From contig NC_086108.1 of assembly GCF_963921235.1 (NCBI RefSeq), forward strand, positions 56,794,001 through 56,858,000: a DNA stretch of 64,000 bases, read 5' to 3'. Of the stretch, positions 1-64,000 are shown piece by piece. This stretch comes from Mobula hypostoma. Taxonomy: Eukaryota. Position 1 is the stretch's first letter. Each line of letters begins with the position of its first letter. The position numbers were made by a program, and so were the translations under genes. Under the pieces are notes generated by a model, which saw only the letters and a list, made by a program, of their open reading frames with translations, did not search any database and had not been told where the DNA came from.

Positions 1-454
1 AGAGCCAATTGTCAAAAAGGCTTCTAGTGCCCTCACAGAGTCTCTTGTATGATCAATTAATTCAGCACAAGAACCTAGAGCCTCTCTGTAAATTGGGTGC
101 CAATCCATAATACATTTGCCACTAAGCCATTCAAAGAAAAATATTATTAATTATTACCTAGAAGCATTATAAGATAATTTGCACACTAGGATACCCAGAA
201 GAGAGCTCCAGTTGCACTGACTTTAAGTTATTAATAACTGTTAGCTTGAGTAAGGATAATTTGATCAGAGTCTATAACTCCTGTGTTGTTTTACAAAACA
301 TAGTTTATTAAATGGAAAGAAATTATCTACTCCAGAAAAAAAATCTATTGTATATTATCTATAACTTTAGCATTCTCTAAAAGGTTTCATAATAATTTAT
401 GGATTTCTGAGTTGCAGATTTTCTCCTCATGTAGGGAGAATAATTAAGTAATAG

Positions 455-1050
455 ATCATGGAGACAAGCTCCCTGGCCCAGCCGGTCAATGCACACCCTC
501 AGCATCCTCCCTGCTGGTCCCTGTTGCTCATGTTTGGCCCATAATCCTTGAAGGCCCTCTCTTCCATGCAGATGTCCAAATGGCTCTTAAATGTTGCAAT
601 TGTACTCGCAAAAGCCTCTTTTAAATCTCCCTTCGTATTTTATATCTGTGCCCTCTAGTTTTGGACTCCCCAACCCTTGGGAAAAGACCTTGACCATGCA
701 CCTTATGCATACCCCTCATGATTTTATAGATTTCTGTTAGGTCACCTCTCATTCTCCTATGCTGTAAGGAATAAAGACTCCGTGTGGACAACCTCTCCCT
801 TTAACTCAGGTCCTCAAGTCTAGTCAGCATCCTCTTCTGTATCCTCCTCAATGTGACAATGTCCATCCTATAACAGGATGACCAAAACTGCCCACAATAC
901 TCAAGTACAAATCCGTAAATCTGTCCAAAATGCATCATCTCACACTTAGCTATGTTGAAATTAATTTGCCATTCCTCAACCATCTCCCTGAATGATCAGA
1001 GTCTATTTGTAATTCATTGTAACTTGCTTCACTATCAACAAGGCCCCCTA
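455..1050 (-). mobile_element. Degraded CR1 LINE 3' fragment
   Basis: Residual RT C-terminal peptides (WQINFNIAKCEMMHFG, LEYCGQFWS) and a CR1-like 3' UTR. Boundaries approximate. Confidence 0.7.
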
Positions 1051-1246
1051 GTAGCAATGATAAAATAGTGGAAATAATTGTCAATTCTACCAGAAAAATC
1101 TTAACCATTTCCTAAAACAGTGATTAACATGTGCATTTCTGTAAAGAAGCCCAGAACAATCATGGTGGGAATGTTATTTGCTGATGTCTTCAAACTGCTT
1201 TTTAATCTAGTAACTACGTGATTTTAGAAATGACTTATTTTTCCAG

Positions 1247-1531
1247 AATCCTGTGCTAACGGGGAAATGCGAGTCAGCCCTGCTTCAGTAATCAGACTTG
1301 GATCCAGCATTAACATAACATGCATTCTAAAAGAATCATCCTACAATGTGTGTGCAACCCAACAACTCTGTATTATTGAAAACAACATCAAGCAGCTGGT
1401 TGCAATACAGATCTCTGCTAATGAAGTTACTGCGCACATACCAAAATTTGAAAACTCCAAGACTAGTTTTGCATGTAAACTACACTGCAACACTGAATAT
1501 TTGATCTGTGGAATTGATGTCAAAGCTGGCT
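1247..1531 (+). CDS. IL12RB2: IL12RB2-like receptor, exon A (Ig-like domain)
   Basis: Acceptor ttttccag, donor gtaagt, phase 1/1. Encodes SCANGEMRVSPASVIRLGSSINITCILK...FACKLHCNTEYLICGIDVKAG, typical of the gp130-family N-terminal Ig domain. Confidence 0.85.
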
Positions 1532-2051
1532 GTAAGTAGCTTTAATTTCACTCATCACCTTGACTAATCACTAAGTTTTTTTAGATTTTTTAAATTGATA
1601 TCAGTATAAATTTGAAAAGTTTTCCATGACAATGGTGTAATGGGAAAGTAAGTCAGTTGCTTTGCCAGACTTCAGTACACAGAGTGCTAGTTCTTGAGCA
1701 TCTGCCTCTTCAGCAGAAGTTGTCAGCAGAAATCACAGGACAAGATCGTCATAGTCTGGTGGAGTCACCTCTTTTCTCTTCCTGCGGCCCCTCTACCTCT
1801 CTTGCTCCCTTGACTTCCCCTTCTTCCACCCTGACTCCCAGATATAATGCTTGAAGGGTTTTTGAATGATTGTTTGATCTGCTTTCTTTTTGCATCGAAA
1901 CTTTTAACCTTTTCTTTATATTTGCAAACACTAATTGAGTTAATAGATATTTTCATTATTTCTCATCCTTCTTTGAGACTTTCTGTTGCTAATTTCATAC
2001 CTGTTTGTTCAGCTTTACTGGCACAAGATAACTTTCATGTCTCTGAAATAG

Positions 2052-5000
2052 AAACATAGAAACATAGAAAATAGGTGCAGGAATAGGCCATACGGCCCTT
2101 CGAGCCTGCACCGCCATTTATTATGATCATGGCTGATCATCCAACTCAGAACCCCGCCCCAGCCTTCCCTCCATACCCCCTGACCCCTGTAGCCACAAGG
2201 GCCATATCTAACTCCCTCTTAAACATAGCCAATGAACTGGCCTCAACAGTTTGCTGTGGCAGAGAATTCCACAGATTCACCACTCTCTGTGTGAAGAAGT
2301 TTTTCCTAATCTCAGTCCTAAAAGGCTTCCCCTCTATCCTCAAACTGTGACCCCTCGTTCTGAACTTCCCCAATATCGGGAACAATCTTCCTGCATCTAG
2401 CCTGTCCAATCCCTTTAGGATCTTATATGTTTCAATCAGATCCCCCCTCAATCTTCTAAATTCCAACGAGTACAAGCCCAGTTCATCCAGTCTTTCTTCA
2501 TATGAAAGTCCTGCCATCCCAGGAATCAATCTGGTGAACCTTCTTTGTACTCCCTCTATGGCAAAGATGTCTTTCCTCAGATTAGGGGACCAAAACTGCA
2601 CACAATACTCCAAGTGTGGTCTCACCAAGGCCTTGTACAACTGCAGTAGTACCTCCCTGCTCCTGTACTCGAATCCTCTCGCTATAAATGCCAGCATACC
2701 ATTCGCTTTTTTCACCGCCTGCTGTACCTGCATGCCCACTTTCAATGACTGGTGTACAATGACACCCAGGTCTCGTTGCACCTCCCCTTTTCCTAATCGG
2801 CCACCAATCAGATAATAATCTGTTTTCCTATTTTTGCCACCAAAGTGGATAACTTCACATTTATCCACATTAAATTGCATCTGCCATGAGTTTGCCCACT
2901 CACCCAACCTATCCAAGTCACCCTGCATCCTCTTAGCATCCTCCTCACTGCTAACACTGCCACCCAGCTTCGTGTCATCCGCAAACTTGGAGATGCTGCA
3001 TTTAATTCCCTCATCCAAGTCATTAATATATATTGTAAACAACTGGGGTCCCAGCACTGAGCCTTGCGGTACCCCACTAAGTCACCGCCTGCCATTCTGA
3101 AAAGGTCCCGTTTATTCCCACTCTTTGCTTCCTGTCTGCTAACCAATTCTCCACCCACACCAATACCTTACCCCCAATACCGTGTGCTTTAAGTTTGCAC
3201 ACTAATCTCCTGTGTGGGACCTTGTCAAAAGCCTTTTGAAAATCCAAATATACCACATCCACTGGTTCTCCCCTATCCACTCTACTAGTTACATCCTCAA
3301 AAAATTCTATGAGATTCGTCAGACATGATTTTCCTTTCACAAATCCATGCTGACTTTGTCCGATCATTTCACCGCTTTCCAAATGTGCTTTTATCACATC
3401 CTTGATAACTGACTCCAGCAGTTTCCCCACCACCGACGTTAGGCTAACCGGTCTATAATTCCCCGGTTTCTCTCTCCCTCCTTTTTTAAAAAGTGGGGTT
3501 ACATTAGCCACCCTCCAATCCTCAGGAACTAGTCCAGAATCTAACGAGTTTTGAAAAATTATCACTAATGCATCCACTATTTCTTGGGCTACTTCCTTAA
3601 GCACTCTAGGATGCAGACCATCTGGCCCTGGGGATTTATCTGCCTTCAATCCCTTCAATTTACCTAACACCACTTCCCTACTAACATGTATTTCACTCAG
3701 TTCCTCCATCTCACTGGACCCTCTGTCCCTTACTATTTCTGGAAGATTATTTATGTCCTCCTTAGTGAAGACAGAACCAAAGTAATTATTCAATTGGTCT
3801 GCCATGTCCTTGCTCCCCATAATCAATTCACCTGTTTCTGTCTGCAGGGGACCTACATTTGTCTTTACCAGTCTTTTCCTTTTTACATATCTATAAAAGC
3901 TTTTACAGTCCGTTTTTATGTTCTCTGCCAGTTTTCTCTCATAATCTTTTTTCCCCTTCCTAATTAAGCCCTTTGTCCTCCTCTGCTGAACTCTGAATTT
4001 CTCCCAGTCCTCAGGTGAGCCACTTTCTCTGGCTAATTTGTATGCTTCTTCTTTGGAATTGATACTATCCCTAATTTCTCTTGTCAGCCACGGGTGCACT
4101 ACCTTCCTTGATTTATTCTTTTGCCAAACTGGGATGAACAATTGTTGTAGTTCATCCATGCAACCTTTAAATGCTTGCCATTGCATATCCACCGTCAATC
4201 CTTTAAGTGTCATTTGCCAATCTATCTTAGCTAATTCACGTCTCATACCTTCAAAGTTACCCCTCTTTAAGTTCAGAACCTTTGTTTCTGAATTAACTAT
4301 GTCACTCTCCATCTTAATGAAGAATTCCAGCATATTATGGTCACTCTTACCCAAGGGACCACTCACGACAAGATCGCTAATTAACCCTTCCTCATTGCTC
4401 AAAACCCAGTCCAGAATAGCCTGCTCTCTAGTTGGTTCCTCGACATGTTGGTTCAAAAAACCATCCCGCATACATTCCAAGAAATCCTCTTCCTCAGCAC
4501 CTTTACCAATTTGGTTCACCCAGTCTACATGTAGATTGAAGTCACCCATTATAACTGCTGTTCCTTTATTGCACACATTTCTAATTTCCTGTTTAATACC
4601 ATCTCCGACCTCACTACTACTATTAGGTGGCCTGTACACAACTCCCACCAGCGTCTTCTGCCCCTTAGTGTTACGCAGCTCTACCCATATCGATTCCACA
4701 TCTTCCCGGCTTATGTCCTTCCTTTCTATTGCGTTAATCTCTTCTTTAACCAGCAACGCCACCCCACCTCCCCTTCCTTCATGTCTATCCCTCCTGAATA
4801 TTGAATATCCCTGAACGTTGAGCTCCCATCCCTGGTCACCCTGGAGCCATGTCTCTGTGATCCCAACTATATCATAATCATTAATAACAATCTGCACTTT
4901 CAATTCATCCACCTTATTACGAATGCTCCTTGCATTGACACATAAAGCCTTCAGGCGCTCTTTTACAACTCTCTTAGCCCTTGTACAATTATGTTGAAAA

Positions 5001-5356
5001 GTGGCCCTTTTTAATGCTTGCCCTGGATTTGTCGGCCTGCCACTTTTACTTTTCTCCTTTGTACTTTTTGCTTCTACGCTCACTTTACACCCCACTGTCT
5101 CTCTGCACTGGTTCCCATCCCTCTGTTGTGAACTAACCTCCTCACGCCTAGCCTCTTTAATTTGATTCCCACCCCCCAACCATTCTAGTTTAAAGTCACC
5201 TCAGTAGCCCCCGCTAATCTCCCTGCCAGGATATTGGTCCCCCTAGGATTCAAGTGTAACCCGTCCTTTTTGTACAGGTCACGCCTGCGCCAAAAGAGGT
5301 CCCAATGATCCAAAAACTTGAATCCCTGCCCCCTGCTCCAATCCCTCAGCCACGCA
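2052..5356 (-). mobile_element. Young 5'-truncated CR1 LINE: ORF1 C-terminus plus complete ORF2 (APE endonuclease and RT) broken by one 1-nt insertion
   Basis: ORFs 3077-5179 and 2146-3057 (NARS, ITETW, GDFN, SDH, FADD). ORF1 end ...DGLHLNPRGTNILAGRLAGATEVTLN*. (TTTCTATG)n tail. Candidate TSD AAATAG at 2046-2051 and 5356-5361. Confidence 0.95.
5185..5194 (-). other. Slippery heptamer U_UUA_AAC plus ORF1 stop at CR1 ORF1/ORF2 overlap (putative -1 frameshift site)
   Basis: Minus strand ACT TTA AAC TAG in the ORF1 frame. The -1 frame reads TTT AAA CTA GAA TGG into ORF2. The same motif occurs at 31146-31155 and 58675-58684. Confidence 0.7.
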
Positions 5357-5458
5357 AATAGTGTCTAATAGCATAATGCTCTTCTGCAGTTATGATAAAC
5401 ACAATAACGAATTTTAGAAATAACTCTACATCAAAAATTCCAAATTCTATGATTTCAG

Positions 5459-5573
5459 ATCCTCCAGATCCACCCCAAAACCTGAAATGCATTCGGAAGG
5501 GCAGGACTGGTGACATAATTTGTACCTGGGAACCAGGACGTGCCACACACATCAGCACAAAAACTGTTTTGTG
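5459..5573 (+). CDS. IL12RB2: IL12RB2-like exon B (cytokine-binding domain 1, C..CxW)
   Basis: tttcag/gtaagc boundaries, 115 nt. Encodes YPPDPPQNLKCIRKGRTGDIICTWEPGRATHISTKTVLW. Confidence 0.9.
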
Positions 5574-5672
5574 GTAAGCTGTTTCTCCATTGAACATGTA
5601 ACTGAATGCTTAGAGAAAAACAAGAAGACAAAGGAAGCATTGAATCAGGAAAGGTCATTCTGCCTTGAGGTA

Positions 5673-7788
5673 TAAATTGGAAACAGATGTTCTCAGGGAA
5701 ACGTACGGAAGAAATGTGGCAAATGTTCAGGGGATATTTGCATGGGGTTCTGAGTAGGTACATTCCAATGAGACATGGGAAGGATGGTAGGGTACAAGAT
5801 CCATGGTGTACAAAGGCTGTTGTAAATCTAGTCAAGAAGATAAGAAGAGCTTACGAAAGGTTCAAATAACTAGGTAATGATATGAATCTAGAAGATTATA
5901 AAGCTAGCAGAAAGGAGCTTAAGAATGAAATTAGGAGAGCCAGAAGGGGCCATGAGAAAGCCCTTGGCGGACAGGATTAAGGATATCCCCAAGGCATTCT
6001 ACAAGTATGTGAAGAGCAAGAGAATAGGACCAATCAAGTGTGACAGTGGGAAAGTGTGTATGGAACTGGAGGAAATAGCAGAGGTACTTAATGAATACTT
6101 TGCTTCAGTATTCTCTACGGAAAAGGATCTTGGCGATTGTAGGGATGACTTGCAGTGGACTGAAAAGCTTGAGAATGTAGATATTAAGAAAGGGATATGC
6201 TAGTGCTTTTGAAAAGCATCAAGTCGGATAAGTTGCCGGGACCGGATGAGATGTACCCCAGGCTACTGTGGGAGGCGAGTGAGGAGATTGCTGAGCCTCT
6301 GGCAATGATCTTTGCATCATCAATGGGGACGGGAGAGGTTCCGGAGGATTGGAGGGTTGTGGATATTGTTCCATTATTCAAGAAAGGGAGTAGGGATAGC
6401 CCAGGAAATTATAGGCCAGTGAGTCTTACTTCAGTGGTTGGTAGGTTGATGGAGAAGATCCTGAGAGGCAGGATTTATGAACATTTGGAGAGGCATAATA
6501 TGATTAGGAATAGTCAGCATGGCTTTGTCAAAGGCAGGTCATGCCCTACGAGCGTGATTGAATTTTTTGAGGATGTGACTAAACACATTGATGAAGGTAG
6601 AGCCGTAGATGTAGTGTATATGGATTTTAGCAAGGCATTTGATAAGGTAAGCCATGCAAGGCTTATTGAGAAAGTAAAGAGGCATGGGATCCAAGGGGAC
6701 ATCGCTTTGTGGATCCAGAACTGGCTTACCCACAGAAGGCAAAGAGTGGTTGTAGACGGGTCATATTCTGCATGGAGGCCGGTGACCAGTGGTGTGCCTC
6801 TGGGATCTGTTCTGGGACCCCTACACTTTGTGATTTTTATGGATAAGGAAATGGAGGGATGGGTTAGTAAACTTGCTGATGACACAAAGGTTGGGGGTGT
6901 TGTGGATAGAGTGGAGGGCTGTCAGAGGTTACAACGGGACATTGATAGGATGCAAAACTGGGCTGAGAAGTGACAGATGGAGTTCAACCCAGATAAGTGT
7001 GAGGTGGGTTATTTTGGTAGGTCAACTATGATGGCAGAATATAGTATTAATGGAGGACTCTAGGCAGTGTGGAGGATCAGAGGGATCTTGGGTTCCAATT
7101 CCATAGGACACGTAAAACTGCTATGCAGGTCAGCTCTGTGGTTAAGAAGGCAAACGGTGCATTAGCCTTCATCAATTGTTGGATTGAGTTTAAGAGACGA
7201 GAGGTAATGTTGCAGCTGCATAGAACCCTGGTCAGACCCCACTTGGAGTACTCTGCTCAATTCTAGTCACCTCACTAGAGGAAGGACATGGAAACCATAG
7301 AAAGGGTGCAGAGGAGATTTACAAGGATGTTGCCTGGATTGGGGAACATGCCTTATGAGGATAGGTTGAATGAACTCGGCCTTATCTCCTTGGAGCAACG
7401 GAGGTTGAGAGGTGACTTGATAGAGGTGTACAAGATAATGAGAGGCATTGATCGTGTGGATAGTCAGAGGCTTTTTCTCTGGGCTGAAATGGTTAGCACA
7501 AGAGGGCATAGTTTTAAGGCGCTTGGAAGTAGGTACAGAGGAGATGTCAGGGGTAAGTTTTTCACGCAGAGAGTGGTGAGTGTGTGGAATGGGCTGCTGG
7601 CGACGGTGGTGGAGGCGGAAAATGATAGGGTCTTTTAAGAGACTCCTGGATGGGTACATGGAACTTAGAAAAATAGAGGGCTATGGGTAAAGCCTAGGTA
7701 TGAGCTTATAGTTCTAAGGTAGGGACATGTTCGGCACAGCTTTGTGGGCTGAAGGGCCTGTATTGTGCTGTATGTTTTCTATGTTTCT
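5673..7788 (+). mobile_element. 5'-truncated CR1 LINE (RT region, with frameshifts and stops)
   Basis: ORFs 5925-6203, 6197-6973 and 7288-7638 with CR1 RT motifs. Tail ttttctatgtttcta. Confidence 0.93.
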
Positions 7789-8627
7789 ACAAAATGTACA
7801 GAAGTAACCTGCATTGGAAACTAATGTATTGATTTAATTTGCTGAGAAGAAAATATTCCATAAGTTCTCCGAGGTCTGAACTTCTGACATGTCCATGCTT
7901 AAAAACCTGATTTGAGATTTTCTCAAACTTTGCATCTTCTCGGGGTCCCAGTTACCTCCTGCTGGCTGGCCTATTGATGAAAGGATTATGATCTACAGTA
8001 CCCGGGATCAACGAGACACAGGAGGAAACTTCTTGTTCCTTGAGCAAGTGAAAATAATTTCATCTTCTCCTCCCCCTGAACTGCTCTGCATTTTTGCGTA
8101 TGTCATTGCTTCTGTCCCCTCGTAGCACTCACGGGTCTTTATGCTTAGCACACTCTTCAATTCTCCTTTGACAATTTGTGTAAGGAAACACCTACAAAAC
8201 TTATCTTCTTCTCAAACTTGATAGCTTTAAATCAATGAAGTCTTGTCACTATCAAGAACTTCTGTTTCCATCAACAATTAATGTACGACACTATTTATTA
8301 AGTCAGTCTCTGACTGCTGCCTTCCTTCGTGCTGTTCAATGTGCATGTATATTCAGCTATCTAGGCTCCATGTCCGTTTAGAAATGTGGCTACACTTGAA
8401 GCTACACTTTAAATCTTGTGTTTCAGCAGACATCAGTTGTGTGGGTGCAAAACGCTTCAATGAAAATCATTTCTGCAACAGATCTGAGAAATTCTGAAAT
8501 TGAACTCAATTTGGTTATTGCAATGGCTGTTCTTTCTTTTTCTCCATGCATAAATTGAAGGTCTGCATCTTTTGTAATTTCAAACATACAGATATATTTA
8601 AACAATCACAACTGTATTTTTTTTCAG

Positions 8628-8854
8628 GTTCAAAAATGAGTCACACAGTTTTGTTGCCTCAGCTACCTCTGCAGAACCATCAACTGGAAAATGCACAAGA
8701 CACAGAAAGACACGTGACCACCAAGGCTCGGGTTTTGCTTGTGAATTTGCTCACAGTTTTGATCCATTCTCTACCTATATGGCTTGGGTAACTGCCTCAA
8801 ACCAGCTGGGAAATCGATCTTCGGCAGTCATGAACTTCACTCTGGATGAGATTA
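8628..8854 (+). CDS. IL12RB2: IL12RB2-like exon C (cytokine-binding domain 1, C-terminal half)
   Basis: Acceptor ttttttcag. In-frame FKNESHSF...YMAWVTASNQLGNRSSAVMNFTLDEI. Donor gtgtgt is weak but is the only one giving the phase 1 needed by the next exon. Confidence 0.8.
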
Positions 8855-10133
8855 GTGTGTAATAGTTTTTTTTAATTTAAATGTGTACTGTGCACGATGA
8901 ATCATGTTGAGCCCATGGTCTGAGTGACTAGCTCATCAGCATCCTAGAACTTTACCAATACATATCAATATTGCCTAAATATCACATTAATGATCATTTT
9001 CCCTTGAACAAATACCGCAGATAGCTCAACCACTAATATAATTGCCATATTTTCTAGTTAAAGTACGGGCGAATATGTGCAATATTACACACAGTTTAGT
9101 TTGCACATGCTGTGTTATGTTCAACCATTACATAAGTGTAGAAATAAAAGAAGAAGTCATTTGCAACTTGTATGGGAATAATAAATCACCGTACAAAATA
9201 TGTTCAAGTAATGGGTAAGGTTGAAATAGGTCTATTACCAATGCTGGCATTCAGCTTTTTATCAATAAGGTGCGGCAATGAATATGGTAGATGGAATGCT
9301 GAAATAAATAATCAACATAAGACTCAGTTTCTTGATAAGAGGTATTTTTAAAGCTAGAAGCCAGAGTTAAATTTACCACAGACTGAATTCAACTTTGATT
9401 TTGGGCAGGACTTTTCATCTTTAAACACATTTATTTATTTAAAGCGAGGAAGGAGAGTTTGATTCTTGCAGGAGTCTGGTGCTATTGAGAATCAAGCCGA
9501 ATTAGTTTTTCTTTACAAGTTAGACCAGGGTTCCACAAGAGATCGTGATTTTTAAAAAATGTTTTTTCTTACTTTGCACAATCATGATGCTACTGCTTGC
9601 AGTGCTGGGCAGTGACCAAGCAGCCCCATTAGCAATCCTGTTCAAGGTCTGTCAGTCCTGTATGGCACTACACAGGAGGATCATGCTGATATGGTTGAGC
9701 CCATTCTTCGTTTTTGACGCAAATTAGGAGAGGCTGTTGATAATTGATGAGTGCTGTATTGCACAGAGGGAGGACGGTAGGCTGATGAGGAGCATGAAGT
9801 GCTGATTATTTTTAATGACTATTGTAATCGCAAGACAAACAGAATAAAATTTTTGTTAATAAAGTCACAGTTAGTAAAAATATTCATGAAGCAAGTTATT
9901 TAGTAGCAGAACTTACTACCCAGAAAAGGAAAAGTCACACAGTTGGTGAGAACCTAATAGTGCCAGCATGTAAAATTATAGTGGACAAAAAACACTAGGA
10001 CAAGATGCAGTATGAGAAATTGAAAAGGTTTCACTCTCAAATAATACGATAAGTTGACGTATTGATAACATCTCACATGATGCTGAAGAGGTTTTGTGTG
10101 ATTTTTAGGTTTTTAGTAACTTTACTATTCATC

Positions 10134-10397
10134 GGACCTGGCTGGTGGCATAGTGGCATCAGTGCTGGACTTTGGGACAAAAGGTCCCAAGCTCAAATCC
10201 AGCTGGCTCCCCTGCACGCTTTCCATCCGTACTGGGTTACGAGCTGGTGATTTCTTTGGAGACTCACCTGGCAGAAGGCAATGGCAAACCACTGCTGTAA
10301 CTTACCTCGTATGCAGTTCCCCACTACGTCAGAGAGGCGTGGAGGGATCTCATCCGCTAACCAGAGAAACTCCGGATGTGACGTACCTTTCCTTTCC
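10134..10397 (+). mobile_element. tRNA-derived SINE with RTE/BovB-like body
   Basis: A box TGGCATAGTGG (10146-10156), B-box-like GCTCAAATCC (10191-10200), body motif AGAAGGCAATGGCAAACCAC, (CCTTT)n tail, imperfect 11-bp TSD (10123-10133 / 10398-10408). Confidence 0.7.
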
Positions 10398-11629
10398 TAC
10401 CATTCAACTTTGTTAATAAACTTTCATGTGGTAAATAGCATTAATTAAAATCAATTTACAACCTTTATTTAGATTAAATCTATGGAGCCTACCTTTAGAA
10501 AAATAAAATCGCATTTTGGCTTAATCCGGCTATTTAACAGAAATTTATTATGTTTGCCTAATGAATTTTTAAAATTTATGAATGGGAAAGAAAGAGATAA
10601 TTTTAAGAAAGGTATATAAACTAACTATCTGATTTTTTTCAAAAAAGATTGGTAAAAATTCATCCTCTACTCAAAAAAGCATTGACAATTGTTTTTAGAT
10701 TATTATACCTACAACTTGCTGATCATACTAACATTCCGTGAGCTGTAGATATAGTAATTTTTATGCAAGGGTTCCCTGAGAACTGAAAATTATTTCAAGC
10801 ATTGCTCCAGGGCAAAAACCTAGAGAGAGTCTGAGTGAGGTATTTAAAACTGGAGAGGAAAGCAAAGCAAAGCGATAAGTCTTCACTCTCCTACCCTTTA
10901 TTCACATTGACCACATACATTTCAGCTGTGGTTCATGAACATTGAACAGCCAGCATCACCCCTTCTGTTTCATTCAGTCACTCATTAGAGAATCAGCACA
11001 GAAACGACCCCTTTGGCCCATCACATGCATACTGACCCTTTTGCCCATTTACACCAATCCATTTCCCCCCCACATTACGTCCATATACTTCCATGCCTTT
11101 CCTATTGAAGAGCCTTTCTAAATATTTTTTAAAAGTAGAGAGTCATCTCAAACATTTCCTTTCTCTTTACCCCTTCTCTGTGTTTTAAGACATGCTTGAT
11201 TTTTAACCTCTGCTAGTTCTGGGGACTGACATATTAACTCCTTCCTTTTCTGCAGCTGTTGTGTGACCCTCTGAACAGTTTCAGCTTTTTCAATTGTTAG
11301 AGTCCTCAGCTCCTGTTTTTTTTTTGTTCCTTGTTCTTTGAGAGCACAATAACCTGTCATGGGGCAAAAGGAAGAGATTCTGCTTCAGATCAGAATTGAG
11401 TTCATACTGTAAACACTGATCAGTCCCTACACTGAGCCTCTGGACAACGAGTGAGCAACAGGATGTTGTGGTGAACTTGTGGGTCCGGTTGAATGGTTAG
11501 GCTACATTACACCAATTTTCTTGTTCCTTAGCAGCCATCTTGTGGTTATTTGCTTAATAAGACACCAGCTTGTTCAGGAAACCTACGCAGTTTGGGCTGG
11601 TTCCTTTTCAGTATGACAACAGCACTATA

Positions 11630-12040
11630 CTCACTGCTCGTTACGCCGCTGGCATTTAGGGCAGCAGTGGAGGTCCTTCATCTCTGGTGGAGTTTGGGAC
11701 TTCCTTCATCATGTCAGTAGCTTCCTCTTGGTTTTCACTACTGTCGGTCATACAGGTCCAGGAATACCATTTCACTCAGATGTAGAAGGATTCCTCGTTG
11801 CTGTTTCTGTAGCAATTTTGTTTTACCCGTCAGGGTTGTTAGCCCTGAGCTGAAACCCTGAACCTGGAGGACCAATGGACCACTCTTAATATGGCCTCTA
11901 CCCTTTGAACTGTTTGGCATTGGTGACCCTCCCAAGAGCCAAAGCATAAAACCCTGACTCCAGCCAACATGGCTGTCTGGGTCCTTGGGGCACACAAGCC
12001 TCCAAGCCCAATGAGAAGGTCGTGGTCCTCTCAGAGAACC
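11630..12040 (-). mobile_element. Bipartite non-autonomous RTE-clade retroposon (5' UTR joined to 3' end)
   Basis: Perfect 11-bp TSD ACAGCACTATA (11619-11629 / 12041-12051). Minus strand resembles RTE/Rex3/BovB 5' UTR motifs (GGCTTGTGTG..., AGGGTCACC..., GAGTGGTCCA, GGCTAACAACCC). No RT ORF. Confidence 0.7.
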
Positions 12041-12056
12041 ACAGCACTATATCCCT

Positions 12057-12480
12057 GGATTAGATTAGACTCAACTATATTGTCATTGTGCCGAGTACAG
12101 ATGGAAAGCCAATGAAATGCAGTTAGCATCTGACCAGAAATGCAAAGAATAGTGTTATTTACAAAATAACTGTGAATAAAAAGTAAGTGCTACAGCACAC
12201 AAATATAAAAGTACTGAGACAGTACAATATGGGTGCAATACTGATTAGCACTGTGATGTGAGGTTCAGCAGGGTCACAGCCTCAGGGAAGAAGCTCTTCC
12301 TGAGCCTGCTGGTGCGGGAGCGGAGGCTCCTGTAGCGCCTACCGGATGGGAGGAGAGTAAAAAGTCCATGGTTAGGGTGAGATGCATCCTTGATAATGCT
12401 TTTCACCCTGCCCAGGCAGCGCGTATGGTAGATGTTCTCAATGGTGGGCAATTGGGTGCCGATAATCTGTTGGGCAGTGG
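12057..12480 (-). mobile_element. Rex1/Babar LINE 3' fragment
   Basis: ORF IIKDASHPNHGLFTLLPSGRRYRSLRSRTSRLRKSFFPEAV, with a (TCTAA)n tail. Confidence 0.85.
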
Positions 12481-12850
12481 GATACTAGTTCAAAGACGTA
12501 ATTTATCTTGACATCCTTCCCTTGAAGGGGGATGACCTGCAAGCTCTACAGCAGGGAAAGGGGCAACAGTGGATGTGACTATCCCACGGGATATTCAGAC
12601 AGGTGTAGAACATGAGACATACTGCTACAGTGATGGCACTAAAAGAAGTCAATCTCTGAGCTAATTTCATTGATAAAGTTGCTGTCAGGCATTCTTATTG
12701 AATGTTCAATACGCATTTATTTCATAGTTTGCTTTCTAGGCCTTTATGTGTTATACCACATATAAAAAGCTTAGTGATGCTTGTAGTTTTATATACAGTA
12801 TTGGTATCATTGCAGTAACTATGGCTTCAATCTATTTGTTTTGTTCTCAG

Positions 12851-12993
12851 TGAAACCCAATCCTCCCAATATCAGTCGGATAGAATGTAGCAACGGTACT
12901 CTCTTCATTTGCACCGTATACTGGGAAGATGGGCAGAATGCAAAGTTGTTTGAAATCCAGTACAAAATTGCAAACAGCAGCAAAGAGGAAAAG
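12851..12993 (+). CDS. IL12RB2: IL12RB2-like exon D (cytokine-binding domain 2, start)
   Basis: ttctcag/gtaaca boundaries, 143 nt. Encodes KPNPPNISRIECSNGTLFICTVYWEDGQNAKLFEIQYKIANSSKEEK. Confidence 0.9.
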
Positions 12994-13439
12994 GTAACAT
13001 TTAACTTTGTTTGCTCCACCTCCAGTATTTTTATTTGATAGCTTACTACAGTTTTATTTTATGAAATGTATTTTTTTCATCAGTATTTCACAGGACAGAT
13101 TTTCATGTTTTCAGTGCTCCGCTGGCGTTTCTATGCGTTTGGATGAAGTGGTACATTTTTCTCCCCCTTCCTATCATTTTCACTCCCACTGAGGCCATTC
13201 ACATATAAAATGGCTGATGGATCAATCAAAATTTTGAAGAAACAAATAGAGATATTTTGAGGAACTTGTGCATTCCTTAGTTTGTAGCACTTTGGAAGTC
13301 TTTTATACAAGATTTTATTTTAACGTGTTGCAACATAAATTTGTTACTTGCCTTTTTAGATTTGCTATAGATTGCCAATTCCTCTCCTCGTCTTTCTCCA
13401 GGCATGGCCCTGTAGCCATAAACTGTTGCTTGCATCCCT

Positions 13440-13765
13440 CACATGCGGAGAGGATGTTTCCTGTGTTGGGGAAGTCTAGGACCAGAGGGCACAGCCTCAG
13501 AATAGAAAGATATCCTTTTAGAACAGAGTTGAGGGGGAATTTCTTTAGCAGAGGGTGTTGAATCTGTGGAATTCATTGCCACTAGCTGCTGTGGAGGCTA
13601 ACTCATTGGATATATTTAAAGCGGAGATTGAGAGATTCTTGAGTAGTAAGGGCGAAGGCAGAAGAATGAGTTGAGAGAGAAAGTAAATCAGCCACGTTTG
13701 AATGGTGGAGCAGACCGATGAGTCAGTTAGCCTAATTCTATACCTATGTCTAATGCTGATTCTGA
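13440..13765 (+). mobile_element. CR1 3' fragment
   Basis: AERMFPVLGKSRTRGHSLRI...FRTELRGNFF followed by a CR1 3' UTR. Confidence 0.8.
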
Positions 13766-14189
13766 TACATACACATGCAGTCTCCTGGTTGGCATATCTG
13801 GGTGCTCATCTGATCTCTCTTCCAACCGCTTCTGGCTTGGGTAATGCCATTATCTACAGTCTCTGCTCTATGCCTTTAGTCACTCCCATTTATTCTGGTA
13901 GATGATAGCAACTAGCAGGTTTTTCAAGTAAATAACAATTTCTACTCAAATAACAGTCCCTTGTGTGCATCAACCATTTTAGACATACCACCATGCTCCT
14001 ACAGTTAAATCTTCACCACCTGCATGATGGAAATAGTAAGACTCAGGTACAAGCTTTTGAGGACTGAAGTAAAACTTAAGCCATCAAGAAGTTTCTGTAC
14101 TTGTACTTTGGCAGATCTACTGACATTAATGAGATTAGTGAAATCCCAGAACCAGTGCACTGAAGCCTAAGTTTCCACTGAGTGGATTA

Positions 14190-15000
14190 AATTGGTTTAT
14201 TACTGTCAGGCGTACCAAGGTTCTGTGAAAAACTTCTCTGCATACTGTTTGTTTCATTGAGGCAGTACAAGGCAAAACAATCACAGTGCTGAATATAGCA
14301 TTACAGTTATAATGGAAGTGCAGTGCAGGTAGACAATAAGGTGCAAGGTTATAATGAGGTAGATTATGAGGTTAGGAATCCATTTTATCATACTAGGGAA
14401 CTGTTCAGTAGTTTTATAAGGGCAGGATAGAAGCTGTCCTTGAGCCTGGTGATAGCTGCTTTCGTGGTTTTGTTCAGCCCAGTGGGAGAGAGAGTATCTG
14501 GGCTGGATGGGTTCTTTGATTAAGTTGGCAATTTTACTGAGGCAATGAAAAGTGTACACAGAGTCCATGGAGGGGAACCTGGTTTCCATGATCTACTCAG
14601 CTGTGTCCACAACCCTCAGCAGTTTCTTGCATTAATGGGCAGAACAATTACATAGTAAGTTATGATGTATCTGGATAAGATGCTTTCTATGGTGCATTGT
14701 TAAAAACTGGTGAGAGTTAATGGTGACACGCTGGATTCTTTTTAATCTCCTGAGGAAGTAGAGGGACTGGTGAGCTTGCTTGACCATGGTGTCAACATAG
14801 TAGGACCAGGACCGGCTAACGTTGATGTTCACACATAAGAGCTTGAAGATTTCAACCTTCTCAAACTCAGGACCGTTGATGTAAACATGAGCGTGCGCAC
14901 TGCTCCTCTTTCTGAAGTCAACCATTAGCTCTTTTGTTTTGCTAACATCAACTGAAAGGATGTTATCATAACATCATGTCACAAGGCTCTCTACTACCTC
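14190..15000 (-). mobile_element. Degraded Rex1/Babar fragment
   Basis: VDFRKR...FKLL...QSLYFLRRLK peptide. Boundaries approximate. Confidence 0.75.
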
Positions 15001-15459
15001 ATTTGGCTGAGAAGGCACGAGCGATTCTAATCTTGGGCAAATGTTAATGCATTGGGCTGAGAGCACCTCTGTTTGATAATTGATTTAACTTTCAGCCTTG
15101 ATATTCAGTGGCGTGATGGGTAAAGCTTACCATTCATTGTAGTGGGAATTTTCTGTTTGTGTATAACATAGGACCTCAGTTTGCATTATTAAAAGCTTAT
15201 TGCTTATCAAAGGCTGACACTGGGGTTAGCTGAGTAAAAGCTCACTCCAGTAAGCCATTGCCCACTGTTTTTGGTATCGTACTGCTTCCTCCTCCATTGG
15301 CAAGGGACTTCAGAATTCCCCATCAGTTTTAAGCAAGTAGACTGAATTGTGAGGCACACCAAAGTTGTTGTACCTGTCACAGCAGATAGATGAGGCCTGA
15401 GAGATCATGGTGAATTTAACCTTCCACCCACATTAGAGTATACTCTGGTTTGATTTCAG

Positions 15460-15607
15460 AAAATTGTGGACAATTTGACAAGCTGCACGGTGTCTGGTTT
15501 GGAGCATTATATGGATTACACGTTCCTGATTCGTTCTAAGTTTCATCGTACCCGAGGCCTGTGGAGTAACTGGAGTTCTTCATTTGTCACCAAGACTCCG
15601 GAGGCAG
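15460..15607 (+). CDS. IL12RB2: IL12RB2-like exon E with WSXWS motif
   Basis: atttcag/gtacag boundaries. Encodes KIVDNLTSCTVSGLEHYMDYTFLIRSKFHRTRGLWSNWSSSFVTKTPEA, with WSNWS at 15562-15576. Not in the ORF track; translated by hand. Confidence 0.92.
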
Positions 15608-16411
15608 GTACAGTATGCCCCTAGTATTGTGTTGTTTGCATGTATCATGAAGCCATTTCAAACTTTTAACTTTTAAGGATGTAAAAGAAAATGGAACACA
15701 AAAATACAGTAGTCTAGTTTTGATATTTTGAGTAAGCAACGTGATACAAATGCTTACAGAGTATGAAGATTCCTCAGCTTTGATACTTGATTTCCGTTGA
15801 ATTAATACCATCTGAAGCACTGGTGAGAAGTGGCCATCTTAGTCACCACCCTGTAACCCTAACTACAGAGTGTAGGCAGGACACCAGGCCAGAAGGCATT
15901 CATGTTCAACTTATCTGCCAACATATACAGGAAGTCAGACAACATCTGCGGCAAGGAAAAACATCTGTGCAGATAGCATCTGTGGCAAGAGAGAACAGTT
16001 AATTTTGGTTTAAAAAAACCTTCATTAGAACTTCATGTGTTCAATCTGCTGAGTGTTTCTAGCATCCAGTGTTTTCGTTTCAGATTTGCAGTCTCTTTTT
16101 CTTTTGATTTTCAATTTACTTATATAAAATCAACTACAGTAATCTGGCATCCACTGGACATCGGTGGTGCCAGTCTGGCAGATGTTTCTGATATAGAACA
16201 TAGAAATCTACAGTACATTACAGGCCCTTCGGCCTACAATGTTGTGTCAACCATGTAACCTACTCAAGAAACTGCCTAGAATTTCTCTACTGCCTAATCC
16301 TCTATTTTTCTAAGCTCCATGTGCCTATCTAAGCCTCTTAAAGACGCTATTGTATCCGTGACTATTAGTTATTCCTCTTATCAGTACTGTAATTACTCTT
16401 ATAAAACTTTT

Positions 16412-17178
16412 TTGAACAAGATGGTGCCTGTGTACAGCGCTCCTTCAGTCGATATCTCCTGGATAGATCATGAAACCATATCTTTCACTCCTTTTGTGTC
16501 TTTTACGTTCGTTTTACATCTTGGATGTGATTCTGGAATGCGGGAGCCTGTGATTTGCAGTTTGGAGATCATTTGGGTGTTCCAGTGCTCTGCAGTCTCC
16601 GAGAGGAGTCCTGGACACAGAGGCAGCATGCAGGAACCTCATGGTGGGCAGGCTGTGAGCCAGTGCTCAACTTCATCTCGCCCATTAACTCTTCCCTTCA
16701 TTCCTGATTAAAGTGATGAGGGAGACTGAAGCATCGAGGTGAGTGCGGAGGGGGAGCACTGGCTGCCTGTCTTTTGATAACTCTGCCACGGAGGAGGAAA
16801 GGTCTGCTGCTGGGCCCAGAGAGTGTTCCCCAGATTTTCTGCATTTTGGACGTGGACTTGGACTATAGACTTTTTCTCATTCTTATAGTCTTTTATATTC
16901 TATGTTTTTTAGCCCTATTTTTTCCTGTTTTTTTTTGTGCGGGTGAGCAATTTGAGAGTTGATGTGTCTGTTCCGTTTTGTTCCGTGTTTTTGTGGGAGG
17001 AGGGATTTGGGGGTCAATGTGCCTGTTCCATTTTTGTTCACTTTTTGTGTGGGGAGGGGGGATTTTGGGGGTTGGTGATCGTGCTGCCTTCCTTTCTTTC
17101 TTCATTTCATGGCTACCCGGAGAAGAAGAATTTCAAGTTGTATACTTTGATCATAAATGAACCTTTGGATCTTTGAAC
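16412..17178 (+). mobile_element. Probable non-autonomous LINE-derived element with internal ~55-60 bp tandem repeats
   Basis: Starts AAGATGG, ends ataaatgaacctttggatctttgaac (Rex/Babar-like tail). About three GT-rich imperfect units at 16918-17076. Confidence 0.45.
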
Positions 17179-18459
17179 TAAAACTCACTTTTTTAATTGT
17201 TTGGTTCTAGTGTACGTTCCGGCCAGGCTTGTTATGGTCATCATCATCTGCCATTGTCTTCTGAGGCAGACAGATGCCAACCTGAGGTGTAATATAATTT
17301 CGACTGAACCTGGTAGTTTCAATGGAATGTGGAGAACAGCACTCCAGTGAATTTATAAGGAGCATTGAAGTTAATACCCTAAAATCCTAGAGGGTGTTTT
17401 TTGCTCAGCAGTGCTAGCCAGTTGCTTCTGTGTAGATAAACTCATTCTTAATTCACACCTTGCCTCCTGACTCAAAAGGCTACAAAGCCAACTGCTAACA
17501 TCAGTACTTTCTTTGTGAGGCATGGAGGAATGATTTGACCAAAGGTGTGAAATGCATTGAAATAATTGCTTTCATTATTAAGTCTTTTCACTTGGTGCCA
17601 GAGTAATAGATGTCTGAATTCCGTTTGTGCAAACCCACTTAACGTCATCATTTTTTAAATTATTGTTGTGAGAGTCAGTTATGTGTACTTCAGGGAAGTG
17701 TGAATTCAGTACAGGGAGGAATGAAAGCGTTTAATTTTTCTTTTCAGTATTTTTAGTATTTGGTGTAAGCTTGAAGTGAGTATTGAAATTTTGTTCAGTT
17801 AGAGCTCGAACAAGTTTAATCATTAAAACAAAATCTTAAGCAAGCAAAATATTAATTACCGATAAATAAATATAAAATTGAAATCTGGTAGGTAAACATA
17901 TTTTTCCAAGAGTTGTGGGATTTTCTGCTGTTCAGGGATTATCAACTCCTGGACTTGGTTTATTACTGCCTCTGTTTCTGAGAAATTAACCAGATAAACC
18001 AATTAAGTTAATTTACTTTTTTTAAGATAAAGTAAATTAATTAATTGGATGGCATTTAAATATATCAGTCAAGGTTGTGTGCCACATGTAGCATGGGTAG
18101 CAATCCTGAGATCACATTCTTGGGGTCCTGCCCTTTAATTTAACACCTAACTCCCTTTGCAGAACCTCGTCACAGAGATCGATGTAATGGATAAACCTTG
18201 AATGAAGATTGCTTAACAGGATTTATGTTTCAATGTTGGCCAACTCTGCAACAATCCTGAAAGGCTAGTTATGTGATATTATTGAATTTGAGGTCAAGCC
18301 CTGACATGATGTCCTAATCTCTCTGTCCTTACAGCTGTTCTATAGCTTTCAGATAATATTACAGTTTGTTATTCCTTCCAAAATGTGGATTTTGAATTTC
18401 TAGAACCTGCTCCATCATGACCATTTAACTTCAGTAGCTTCTTTGCTTTCCTTGCACAG

Positions 18460-18539
18460 CACCTATTGGACATCTGGATGCCTGGTACACCATAGACTCA
18501 TCCGATCCAAACAACCCAAAAGCCACTCTCTTGTGGAAG
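18460..18539 (+). CDS. IL12RB2: IL12RB2-like exon F (first membrane-proximal FNIII, start)
   Basis: Polypyrimidine tract plus cacag, donor gtaaga, 80 nt. Encodes APIGHLDAWYTIDSSDPNNPKATLLWK. Confidence 0.88.
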
Positions 18540-18559
18540 GTAAGAGACTTTAGCTACTA

Positions 18560-19120
18560 CACTCACTGGCCACGTTGTCATGTGCCTCCTGTACCTAATA
18601 ATGATGTGTCCACTGAGTGTATGTCTGTGATCTGCTGCTTCAGCCACCTCACTTCAGGTTCGACATGTTGTGCATATAGAAATCCTCCTGCACACCATTG
18701 TTGTGACGCATGGTTATTTGAGTTACTGTCACCATCCTGTCAGTTTGAACCAATCTGGCAATTCTCCCCTAACCTCTCTCACTAACAAGCCATTTTCATC
18801 CACAGAACTTCCACTCACTGGATTTTTTTTGTATATTTCACACCATTCACTGTAAACTCTAGAGACTGTGAGGTGTAAAAATCTCAGGAGATCAGCAGTT
18901 TCTGAGATACTTAAACCACCCCGTCTGGCACAAGCAATCATCCCATGGTCCAAATCTCTTAGATCACATTTCTTTTCCACATTCTGATGTTTGGTCAGAA
19001 CAACAATTGAACCTCTCGACCATGTCTGCATGCTTTTATGCATTGAGTTGCTGCCACATGATCGGCTGATTAGATAGTTGCATTAACAAGCCGGTGTACC
19101 TAATAAAATGGCCTCTGATT
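18560..19120 (-). mobile_element. Non-autonomous Tc1-like DNA transposon
   Basis: TA|CACTCACTGGCCAC left end and a degenerate inverted right end. Minus-strand paired-HTH relic DLRDLDHGMIACARRGGLSISETADLL...TVSRVYSEW. Confidence 0.82.
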
Positions 19121-20527
19121 TAGGTCACTGATGAGGAAGCACTCAAGCTGAGGTGATTATCCCCGCTAATGATTACCCTCACTGTAGTTCTGCTACTCTT
19201 TCTATGTCCTCCATAGGCAATGGCATCACATCAAAGTCACAAAGCCTACTGCAGTTCAGTTCCGCTCTCTTTTGTTGAATGCCACAGAGGCGTTCTTCAG
19301 ATAAAAATGCTGAAAATGCTAGCAGGTCAGCAAGTTAAACGGAGTTGAAATCTCAGGTCTAAATTTGTTCTGTTTACAGTTACACAAGCAGTGGAAAGCT
19401 ATGCATTTTCACAAGTTTATGCTGAAGAACAATAAAATGCTGATGAGCTGGAAAGGGTTGTCAGCGAAAGCCACAGAACCATGGTTGAAGTCAATCCTAT
19501 ATCTTTCATATTTACTGTGTGAAATTAATCTGCAGTACGTTCTATAACAACTGTTTTCAAAACTGACAAAACTCATAGGTGCTTCATCCGTTTAGAAATA
19601 TTTTGAGATACCCAGGGATGGTAAAAATTGATCTGTCATTCAAGAATAAGCCTCATTATTCCTTCAGGAACTTCCTTGAGGCTTCTTGTCTGCGTCTGGC
19701 TGCTTTGAGTGGAGTACAGGCTGCATTTCCTGTCACTCATCCTCTGTAGGAAGTGCCCTACCACCAGTTGCCCAGACAGAGCTCTTTCTATTTGCCCTTC
19801 CTGTAGCATCAGCAGATTGAATGATGCCAATGGAAGGAAGCCTCAGTTTCCTGGCAGATTTCCCCTGGGAATCCTTCACTCCTCTTCCACTGACATTACT
19901 GAGGTATAATTGGTTGCTCAGACAATGCAAATTTGCCTTTGAATTTTACCTTATTCTACATTAAACAACCTGAAAAAGTGCTTTGTCCAGTGGCCGATGT
20001 GAACATTGGAAGTTTTGAGAGGAGGGGATTTGCCCATTTACAAAAGGCAGCAGTGGGTCACTACAGTGAAAATGAGCTTTGGCCAATGACCAATCAGTGT
20101 TTAGGATTGATTAGCAAGAGCAATTCAAAGAAAGATAGGGGCAAGCGCAGCGGCCGTCGACTGAGTGGACAGGGACCAAGTGGTGATCTTGAGGCTTCAG
20201 CTCTTCAAGGCTTCCACGAGCAGAGACGTCAGTCAGAGAAAGCAAAAGAAAAGAAAAGCTCTAGGTTAAGTTTTTTCCCCCCTGTTTATATCTTCTCAGC
20301 TAGGACAGTAGAGATGCCAGGCAGCTTGGTTGAATGCTCCACTTACGGGACGTGGAAAAAGTAGGGAGACGTCCAGTGTCCCTGACAACTACCGCTGTGT
20401 GAGGTGCATCCAGTTGCAGCATTTAACAATCCACGTTGAGGGGTTGGAGCTGGAACTGGATGAACTCTGGATCATTTGGGAGGCTGGGGGGTTGGGGAGG
20501 TGATAGATAGGACATACAGAGCAGTAG

Positions 20528-21794
20528 AAGAAGAATATCTTTATTGTCATTGTTGTGGAGCAATGAAACACAGTTTAGCAGCTCAACGTTTTGCAGCATG
20601 ACAAAGAATATATACATAAAATAAACTCTAAAACCTCAGGAGTGCCGTCCAAAATTAATAATATATGGATGGGGGGGTAGGACTATTGCACACCTGCCAT
20701 TCCTGGAAGTGTGATGCATTTAGCTGCTGCTGTCTTAGGAGGGGGTCAGGAGAAGGGAAGGGGGTGTTATACATTCCACTGCTTGTGGGTAGAAGCTGTT
20801 AAGGAGTCTCTTTGTTTTCGTCCTTAATGCTCTGTATCTCTTCCCAGAAGGTAGAGGGGAAAACAGGTGATGTCCAGGATGAGTGGGATCCTTCGAAATA
20901 CAAGTAGCCTTCTTTTGAAGTCTGCCAGTATAAGTGTCTCTGAGGGAGGGTAATGAACCCGCTGCAAGTCCTTCCTGTTCTGTTCTGTGCAGCTGGCAAA
21001 CCGCACTGCACAGCAATACGTCAGGAGGCTCTCTATAGTTGTCTGATAGAAGTTGATCAGCAGGTGATGAGGGAAGAGAGCGTGCTTTAGCTTCCTTAGG
21101 AAGTAGAGCCTCTGTTGGGCCTTCCCCACCTGATAAGAGATATGGGCAGTCCAGGTGAGGTCAGCCGAGATGTGGACGCTGAGGAACTTGAAACTCTCTA
21201 CTCTCTCCACCTCTTTCCCGTATATGTGCAGAGCAGAGTGCTCGACGCGCTTTGATTTCCTGAAGTCTACTATCAGCTCCTTGGTTTTTGTGATGTTCAA
21301 GTCCAGGTTATTATGACAACACCATTCTGTCAAATGCTGTACCTCCTCCCTATAGGCTGTCTCATCACAGTCTGATATGATACCTATTAGGGTGGTATCA
21401 TCTGCAAATTTGACAATGGTGTTGGTGGAGTGAATGGTAGAGCAATCATGGGTGAAAAGAGAATAGAGGATGGGGCTGAGAACACACCCCTGTGGTGTAC
21501 CGGTGTTCAGGATGAGAGTAGATGATGTGTGTTCTCCCATCCTGACACTTTGGGGTCTGTTACTCAGAAAATCTAGTATCCGTGAGCACAGTGAACTGCC
21601 AAGGCCCAGGTTGCTCAATTTCTGCACCAGTTTGTAGGGGATGACTGTATTAAAAGCTGAGCTGTAGTCCACAAACAGCATTCTTACATAGGTGTTATCC
21701 TGATCCAGGTTTGTAAGGGCTGTGTGGAGAGCTGTGATGACTGCATCCTCTGTCGATCTGTTTGCTCGATACGCAAACTGGTATTTATCAAGGT
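20528..21794 (-). mobile_element. Rex1/Babar LINE (5'-truncated, RT) inserted in CR1 ORF1
   Basis: [37 protein letters not shown] at 20522-20527 and 21795-21800. Confidence 0.92.
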
Positions 21795-23123
21795 CAGTAG
21801 TTACCCACAAGGTGCAGGTCACAGGAAACTGGGTGACAGTCAGGAAGGGGAAAGGGGTTAAGGAGCCAGTACAGAGTACCCCTGTGGCCAGCCCCCTCAA
21901 CAACAGGTATATCACTTTGGATACAGTTGGGGGTGGCCAAACAGAGGAAAGTCACAGTGAGCGGTCTCTAGCACTGAGTCTGCCTCCGAAACTCAGAATG
22001 GAAAGGCGGAGAAGAGGCATAGGGGATTCGTTAGTTTGGGGAACAGACAGGAGGTTCTGTGGGCGAGAACGAAATTCCCAGATAGTATGTTGCCTCCCGG
22101 GTGCCAGGGTCTGGGATATCTCAGTTCAAATCCTGAGCATTCTTAAGTGGGAGGTGAACAGCCAGAGGTCATTGTCCATGTGTGTACCAACGACATGGGT
22201 AGGACAAATGATGAGCTTCTGCATAGGGAATTCAGGGAGTTAGATGTTAAGTTAAAGGCAGGACCCCCAGGGATGTGATCTCAGGATTTTTACCCGTGCC
22301 ACATGCTAGTGAGGCCAGAACTAGGAAAATTATACAGTTTAATATGTGGCTAAGGAGTTGGTGTCGGAGGGAGGGCATAAGATTTTTGAATCCTTAGATT
22401 TTCTTCCGGAGAAAGTGGGACCTATACAGAAGGGACGGTTTACACTGGAACTGGAGGGGGACTAATATTCTCGTGGAAAGGTTGGTTAATGCTGCACGGT
22501 GGGGTCAAACTAGAGTTACAGGGGGATGGGAACCAGAATGCCAGAACAGATAGTGGAGAGGTTGTGGAGGCAGATGTTGGTAAGACTTCAGACAATGTCA
22601 AGAATCAAAAGGCTGAACATGGTGCAGCTAGTGTCCTGAGCTGCGTGTTTTTTCAATGCATGAGTTATTGTAGGAAAGATAGTCGATAGTGCTGAAGATG
22701 AGGTAACTGGTTTACAAGCAGAGGCAATGTGTAGTGAGGAGAGGCTGTTGATAGGGCAAAGTTGCAGTCAACAGGATTAGTTGCAATGTAAAGGGGCAGA
22801 CAAAATCAAAAAGGATGAATACAGGACTGAAGTTGTTATATTTAAATGATTGCAGTATATGGAATGAGATAGATGAACTTGCAGCACAGTTGCAGATCGG
22901 CAAGTATGATGTTGTAAGCATCACTGAATCATGGCTGAAAGAAGATTATAGCTGGGAGTGTAATGTCCAAGGGTACACATTGTATTGAGAGGACAGGCAG
23001 GAAGGCAGAGGGGACGGCATTGGTCTGTTGGGAAAAATTGAAATCGAATCATTAGAAAGAAGTGATATAGGGTCAGAAGATGTTGAATCATTGTGACTAG
23101 AGCTAAGGAACTGCAAGAATAAA

Positions 23124-23546
23124 ATTTGAATTGAATTGACTTTATTTCTTACATCCTTCACATACATGAGGAGTAAAATTCTTAATGTTGCGTCTCTGTC
23201 TAAATGTGCAATGTGCAATCATAGTAATTTATAATAATTTATAATAAATAGAACAGTCAATATAACATAGAAATACACTCAAATCAGCATAAGTTAATCA
23301 GTCTGATGGCCTGGTGGAAGAAGCTGTCCTGGAACCTATTGGTCCTGGCTTTAATGCTGCGGTACCGTTTCCCAGATGGTAGCAGCTGGAGTAGACCGTG
23401 GTTGGGGTGACTCAGTTGTCCAATGAACCTTCCGGCCCTTCTTTCACATCTGTCTTTGTAAATGTCCTGAATAGTGGGAAGTTAACAACTACAGATGCGC
23501 TGGGCTGTCCGCACCACTCTGCAGAATCCTGCGATTAAGGGAGGTC
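23124..23546 (-). mobile_element. Rex1/Babar 3' fragment inserted in CR1 endonuclease region
   Basis: (TCAAT)n tail and Rex-like 3' coding relic. CR1 sequence resumes at aaaaagaccttgatggg. Confidence 0.8.
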
Positions 23547-25333
23547 AAAAAGACCTTGATGGGAGTTGTATACAGACCCCCAAACAGTAGTAAGGATGTG
23601 GTCTACAAATTAAGCGGGAGATAGAAAATGCATGCCAAAAGGGAAATGTTACAATAGTCAGGGAGGTTTCTATATGCAGATAGATTGGGAAAATCAGGTT
23701 GATGCTGTATTCCAGGAAGGGGAATTTGTAAAGTGCCTATGAGATGGCTTTCTAGAGCAGCTTGTGGTTGAGCCCACTAGGGAATCAGATATTCTGGATT
23801 GGGTACTGTGCAATGAACCAGGATTGATTAGAGAGCTAAAGAAAAAAGAACCCTTAGGGGAGTGATCACAATATGATCGAATTCACCCAGAAATTAGAGA
23901 AGGAGAAGCTAAAATCAGATGTATCATTATTACAGTGGAGGAAAGGAAATTACAGAGGCACGAGGAAGGAGCTGGCCAGAATTGATAGGAAAAGAATACT
24001 GGCAGGGATGATGCAGATCAGCAATGGCTGGAATTTCTGCAATATATTCAGGAGGCACAGGATATATACATCCCAAAGAGGAAGAAGTATTCTAAAGGAA
24101 AGATGACAGAACCATGGTTAACAAGAGAAGTCAAAGCCAACATAAAGGCCAAAGACAGGATATATAATAGATCAAAAATTAGTGGGAAGTTAGAGGATTG
24201 GGAAGCTTTTAAAAACCAAAAGGAGGCAACTAAAAGAGTCGTTAAGATGGTAAAGATGGAAAACGAAAGTAAGCTAGCTGATAATATTAAAGAAGACACC
24301 AAAAGTTTCTTCAGATACAAATAGCATATAACAGAGGCGAGAGTGGATATTGGACCACTGAAAAACAATGCTGGAGTGGTAGTAATGGGGGACAATGAAA
24401 TGGCAGATGAACTGAATAAGTATTTTGCATTAGTCATCACTGTGGAAGATACTAGCAGTATGCTGGAAGTTCCAGATATCAGGGGTCATGAAGTGTGTGA
24501 AGTTGCCATAACTAGAGAGAAGGTTCTTGGGAAACTGGAAGGTCTGAAGGTAGATAAGTCATCTGGACCAGATTGTGTACATTCCAGGATTCTGAAAGAG
24601 GTGGCTGAAGAGATTGTGGAGGCATTACTAATGCACTTTCAAGACTTACTAGATTCTGGAATAATTCCAGAAGAATAGAAAACTGCAAATGTCACTCCAC
24701 TCTTCAAAAAGGAAGAGGGGCAGAAGAAAGGAAACTATAGGCCAGTTAGTCTGACCTCAGTGGTTGGCAAGATGTTGGAGTTGATTATTAATAATGATAA
24801 GGTCTCAGGGTACTTGGAGGCACATGATAAAATAGGCCACAATTAGCATGGTTTCCTCAAGGGAAAATCTTGCCTGACAAATCTGTTGGTTGAAGAAATA
24901 ACAAGCAGGATAGACAAAGGAGAATCGATTGATGTTGTGTACTTGGATTTTCAGAAGGCCTTTGACAAGGTGCCACACATGAGGCTGCTTAACAAGCTAC
25001 AGGCCCATGGTATTACAGGGAAGATTGAATCATGAATAAAGCAGTGGCTGATTGGCAGGAGGCAAAGAGGGGGAATAAAGGGAGCCTTTTCTGCTTGGCT
25101 TCCGGTGACTAGTGATGTTCCACAGGAGTCTATGTTGGGACCGATTCTTTTTACATTATATGTTAATGATTTGGATGATGGAATTGATGGCTTTTTGTGA
25201 AGTTGGCAGATGATATGAAGATAGGTGAAGGGGTAGATAGTTTTGAGGAAGTAGAGAGGCTACAACAGGACTTAGGCAGATTAGGAGAATAGACAAAGAA
25301 ATGGCAGATGGAATACAGTGTCGGGAAGTGTAT

Positions 25334-28148
25334 AAGACCATAAGACAAAGGTATAGAATTAGGCTATTCAGCCCATCAAGTCTGCTCCGCCATTCCATCA
25401 TGGCTGATCGTGGATCCCACTCAAACCCGTACACCTGCCTTAGAACGTAGAACATAGAAATCTACAGCACATTACAGGCCTTTCTGCCCACAGTGTTGTG
25501 CTGACCATGTAACCTACTCTAGAAACTGCCTAGAATTACCCTGCCGCATGGTCCTCTATTTTTCTAAGCTCCATGTGCCTATCTAAGAGATTCTTAAAAT
25601 ACCCTATTGTATTTGCCTCCACCACCGTCGCCAGCAGTGCATTCCACACACCCACCACTCTCTGTTGAAAAACTTACCCCTGTCATCTCCTCTGTAGGCG
25701 CTTCCAAGCATGTTAAAACTATGTTTCTTAGAAAACTGACCATATGGCAACTTCCCATTACTCAAGGTCACATCACTTGCACACATCAACAGATGAGTGG
25801 AATCTGTTGATTTATTTACATTTTTTTCATCCCACACAGATTTCATAGAGCAGATTTTATTTCTGCTCTATGAAATTATCTGAAACTTCAATTTAAAACT
25901 TTCACATTTCATAGAAACATAGAAAACCTAACCTACAGCACAATACAGGCCCTTCAGCTCACAAAGCTGTGCTGAACATGTCCTTACCTTAGAAATTACC
26001 TAGGGTTACCCACAGTCCTCTATTTTTTAAGCTGCATGTACTTATCCAGGAGTCTCTTAAAAAACCCTATCGTTTCGGCCTCCATCATGGCCGCCGGCAG
26101 CCCATTCCATGCACTCACCACTCTGCATTAAAAAAACTTACCTTTGACATCTCCTCTATACCTATTTCCAAACACCTTAAAACTGTGTCCTCTCATGCTA
26201 ACCATTTGAGTCCTGGGAAAAAGCCTCTGACTGTTCACACGATCAATGCCTCTCATCATCTTGTGCACCTCTATCAGGTCACCTCTCATCCTCCATCGCT
26301 CCAATGAGAAAAGGCCGAGTTCACTCAACCTATTCTCATAAGGCGTGCTCCCCAATCCAGGCAACATCCTTGTAAATCTCCTCTGCACCCTTTCTATGGT
26401 TTCCACATCCTTCCTGTAGTGAGGCGACCAGAACTGAGCAGAGTACTCCAAGTGGGGTCTGACCAGGGTCCTATATAGCTGCAACATTACCTCTCGGCTC
26501 CTAAATTCAGTTCCACGATTGATGAAGGCCAATACACTGTATGCCTTCTTAACCACAGAGTCAATCTGCACAGCAGATTTGAGTGTCCTATGGACTCGGA
26601 GCCCAAGATCCCTCTGATCCTCCACACAGCCAAGAGTCTTACCATTAATACTATATTCTGCCATCATATTTGACCTACCAAAATGAACCACCTCACACTT
26701 ATCTGGGTTGAACTCCATCTGCCACTTTCCAGGGAGACTTACTCAAGAAAATCTAATTTAGAAATGTGATTTTTTAAAAAATATAAACTCCTTGGGCTGC
26801 AATGCTTCAGAGACAAAGATGCAAAGAAATCTTCCATGAACAAGGCACCCAGACACAGGATGAATTTGTTGCCTCTCAGCCCCATCCTTAGACATTCCAT
26901 CAAAGAATGATTGGACTTCCAGTGTCAGCATTGTCTGGATCATTCAGGAGTGACAAACATGCTTGAAGAGTCAGGGAAATGTGAGAAGGCTGCGGTAAAA
27001 CAGAATAACCAGGAAAATGAAAGTATTGTTGATCAGAGGAGGGGGTGATTCAAGATTGTTTGTCATTTCCAGTACACGAGTGTAAAGGAGAATGAAATTA
27101 TTGTTACTCTGGATCTGATGCAGCACAAAAAAAGCCAAACACAATAATAAAAATACATATATAATTCATAGACAAGATAGAATCAATGTATTGAAGCTGC
27201 ACCCATAAAATGACTCTTGGTACAGGAATGTCTGTACACAAGGTGACTGACAGGAAATGATAAAATAGTGGTGGGGGTGGTGTGTAGAGCAGTGGATTAG
27301 TGAGCGAATATATTGATCAACGTTACTGCTTGAGGAGAGAAACTGTTTTTGAGTCTGGTGGCCCATATCTTCTGATGTCCCGACCAACCAGGAAGCTATC
27401 AACTTCTGCTTTAAATATACACACGGACTCGGTCTCCACCGCAGTCTGTTCCAAAGCATTCCACAGATTCACTACTCTCTGGCTAAAAAAATTCCTCCTT
27501 ACCTTTGTTCTAAAAGGTTGCCCCTCAATTTTGAGCTGTGCCCTCTGGTTCTGGATACCTCCACTAAAGGAAACATCCTCTCCACATCCACCTTATCTAG
27601 TCCTTTCAACATTCAGTAGGTTTCAATGAGAATTCCGCGCCCCCCCCCACCCCCCCCCGGCATTCCTCTAAATCCTAGTGAGTACAGGCCTAAAGCTGCC
27701 AAACACTCCTCATATGTTAACCCTTCAGTCCTGGAATCATCCTCATGAACCTCCTCCGGACTCTCTCCAATGACAACACATCCTTTCTGAGATATGGAGC
27801 ACAAGACTGTTGACAATACTCCAAATGTGGCCCTGCTAATGCTCTATAAAGCCTCAGCATTTTCTCCTTGCTTTAATATTCTATTCCCCTTGAAATAAAT
27901 GCCAACATTGCATTTTCCTTCTTTACCTCAGACTCAACCTGTAAATTAACCTTCTGGGAGTCTTGCACAAGGACTCCTTAGTCACTCTGTACCTCTGATG
28001 TCTGAATTTTCTCCTCATTTAGATAATAGTCCGCACTATTGTTACTTTCACCAAAATGCATTATCATACATTTCCCAACACTGTATTCCATCTGCCACTT
28101 TTTTGCCCATTCTTCCAATTTGACTAAGTCCTGCTGCAGTCCCATTGA
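25334..28148 (-). mobile_element. CR1 3' fragment (25334-25440 plus 27361-28148) interrupted by a composite 1.9 kb insert
   Basis: (TCTTATGG)-type tail at 25334. The 3' UTR breaks at 25440 and resumes at about 27361. RT peptides in ORFs 27613-27816 and 27978-28160. Confidence 0.75.
25911..26727 (-). mobile_element. CR1 3' fragment (same subfamily as 5673-7788)
   Basis: Open 196-aa RT C-terminal ORF 26128-26718 and a tail closely similar to the 7069-7788 region. Confidence 0.9.
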
Positions 28149-28180
28149 ATGGTTATGCACTTTGTTAGAGGAAAGGAAAG

Positions 28181-31100
28181 ACCATTAGACCATAAGATAT
28201 AGGAGCAGAAGTAGGCTATTCGGCCCATCGAGGCTGCTCCACCATTCATTCATGGGCTGATCCAATTCTTCCTGTCATCCCCACTCCCCTGCCTTCTCCC
28301 CATACCCTGTGATGCCCTGGCTAATCAAAAACCTGTCTGTCTCGGCCTTAAATGCACCCAATGACTTGGCCTTCACAGCCGCTTCTGACAATAAATTCCA
28401 CAGATTTACCACCCTCTGGCTAAAGTAACTTCTCTGCATCTCTGTTCTAAATGGATGTCCTTCAATCCTGAAGTCCTGCTCTCTTGTCCTAGAATCCCCT
28501 ACCATGGGAAATAACTTTGCCATACCATCCCCTTCATTCTCCTGAACTCCAGGGAATACAGCCCAAGAGCTGCCAGACATTCCTCATATGGTAGCCCTTT
28601 TATTCCTGGAATCACTCTCGTGAATCTTTTCTGAACCCTCCCCAATGTCAGTATGTACTTTCTAAAATAAGGAGCCCAAAACTGCACACAATACTGCAAG
28701 TGTGGTCTTACAAGTGGCTTATAGAGCCTCAACATCACATCCCTGCTCTTATATTCTATACATCTAAAAATGAATGTCAACATTGTATTCACTTTCTGCA
28801 CCACCGACTCAACATGGAGGTTAACCTTTAGGGTATCCTGCACAAGGACTCCCATCTAAATAATAGTCTGCCCATTTATTTCTTCCACCAAAGTACATGA
28901 CCATACACTTTCCAACATTGTATTTCATTTGCCCATTCCCCTAAACTATCTAATTCTCTCTGCAGGCTCTCTGTTTCTTCAACACTACCCATTCCTCCAC
29001 CTATCTTTGTTTCATCGGCAATTTAGCCACAAATCCATTAATCCCTCAGTTCAAATCATTGACATACGTCGTAAAAAACAGCGGTCCCAACACCAACTCC
29101 TGTGGAACTCCATTGGTAACCAGCAGCCAGCCAGAATAGGATCCCTTTATGCCGATCAGCCAATGCTCCACCCATGCTAGTAACTTCCCTGTAATTCCAT
29201 GGGCTCTTATCTTGCTATATAGCCTCGTGCGGCACCTTGTCAAAGGCCTTCTGAAAATCCAAGTACAACACATCTACTACAACTCCTTTGTCTACCCTGC
29301 TTGTAATTTCCTCAAAAAAATTGCAGTAGGTTATTCAGGCAGGATTTTCCTTTCAGGAAACCACACTGGATTTGGCCTATCTTGTCATGTGCCTGCCGGT
29401 ACTCTGTAATTTCATCCATAACAATCGATTCCAGCAATTTCCCAACCACTGATGTCAGGCTAACAGGTCTATGGTTCCCTTTCTGCTGCCTCCCACCCTT
29501 CTTAAATAGCAAAGTAACCTTTTCAATTTTCCAGTCCTCTGGTACAATGCCAGAATCTATTGGTTCTTGAGAGATCATTGTTCATGCCTCTGCAATGTCT
29601 CCAGTGACTTCCTTCAGAACCCGAGGTTGCATTCCATCAGGTCCAGGAGATTTATCCACCCTCAGACCATTAAGCTTCCTCAGCACCTTCTCAGTCGTAA
29701 TTTTCACTGCACATATTTCACTTCCCTGACATTCTTGAATGTCCAGTATACTGCAGATGTCTTCCACTGTGAAGTCTGATGCAAAATACACATTCAGTTC
29801 TTCTGCCATCTCTGCATCTCTCATTACAATACTTCCAGCATCATGTTCTTTTAGTCCTATATCTACCCTCAACTCTCTTTTATGCTTTATATACTTTAAA
29901 AAAAACTTTTAGTATCTTCTTTGATATTAGTCGCTGGCTTCCTTTCATAATTCATCTTTTCCTTCCTAATCACCTTCTTAGTTTCCTTCTGCAAGTCTTT
30001 AAAAGCTTCCCAATCCTCTATCTTCCCACTAGCTTTGCCTTTCTTGTATGTCCTCTCTTTTACTTTTACTTTGGCTCTGACTTCACTTGTTAGCCACGGT
30101 AGTGTCCTTCTTCCATTCGAAAATTTCTTCTTATTTGGAATATACTTTGGAATTATTTGGAATATTTGGAATGCACTTCCCTCATTTTTCACAGAAACTC
30201 CAGCCATTGCTGCTCTGCTGTCCTTCCTGCTAGTGTCCCTTTCCAGTCGACTTTGGCCAGTTCCCCTCTCATGCCATTGTAATTTTCTTTATTCCGCTGA
30301 AATACTGACACATTGGAATTTAATTTCTCCTTCTCAAATTTCGAAGTGAACTCAATCATATTATGATCACTGTTCTCTAAGGGTTCCTTAACGTTAAGCT
30401 CTCTTATCACCTCCGGATCATTGCACAACACCCAACTCAGCACAGCCGATCCCCTATTTGACTCAACAATAAGCTGTTCTAAAAAGCCATCCCTTGGACA
30501 TTCTACAAATTCTCTCTCTTGAGGTCCGGTACTGGCCTGGTTTTCCCAATCCACTTTCATGTTAAAATCCCCAACGCTTATCATGACATTGCCCTTCTGA
30601 CACACTTTTTCTACCTCCTGCTGTAATTTGTAATCCACATCCCGGCTGCTGTTTGGAGACCTGTATGGGTTGAACTGCCTCTATAGGTTGAATTAAGAGA
30701 CTCTACACCTTCCAATCCTATGTCATCCCTTTCTAATGTTTTAATATTATTTCTTATACACAGGGCCACACCACCTCTTCTGCCTACTAACCTATCTTTC
30801 CGATACACCTTATATCATTGGACGTTCAGCTCCCAATGCCAGCCATCCTTTAGCCAAGTTTCAGAGATGGCCACAACGTCATACTTGCCAACCTGTAGCT
30901 GAATTTCAAGATCATTTTATTTCTTATGCCACATGCAGCCAAATATAACACTTTCAGTCCAGTATTTGTTGCTTTCTGTTTTAACTGCTCCACACCTCTA
31001 TTGCCCTGTATATCATCCCACTGACTGTAATTATGCCTCATCTCCTGCCTGTCCTTTCTATCAGCTCTGCTGCACACTATCTTTGATCAATTTCTGTTTC

Positions 31101-31611
31101 CCCCTTCCCCAACCCTATCATTCCAGTTCCCATTCCCCTGCCAAATTAGTTTAAACCCTCCTTAACAGCTCTATTAAACCTGCCTGCTAGGAACTTGGAC
31201 GCCTTTGGGTTCAGGTGTAACCCATCCTTTTTGTACAGGTCGTACCTCCTCCAGAAGAGGCCCCAGTGATCCAGCAACCCAAAGCCCTGCCCCCTCCACC
31301 AGTCTCTCAGCCACGCATTAATATGCCTGATCGTGCTATTTGCGCTCGTTAGCATGTGGCACAGGCAGCAATCCTGAGATTACTACCCTGGAGGTCCTGC
31401 TTTTCAGCTTCCTACCCAACACCCTGAACTCTCTCTTCAGAACCTCCTCCTTTTTTCCACCAATGTCATTGGTACCAACATGTACCAACACTTCTGGCTG
31501 TTCACCCTCTCCCTTCAGAATATTCTGCACCCAGTCCGAGACATCCCGTGCCCTTGCACCTGGGAGGCAACACACCACGCGGGTATCTCTATCAGGTTGA
31601 CAGAACCTCCA
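28181..31611 (-). mobile_element. Decayed CR1 LINE with ORF1 esterase region and ORF2
   Basis: CCLPGA, VHVGTND, DGLH (SGNH esterase), then EN/RT fragments. TSD GAAAG at 28176-28180 and 31612-31616. Confidence 0.9.
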
Positions 31612-32369
31612 GAAAGGGTTGACTATATTCAAAATGGAGAGAAAATACAAAAAAACTGAGGTGCAAGGGGATTTTGGAGTCCTTGTGCAATATTCCCTAA
31701 AGGTTAATTTGCAGCTTGAGCCTGTGGTGAGGAAGGCAAATGCAATGTTAGCATTCATTTCAAGAAGACTAGAATATAAAACCAAGGATGTATTGTTGAG
31801 ACTTTATACAGCACTGGTGAGATCTCACTTGGCATATTGTGAGCAGTTTTGGTCACCTTATCGTAGAAAGGACGTGCTGAAACTGGGGACGGTTCAAAGG
31901 AGGTTCACAAAAATTATTCCAGCATTGAATGGCTTGTCATATGAAGAGTGCAGGAATTCAGAAGAATGAGGGGTAACCTCATTGAAACCTGTCAAATAGT
32001 GAAAGGCCTTGATTGAGTGGATGTGGACAGGTGTTTCCTGTGGTGGGAGTGTCTGAGACCAGAGGGCACAGTCTCAGAATAGAGGGCGTCTTTTTAGATT
32101 GAAATGAGGAGGAATTTCTTTAGACAGAGTGGTACGCTGTGGAATTCTTTGCCACAGGCAGCTGTGGAGGCTCAGTCTTTATGTATTGTATATTTAAGAC
32201 AGAGATTGCTTCAGGGCATGAAGGGATATTGGGAGAAGGCAAGAGATTGGGGCTGAGAGGAAAGCTGGATCAGCCATCATGAAATGACAGAGCAGACTCA
32301 ATGGGCCAAATGGCCTAATTATGCCCCTCTTTCTTATGGTCTTGTATCCCGTGGTCCAATTCAGGTACA

Positions 32370-35300
32370 ACCATAAGACATGGGAACAGAAATAGGCCAT
32401 TCAGCCCATCAAGTCTGTTCCGTTCCGCCATTTCATCATGGCTGACCACTTCCTTCTCGAACCCTTCTCCTGCCTTCTCCCCGTAACCTTTCATGCCCCG
32501 ACTAATCAGAATCCAAATCAGTTTTAATATCACTGGTACACATCATGAAATTTGTTAACTTTATGGCAGCAGTATAATGAAACACATGATAAACTGAATT
32601 ACAGTAAGTGTATATGTCTATTAAATAGTTAAGTAGTGCAAAAAATAACAGAAGTAAATATAGTGTTCATGGGTTTAATGTCCATTTAGAAATCAGATGG
32701 CAGAGGGAAAGGATCTGTTACTGAATCACTGGGTGTGTGCCTTCAGGCTTCTGTACCAGGTGTGAAGAGGGCATGTGCTGGGTGGTGGGGATTCTTAGTG
32801 ATGGACGCCACCTTCCTAAGGCATCACTCCTTGAAGATGTCTTGAATGCTATGGAGGCTAGTACCCATGATGGAGCTGACTAATTTTACAAGTTTCTGCA
32901 ACTTACTTCGATCTTATGCAGTAGCCCACACCCCACCCCCCATTACAAACAGTGATGAGGCCAGTCAGAATGCTCTCCAAGATACATTTGTAGAAGTTTT
33001 TAATTGCTTTAGTTGACAAACTCTGAATGAAATATAGCCGCTGACTTGCCTTCTTTATAGCTGTATCAATATGTTGCATCTAGGTTAGGTCCTCAGAGAT
33101 ATTGACACCCCAGAATTTGAAATTGCTCACTCTCTCCACTTCTGATGAGGATTGGTTTGTGTTCAGTCATCTTACCCTTCATGAAATCTACAATCGTTGG
33201 TCTTGCTGACATTAAGTGTAAGGTTGTTGTGACCACACCACTAAACCAGCTGATCTATCTCGCTCCTGTGTGCCTCCTCATCACTATCTGAAATTCTGCC
33301 AACGAGTTATGCCTAGCCACACAGTCATGGGTGTAGAGGGAGTAGAACGGTGAGCTAAGCACACATCCATGTGGTGCACCAGTACTGATCGTCAGCAGGG
33401 TGGAGATGTTACTTCCGATTTGCACAGCTTAGGAAATCAAAGATTCATTTGCAGAGGAAGGCACAGAGGCTTAAGTTCCATAGCCTATCAATCAGGACTG
33501 TAGAAATTATGGTGTTAAATATTGAGCTATGCTCAATAAAGAGTATCCTGAAATAGGTACTTACATTATCTTGGTGATCCAAGACCACGTGGAGAGCCGT
33601 TGAGATTGAGTCTGATGTAGATCTATTGTGGCGATAGACAAAGTGCAGTGCGTCCAGGTCTTCCTGAGACAGAAGTTGATTCTAGCCATGACCACCCTCT
33701 CAAGCCATTTCATCACCATAGATGTGAGCGCTGCTGAAGAACCTATTAGCCTCCACTAACCTGGTCTCCATGGCCACTGCTGGCAATAAACTCCACAGAT
33801 TCACCACCCTCTGGTTAAAGAAATTCCTTCTCATCTCCGTTCCAAATCAACGTCCCTCTATTCCAAGCCTGTGCCCTCTGGTCCTAGGAAACATCCTCTC
33901 CACATCTGCCCTGTCAAGGCATTTCAACATTTGATAGGTTTCAATGAGCTTTCCTCCCCACCCCCCATGCTTATAAATTCAAGTGAGTAAAGCCAGCAGC
34001 CATTATTAGCTCCTCATATGATGACCTTCTCATTCCTGGAAACATTTGTGGGAACCTCCACTGAACCCTCTCCAATAACAGCACATCCTTTTTTAAACTG
34101 CTGACAATACTCCATGAGGCCTCACGAGTGCCTTATAAAGCCACAGAATTACGTCTTTGCTTTTATATTCATGTCCTTCCAAAATAAATTCTAATATTGC
34201 ATTTTCCTTTCTCACTAGCGACTCAACCTGTAAATTAATCTTTAGGGAATCCTGCAAGAGGATTCCCAAGTCTGTTTGCACTTTGGATTTTTGAATTTCC
34301 TCCCCATTTAGAAAATAGTCTGGATTTATTCCATCTACCAAAGTGCATGACCGCACACTTTCTGACACTGTATTCCATTTACCATTTCTTTGCCCATTCT
34401 CCTCATTTGTCCAAGTCACACTGCAGCCTCCCTGCTTCCTCAACACTACCTGCACCTCCAATTATCTTTGTATCATCCACAAACTTGGCCATAAAGCCAT
34501 AAATTCTGTCATCCAAATCATTGAAATGCAATATAAAAAGTAGCTGTCCCAACTCAGACCTCTGTGGAACACCACAAGTCACCAGCAGCCAACCAGAAAG
34601 GGCTCCCTTTATTCCCACTGTTTGCCTCCTGCCAATCTGCCAATGCTCTATCCAGGCTTGTATCTTTCCTGTAATACCTTGTGCTCTTATTTAGTAGCCT
34701 CATGTGCGGCACCTGTCAAAGTCCTTCTGAAAACCCAAGTATACAGCATCCACCAGTTCTCCTTTGTCTCTCTTGCTTGTTATTTCCTCAAAGAATTTCT
34801 AACAAGATTTCTATGCAAGATTTTCCCTTAATAAACCATACTAACTCTGGCCTATTTTATCATGTGCTTCCAAGAACCCCGAAACGCCATCCTGAACAAG
34901 AGACTCCAAGATTTTCCCAGCCACTGAGGTCAGGCTAACTGATCTATAATTTCCTTTCTTCTGCCTCTTTCCCTTCTTTGAAGAGTGGAATGACATTTGC
35001 AAATTTCCAGTCCTCCGGAACCATAACAGGATCTATTGATTATTGAAAGATCATTACTAATGCCTCCACAATCTCTTCAGCTACCTCATTCAGAAACCTG
35101 GTGCGTAGTCCATGTGGTCCAGGTGACTTACCTACCTATAGACCTTTCAGTTTCCCAAGCAGCTTCTCTCTAGTAATAGACTGCACTCACTTCTGCTCCC
35201 TGACACTTGAACTTCCTGCATCTGCTAGTGTCTTCCATAGTGAAGACTGATGCAAAATACTTAAATCATTTCTTCTGCCATTTCCTTGTCCCCCATTATT

Positions 35301-36250
35301 ACTACTCCACCATCATTTTCCAGCAGTCCACTATTTACCCTCGTCTCTCTTTTACTCTTCAAAAAAACTTTTGTTATTCTCTTTGATATTTTTAGCTAGC
35401 TTCCCTTCATATTTCATCTTTTCCACCCTATGGCTCTTTTAGTTACATTCTGTTGGTTTTTAAAAGTTTCCCAGTTTCTAACTTCCCACTAATTTTTGTT
35501 ATATTACATGCCTTTTCTTTTGCTTTTATGTTGGTTTTGATTTCCCTTGCCTTGTCAACAATGGTTGCTTCATCCTGCCTTTAGAATACTTCTTCTTTGA
35601 GATGTATATATCCTTCAGTTTCCAAATTGCTCCCAGAAACTCCAGCCATTGCTGTTCTGTCATCATCCCTGCTTGTGTCCCCTACAAATCAATTTTGGCC
35701 AGCTCGTCTCTCATGCCTCTGTAATTTCCTTTACTCCACTGTAATACTGATACATCTGACTTTAGCTTCTTCCTCTCAAATTGCAGGGTGAATTTTATTA
35801 TATTAAGATCACTGTCTCCTAAGGGCTCCTTTACCTTAAGTTCCCTAATCAAATCCAGTTCATTACACAACACTCAATCCAGCATAGCTGATCCCCTAGT
35901 GGGCTCAACCACAAACTACCGTAAAAAGCCATCTTGTAGGCATCCTACAAATGTTCTCCCGTGGAATCCAGCACCAACCAATTTTCCAAATCTACGTACA
36001 TATTGAAATTCCCCCATAACTATCGTAACATTGCCCTTTTGGTGTGGTGTTCCGATCTCCATATCCTGGCTACTGTTCGGAGGTCTGTATATATCCCATC
36101 GGGGTCTTTTTTTTACCCTTGCAGTTTCTTAACTCTACCCACAAGGATTCAACATCTTCTGATACTATGTCACATCTTTCTAAGGATTTGATTTCGTTTT
36201 TCACCAACAGAGCCACACTATCCCCTCTGCCTACCTGCCTGTCCTTTCAA
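32370..36250 (-). mobile_element. Decayed CR1 LINE interrupted by Rex1/Babar
   Basis: Tail at about 32370. The 3' UTR breaks at ~32507 and resumes at ~33737. EN/RT peptides in ORFs 34093-34618 and 35682-35873. Confidence 0.85.
32508..33736 (-). mobile_element. Decayed Rex1/Babar LINE
   Basis: Tail and RT-region sequence homologous to the Rex element at 46585-47542. Confidence 0.8.
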
Positions 36251-36809
36251 TTTTAAGGTGTTGTTTCAGAATAAATTTACACTCAAAGGATTGGGTTTGA
36301 TTTTAACCCAAATTCTGTGGCTTTCATTATCATGTTTTACTGTTCTTTGATAGAAACTTGTGAAAATACATAGTTTTTTTTTACTGCAGCAGTTATTGGA
36401 AACAGCTGTAGTTTTATCTATAAAGCAGGGCTCATTTGGTCACAATAAAAATTGAAAAAAATTGTTTGCTTTATCAAATCTGTTGTTGTCACAAGTTGTG
36501 TCTAAACTTTCTAGACTCAAGCAAACAGTGCAATTCACATAGTCATATGTCAGATTTGGCTAAATTTCAACAAATTAAAGACATGTAAACTTCTCAATCC
36601 TCTCTGTCTCCACAACCTCAACAGTAAATCAGTAGGCTTTTAATATGTCATCTGAGGGTAAATCTGTTTAACAGTAATGAATATAGCATACTTTCTGTAG
36701 CAGGTAATTGATTGCAAAAAAAACTTGTGCCCAGGGAAAAAAGATAAATCTCTACTCCCAGAATTCTTTTTCCTGAGTCTCAATAATTTTACCCTTTATA
36801 TTCACTCTT

Positions 36810-37460
36810 AGACTATAAGACCATAAGAGATAGGAGCAAAATTAGGCCATTCGGCCTATCAAATCTACTCTACCATTCAATCATGGCTGATTTGTTTTCC
36901 CTCTCAACCTCTGCTTTAAGTATACCCAATAATTTCACCTCCACAACCTTCTGTGGAAATGAATTCCACAGATTCACTACATTTTGGCTTAAGAAATTCC
37001 GTGTGTTTATGACCATGCACATCCCTCTACTATATTCCATCTGCCACTTCTTTGCCCATTCTCCTAATCTGTCCAAGTCCTTCTACAGACTCACTGCTTC
37101 CTCAATACTACCTTCCCCTCTACCTACCTTTGCATCATTCACAAACATGGGCACAAAGTTATCAATTCAGACATCCAGATCATAAACATATAGTGTGTAA
37201 ATTAGTGGCCCCAACACTGACCCCTGCAGGACAGCACTAGTAATGAGCAGCCAACCAGAAAAGGCTCTCTATTCCCACTCTCTGCCTTCTGCCAGTCAGT
37301 CAGTCTTCCATGCTGGTATCTTTCCTGTAATATTGTAGGCTCTTATTTAACAGCCCCATGTGCAGAACATTGTCAAAGAACTGAAAATCCAAGTAACAAC
37401 ATCCACTGACCTTTGTCTATCCTGCCTGTTATTTCCTCAAAGAATTACAAAAGATTTTTC
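36810..37460 (-). mobile_element. Internally deleted CR1 fragment
   Basis: Tail gactataagaccataaga; peptide DRLGEWAKKWQMEYS...RNFLSQNVVNLWNS. Confidence 0.8.
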
Positions 37461-38167
37461 AACGTGTACATCTATAGTTGTATTAGACTGTAAACTTCAA
37501 TCCTATTATTAGACTGTTACTGGATTTTTCAGTAATTTTTCTAAATCGTCACAACTTGAATTCAGTTTGTTTTTTAGGTTATCTTTGGCAGCTTTCCATA
37601 TCTCTTATTAGAGTTCAGGATTGTTCTTTTAAGGTAAAATAAATCCTACTATGGATAAAACAATCTTGTCAGCTGTGTCTATTTACCAATTAATTCCTCA
37701 CTCCATGTGCTTTTGAATTTTGAATTGGGCAAAAGGCCAAATAGATGATGCCGCAAAGAAGTGTAAGAGCAGAGCTAAGTTTAGAAAGAAGACAATTATA
37801 AAATGTTATTTTTTTAAATTTAATTGAGTTTGCTAAGTCCAAGTTTGAGCAGAATGAATGGTGAACACAGGTATGAAAACCAACATTACTTAAAGCTGGA
37901 AAGAATGAAAAATATTGTATTCAGAAAGTGACATCCAAATATATGCTGTTTTCAAAACCCTATTAGGGCCACACCATTCCCTACAAGATGGCCTCCTGTT
38001 ACAGTGGTCTAAGTTAACCTCTGGAGTGGTCTATTTACAGTAGATTGTGCTGATTTGGATGCAGTCTAAAGCCTATAGAAAGAGTCTTCCTTCTGTTTTA
38101 TATTAACCAGTAAATCAAGATCATTATTACATACTCTGAGAATTAATTTTCTCATTCCACAACAGAA

Positions 38168-38260
38168 GGAGATGGTACAATGGCATAGTAGTAGAACCAC
38201 TGCCTCATGGCACCAAGACCTGGGTTCAGTCTGTACATTGGGTACTGTCCATGTGGACTC
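38168..38260 (+). mobile_element. tRNA-derived SINE head, truncated by the MITE
   Basis: A-box-like TGGCATAGTAG and B-box-like GGTTCAGTC. Confidence 0.55.
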
Positions 38261-38263
38261 TTA

Positions 38264-38763
38264 AGGCTGATTTATTCTTCTGCGTCAACTCGACGCTGTA
38301 AGTATGGCGTCGCCGCGAACCCTACACAGAGCCTACGTGGATCCCTACGCTGCAGCCTGACACGCACCTCTCCCAAAATGTAACTACACGTCGCAGCAAT
38401 GCACACTGAACAACTGTGATTCGTCCGTTTGGTAGCATCACATTTCCTCCTACGCTGCAATAGCTTCCCGTTGGCCGACTGAAGGGAAGGGAAGGAACTC
38501 TGGCTGCAATGCTTTCCATAAAGCTTTACAGACCTCCGAAATTATGGAGGACACATTTCGCTTTTACGAAAAAGACGCTCGCTTTAAAATTGTTTACACC
38601 GAGGAAGACTACCATGACCATGAAGCTTTGCACGGGCAGGTGTGTGCGCATGCGCTATGTGCCCGAATTGCAGAGCAACACAGACACACCAACACACAAG
38701 TATAAATGCTCACAACGCGCATAGGCTACGGCGTCCATTTGACGCACAAGTATAAATCAGCCT
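38264..38763. mobile_element. PIF/Harbinger-type MITE, 500 bp
   Basis: 25-bp TIRs AGGCTGATTTATWCTTSTGCGTCAA (2 mismatches). TSD TTA at 38261-38263 and 38764-38766. CpG-rich interior, no transposase. Confidence 0.88.
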
Positions 38764-39639
38764 TTAGAGACATAGAGCACCACAGCACAAAAGCAGGCCC
38801 TTGGGCCCATCAAGTCCATATCAAACTATTATTCTGCCTAGTCACATCAACCTGCGTCTGAACCATAGCCCTCCATCTCCCCTCCCATCCATGTTCTTAT
38901 CCTGAAGGTGCCCCGCGGGTTCCCCTTAAATATTTAATCTTTGACTCTTAACCTATGATCTCTAGGGTAAGTCTCCTGCTTTGATAGTCTTCCTCACCAT
39001 GCAATACATCCCTGAATCTTGGGTCATCTGCAAATTTGCATAATTGATCCACTTTATCATCCAAGTTGTTGATACAGATGACAAACAACAATGATCCCCG
39101 CAGCACACCGCTCGTTACCAGGCTTCAGTCAGAGAGGCAACCACTCTCTAGCTTCTCCCACTAAGCCAATTTTGAATCCATGGGAATCCGTGCAAATCTG
39201 ATATCATGGACCACAAAACCAAATTATAATGGTACAAATTCAAATTGCTCAGTACCAGTCTCGGCAGGTGCTATGCGTTGTGTGGAGCTAGAGCAACAGC
39301 AGGGTAATATGATTAAATATTTTTACTGAGTCGTGTTGGTAATGGTACACGCTGGGTGGCTTATGATGTGGGAGGACCCAAAAGACAAAGACTGCCACCC
39401 ACGCATATAAGGCCCAGTCAGTTCACTGCACAATTGATGGGCTGCATCTGCACTCACCACAGTCTCACAGTTGATCTGATACTTTCTATTTATGGACAGG
39501 AAGTTTTAATGTTTACATTGGCTTCAATGGTCAAATCTATCCCCTGGTTTTGCATTAGTTTAGAGGATTCTCACCCCAATGTGGTTAAGATAACAAATGA
39601 AATCCTCAAAAATTGGGATGGATGCACTGGGTTAAATCA

Positions 39640-40770
39640 GTTATAGAGTCACAATGTGCTACAGCACAGAGACAGGACTTTCAGCCCATCTAGTCCATAC
39701 CAACCTAATCTTCTGCCTAGTCCCATCTACCTGCACCTGAACCAAATGCCTCCCTCCAAGTCCTTCCCATCCATATACCTACTGTATCTAAACTTTGTCA
39801 AATGATATAATTGTCTATCATTTCCACTGGTAGCTCATCTGACACACACCACTCTCTGAGTGAAAAGCTTCCCCTTAAATATTTCATCTTTTGCTCTAAA
39901 ACAATAACCTCTACTCTCACCAAACCTGAGGGGGGAAAGGCTGCATGTGTTCACCCTCTCTGTACCCCTCATTATTTGGTATACCTCTATAAGATCTCCC
40001 TCATTTGCCTGCCCTCCAATGAATGAGGTCCTAACCTATTTACCCTTTTCCTATCACTCACGTCCTTCAGTCCTGGCAATTCCCTTACTCTTTCAGCCTT
40101 ATTGATATCTTTCCTGTAGGTAGGTAACTACAGTCACACTCAATACTCAAAATTTGGTCTAAACAATATCTTATACAGGGTGGCGTGGAAGTGTAGTGGT
40201 TAGCACAATGCTTTATAGTACCAGTGACCAGGGTTCAATTCACACCACTGTCTGTGAGGAATTTGCACGTTCTCTCCGTGACTGCACGGGTTTCCTCCCA
40301 CAGTCCAAAGACATACCAGTTGATAGGTTAATTGGTCATTGTAAATTCTCCCATGGTTAGGCCAAGTTTAAATTGGGAGTTGCTGGTCAACGTGGCTCAA
40401 AGGACTGGAAGAGCCTATTCCATGCTGTATCCCAATAAATAAATGAATTATACAACTTCAACATAACATCGCAAATCTGGTACTTAATGCCATGATTTAT
40501 GGAAATATTTGTGCTAAAAGCTCTGCTTATGACCCTATCTACCTGCGCTGCCGCTAGAATTATCTGTATTCCCAGGTCCCTTCGTTTTAACGCACAATGG
40601 AGCCCTGCCGTTCTCTGTGTAAGCCTTATCCTGGTTTGTCCTCCCAAGCTGCCACACCTCACATCTGTGTGTATTAATTTCCATCTGCCATTTTTCAGCC
40701 CATTTTCCCTGATGGTCAAGACCATACTGCAAGCTTTGCTAGCTTGCCTCACTGTCTACTGCCCACCCCC
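39640..40770 (-). mobile_element. Decayed CR1 fragment (another at ~38770-39190)
   Basis: KWAEKWQMEINTHRCEV peptide and a CR1-like 3' UTR. Confidence 0.75.
40178..40447 (+). mobile_element. tRNA-derived V-SINE (HE1-like) nested in CR1
   Basis: A box GTGTAGTGG, B box GGTTCAATTC, V-domain CACAGTCCAAAGACA...AGGTTAATTGG, (TAAA)n tail. TSD TTATACA at 40171-40177 and 40448-40454. Confidence 0.85.
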
Positions 40771-41119
40771 AGCAGCTGCTGGCTCCGAGTTTCAGGATCA
40801 CTAGAAGTTCTGTTGGAGATCAGACCTGTCCTGATAACTGACTGGAGGTGATTCTGAGAAAAGGCTCGGTGCATAAGCCAAACCATTGTTCCATTCTCCA
40901 GCATCTCCTGGTATCATGAACAAAGTATAAATCTATCCACCAATCCAAAGGAGAGAGGAAAACACAACTATAAGCATGCCTTGGCTTCAAGGTATCACTG
41001 ACAGGATATTTTGGAGAGGGAAAAGCTGCTTTTATTTAGGGGAAAAGTTATATTTATTGGAATCATTTGTTTTAATTGAAACCTCGAGGAAAATAACAAA
41101 AATATTTTTATTATCACAG

Positions 41120-41333
41120 CCTCTCAAGGTAATTGAGATCAGAGGAAGAGTCCGGGGTTATAATGTAACCCTAAGGGAAAGTACAAAGCATAACTCTACC
41201 ATATGGACAAGGGAGACTAAAAACACGTGGTATACCGTGGGCATTCCCAGCACAGGCGGCGTCATCACTGTGTCTGTCTACAACTCCAGGGGCAGCTCTC
41301 CACCATCTGAACTCCGCCTGTCATCTCTCAGAG
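41120..41333 (+). CDS. IL12RB2: IL12RB2-like exon G (FNIII)
   Basis: atcacag/gtaaaa boundaries. Encodes PLKVIEIRGRVRGYNVTL...ITVSVYNSRGSSPPSELRLSSLR. Follows a 22.6 kb intron. Confidence 0.88.
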
Positions 41334-41777
41334 GTAAAACAAAATGTTTCTGTTTTCACAACATTACTGGAATATCCTTAAGAGGTCTAGAAAAGCAGGA
41401 GAAATTTGGTTTCCTCAGTTGCCTCCTACGCTTCTCCCTTTTCAGTTATCTGCTTTTCTCTTGTGAAGAGATTGGCTCATCCGAGGTGAATGATCTACAA
41501 ACGTTAGCTTCCTCTGACACCTTGATCCAATGGCCACCCTCTACTTGGGAGCCTAATTCTCAGGAGTTGCGTTTCATATTTCCACCTGCCTTAGTTTACT
41601 GCACAGAAACAGATCCATGCCTGTAGGATGAGATAGTTACCTTCAGTCTCTATCCCATCCCATTAACTAATCAGTCTATCATGCAAATTGCTTGTAACAA
41701 AATAAGGGTTCTCCGTAGTAATTCCCTGGGACCCACTATCATTAATATAGAAATCCAGCAAAATAACATTGTAGGTA

Positions 41778-43250
41778 CAGGTTGAGCACCCCTTATCCCA
41801 AAATCCTGAAATTTTTTGAGCACTGACAAGACGCCACATATGGAAAATTCCACAACGCACCAGGAAGGTTTCCAGGTGATGCGCAGGTCTCTGCAAACCA
41901 CAAATAGTTCTGAGAAATGACCTGACCAATCCTGAGTGGTGTCCTGATGGAGCCAGTTTGTTTTCAGTGGTCATCATAGCCAGGTCTTCGTGCATTACTC
42001 ACAGTGATTACCATGTGTTTTGTGCTTATTCTCTGCTCTGTGCTATTAAGATGCTGTTGAAAATGTCACAAAGGCCTGCAGTTATCCCTATGGGTAATAG
42101 TGAAAAGGAAAAAAAAAGGAAGCATTTATGTTTATCTATAACACAGTAAGTCAAGTTGTTGAAGAAACTTGACAGCAGTTTAACTGTGAAGCATCTGACA
42201 GAGTATGGTGTTGGAACGACCACCATCTGCAACCTGAAGAAACAGAAGGACAAACTGTTAAAGTTCTATGCTGAAAGTAATGAACAGAAGTTAATGAAAA
42301 ATAGAAAAGTACTACATAATGTGAAAAATAAAGATCTTAATCATATTTTGGGAAAGTGAATTCATCAATATTGGAGTGAACATATGCTGATCATGAAACA
42401 AGCAAAGACCTATCATGATGAAATGAAAATTTTAGGTAATTGTGAATATTCAGCAGGATGGTTCCAGAAATTTAAGAAAAGACACGGTGTTAAATTTTTG
42501 AAGATTTATGGTAATAAAGTGTCTACTGATCACAAAGCAGCAGAGAAATTCATTGATGAGTTTGCCAAGATCGACACTGACGAAAATCTAACACTGGAAC
42601 AAGTCTACAATGCTGATGAGGCATTATCGTTCTGGTGCTATTGCCCCAGAAAGATACTGACTATAACTGATGAGAAAGTCCCTACAGGAATTAAGGATGA
42701 CAAGGACAGAATAACTGTGCTGGGATGTGCTAATGCAACACTGTACAAATACAGTGTACTGTAAACATAATCATAACACAACATTGTAAGTGGAGACTGG
42801 AAGCCTGCCGTTGTTTGTTGTTGTTCATTAGCTGATTCCAATCTGCTGTGCTGTTTTTGTTACCCTGCACACATTATATTTTCATATACATGTGTGACAA
42901 TCACCAGCGAGACAAAGATTGATTACCAGTACCACATAAATTCAGATGCTGCAGTGATAGGATGCCAAACAGCCACTGACTGTTCACCCATGAGGCTGAG
43001 GTAGTGATAGCTTACCTTTCTGATGGTTCAATGTACTCATTGTTTCATGCACAAAGTTATTAAAATATTATATAAAACTACCTTCAGGGTATATTTACAG
43101 GCTGTACATGTAATGTAAATAGATTTCATGTTTAGGCTTGGGTCCCATCCCCAAGCTATCTCATTATATAAATGCAAAAATATTTCAAAACCTGAAAAAT
43201 TCCTAAATACTTCTGGCCCCAAGTATTTTGGATAAGGGGTGCTCAACCTG
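41778..43250 (+). mobile_element. Tigger/pogo DNA transposon, internally deleted
   Basis: Perfect 21-bp TIRs CAGGTTGAGCACCCCTTATCC with TA on the left. CENP-B-type HTH and start of DDE (YGVGTTTI, SAGWFQKFKKRHG, YNADE, KDRITVLGCANA). Confidence 0.93.
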
Positions 43251-44532
43251 TCTTAGGGAACGCAAGTTCTTCCTACAGTTATTTAGCAATGCCCAACCAA
43301 GGATCATAGCCTTGAATTTTCCTGCCATTTGTGAAAAGGTTTACACTCACACGTCTAATGCACAAAGCATCTCCAAGGTAGAAAGACAAAATTAAAGGCT
43401 GGCATATACTATAAATCAAAAGCTGCAATGGCCTTGTATAAGAAAATACTTCTGAACATAAGATCTACTTTTGTTTTTTTTTCTTTTTCTTTTAGAAAAT
43501 GTTAAAGAAGACACATCAGGTGCGGTGAGATTACAGAGATTTAACAGTTATTGAGAGATATAAACGGCACATGAGTAGTTTAGCACAAAGGGTTTGAATT
43601 CTTTTTAAATCATAAAATGAGAGAACACATGCAAGGGCAATTCATGAATCTAGCAGGGCATTACTCAGATGAAATAGTTGCTACTGAAAGTCACTACTAC
43701 ATTCCATGTTTAGCCACTGTTGTAAAGGCAGGACTATTTTACTGCTTAATGCATTATCTTATTTTGTTAAATCACTTCAAGCAGCAAAATAAAATAAGTA
43801 TACTATTTTCCATTTCCTCCCCAAGATAGTTAGTGGTGCCCTTGTTATCATTACACCCAAGATCAGATAATTTGGTACTAATTGGAGGTAAATTGACAGC
43901 TTTACTCAATCGATAACTTTGAAAATCACAGTTGGATGGCATTTTTGGAATTGTACTCCAGATGAGCTATGCAAACTGGACAAATGCCCAAGGAAACTTG
44001 AAAGACACTATTATATCTCCCATAGCAGTATTTTCAGGTTGAGAACATCTCAGCCTTTATTTTGATATTTTTCTTTCATGTCTAAATAAGCAAACCATCC
44101 TTGAGATGCAAGTTCAGCTGGGGAGATGCAATTTTGTCCCCCATTTAGGTTGTGCCTCTTTTTTTTCTCCCACAGTGTGGGGCCAGTGATGGTTTTTTTT
44201 CAGTACGTGGGCCTAGATGAATATTGTTGCCAGCATCTTCCACTAAGGCAACATTATAATTGAGCCTGACACATGATATCTGTTTGTACATCCTGGAACT
44301 AGGGAACAAAGCCTGCCTTATTTCCCTTCTATGGCATTGAAATGTTGCAGTTACACATGTTGAGGTAACCCACGTAGTAACTTCCCAAGATCATATTTGG
44401 AATTGGTGCAAACTTGCTTTGCATGGTACAGAAACTCACAGGGTAAATGTTTGATGCCATTTATAAGTCTGTACTTGAGTTTTTAAAAAGCTAGTTACTT
44501 ACTTATTATTTATTGATTTTTTTAATGGATAG

Positions 44533-44727
44533 ATCTTCCTCCAGCAAGAAACATTTCCACTATGTATACCGAGAATAACATGCTCTTAATTGAGTGGATG
44601 GAACCAGTAAAACCACCAACGGCAGTCCAAGGATACGTGGTCGAGTGGACAGAAGTAAATGACAAGCTTAATCAAAATATAAATTGGATTAAACTTCCCC
44701 CTCAGAACCATTCAGCAAGATTAACAG
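44533..44727 (+). CDS. IL12RB2: IL12RB2-like exon H (FNIII)
   Basis: atag/gtaaac boundaries. Encodes DLPPARNISTMYTENNMLLIEWMEP...GYVVEWTEV...INWIKLPPQNHSARLT. An in-frame alternative acceptor exists at 44545. Confidence 0.88.
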
Positions 44728-45790
44728 GTAAACTAGATTACCTTCTTTAAACAAGCTGCATTATCATCATCAAACCTATCAGCCTGTTCGGCTTCAGGAC
44801 CTGGCATAATGATGTGATTGGGTATGTTTGGACCTGGAATAAAGTCAGCACCACAGTTTCATTTTGGGGGTTTCAGATTACCCTATATTGTAGGATAGAT
44901 TTCCATTTGTAACATAATGAATGAGGGCAGAGGGAAAACAGTCACAGAGGTCTGCTATAACAGACTTCATGTGAGCGTCCTTAATAAATCAAAATAATCA
45001 CGTTACTACAGACGTACAGTTCTCTTGGTCCTGTCTTCAGAATTGCACTGGTACCAAAGAAAATGAACCCCTGATGCAACTTTAATCTCTGGTCTGTTGC
45101 ATTTAAGACTTTTGGGAAAACTATTGCTTCTGTTGTTATAGTGCGCAGATAGTTGAAGCTTGTGTTTTAGAAAAAATAACTGGAACCTGGGCTGATTATC
45201 CATTGATATTTTTTGAAAAAGCTAAAATTTGCAGGGTTTGGAAATCGGAAGTAAGTAAAACATTTAGGAAGCAAGAAGATTTTTGGGAAAACTGAAAGTA
45301 CATGTTAAGTAAAGTTGTGAGGATAGGTGACTATAACAATTAAGGAGACGCAATATAAAATTGCATGTGTTAACAATTACAGCAATATTTGAACAGAAGC
45401 AGTGGGGGGATTTAGGGACTGAAAGGGGAATTTGGGAATGTTGTGAAACATCACAGGAATGGTGAGTAAAAGTGTAGGTATCAATCGTTCAGCTCTTGCA
45501 ACCCTGTTCTGTTTCTGTGTTAAGATGATGAGTAACCTAGGTTCGGTAACATTTAGCATATGTCACAACGTTTTTCAGTGTTACCTTTGAAGTGTACAGA
45601 GGTGCTATCTGCACCTGTTTTCAGGAGGGTGCTCTTCTCTTTTGCACAGTTTCTGATACACACAACAGTTTTCACCCTCCTTAAATCCTGCCAGTCCCTA
45701 ATTCACACCTCTGTATTTCCTACACCCCTGCTCAACATTTGAACCACAGCGGAATACTTTCTAATAAGTATGTCTCTCACTGTATTACAG

Positions 45791-45892
45791 AAAATATAAA
45801 ACCCAAGACATGCTTTCAGATCTCCGTCTATGCAGTTTACAAAAATGGAACCGGAAAATCACTTTTAACTCGGAAGTACACAGCCCAAGAAG
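45791..45892 (+). CDS. IL12RB2: IL12RB2-like exon I (FNIII)
   Basis: ttacag/gtaatc boundaries. Encodes ENIKPKTCFQISVYAVYKNGTGKSLLTRKYTAQE. Confidence 0.88.
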
Positions 45893-45979
45893 GTAATCAG
45901 ACTCATGGTAACATTCAAACATTGGGTTAATTTAAAAAAAGAGATAATCTTAACCAAGACGTTATCTGTTTTTGTTTAG

Positions 45980-46132
45980 CTTCTCCACTGGCAGGACCTT
46001 CTGTCTTCACTAAACACGACACTGCAGAAATCTTCTGGAAGGATATTCCAAAGAACCAAACGGCTGGTTGCATTGATAGCTATACCATCTACATAAAGAA
46101 AAAAAATTCAAAGTTGCCTCTTGAAATTTATA
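45980..46132 (+). CDS. IL12RB2: IL12RB2-like exon J (last FNIII, start)
   Basis: tgtttag/gtaagt boundaries, after an 87-nt intron. Encodes ASPLAGPSVFTKHDTAEIFWKDIPKNQTAGCIDSYTIYIKKKNSKLPLEIY. Confidence 0.88.
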
Positions 46133-46169
46133 GTAAGTATGACAGAAGAAAATAAATTCAGAATCACAG

Positions 46170-46435
46170 GAAATTGATGCAGGGCACAAGAGCACACCCT
46201 GACATTAGATACTGTCTGTGTGGACTTGGCATATTATCTGTGACTGCACATTTCCCATTGGTGCCTAAGTTTAATTCCACATCCCAAAGACTCATGGGTT
46301 GATAGATTACATTACATTTTAATTGATCTTACTGAATAGATGAATGATTAGAATCTAGCAGGAATAAATTTGGCTTAGTGTAAATGATGACTCAGTAAGA
46401 ATTTTCCATGTGATAGAACAGTGTCTCTATGATTC
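46170..46435 (+). mobile_element. Degraded V-SINE
   Basis: CTGTCTGTGTGGA...CCACATCCCAAAGAC...GTTGATAG resembles the 40178 SINE body. Confidence 0.5.
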
Positions 46436-46584
46436 TGACACTTACTCTCTTAAGCCATCTCCAACATACAGTAAGTCTTGACAAAATTTCTACATCAGAT
46501 CAGTATTTATGACCAACCCCTATAAATCCCTATGGCAGTCAGTAAATGGAAGGTCTTATAAAAATATAGAACCATTGGAGGTAG

Positions 46585-47542
46585 CAGCACTGATGCACCT
46601 CAGGGGTGTGTGTTTAGCCCACTGCTCTACTGTCTCTATACCCATGACTGTGAGGCTAGGCATAGCTCAAATACCATCTATAAATTTGCTGACAATACAA
46701 CAATTGTGGGTAGAATCTCAGGTGGTGACAAGAGGGTGTAAAGGAGTGAGATATGCCAACTTGTGGAGTGGTGCTGCAGCAACAACCTAGCACTCAAGGT
46801 CAGTAAGATGAAAGAGCTGATTGTGGACTTCAGGAAGGGTAAGACAAAGGAACACATACCAATCCTCACAGAAGGATCAGAAGTGGAGAGAGTGAGTAGC
46901 TTCAAGTTCCTGGGTGTCAAGATCTCTGAGGATCTAACACGGTCCCAACATATCGATGTAGTTATAAAGAAGGCAAGACAGCAGCTATACTTTATTAGGA
47001 GTTTGAAGAGACTTGGCATGTCAGCAAGTACACTCAAAAACTTCTATAGTTGTACTGTGGAGAGTATTCTGACAGGCTGCATCACTGTCTGGTATGGAGG
47101 GGCTACTGCACAGGACTGAAAGGAGCTGCAGAAGGTTGTAAATCTAGTCAGCTCCATCTTGGGCACTAGCCTACAAAGTACCCAGGACATCTTTAGGGAG
47201 CAGTGTCTCAGAAAGGCAGTGTCCATTATTAGGGACCTCCAGCACCCAGGGCATGCCCTTTTCTCACTGTTACCATCAGGTAGGAGATACAAAAGCTTGA
47301 AGTCACACACTCAGTGATTCAGGAACAGCTTCTTCCCCTCTGCCATCCAATTCCTAAATGGACATTGAAGCTTTGGATACTACCTCACTTCTTTTAATAT
47401 ACAGTATTTCTGTTTTTGCACGTTTTTGAAATCTATTCAATCCACATCATTGATTTACTTATTATGTATTGCATTGAACTGCTGCTGCTAAGTTAACAAA
47501 TTTCACATCACATGCCGCTGTCAATAAACCTGATTCTGATTC
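46585..47542 (+). mobile_element. Rex1/Babar LINE 3' part
   Basis: [23 protein letters not shown]...FKFLGV...LYFIRSLK; tail aataaacctgattctgattct. Confidence 0.9.
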
Positions 47543-48649
47543 TAACATATAGAGACCATTTTCCCCATTTTCAGTGTGTTCTTTGGCATGCTGCAGCAAT
47601 ACAATGCAAAATAATTTCATTGCCCTATTGTCTTTTTACTGCCCAGGATCTATACTGCTTGAAATATATATTATTTTTTTTTTAAACAGGTGCACCAATA
47701 TCTAGCAAAGCTTTTGTTTGAACAAATTTGTATGGGAAGAAGTTTCCCCAACCCCTTTAAGTATAGCCAAAGATGATTTTCTCAACCAGAAGAAATAGGT
47801 TTCCATATTTTTTCCAATAAAATACTCCATAATTGTAAAACACCTCATTTACAGGTCCATCACAGGTTATAGCGGGGTTACATTCCTGTAAACTGTTCGT
47901 GACCCAGAAATGTTCCCACAAAGCAGAAGGTACCAGCAGCAGTAGCAAATTCATACCAACAGTCTTCCAGAGACTCGTTTGTGGGGTATGGGCTGTACAG
48001 AAGTCAGGCATCTGTTAGGCTGGGAGGATCTGCCATTAGATTAGTGTCTCATTAGGGTCTCATTGGATCAGTTTGTTTTATAATTAAATCAACAAATAAA
48101 ACCATGTAATGTAGAAAGATCCAGTCTGAGATTTCAACTAGCTGAGACAGCAATAAAGTTGCACATTTAAAATAGACAAACCAAAATTTCTTCTCTCAGA
48201 CTTTTGAATCTATGGAACTCTGCTTCCACAGATGTTTCAGGGAAGAATATTTCTGAGCTAGTGGTGAACGGTTGCTTTAAACAAGTGGGTGAAAGTTACT
48301 GGGAGGTAGATGGGAATATCAAGTTGAGGTCACAGACAAATCTGCTATAATCTTATTGATTAGCAGGGTGGGTTTCCTCTCAGTCCCAAACACCAGTACC
48401 TCACTCTACTGCTGTCTTCCTCCATTGAAAGCAAAAGCTGATCTGTAACTTGCTAAGTTCTGGACACCTGTGTGACATACATTGAACAGAAGTCACAGCC
48501 AATCAATTTCTCAAACATCACTCACTTTACAAGTAATGTCCTACCTCCTAGCTGATTTCACTGCATGACCTATTATGCAAAACTATGTTTAAAAACCTTC
48601 TCATTTCTAATGAGAGCAATACAAAAGTAACCTCACAGTGGCTCACTCC

Positions 48650-51600
48650 CACTTGCACCGCGTAGTGTGGAAATGCCACTCAGAAAGGATGCTCTCCAGC
48701 TTTCCTTATGGTGCCTGTCGGGTGATCCTTTCACAAGGTCCCACGGGACGGTTTAGATCACATGATATTCAGGCCATGCTAGTGAACTGGTCTCATAATT
48801 AGCACAATGGTAGCAAGCAGAGAGTGATGGTCAAATGCTGCTGCTTGCATTGAAGACCTGTGAAAGGTTACTGTGCCATCCCACACCACACTTTGGAAAA
48901 TCCCATCACTTGGCTGCACTTCTACTTCCAGCATGTGGGCAAAGATTAAAGGCTGCAGCACCAGTGGTGAGGACAAAGAAGGTATGGACAAGGGAGGTGG
49001 GGGAGCACTTACTGGGCTGCTTTGAGTCGGTGGATTGGACAGTATTCAAGGATTCATCTTCAATCTGAATGAATATGCCTCAGTTGTCACCTGTGTGGAT
49101 TAGTGTGTGCCTTTGAAAACATATCAGACATACCCAAATCGAAAGCCATGGATGAACCAGGAGATTTGTCATCTGCTGAGGACTGAATCTGTTTCATTCA
49201 AGACTGGTGATCCAGAACTATATAAGAAGTCCAGGTACAACCAATGGATGGCTATCTTAAGAGCGAAAAAAACAGCCTAGAGTTGGAATTGGATGCATGT
49301 CAACTGTGGCAGAGTTTGCAAGCCATTGCTTCCTACAAAGCGAAACGCGAATGGCTGTGATGCATCATTCCCAGATGAGCTGAATGCCTTTTATACACGC
49401 TTTAAAAGGGAGAATGAAACTACATCTATGTGAATCCCTGCAGCATCTTGTGAGCCTGTGAATTTGTCTTTGACGTCAATGTCAGAACACCTTTCAAGAG
49501 TGTCCTTAATGCTGGAGATGCTAATGTCCATTAAATATAGCTGCTGTAGTGCCTTCTTTATAAATGCCTCCATATATTGGGCTCAGGATAGATCCTCAGA
49601 GATGCTGACACCCAGGAATTTAAAACTGCTCACTCTTTCCACTGCTGATCCCTCAATGAGGACTGGTGTGTGTTTGACTTATCTTCCTCAAGTCCACAAT
49701 CAATTATTTGGTCTTAACACCACTCAATCAGCTGATCTGTCTCATTCCTGTATGCCTCCTCCTCACATCCGAAATTCTTCCAATAACAGTTGTATCATTG
49801 GCAAATTTATTGATGGCACCTCAGCTGTGTCTAGCCACACAGCAGTATGTGTAGAGAGAGTAGAGCAGTGTGCTAAGCACACATCCTTATGGGTGCACCA
49901 GTGTTCATTGTCAGTGAGGAGGAGATGTTATTTCCCATCCACACTGACTGAGAAAGTCAAGGATCCAGTTGCAGAGGGAGTTACAAAGGCCAAGGTTTTG
50001 GAACATGTTGATTAGTACTAAGGGTATGATTGTGTTTGATCCTGAGCTGTTATCAATGGACAGCAGCCTGACTTGGGTATTAATATTATCCAGGTGATTC
50101 AGGTCCAAGTGGAGAGCCAGTGAAATTGTAGACTTATTGTGGCGACAGGCAAATTCCAGTGGATCCAGGTCTAGGAGTTGGTTCTAATCAAGGCCAACCA
50201 CTCAAAGCACTTCATCTCAATAGAGGTGAGTGCAGCTGGGCAATAGTCGTTGAGGCAGATCTCTCTGCTCTTCTTGGGCACTGGTATAATTGTCGCCCTT
50301 CAGAAGCAGGTGGAAATTTTCAAAAGCAACAGTGAGAGATGAAAGATGTCCTTGAACACTCCACCCAGTTTCTGGCACAGGTTTTCAGTGCCCTGCTAAG
50401 TACACCATCAGGACCTGACGCCTCGTGAAAGATGCTCTGATATCAGCCTCCGAGACATAGATCACAGGGTCACCAGGTGCCGCAGGGATTCATACGGGTG
50501 TAGTTTTATTTTCCCTTTCAAAGCGTGCACAAAATGTGTTAAGCTCATCTGGGAGTGAAGTATTATACAACCATTCATGCTGTTAGGTTTCGCCTTGTAG
50601 AAGTAATGCCCTGCAAACCCTGCCAGAGCTGGCGTGCATCTGAATCTGTCTTTATGTTCAATCAGATTTGGTTTTTTCTCTCTTAAAATAGCCTTGTATT
50701 GTTCGGGTCCACTGGTTTAAAATACCACAGATCTAGCCTTCAGCAGACTACAAATTTCCTGGTTTTAAAGTAGCTTATGGTTTGAGTATATCTGCTAAGT
50801 TCTTGAGGACACACACTCAGCCACACAGGTCTCAATGATGTCGTTGATGTCGTGGCATATTCAATCATAATTGAAGATGAATCCCTGAGTATTGTCCAGT
50901 CCACTGACTCAAAGCAGTCCTTTCAGCACTCCTCCACCTCCTTTGTGTTCCTCACCACTGGTGCTGAGGTCTTTAGCCTCTACCTGTACTCCGGGAGTAA
51001 AAGTACAGCCAGGAGGTTGGACTTTCCAAAGAGTGGGTGTGGGATGGCACAGTAAGCGTTCTTGACAGTGGTATAACAGTGGTCAAATGTGTTGGCTCCT
51101 CTGGTTCCACAGGTGATATGTTGGTGGTAGTTGTTCAGAGACTTCTTCAAGTTGGGTGTGTTTCATGAATGCTGATTATCAGCTCAGCAACTCCAGTGCC
51201 AGCCAGAGTTGAAATGTACACCACTACTGGGATGATGGTGGAAAACTCCCTCAGCAGATAACATGGATGACATTTGACCCCACTAGATGTTGTAGGTCTG
51301 GTGAGCTGGACTGAGACAGAACTGCAACGTCTGTGCATCACAATGAGTTAATCGTGAAACATACCCATCTCCTCTACCTTTAAAAAAGTCAGCAATCTTG
51401 TCTTTTTTGGTACATAGTGAAGCCTTTGGGCTGTAGCACTATGTCTGAAATGGCAGGGGTTAGCTAGGTTTCCATGAAACAGTCCCTAATGTCCTCTCTG
51501 GTACAGCAATCTTGCTCTGAAGTCTTTGATTTTATTTTCCAGAGGCTGTACATTCACCAGCAAGATAGCTGGGAGGTAGGGGGTCCAAGGCCTTTGTGTT

Positions 51601-51700
51601 TCAATCATACCTGCAGACTGGCCCCCTTTCCACGCTTCCACTTTCTTAAATGGGAACTGCACTCCTGACCCGAGTCTGCTGACCAGGGTCCACTGATTTT
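48650..51700. mobile_element. Decayed Rex1/Babar pieces in both orientations
   Basis: Plus-strand piece (~48800-49520; GCFESVDWTVFKDSS) is homologous to minus-strand 50300-50970. The minus piece carries EN and RT relics. Confidence 0.7.
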
Positions 51701-52196
51701 CAGGATCAAGAAACTTTTTTTTTGAAATGTCTTAAAGCAATGCTGCTTACTGAAGTACCCAAAGCTGTGAGTATGGATTTCAGCCACAGTAGTCCTAAAC
51801 GGGAATATTTGATGATTCCCATTGGAACTACATGCAAAATGTTGCCACTTATCGGTGCCATCTTAGGAAAGGATAGGATGGATTTAGAAAGATATGGCCC
51901 AAACATGGGCAAACAGAAATAGAGTACGTGTGTGTCAGGCTTGCCTGATAGACCTGTTTGTCTTGTACGAATTTCTATGGTTGGAATAGGGAGGTTAAAG
52001 TTACATTCATTGTATCTAGACAAGAAATAAATCGCTAAGAACCCAGTTCCACTTTGACACATTAACACCAGAAGCCGTACTGAAACGGGAGGAAGAATGA
52101 TTACTGGGATGAAAAAGTAATACAGATGCCCAAAATACAACAAACCGCTCCATTTGGGGAAATAACACTGTTTCCTTTTTCATGGATTTTGTATAG

Positions 52197-52337
52197 AGGG
52201 CATTGATCCAACCAACAAAAGTTACACAATACCAGACCTGAAACCAGGAGCAGAATATATTGTATGGATGACAGCCCTAACTAAAGCTGGAGAAGGAAAG
52301 AGTGGAGTACCTCACAAATTTTACCTAAATTACATAA
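52197..52337 (+). CDS. IL12RB2: IL12RB2-like exon K (last FNIII, end)
   Basis: gtatag/gtaagt boundaries. Encodes KGIDPTNKSYTIPDLKPGAEYIVWMTALTKAGEGKSGVPHKFYLNYI. WMTALTxAGE matches the IL12RB2 sequence as I recall it. Confidence 0.9.
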
Positions 52338-52519
52338 GTAAGTATTTACCAGAACTCTGAATATCACAGCTAAACACACTGCCATAGATCTTTAGCTGGA
52401 GTCAAAGCTGCCACTTTCAACAGTATACACTCTCCCTTCCCAGTATATCCATTAGAGCAGAGCAGAGCACAAGGCAAAATGATTTATGCCCAGCTATCAA
52501 ATAATTTGACTTATATATG

Positions 52520-52727
52520 AAGAATTCTTTGCCACAGGCAGCTGTGTAGCTAAGTCTTTTTATATGTTTAAGGCCGAGGTTGATAAGATTCTTGATTTAT
52601 CAGGGCATGAAGGGGTCGAGGAGTTAGGGGATTGGGGCTGAAAGGGAAATGGATCAACCATGATGAAATGGCAGAGCAGACTCGATGGGCCAAATGGCCT
52701 AATTTTGCTCCTATATCTTATGGTCTA
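52520..52727 (+). mobile_element. CR1 3' end fragment
   Basis: gatgggccaaatggcctaattttgctcctatatcttatggtct terminal stem-loop and tail. Confidence 0.8.
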
Positions 52728-52929
52728 ACATCAAAGGACAGTCATGCCTCAACATCACGTATCATTTGTGTAAAGTCAGAGTTTGGAAAGAAGGCAGGGA
52801 AATAACTAATTGGTCACAGAACAGAATTTCAGCATTATTTGGTACTTAGGAGAGATAAATCAGAAGGGCCACATTTGGGCAGTCAGCTGACCAGCAGATT
52901 CAAACTGTTGAAATGTTCTTGTTCTCCAG

Positions 52930-53041
52930 GTACAGAGCTGCACTCCAACAGCAGTTCCATCATCAGGGTCGTCATTGCAGTAACATTCTCAGTTGCCGTA
53001 GTTGTTTCTGTGTTTTGTTTATGGCAGTCGGTGAGAAGCAG
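52930..53041 (+). CDS. IL12RB2: IL12RB2-like exon L (transmembrane helix)
   Basis: ttctccag/gtaata boundaries. Encodes STELHSNSSSIIRVVIAVTFSVAVVVSVFCLWQSVRSR, a hydrophobic span followed by basic residues. Confidence 0.88.
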
Positions 53042-54118
53042 GTAATATTTACTGAAATAACTCCTAGTAACATTTAGCTTATTTTAAATAGTGTTAGTGC
53101 TCCAAATATCTCAAAATTAATATGTATTGTTTTTGTTTATTCTGTACTCTTAACTTCTAAGAGCTTGCAGCTGCCAAGACTTTTAAATAATATTGATCCA
53201 TATTTAGTGCTTACAACCTCCAGGTGTAATCAGAAATTCCTTTTTAAATTGTGTCTTGGCTGAATTTTGACATTTAGTGGAAAATAATTTTATGCAATCA
53301 AAATGACTGTGAGCAGCATTTTCCAAAGACTGCACTTGATGCAAAGTGGGAAAAAAAATCAGATGGAGTAAGCTACTTCCCAGGCTAACTCAATTGCTTG
53401 CGCCCTTGCTTATGCACTTGAGATTCATTTACATCACCACTTTATGTGAAGGTAATGCAGTCACTGTCAGGCCTGGGAGGGTCAAGTCCCTCCGATCATT
53501 AATGCAAACTTGTCCATAAGTGTGGAAATAAAGTTCTGCAAAATTAACAGTCAGGCACAAGCAGAGTTCAGTTCAGTCTTGCATCCACTGGAATGATTCA
53601 GAGGACAGCAGATAAAATTAACTCATTCATTGCACAATATAGTTTGAATGATTTGCTGAGGTCATAGCTTTGCTCATTCACCATAAAATGGGTCTATCTA
53701 AATTCATTTTCCCAATTACTTCAAAAGCATAAAATCAGATCTCTGCTGTTAATCTTTTTAAGTTTGTCTGATGTTGTCAAATGGCAGGCAAGGAAATGGT
53801 GCCAAAATTGGTTTGAAAATGTCATTTTGATGGTCTGCTTCTTCACTGTAAATCCATTGTTCTACTTTAGGCCCATTAAATTTGAGTAACTTGCCCAGTT
53901 TCCTGCTCTAGGTCAGTCAACATTATGAGGAGGACCTAATTCTAGCATGAAATGGGGACTTCTCTGATGGTCCCCACGGAAGTCCCAAAAAATAATTTGG
54001 CGAATGCCTGCTGGAGAGTTCTCATCATGGAAGATTTATAGGATATACAATTACATAATCAGTCCTCAAGCTAGGTTGCATAAAGTGCTCTTCTCATTTG
54101 TATTTTGTTTTGACGTAG

Positions 54119-54218
54119 GACTTTGTCTATTTTATCAAAACTTACATCTCATCTGTATGTTAAAAAGATTCCTGATCCAGCTAATTGTACATGGGCAAAG
54201 GAATACACTGCAATCAAG
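54119..54218 (+). CDS. IL12RB2: IL12RB2-like exon M (Box1, JAK-binding)
   Basis: gacgtag/gtaaaa boundaries, 100 nt. Encodes TLSILSKLTSHLYVKKIPDPANCTWAKEYTAIK (IPDPAN motif). Ends in phase 0; the terminal exon is not in the window. Confidence 0.9.
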
Positions 54219-54371
54219 GTAAAATGTTTAAATTTATATTCTATGTTTAAAAAATACATTCTGCATGGGTTGGGAAAATATTGGTATTCGCATCTTATTT
54301 GGAGAATTCTTCCCAATCTGCCAATCAATACAAATAGCATCGCTTTCAACAGACCTTAGCAGCTCTTGTGT

Positions 54372-54390
54372 AGGCCACTAGATGGCGCAC
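54372..54390 (+). promoter_or_regulatory. Candidate CTCF binding site
   Basis: AGGCCACTAGATGGCGCAC closely matches the CTCF core CCACYAGRKGGCGC. The CpG is retained in non-repeat, CpG-poor DNA. Confidence 0.65.
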
Positions 54391-54454
54391 TATGCAAGCA
54401 CTATTCCCTGCTTCAGATTAAGAAACAAGGCAATAATAACCCTAAATATATGCA

Positions 54455-55075
54455 AAACAGCCAGTCATACTACATGGAAACAGGCACTTTGGTTGAATTG
54501 GTCTATTCCAACCAAGATGCCCATCTAATCTAGGGCAATTCATGTACCTGTCCAATTATCTTTTGCATGTTGTGAATGAACCTGCCTCAGCCACTTCTTC
54601 TGGTACCTCATTTCCATACACACACAATCCTCTACAAGATGCTGCCCCTTGGGTTCCTATTAAATCTCTCTCCCCTTAAAACTCTATCTACCTTCTTGTT
54701 CTTGGTTCCCCAATCCTAGGAAACATGCTGTATGTTTCATCGTACCTGTCTGTGCCTCATGATTTTATATACCCAAAATTATTCCTTATTCTCCTACATG
54801 CCAATTAATAAAGTCCTAGTCTACTCAACCTCTCTCTATAACTCAGTCCTTTGAGTCTTGCCAACATTCTTGTAAACTTTTTATGCACTCCTTCTAGCCT
54901 AATAGCATTTTTCCTTTGCAGGGCATCCAAATCTGAACACAATGTGTCCTCACCATTATCTTGTATAATAACTCCAACATAATATCCAATATCCATAACC
55001 TAATGCCTGACTGAAGGCCAGGATGCCAAAAGGCTTTTTCACTAACCTATCTACTTGTGATGCCACTTATGGAGA
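54455..55075 (-). mobile_element. Decayed CR1 3' fragment
   Basis: LEGVHKKFTRMLARLKGLSYRERLSRLGLY. Confidence 0.75.
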
Positions 55076-55083
55076 ACAATGTA

Positions 55084-55690
55084 CAGGTTGAGCACCCCAT
55101 ATCTGAAATGCATGGGGCCAACAATGTTTCAAATTTTTTTGGATTTTGGAATATTTATATAATGTCTAAACACAGGATCTATTTACATTACATATACAGC
55201 CTATACATATACCCTCTAGGTAGTTTTATTTAATATGGTTAATTATTTTGTGCATGAAACAATATGTACATTGAGCCATCAGGAAGGTAAGCTATCCTAT
55301 CACTACCTCACCCATGCAGATGGACAGTCAGTGGCTGTTTGGCTTTGCCAATTCTCTGAATTTACATGCTACCAGAAAGCAGTCTTTGTCTTGCACTTGT
55401 TCAACACACATAACAGTAAAAATTATTACAACCCAATAATATAATGAAAATATAGTATGTGCCAGTTAATAAAAGCAGCACAGCAGCATCAGGGATCAGC
55501 TGTTGAACACCAACAAACAACGGCAGGCTTTCGGTCTCCACCTACGATGCCGTGTCTTGTTTAAAATATTGCAGTACAGTGTATTTGTATTTTACTTCTT
55601 TTGGGTTTTATGTAAGGTATTAGATCAAAAGATTGAATTTAATCACAGGTAAATGTAACAAAAACTGAAAAAGTCCACATTTTATTTTTA
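55084..55690 (-). mobile_element. Tigger-family non-autonomous fragment
   Basis: TA|CAGGTTGAGCACCCC end and interior homologous (inverted) to 42780-43250. The second TIR is not seen. Confidence 0.75.
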
Positions 55691-55710
55691 AACTCAATAA
55701 TGACTCTGGT

Positions 55711-58700
55711 CATAGAACCATAGAAACCATAGAAACTACAGCACAGAAACAGGCCCTTTGGCCCTTCTTGGCTGTGCCGAACCATTTTCTGCCTAGTCCC
55801 ACTGACCTGCACAAGGACCCTATCCCTCCATACACCTCCCATCCATGTATCTGTCCAATTTATTTTTAAGTGTTAAAAAAGAACCCGCATTTACCGCCTC
55901 ATCTGGCAGCTCATTCCATACTCCCACCACTCTCTTTGTGAAGAAGCCCCCCCCCAATGTTCCCTTTAAACTTTCCCCCCCTCACCCTTAACCCATGTCC
56001 TCTGGTTTTTTTCTCCCCTTGCCTCAGTGGAAAAAGCCTGCTTGCATTCACTCTATCTATACCCATCATAATTTTATAAACCTCTATGAGATCTCCCCTC
56101 ATTCTTCTACGCTCCAGGGAATAAAGTCCTAACCTATTCAACCTTTCTCTGTAACTGAGTTTCAACCTTATTTATATCCTTCCTGTAATTCGGTGACCAA
56201 AACTGGACACAATACTCCAGATTCGGCCTCACCAATGCCTTATACAACCTCATCATAACATTCCAGCTCTTATACTCAATACTTCGATTAATAAAGGCCA
56301 ATGTACCAAAAAGCTCTCTTTACTACCCTATCTACCTGTGACGCCACTTTTAGGGAATTTTGTATCTGTATTCCCAGACCCCTCTGTTCCACTGCACTCC
56401 TCAGTGCCTTACCATTAACCTGTATGTTCTACCTTGGTTTGTCCTTCCAACGTGCAATACCTCACACTTGTCTGTATTAAACTCCATCTGCCATTTTTCA
56501 GCCCATTTTTCCAGCTGGTCCAAATCCCTCTGCAGGCTCTGAAAACCTTCCTCACTGTCTACTACACCTCCAATCTTTGTATCATCAGCAAATTTGCTGA
56601 TCCAATTTACCACATTATCATCCAGATCATTGATATAGATGACAAATAACAATGGACCCAGCACTGATCCCTGTGGCATACCACTAGTCACAGGCCTCCA
56701 CTCAGAGAAGCAATTCTCTACTACCACTCTTTGGCTTCTTCTATTGAGCCAATGTCTAATCTAATTTACCACTTCTCCATATATACCTAGCGACTGAATT
56801 TTCCTAACTAACCTCCCATGCGGGACCTTGTCAAAGGCCTTACTGAAGTCCATGTAGACAATATCCACTGCCTTCCCTTCATCCACTTTCCTGGTAACCT
56901 CCTCGAAAAACTCCAATAGATTGGTCAAACATGACCTACCACGCACAAAGCCATGTTGACTCTCCCTAATAAGTCCCTGTCTATCCAAATGCTTGTAGAT
57001 TCTGTCTCTTAGTACTTCCTCCAATAACTTACCCACTACCAACGTTAAACTTCCTGGCCTATAATTTCCCGGATTACTTTTTGATCCTTTTTGAAACAAC
57101 GAAACAACATGAGCCACTCTCCAATCCTCCAGCACCTCACCTGTAGACAGCGACATTTTAAATATTTCTGCCAGGGTCCCTGCAATTTCAGCACTAGTCT
57201 CCCTCAAGGTCCGAGGGAACACTCTGTCAGGTCCCGGGGATTTATCCACTTTAATTTTCCTCAAGACAGCAAGGACCTCCACCTTTTCGATCTGTACAGT
57301 TTCCATGATCTCACTACTTGTTTCCCTTAATTCCATAGACTTCACGCCAATTTCCTTAGTAAATACAGACGCAAAAAACCTATTTAAGATCTCCCCCATT
57401 TTCTTTGGTTCCGCACATAGCCGACCACTCTGATCTTCAAGAGGACCAATTTTATCCCTTACAATCCTTTTGCTCTTAATATACCTGTAAAAGCTATTTG
57501 GATTATCCTTCACTTTGACTGCCAAGGCAACCTCATGTCTTTTTTTAGCCCTCCTGATTTCTTTCTTAAGTATTTTCTTGCACTTCTTATACTCCTCAAG
57601 CACCTTATTTACTCCCTGCTTCCTATACATGTCATACAACTCCCTCTTCTTCTTTATCAGAGTTGCAATATCCCTTGAGAACCAAGGTTCCTTATTCCTA
57701 TTCACTTTGCCTTTAATCCTGACAGGAACATACAAACTCTGCACTCTCAAAATTTCTCCTTTGAAGGCTTTCCACCTACCGATCACATCTTTGCCAGAGA
57801 ACAACCTGTCCCAATCCTTGCTTTTTAGATCCCTTCTCATTTCTTCAAATTTGGCCTTCTTCCAGTTCAGAACCTCAACCCTAGGACCAGATCTATCCTT
57901 GTCCACGATCAAATTGAAACTAATGGTGTTATGATCACTGGAACCGAAGTGCTCCCCTACACAGACTTCCATCACTTGTCCTAACTCATTTCCTAACAGG
58001 AGATCCAATATTGCATCCCCTCTAGTTGGTCCCTCTATATATTGATTTAGAAAACTTTCCTGAACACGTTTTACAAACTCTAAACCATCTAGACCCCTAA
58101 CAGTATGGGAGTCCCAATCAATATATGGAAAATTAAAATCCCCTACCACCACAACTTTATGTTTCCTGCAGTTGCCTGCTATCTCTCTGCAGATTTGCTC
58201 TTCCAAGTCTCGTTGACTATTGGGGGTAATACAATCCCACTAATGTGGCCATACCTTTCCTCTTTCTCAGCTCCACCCATAAGGACTCAGTAGACAAGCC
58301 CTCTAATCTGTCCTGCCTGAGCACTGCTGTAATATTTTCCCTAATAAGCAATGCTACTCCCCCACCTTTCATTCCTCTGCCTTGATCACATCTGAAACAT
58401 TGGAACCCTGGAATATTAAGCTGTCAGTCCTGCCCCTCCTGTAGCCAAGTTTCACTAATTGCTATAACGTCATAATTCCACGTGTCAATCCACGCCTTCA
58501 ACTCATCCGCCTTCCCCACAATACTCCTGGCATTGAAATATATACACCTCAGAAGATTTTTACCACCACTTACAACCTTTCCATTAGCGGATTTGCTTGA
58601 ACTTTTAACATCATTTATTTTTACCCCAGCCACACTGTCAGCTCTGGCACTCTGGTTCCCATCCCCCTGCAAATTTAGTTTAAAGCCTCCCCAAAAGCAC

Positions 58701-58772
58701 TAACAAACCTCCCTGAAAGGATATTGGTCCCCCTGTAGTTCAAGTGTAACCTGTCTCTCTTGTACAGGTCAT
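55711..58772 (-). mobile_element. CR1 LINE, 5'-truncated in ORF1
   Basis: ORF1 end ...LHLNYRGTNILSGRFVSAFGEALN*. ORF2 pieces 58424-58672, 56761-58206, 56401-56727 and 55911-56165. (TTCTATGG)n tail. GGTCAT duplicated at 55708-55713 and 58767-58772. Confidence 0.93.
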
Positions 58773-58812
58773 GTTATACTCAAACATTGGATTTTAGGTG
58801 GAGATGAAATTT

Positions 58813-61113
58813 AGATCTAGTACTAGGTAATGAACCGGGTCAGGTCACAGATCTCTCAGTGGGTGAGCATCTGGGGGACAGTGACCACCGCTCCCTGGCC
58901 TTTAGCATTATCATGGAAAAGGATAGAATCAGAGAGGACAGGAAAATTTTTAATTGGGGAAGGGCAAATTATGAGGCTATAAGGCTGGAACTTGCGGATG
59001 TGAATTGGGATGATGTTTTTGCAGGGAAATGTACTATGGACATGTGGTCGATGTTTAGAGATCTCTTGCAGGATGTTAGGGATAAATTTGTCCTGGTGAG
59101 GAAGATAAAGAATGGTAGGGTGAAGGAACCATGGGTGACAAGTGAGGTGGAAAATCTAGTCAGGTGGAAGAAGGCAGCATACATGAGGTTTAGGAAGCAA
59201 GGATCAGATGGGTCTATTGAGGAATATAGGGAAGCAAGAAAGGAGATTAAGAAAGGGCTGAGAAGAGCAAGAAAGGGGCATGAGAAGGCCTTGGCGAGTA
59301 GGGTAAAGGAAAACCCCAAGGCATTCTTCAATTTTATGAAGAAAAAAAAGATGACAGGAGTGAAGGTAGACCGATTAGAGATAAAGGTGGGAAGATGTGC
59401 CTGGAGGCTGTGGAAGTGAGCGAGGTCCTCAGTGAATACTTCTCTTCAGTATTCACCAATGAGCGGGAACTTGATGATGGTGAGGACAATATGAGTGAGG
59501 TTGATGTTCTGGAGCATGTTGATATTAAGGGAGAGGAGGTGTTGGAGTTGTTAAAATACATTAGGACGGATAAGTCCCCGGGGCCTGATGGAATATTCCC
59601 CAGGCTGCTCCACGAGGCGAGGGAAGAGATTGCTGAGCCTCTGGCTAGGATCTTTATGTCCTCGTTGTCCACGGGAATAGTACCGGAGGATTGGAGGGAG
59701 GCGAATGTTGTCCCCTTGTTCAAAAAAAGTAGTAGGGATAGTCCATGTAATTATAGACCAGTGAGCCTTACGTCTGTGGTGGGATAGCTGTTGGAAAAGA
59801 TTCTTAGAGATAGGATCTCTGGGCATTTAGAGAATCATGGTCTGATCAGGGACAGTCAGCATGGTTTTGTGAAGGGCAGATCGTGTCTAACAAGCCTGAT
59901 TAGAGTTCTTTGAGGAGGTGACCAGGCATATAGATGAGGGTAGTGCAGTGGATGTGATCTCTATGGATTTTAGTAAGGCATTTGACAAGGTTCCACACGG
60001 TAGGTTTATTCAGAACGTCCAAAGGCATGGGATCCAGGGAAGTTTAGCCAGGTGGATTCAGAATTGGCTTGCCTGCAGAAGGCAGAGGGTCGTGGTGGAG
60101 GGAGTACATTCAGATTGGAGGATTGTAACTAGTGGTGTCCCACAAGGATCTGTTCTGGGACTTCTACTTTTCGTGATTTTTATTAATGACCTCGATGTGG
60201 GGGTAGAAGGGTGGGTTGGCAAGTTTGCAGACGACACAAAGGTTGGTGGTGTTGTAGATAGTGTAGAGGATTGTCAAAGATTGCAGAGAGACATCGATAG
60301 GATGCAGAAGTGGGCTGAGAAGTGGCAGATGGAGTTCAACCAGGAGAAGTGTGAGGTGGTACACTTTGGAAGGACAAACTCCAAGGCAGAGTACAAAGTA
60401 AATGGCAGGATACTTGGTAGTGTGGAAGAGCAGAGGGATCTGGGGTTACATGTCCACAGATCCCTGAAAGTTGCCTCACAGCTGGATAGGGTAGTTGAGA
60501 AAGCTTATGGGGTGTTAGCTTTCATAAGTCAAGGGATAGAGTTTAAGAGTCACGAGGTAATGATGCAGCTCTATAAAACTCTGGTTAGGCCACACTTGGA
60601 GTACTGTGTCCAGTTCTGGTCACTTCACTATAGGAAGGATGTGGAAGCATTGGAAAGGGTACAGAGGAGATTTACCAGGATGCTGCCTGGTTTAGAAAGT
60701 ATGCATTATGATCAGAGATTAAGGGAGCTAGGGCTTTACTCTTTGGAGAGGAGGAGGATGAGAGGAGACATGATAGAGGTGTACAAGATAATAAGAGGAA
60801 TAGATAGAGTGGATAGCCAGTGCCTCTTCCCCAGGGCACCACTGCTCAATACAAGAGGACATGGCTTTAAAGTAAGGGGTGGGAAGTTCAAGGGGGATAT
60901 TAGAGGAAGGTTTTTTACTCAGAGAGTGGTTGGTGCGTGAAATGCACTGCCTGGGTCAGTGGTGGAGGCAGATACACTGAAGTTTAAGAGACTACTAGAC
61001 AGGTATATGGAGGAATTTAAGGTGGGGGGTTATATGGCTGGCAGGGTTTGAGGGTTGGCACAACATTGTGGGCCAAAGGGCCTGTACTGTACTACTCTAT
61101 GTTCTATGTTCTA
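58813..61113 (+). mobile_element. 5'-truncated CR1 LINE
   Basis: ORFs 58859-59419, 59395-59787 and 59918-60940 (end of EN, RT with FADD). (TTCTATG)n tail. Confidence 0.93.
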
Positions 61114-61377
61114 TTTCATGCAAAAATAATGTTTTGTAATTAACAAAAAATAAGAAGATTTCCACTTACAAAGGATGATAAATACAGCACCAAACATTGT
61201 GAGGAAGAACATCAGAAGTGGTTGAGGGATATGAAAGTGGATACTCTCAGGATGAAACACAGTGCTGGATGACTTTTGTTTGAATGTTTCTTCCAGTGTC
61301 CTCTGCCTCATTAACGATTTGTGTTGCAGCAATCTTTCTTTAATTTTTATAAGCTGACATAATTTCTTGTTCTGTAT

Positions 61378-62441
61378 TAGAAACATAGAAACATAGAAAA
61401 TAGGTGCAGGAGTAGGCCATTCGGCCCTTCGAGCCTGCACCGCCATTTATTATGATCATGGCTGATCATCCAACTCAGAACCCCGCCCCAGCCTTCCCTC
61501 CATACCCCCTGACCCCTGTAGCCACAAGGGCCATATCTAACTCCCTCTTAAACATAGCCAATGAACTGGCCTCAACAGTTTGCTGAGGCAGAGAATTCCA
61601 CAGACTCACCACTCTCTGTGTGAAGAAGTTTTTCCTAATCTCGGTCCTAAAAGGCTTCCCCTCTATCCTCAAACTGTGACCCCTCGTTCTGGACTTCCCC
61701 AACATCCGGAACAATCCTCCTGCATCTAGCCTGTCCAATCCCTTTAGGATCTTATACGTTTCAATCAGATCCCCCCTCAATCTTCTAAATTCCAACGAGT
61801 ACAAGCCCAGTTCATCCAGTCTTTCTTCATATGAAAGTCCTGCCATCCCAGGAATCAATCTGGTGAACCTCCTTTGTACTCCCTCTATGGCAAAGATGTC
61901 TTTCCTCAGATTAGGGGACCAAAACTGCACACAATACTCCAGGTGTGGTCTCACCAAGGCCTTGTACAACTGCAGTAGTACCTCCCTGCTCCTGTACTCG
62001 AATCCTCTCGCTATAAATGCCAGCATACCATTCGCCTTTTTCACCGCCTGCTGTACCTGCATGCCCACTTTCAATGACTGGTGTATAATGACACCCAGGT
62101 CTCGTTGCACCTCCCCTTTTCCTAATCGGCCACCATTCAGATAATAATCTGTTTTCCCATTTTTGCCAAAGTGGATAACTTCACATTTATCCACATTAAA
62201 TTGCATCTGCCATGAATTTGCCCACTCACCCAACCTATCCAAGTCACCCTGCATCCTCTTAGCATCCTCCTCACTGCTAACACTGCCGCCCAGCTTCGTG
62301 TCATCCGCAAACTTGGAGATGCTGCATTTAATTCCCTCATCCAAGTCATTAATATATATTGTAAACAACTGGGGTCCCAGCACTGAGCCTTGCGGTACCC
62401 CACTAGTCACCGCCTGCCATTCTGAAAAGGTCCCGTTTATT
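61378..62441 (-). mobile_element. Young 5'-truncated CR1, sister of the 2052-5356 copy
   Basis: Open RT C-terminal ORF, near-identical to 2052-3115. Confidence 0.95.
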
Positions 62442-62559
62442 GAATGCATGTTGCCATCATACATTTTCTCCATGTACCTATGGGCATCTTTTCATCTTCA
62501 CTGTTATCTAACTTCTGTGTGCAACAGCAAACATTCAAACTGTCATCATTCTCAATGCT

Positions 62560-63400
62560 GTTGAAGTTGTTGAGAATTGAGAACATGGGACTTTATTTAC
62601 CTATGTAATAACAGTATTTAATTATTTGCATTGGATCCTTAGATATTTTGTGACGAGATGTTGTCCGTGAGTTACACATTGAATGGCAAATATGTTAGAT
62701 ACAGCCTTTTCAATAAGTAATAACTCCATGGTGACATCCCGTCATTGATGGTGCTCAGTCTGTTGTACAAGCAAGAATGTTGATGAGCAGAATGTCCTTC
62801 TTTTTGAAAAACTGCTCAACAATCTCAAATATTAGCTCCCCCTTTGTATCTGTTTCTAGTCCCCAAAACATCTCTTGAACAATGCTTTTTACCTTTTATG
62901 AAATGAACATAACCAAGAAGGAAAGATTTGTTGCCTGGCAAAGCTATGACTCAGAATTTCATCTATTTGTCTTTAAAACAGTCATTGCTGAGTGGAATCT
63001 CTTTAATTATTTGGTCTGGTGACTTATGCAAAACTGTGCTGAAAACATCCCTTACTGCCGGCAGAATCAGTTCTTCTCCAAGTGTACAGGGGCTTTCCAA
63101 ATTTGGCAATGAAATATTGTATGAAACACATAAACCATCACTGTTGTTACAAAATACTGGCAACAATGTTTTAGTGTTTCCTGTTTCTGAAATTTTTCAT
63201 GCAGTGACTGAAAATAAGCCAAGTTCTTATCTACTTTATCAGAGCATATTCTCTTCAAATTTTCAAGAAGTCTGGATGGTTTTATTGCCTCATTTGAAAA
63301 ATAATGTTTCACACAACAAATGGCTGCTGTTGGTGCTGGTACAATTCCCTATTTCAGATACTCTACACCATGCGGTCTACACTTCTTTTTTGTTTGGTCT
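62560..63400 (-). mobile_element. hAT/Buster (ZBED5/SCAND3-like) transposase relic
   Basis: FSNEAIKPSRL..., SYNISL...TLGEELILPAV...IPLSND peptides with frameshifts. Boundaries approximate. Confidence 0.8.
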
Positions 63401-63625
63401 CCTTTTGCCATTTTCATTATGAATTAAACAACATCATGAGAAACATCCTACAACATGCTACTTACTGCCAGAATTGGAGTGACCATTTTGCCTATTTTCT
63501 TCTGAGAATCTCCTTGAATACTGGCCCTTCACTTGGTGACCTGAAAGTGTAATAAATTGACAATTGGTGCATTTATCTTTAGGTTTGAGCATTTGTCAAC
63601 TTTTTTGCTAATTAACTAACTTCCC

Positions 63626-64000
63626 CTGAGGTGTTCTACAGGGATCTGTTCTGGGACCCCTCCTCTGTGATTTTTATAAATGATATGAGGAAGTAGAAGA
63701 ATGTGTTAGTAAGTTTGCAGATGACACAGAAGTTGGGGGTGTTGTGGATGGTCTGGAGGGTTGTCAGAGGTTACAGCGTGACATCAGTAGGATGCAGAAC
63801 TGGGCTGAGAAGTGGCAGATGGGGTTCAACCCAGACAAGTGTGAAGTGGTTCATTTCGGCAGGTTGATTTTGAAGACAGAATATAATATTAATGGAAAGA
63901 CTCTTGGTAGTGTGGAGGATCAGCAAGATCTTGGGGTCCGTGTCCATAGGACACTCAAACTTGCTGCGCAGGTTGACTGTTGTTAGGAAGGTGTATGGTG
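63626..64000 (+). mobile_element. CR1 RT fragment running off the window
   Basis: [36 protein letters not shown]. Confidence 0.88.

Follow-up and report, generated by a model that had tools for sequence, protein, structure and literature searches.

Introduction

UUUAAAC is an established and efficient site of −1 frameshifting in eukaryotes, used by coronaviruses. Among LINE retrotransposons, the ORF2 of L1- and SART1-type elements need not have an AUG of its own: in L1, translation of ORF2 restarts without one, and in SART1 the two genes are coupled through the sequence UAAUG. Elements of the CR1 group are the dominant LINEs in most non-mammalian vertebrates, and the route by which their polymerase is expressed is, to our knowledge, not settled. 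Their esterase-type ORF1 is the sole identifiable ORF1 type in CR1 and L2 (PMC13343379). A review mentions the expression of L1 ORF2, places stimulators of some shift sites 12–15 nt 3' of the site, a number of them acting as "linear" mRNA bound by trans-acting factors, and lists HeT-A of Drosophila as a non-LTR retrotransposon with a gene said to need a frameshift for its expression (Atkins, 2016).

No report of frameshifting at the CR1 ORF1/ORF2 junction was found in the open literature, and the words frameshift, overlap and slippery, where searched for, are absent from the main text of PMC13343379, PMC3905857, PMC4120745, PMC4176376 and PMC3880073; the feature may be mentioned in earlier work outside the open literature (Haas, 1997; Kajikawa, 1997; Sugano, 2006; Kajikawa, 2012). 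Here we describe the junction in the CR1 copies of a 64,000-nt stretch of the Mobula hypostoma genome (the window) and in their relatives. Judged from sequence, the best reading, to which we give a probability of about 0.75, is that a −1 programmed frameshift would yield an ORF1–ORF2 fusion protein.

The ORF1/ORF2 junction in the window

The elements are CR1-type LINE retrotransposons. Their ORF1 product comprises a zinc-finger-like N-terminus, a coiled coil and an SGNH/GDSL esterase domain (PF13472 at 5.5e-10), and Pfam identifies an APE-type endonuclease followed by a reverse transcriptase (RT) in ORF2. We take CR1 proper to be marked by a 3' end in which a short 8-base unit is repeated in tandem and a poly(A) tail is lacking, and copy A ends in this manner, with unrelated sequence after its 3.5 repeats of TTTCTATG (2074-2048). 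The features of copy A are as follows.

5185..5356, minus strand: 3' remnant of ORF1 (esterase tail ...AWLRDWSRGQGFKFLDHWDLFW...DGLHLNPRGTNILAGRLAGATEVTLN*)
5201..5203, minus strand: TGA closing the −1 (ORF2) frame, two codons 5' of the heptamer
5188..5194, minus strand: putative slippery heptamer T_TTA_AAC, in phase with ORF1 (ACT TTA AAC)
5185..5187, minus strand: ORF1 stop TAG, immediately 3' of the heptamer
5172..5177, minus strand: G-run GGGGGG, beginning 10 nt past the heptamer, candidate 3' stimulator
3077..5200, minus strand: ORF2 frame, open for 707 codons, with a linker, the EEP endonuclease and the first half of the RT
2146..3081, minus strand: remaining ORF2 in another frame, with the second half of the RT and the C-terminal part (PF00078, 6.6e-12)
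2048..2074, minus strand: 3' end, 3.5 copies of the 8-base repeat TTTCTATG (element strand), no poly(A)

The arrangement from which the original prediction started, a heptamer in ORF1 phase directly before the stop and a −1 frame closed by TGA, can be read from the sequence itself. The minus strand reads ...GAG GTG ACT TTA AAC TAG, with ACT TTA AAC TAG as the end of ORF1 (5196-5185); in the −1 frame, the TGA at 5203-5201 is followed by GGT GAC TTT AAA CTA GAA TGG TTG, and a change of frame is possible only within 5200-5188. The open ORF2 frame matches PF03372 (3.1e-12), PF14529 (9.8e-10) and PF00078 (6.3e-16). Re-reading also bore out that the initial "M" given for ORF2 in the ORF list is a TTG, at 5179, and that the first ATG (4549-4547) lies in the endonuclease motif ...VIMGDFN, at residue 211 counted from the TTG. 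Copy A is 5'-truncated, homology to other copies starting near 5356, and it is broken by a frame change near 3080 within ORF2.

Three further junctions occur in the window.

31135..31155, minus strand: copy B junction, GGT TTA AAC TAA, 7-nt spacer, GGGG; ORF2 frame −1, closed two codons upstream
58663..58684, minus strand: copy C junction, GCT TTA AAC TAA, 7-nt spacer, GGGGG; ORF2 frame −1
22504..22525, plus strand: decayed junction of a fourth copy, GTCAAAC TAG AGTTACA GGGGG; GTCAAACTAG, then AGTTACAGGGGG

Two other, diverged copies had been noted to share the site, and the string T_TTA_AAC_TAA was found at 31155-31146 in copy B and at 58684-58675 in copy C, where the ORF1 tails are ...KEGLN* and ...GEALN*, respectively, and ORF2 lies in the −1 frame each time; the decayed copy was located at 22504-22513 on the plus strand. 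TTTAAAC by itself shows no enrichment in the window, with 19 occurrences for 13.8 expected. The composite TTTAAACTRR-N5-9-GGGG occurs three times, at exactly copies A, B and C, against an expectation of 0.01.

Conservation of the heptamer across CR1 lineages

In three samples of copies from the same genome, located by homology and independently of the heptamer motif, TTTAAAC was exact in 21/26, 27/30 and 22/30 copies. It was also present at 59 of 72 junctions found through the DGLHL motif and in all four further loci. The heptamer is thus kept across the CR1 lineages of this 3.5-Gb genome, including copies in which both genes are open. Fifteen more distant relatives on metagenome contigs, with 24-38% identity in ORF1, have the ORF1 stop inside the locus; ten of them carry an exact TTTAAAC, one has GTTAAAC and four are decayed, three of the latter still holding TTTAAAC out of frame.

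A check of conservation across CR1 consensuses, as proposed with the original prediction, found the heptamer at the junction from cartilaginous fishes to crocodilians. Supplementary Table 2 of PMC13343379, taken for the first 400 characters of every consensus, contains TTTAAACT(AG/AA/GA) 23 times, and 18 of these lie at the ORF1/ORF2 junction. Consensuses labelled LINE/CR1 share the junction; 17 of the 18 are CR1 (AllMis, CroPor, AmiCal, AquCat, CalMil, HypSab, LatCha, PogVit, PriPec, ScyCan and SquAca), and the remaining one carries the label AldAff_Crack-2. By these labels, the CR1 consensuses with the site belong to sharks, rays, a chimaera, bowfin, coelacanth, a frog, a lizard and crocodilians. 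At the protein level the pattern extends from the cartilaginous fishes and crocodilians to birds.

Selection on bases rather than residues

When 25 ORF1 proteins spanning rays to birds are aligned (mean column identity 40%), Leu and Asn are the invariant last residues. The codons that encode them are fixed as well. The synonymous-position test suggested for this Leu-Asn pair showed TTA and AAC to be constant, with T kept before them, while elsewhere in ORF1 conserved Leu positions use two to four codons and one other Asn uses both AAT and AAC. The codon preceding the heptamer is ACT, AGT, TGT, GGT, GCT, TAT, CAT, TTT, TCT or, once, TCG; it encodes eight different residues, yet its third base is T in 19 of 20 cases, a comparison of flanks, codons and stops made on motif-picked representatives that speaks to the divergence of the flanks and not to the frequency of the motif. 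The surroundings are far less conserved than the heptamer site.

Protein sequences give the same picture. Among 265 ORF1-like proteins, 133 end in LN; the residue before this pair is K, E, Q, M or W, for which a codon NNT is impossible, in only 2/133, as compared with 50/133 and 52/133 at the two preceding positions.

The invariance of Leu-Asn at the protein level could also reflect a required C-terminus, or the site might serve a non-translational purpose, in packaging or localising the RNA or in binding ORF1p, with ORF2 expressed by an unrelated route. For an RNA element it may be said that a second conserved nucleotide element, the G-run, adjoins the heptamer without predicted structure. 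The need for particular residues, however, cannot fix TTA among six Leu codons, AAC over AAT and the third base of the preceding codon, and a generic RNA motif would need neither a fixed phase with respect to both frames nor a directly adjacent stop. We consider such a role highly improbable.

Frame relation and open copies

All junctions have the form NNT TTA AAC stop, and every lineage with a long ORF2 has this gene in the −1 frame. In most copies the −1 frame is closed one to seven codons 5' of the heptamer (as many as 39 in L095 and L101), and its open stretch downstream measures 400 to over 830 codons. Pfam endonuclease and RT domains are present in the −1 ORFs beginning at the heptamer in L094, L101 and L097, and the shorter −1 stretches of L092 and L089 contain the endonuclease. 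The family of copy A includes copies with a whole ORF1 (341 codons from stop to stop, 311 aa from the first Met); in L075, L077, L084, L089 and L090 a whole ORF1 is accompanied by an ORF2 frame open to the end of the stretch examined, at least 483 codons. Because whole-ORF1 copies of this family have an open ORF2 frame, the offset between the genes is not a product of decay. Over the 140 nt past the heptamer, the ORF2 frame is free of stops in six of nine lineages; 3-9 stops occur in the other two frames. A point against is that no excess of change at third positions (0.319/0.431/0.309) is seen in the first 15 codons past the junction; this segment is not visibly constrained as protein. The anatomy, the phase, the relation of the frames and the pattern of conservation are all matters of direct observation.

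One copy also counts against frameshifting at the heptamer: in L097 the ORF2 frame is open for 835 codons from the junction, yet the site reads GTTAAAC instead of TTTAAAC.

A change of frame at the RNA level, by polymerase slippage, editing or splicing, is scarcely credible. No evidence for any of the three was found. Known transcriptional slippage requires longer runs than the three T and three A present here, and, as a weak hint, contigs of four public runs (not on record as RNA) have no indel or joint at the heptamer among the variants listed; relative to L089, in which the heptamer occupies 1992-1998, the listed variants fall at 1968-1991 and from 2025 onward, with none at 1992-2024.

Start codons in ORF2

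The original claim that ORF2 has no AUG ahead of the endonuclease is borne out in the copies at 5194 and 58684 and in their families; the lineage to which the copy at 31155 belongs is an exception. In family A (residue 206), L020, L023, copy C, L092, L094 and L096, the first Met of ORF2 lies inside or beyond the endonuclease or is absent from the open frame; in copy C itself no Met precedes the endonuclease motif. An in-frame AUG between junction and endonuclease is found at codon 38 in the B-type lineage, 28 in L097, 22 in L102, 4 in L095 and L101, and 3 in L113. Since the AUG precedes the endonuclease there, an independent start of ORF2 is possible in these lineages, be it through leaky scanning, an IRES or a separate transcript, and the heptamer would then be incidental. 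As a general account this is very unlikely: seven lineages, including the young family A and L094 with its 821 open codons, have no AUG before the endonuclease, the positions of the AUG vary by lineage, and the heptamer is equally well kept with or without one. The presence of such AUGs in the B-type and several metagenome lineages is what speaks for it.

Termination followed by reinitiation, or initiation at a non-AUG codon, would have ribosomes restart in the ORF2 frame near the stop and would produce ORF1p and ORF2p as separate proteins; in one variant, the 40S subunit could be retained there by the G-run once translation of ORF1 has ended. The precedents of L1 and SART1 count for such a route, as do the position of the stop exactly at the junction in all lineages, the conserved, unstructured G-rich element that follows it, and the ATG that stands two codons past the stop, in the ORF2 frame, in L095 and L101. 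This ATG is nevertheless variable, with GTG, TCG or TGG in its place in close relatives. Most lineages have no ATG near the stop in the ORF2 frame nor any other start-like codon at the junction, and a start codon adjoining the stop was not found. Reinitiation also leaves unexplained why T_TTA_AAC is retained in phase, why the third base of an otherwise freely varying codon is constantly T, and why the ORF2 frame has been −1 throughout several hundred million years. We therefore regard it as unlikely.

The region downstream of the heptamer

Two features are new here: the stop that directly follows the heptamer, present in all 21 motif-picked lineage representatives, and a conserved G-run that lies about 10 bases downstream. 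Both are conserved as nucleotides and probably belong to the signal. A conserved hairpin was not found by RNAalifold in nine lineages of the same genome (−0.29 kcal/mol); a single local hairpin, at about +35 to +60, appeared in one metagenome group only. Folding each lineage separately with RNAfold gave no conserved downstream structure either, the minimum free energy of the 90 downstream nucleotides being ordinary in 21/21 lineages (z −1.45 to +1.26; pseudoknots lie outside the method). Thus, no hairpin was predicted at the 5-9 nt distance at which canonical −1 signals have a stimulatory structure, again with pseudoknots outside the method. Canonical G-quadruplex motifs are absent near the site in all 21 lineages, and a two-tier G4 motif occurs in only nine of 21.

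It is conceivable, if rather doubtful, that CR1 possesses a recoding cassette of its own, made of U_UUA_AAC, the adjacent stop, a 7-nt spacer and the G-run, which would predate the split of cartilaginous and bony vertebrates. Such a cassette would be hairpin-free, with the G-run as a linear stimulator on the 3' side that a protein or rRNA would recognise; the protein might be ORF1p, which would then set the amount of polymerase. The same tentative proposal covers a sister group of esterase ORF1 proteins that end in ...Gln-Gly-Asn (QGN) and may use G_GGA_AAC. QGN-type junctions were searched for in DNA. In the same genome, a search with a single protein gave only relatives of 31-44% identity, and four short stretches examined were all of the LN type; among genome contigs, only bacterial GDSL esterases were retrieved; viral contigs gave no match; and the first 400 characters of the sequences in the PMC13343379 supplement contain no junction of this type.

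A putative mechanism of ORF2 expression

The interpretation first offered for copy A, −1 frameshifting, is supported by the phase of the heptamer, the frame of ORF2, conservation at the level of bases, intact open copies and lineages devoid of an AUG. We infer from these features that slippage takes place, with some efficiency, and that the fusion may be the active form. When a ribosome translating ORF1 arrives at U_UUA_AAC, its P site would hold tRNA-Leu paired with UUA and its A site tRNA-Asn paired with AAC. The two tRNAs would, in a minority of passages, move back by one base, onto UUU and AAA, after which CUA... would be read in the ORF2 frame to give an ORF1p-ORF2p fusion that combines esterase, endonuclease and RT. 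Ribosomes that do not slip would halt at the next codon and release free ORF1p. One mRNA would therefore supply much ORF1p and little polymerase, in a fixed ratio as for gag-pol, and the polymerase would be tethered to the ORF1p multimer through the shared coiled coil.

Retrotransposition of ZfL2-1, an element of the L2 clade, is reported to depend little on ORF1p (Kajikawa et al., 2012, as cited in PMC13343379). If ORF1-null constructs with the native junction were used, this would argue against an obligatory fusion in that L2 element.

Comparison with known systems

If frameshifting is confirmed, the only form of ORF2p would be a fusion with ORF1p, produced in a fixed, low proportion, which would bring the logic of gag-pol to a non-LTR element. 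Such a fusion would account for the polymerase remaining with its own RNA and the ORF1p multimer (cis preference) in elements that have no poly(A) tail. To the few conserved instances of −1 frameshifting known from vertebrate genomes, CR1 would also add one that is both abundant and very old, with a signal that seemingly functions without a hairpin. Annotators would gain a rule for connecting the two CR1 ORFs, which are at present split or misnamed by gene prediction.

Among the closest parallels are retroviral gag-pol and coronavirus ORF1a/1b, which likewise have an in-phase X_XXY_YYZ heptamer; that of CR1 is the coronavirus U_UUA_AAC. As in these viruses, the downstream gene of CR1 occupies the −1 frame without a separate start, and much structural protein and little polymerase, the latter as a fusion, would be expected. 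In contrast to them, no conserved hairpin was found in CR1 5-9 nt downstream, the 0-frame stop always adjoins the heptamer, and the sole conserved 3' element is the G-run after a 10-nt spacer. CR1 also differs from the viruses in being a non-LTR retrotransposon with an esterase ORF1 and not a gag. The protein-dependent −1/−2 signals of arteriviruses (PRRSV) and cardioviruses resemble CR1 in that the candidate stimulator lies farther away than a classical pseudoknot, and that of PRRSV is an unstructured motif. In PRRSV the motif is rich in C and binds a viral protein together with a host poly(C)-binding protein, whereas the CR1 motif is G-rich and known here from its sequence alone.

Among LINEs, human L1 and SART1 of Bombyx share with CR1 a bicistronic RNA in which ORF2 depends on the ribosomes that translate ORF1. 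Their junctions, however, have no in-phase slippery heptamer and give separate products, whereas conservation in CR1 singles out the heptamer. The Dictyostelium elements TRE5-A and TRE3-A are APE-type LINEs of an amoebozoan lineage, with an ORF1 different from that of CR1. Finally, in HeT-A of Drosophila the shift occurs within gag and the element has no RT, while in CR1 the shift would lie between ORF1 and the polymerase gene.

Junctions of the CR1 copies in the window

Three CR1 LINE copies, A, B and C, lie on the minus strand, and in each of them the esterase-bearing first gene (ORF1) ends at the heptamer TTTAAAC, read T_TTA_AAC in the ORF1 phase, directly before a stop codon, with the endonuclease and reverse transcriptase gene (ORF2) in the -1 frame. 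The junction of copy A reads ...GAG GTG ACT TTA AAC TAG AAT GGT TGG GGG GTG GGA ATC on the minus strand.

Features of the CR1 copies in the window
5194-5188, minus: copy A heptamer TTTAAAC, ORF1 tail ...TEVTLN(stop)
5187-5185, minus: copy A ORF1 stop TAG, directly 3' of the heptamer
5203-5201, minus: copy A TGA closing the -1 (ORF2) frame upstream of the heptamer
Down to 3077, minus: copy A ORF2 frame, 707 codons open after the TGA, EEP-type endonuclease and first half of the reverse transcriptase
3081-2146, minus: copy A second half of the reverse transcriptase, in a different frame, 3' of the 707-codon frame
2074-2048, minus: copy A 3' end, an 8-base repeat present 3.5 times, without poly(A)
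31155-31146, minus: copy B junction T_TTA_AAC_TAA, ORF1 tail ...KEGLN(stop), ORF2 in the -1 frame
58684-58675, minus: copy C junction T_TTA_AAC_TAA, ORF1 tail ...GEALN(stop), ORF2 in the -1 frame
22504-22513, plus: fourth junction, decayed

The in-phase heptamer before the stop and the -1 ORF2 frame closed by an upstream TGA are thus as the original prediction had them; the listed initial 'M' of copy A ORF2 is indeed a TTG (at 5179), and the first ATG, at 4549, lies in the endonuclease motif ...VIMGDFN. The same T_TTA_AAC_TAR had been assigned to two other subfamilies, represented by copies B and C (~75% identity to copy A around the junction), and the decayed fourth form was found as well. 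As it is 5'-truncated, with ORF1 homology to other copies starting near 5356, and carries one frame break, copy A is a dead copy, and its junction is intact. Further long open frames occur at 6188-6973 (plus), which reads as reverse transcriptase, 20824-21951 (minus), 40931-41626 (plus), 56761-58239 (minus), just downstream of the copy C junction, 59900-60940 (plus) and 61475-62491 (minus), and the window looks dense in LINE fragments.

TTTAAAC alone is not enriched in the window (19 observed versus 13.8 expected). Exact TTTAAACTAR sites number three, every one a homologous junction, and the composite TTTAAACTRR plus 5-9 bases plus GGGG retrieves exactly those three junctions against 0.01 expected. 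The real test of the heptamer is its conservation against diverged flanks, rather than counts in the window.

The junction in the Mobula hypostoma genome

Own-genome searches covered the 3.48-Gb assembly (200 contigs), and among named proteins the one closest to ORF1 is from Mobula hypostoma (97% identity). A whole-genome Pfam esterase search yielded 29,326 first-look candidates; 150 of them were scored, and 30 loci were taken for analysis. ORF1 ends at TTTAAAC TAG in 22 of these and at TATAAAC in one; in the remaining seven the frame picked by the script was a broken or different one, and the composite motif is still present in at least five of them. ORF1 is open over 341 codons in nine of the 30, giving from its first Met a protein of 311 residues with a cysteine-rich N-terminus, a coiled coil and a GDSL esterase, and the -1 frame is open to the end of the sequence taken (at least 483 codons) in seven. 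Both are found together in L077, L084, L089 and L090, and L075 likewise has an open -1 frame, with an ORF1 frame of 353 codons. Since loci exist with a whole ORF1 and an open -1 frame, the offset is not damage but the functional layout of a family that was active recently.

Among 30 homologues taken for the A junction, the match fell short of the heptamer in four, and the exact heptamer is present in 21 of the 26 thus counted (72-100% identity); B-type copies, which diverge from each other by ~10%, retain it in 27 of 30. All departures in the two samples are single-base changes, each in one copy, as expected from decay after insertion. When junctions were located independently of the heptamer, through the ORF1 motif D-G-[LVITM]-[HQ]-[LP], with the frame stop 15-32 codons further on, TTTAAAC|TAR was found to end ORF1 in 59 of 72, and four of four additional loci picked by protein similarity alone also carry the heptamer.

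One B-type copy (L133, G000:C21:117242150-117242310, minus strand) carries a 23-base deletion between two GGTTTAA repeats, the first lying in ...AGG TTT AAT... and the second at the heptamer, so that ORF1 continues in frame into ORF2 (...GTNILAGRF|KLIWQ...), with a listed open frame of 345 residues. It is a natural in-frame ORF1-ORF2 fusion through microhomology deletion, in a copy that is probably dead.

Distant relatives

When 25 ORF1 proteins covering rays, skates, sharks, coelacanth, frogs, turtles, squamates and birds are aligned, mean column identity is 40% and the last two residues, Leu-Asn, are invariant. The C-termini of 35 named homologues end in LN in 27 cases and in IN or VN in two, the others being truncated or fused gene models. 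Scanning metagenome contigs with this alignment gave 39 loci at 24-38% ORF1 identity; 25 were processed, of which ten run off the locus end and 15 have the ORF1 stop inside. NNT TTA AAC TAG/TAA occurs in ten of these 15, one (L097) reads TCG TTA AAC TAG, and four are decayed, the motif being still visible out of frame in three of them, one of which has TGA as its stop. The long downstream frame is always the -1 frame (401 to >833 codons), in which Pfam detects endonuclease and reverse transcriptase, or endonuclease alone in shorter stretches. L097, whose ORF2 frame extends over 835 open codons from the junction, reads G_TTA_AAC at 680-686; no other lineage departs from the first T of the heptamer, and the change is either a mutation of recent date or one that is tolerated.

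Labels of published consensuses are presumably to be read as follows: AllMis alligator, CroPor crocodile, AmiCal bowfin, AquCat bullfrog, CalMil elephant shark, HypSab stingray, LatCha coelacanth, PogVit bearded dragon, PriPec sawfish, ScyCan catshark and SquAca spiny dogfish. In Supplementary Table 2 of a 2026 survey of CR1-group elements (PMC13343379), counted over the first 400 characters per consensus, TTTAAACT(AG/AA/GA) occurs 23 times. The flanks mark 18 of these as ORF1/ORF2 junctions, in 17 CR1 consensuses bearing the labels just listed and in AldAff_Crack-2; the stop is TGA in the PogVit junction. The other five lie outside junctions, two in SquAca and three in L2 or Rex1 5' regions. 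In the portions covered, SquAca_CR1-18 and SquAca_CR1-3 also carry GGTTTAAACTA(A/G) ~130 bases upstream of the ORF1 start, a match that could be fortuitous or could derive from a piece of a junction carried over to the 5' UTR.

Several public records give CR1 ORF1 a wrong name (proteins P0021, P0026, P0065, P0067, P0088). One, 61% identical to the ray ORF1, is filed as a Pseudomonas aeruginosa SGNH hydrolase on a 4-kb contig, likely animal DNA within a bacterial assembly; names given to others are '40S ribosomal protein S24 isoform X2' (sawfish) and 'transmembrane protein 204' isoforms (manta), and a Xenopus-like ORF1 stands under Protopolystoma xenopodis, a frog parasite.

Conservation of bases versus residues

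The coding of neither ORF explains the heptamer. In the ORF2 frame, TTT AAA is never translated as Phe-Lys; the -1 frame closes a few codons upstream, with no start-like codon between. In ORF1, the codon preceding the terminal Leu takes nine T-ending forms among the loci (ACT, AGT, TGT, GGT, GCT, TAT, CAT, TTT, TCT), and in 19 of the 20 lineage representatives its third position is T. The terminal Leu is TTA and the terminal Asn AAC in 20 of 20, counts that are circular because the representatives were picked by motif; elsewhere in these sequences, conserved Leu positions are encoded by two to four codons, and the Asn at codon -21 by both AAT and AAC. The protein set escapes this circularity: 133 of 265 ORF1-like proteins end in LN, preceded by 13 different residues. 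Lys, Glu, Gln, Met and Trp, which NNT cannot encode, precede LN in two of the 133, versus 50 and 52 at the two residues immediately upstream of that one and 20% of the overall composition. Conservation at synonymous positions, for which the original prediction had proposed a test, holds for the heptamer across CR1 junctions. Evidence also stands against a non-translational role for it, and against a frame change at the RNA level.

A second group of ORF1 esterases, from metagenome contigs, ends not in Leu-Asn but in Gln-Gly-Asn (16 proteins) or Ser-Gly-Asn (one); its members are P0112, P0173, P0176, P0193, P0196, P0198, P0207, P0209, P0235 and P0255-P0262. CAG GGA AAC in the QGN proteins would place a candidate canonical heptamer, G_GGA_AAC, at the corresponding site. 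A further five proteins end in Lys-Asn.

ORF2 start and linker

ORF2 might instead be started independently at an AUG, and the absence of such a codon before the endonuclease had been noted for copy A. This stood for family A, the lineage of copy A (first in-frame Met at residue 206), for copy C and for five other lineages (L020, L023, L092, L094, L096), where the first Met falls within the endonuclease or after it, or the open frame has none. It did not hold for B-type lineages (Met at residue 38), L097 (28), L102 (22), L095 and L101 (4) and L113 (3). As Met positions differ between lineages, with none in common, an AUG start is not the general mechanism for ORF2, and it may contribute in some lineages.

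Over the 140 nt after the heptamer, the ORF2 frame is stop-free in six of nine own-genome lineages, the other frames having 3-9 stops, and no third-position excess of change was found in the first 15 ORF2 codons. The stretch just after the junction is kept open without visible constraint as protein. In family A, a further GGGATGGGAACC-like motif lies at 5111-5120 (minus), ~50 bases after the first G-rich motif (5163-5177, minus), and the linker before the endonuclease has ~73 residues versus 46-50 in other lineages; together these suggest a small internal duplication in the linker.

Downstream element

In 21 of 21 lineage representatives the codon right after the heptamer is a stop (TAG, TAA or TGA). 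A G-run, four to six bases long, begins 10 nt past the heptamer and is likewise conserved. GGGG lies within 20 nt of the stop in 61 of 68 homology-located junctions, at an offset of exactly 7 in 53 of them and as GGGGG in 48, and the G-run is visible in 13 of the 18 consensus junctions within the covered part of PMC13343379. In the ORF2 frame it reads NNG GGG GNN, with a variable first codon (TTG, CAG, GAG, AAG, AGG, TCG); because this codon changes residue, the conservation is of bases, as with the heptamer.

RNAalifold found no structure across the nine own-genome lineages (-0.29 kcal/mol), and in one metagenome group a local hairpin only, between about +35 and +60. In none of the 21 lineages do the 90 nt downstream fold better than shuffled sequences (z -1.45 to +1.26); a canonical G-quadruplex motif is present in none of the 21 and a two-tier motif in nine. 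Purines dominate the region (35% G, 33% A, 14% C).

The main rival to frameshifting is termination-reinitiation, as in L1 or SART1. It agrees with the fixed stop and with the G-rich element; why the heptamer is in phase, why the third base is fixed and why ORF2 is constantly in the -1 frame are not explained by it.

Probable frameshifting and comparison with known systems

Simultaneous -1 slippage is the best-supported reading of the comparative data. The tRNA-Leu and tRNA-Asn would slip together on U_UUA_AAC to yield an ORF1p-ORF2p fusion with the junction ...Leu-Asn-Leu..., and non-slipping ribosomes would terminate at once. The heptamer alone is expected to slip at a low rate, which would suit a need for many ORF1p and very little polymerase; the adjacent stop and the G-run may, speculatively, raise or tune that rate. 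Support for the predicted -1 frameshift is purely comparative. As a caveat to a fusion, work of Kajikawa in 2012 is said to have found low dependence of ZfL2-1 retrotransposition on ORF1p.

Nothing tying CR1 to frameshifting was found in the open full-text literature, older subscription papers on CR1 and ZfL2-1 lying outside the search. The directly relevant open papers covered do not mention it, and the words frameshift, overlap and slippery are absent from the main text of PMC13343379. Among the matching passages listed from a recoding review, HeT-A, TART and mammalian L1 are the only non-LTR elements mentioned (Atkins, 2016). A passage of PMC5911963 states a -1 frameshift for ORF2 of the Dictyostelium LINEs TRE5-A and TRE3-A. 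The review describes stimulators placed 12-15 nt from the shift site, some of them linear RNA to which trans-acting factors bind (Atkins, 2016). In its 10-nt G-run spacing and its lack of structure the CR1 element resembles these. The CR1 junctions would add to -1 frameshifting in LINEs a case whose cassette, made up of the heptamer, the adjacent stop and the G-run, is unusual and deeply conserved.
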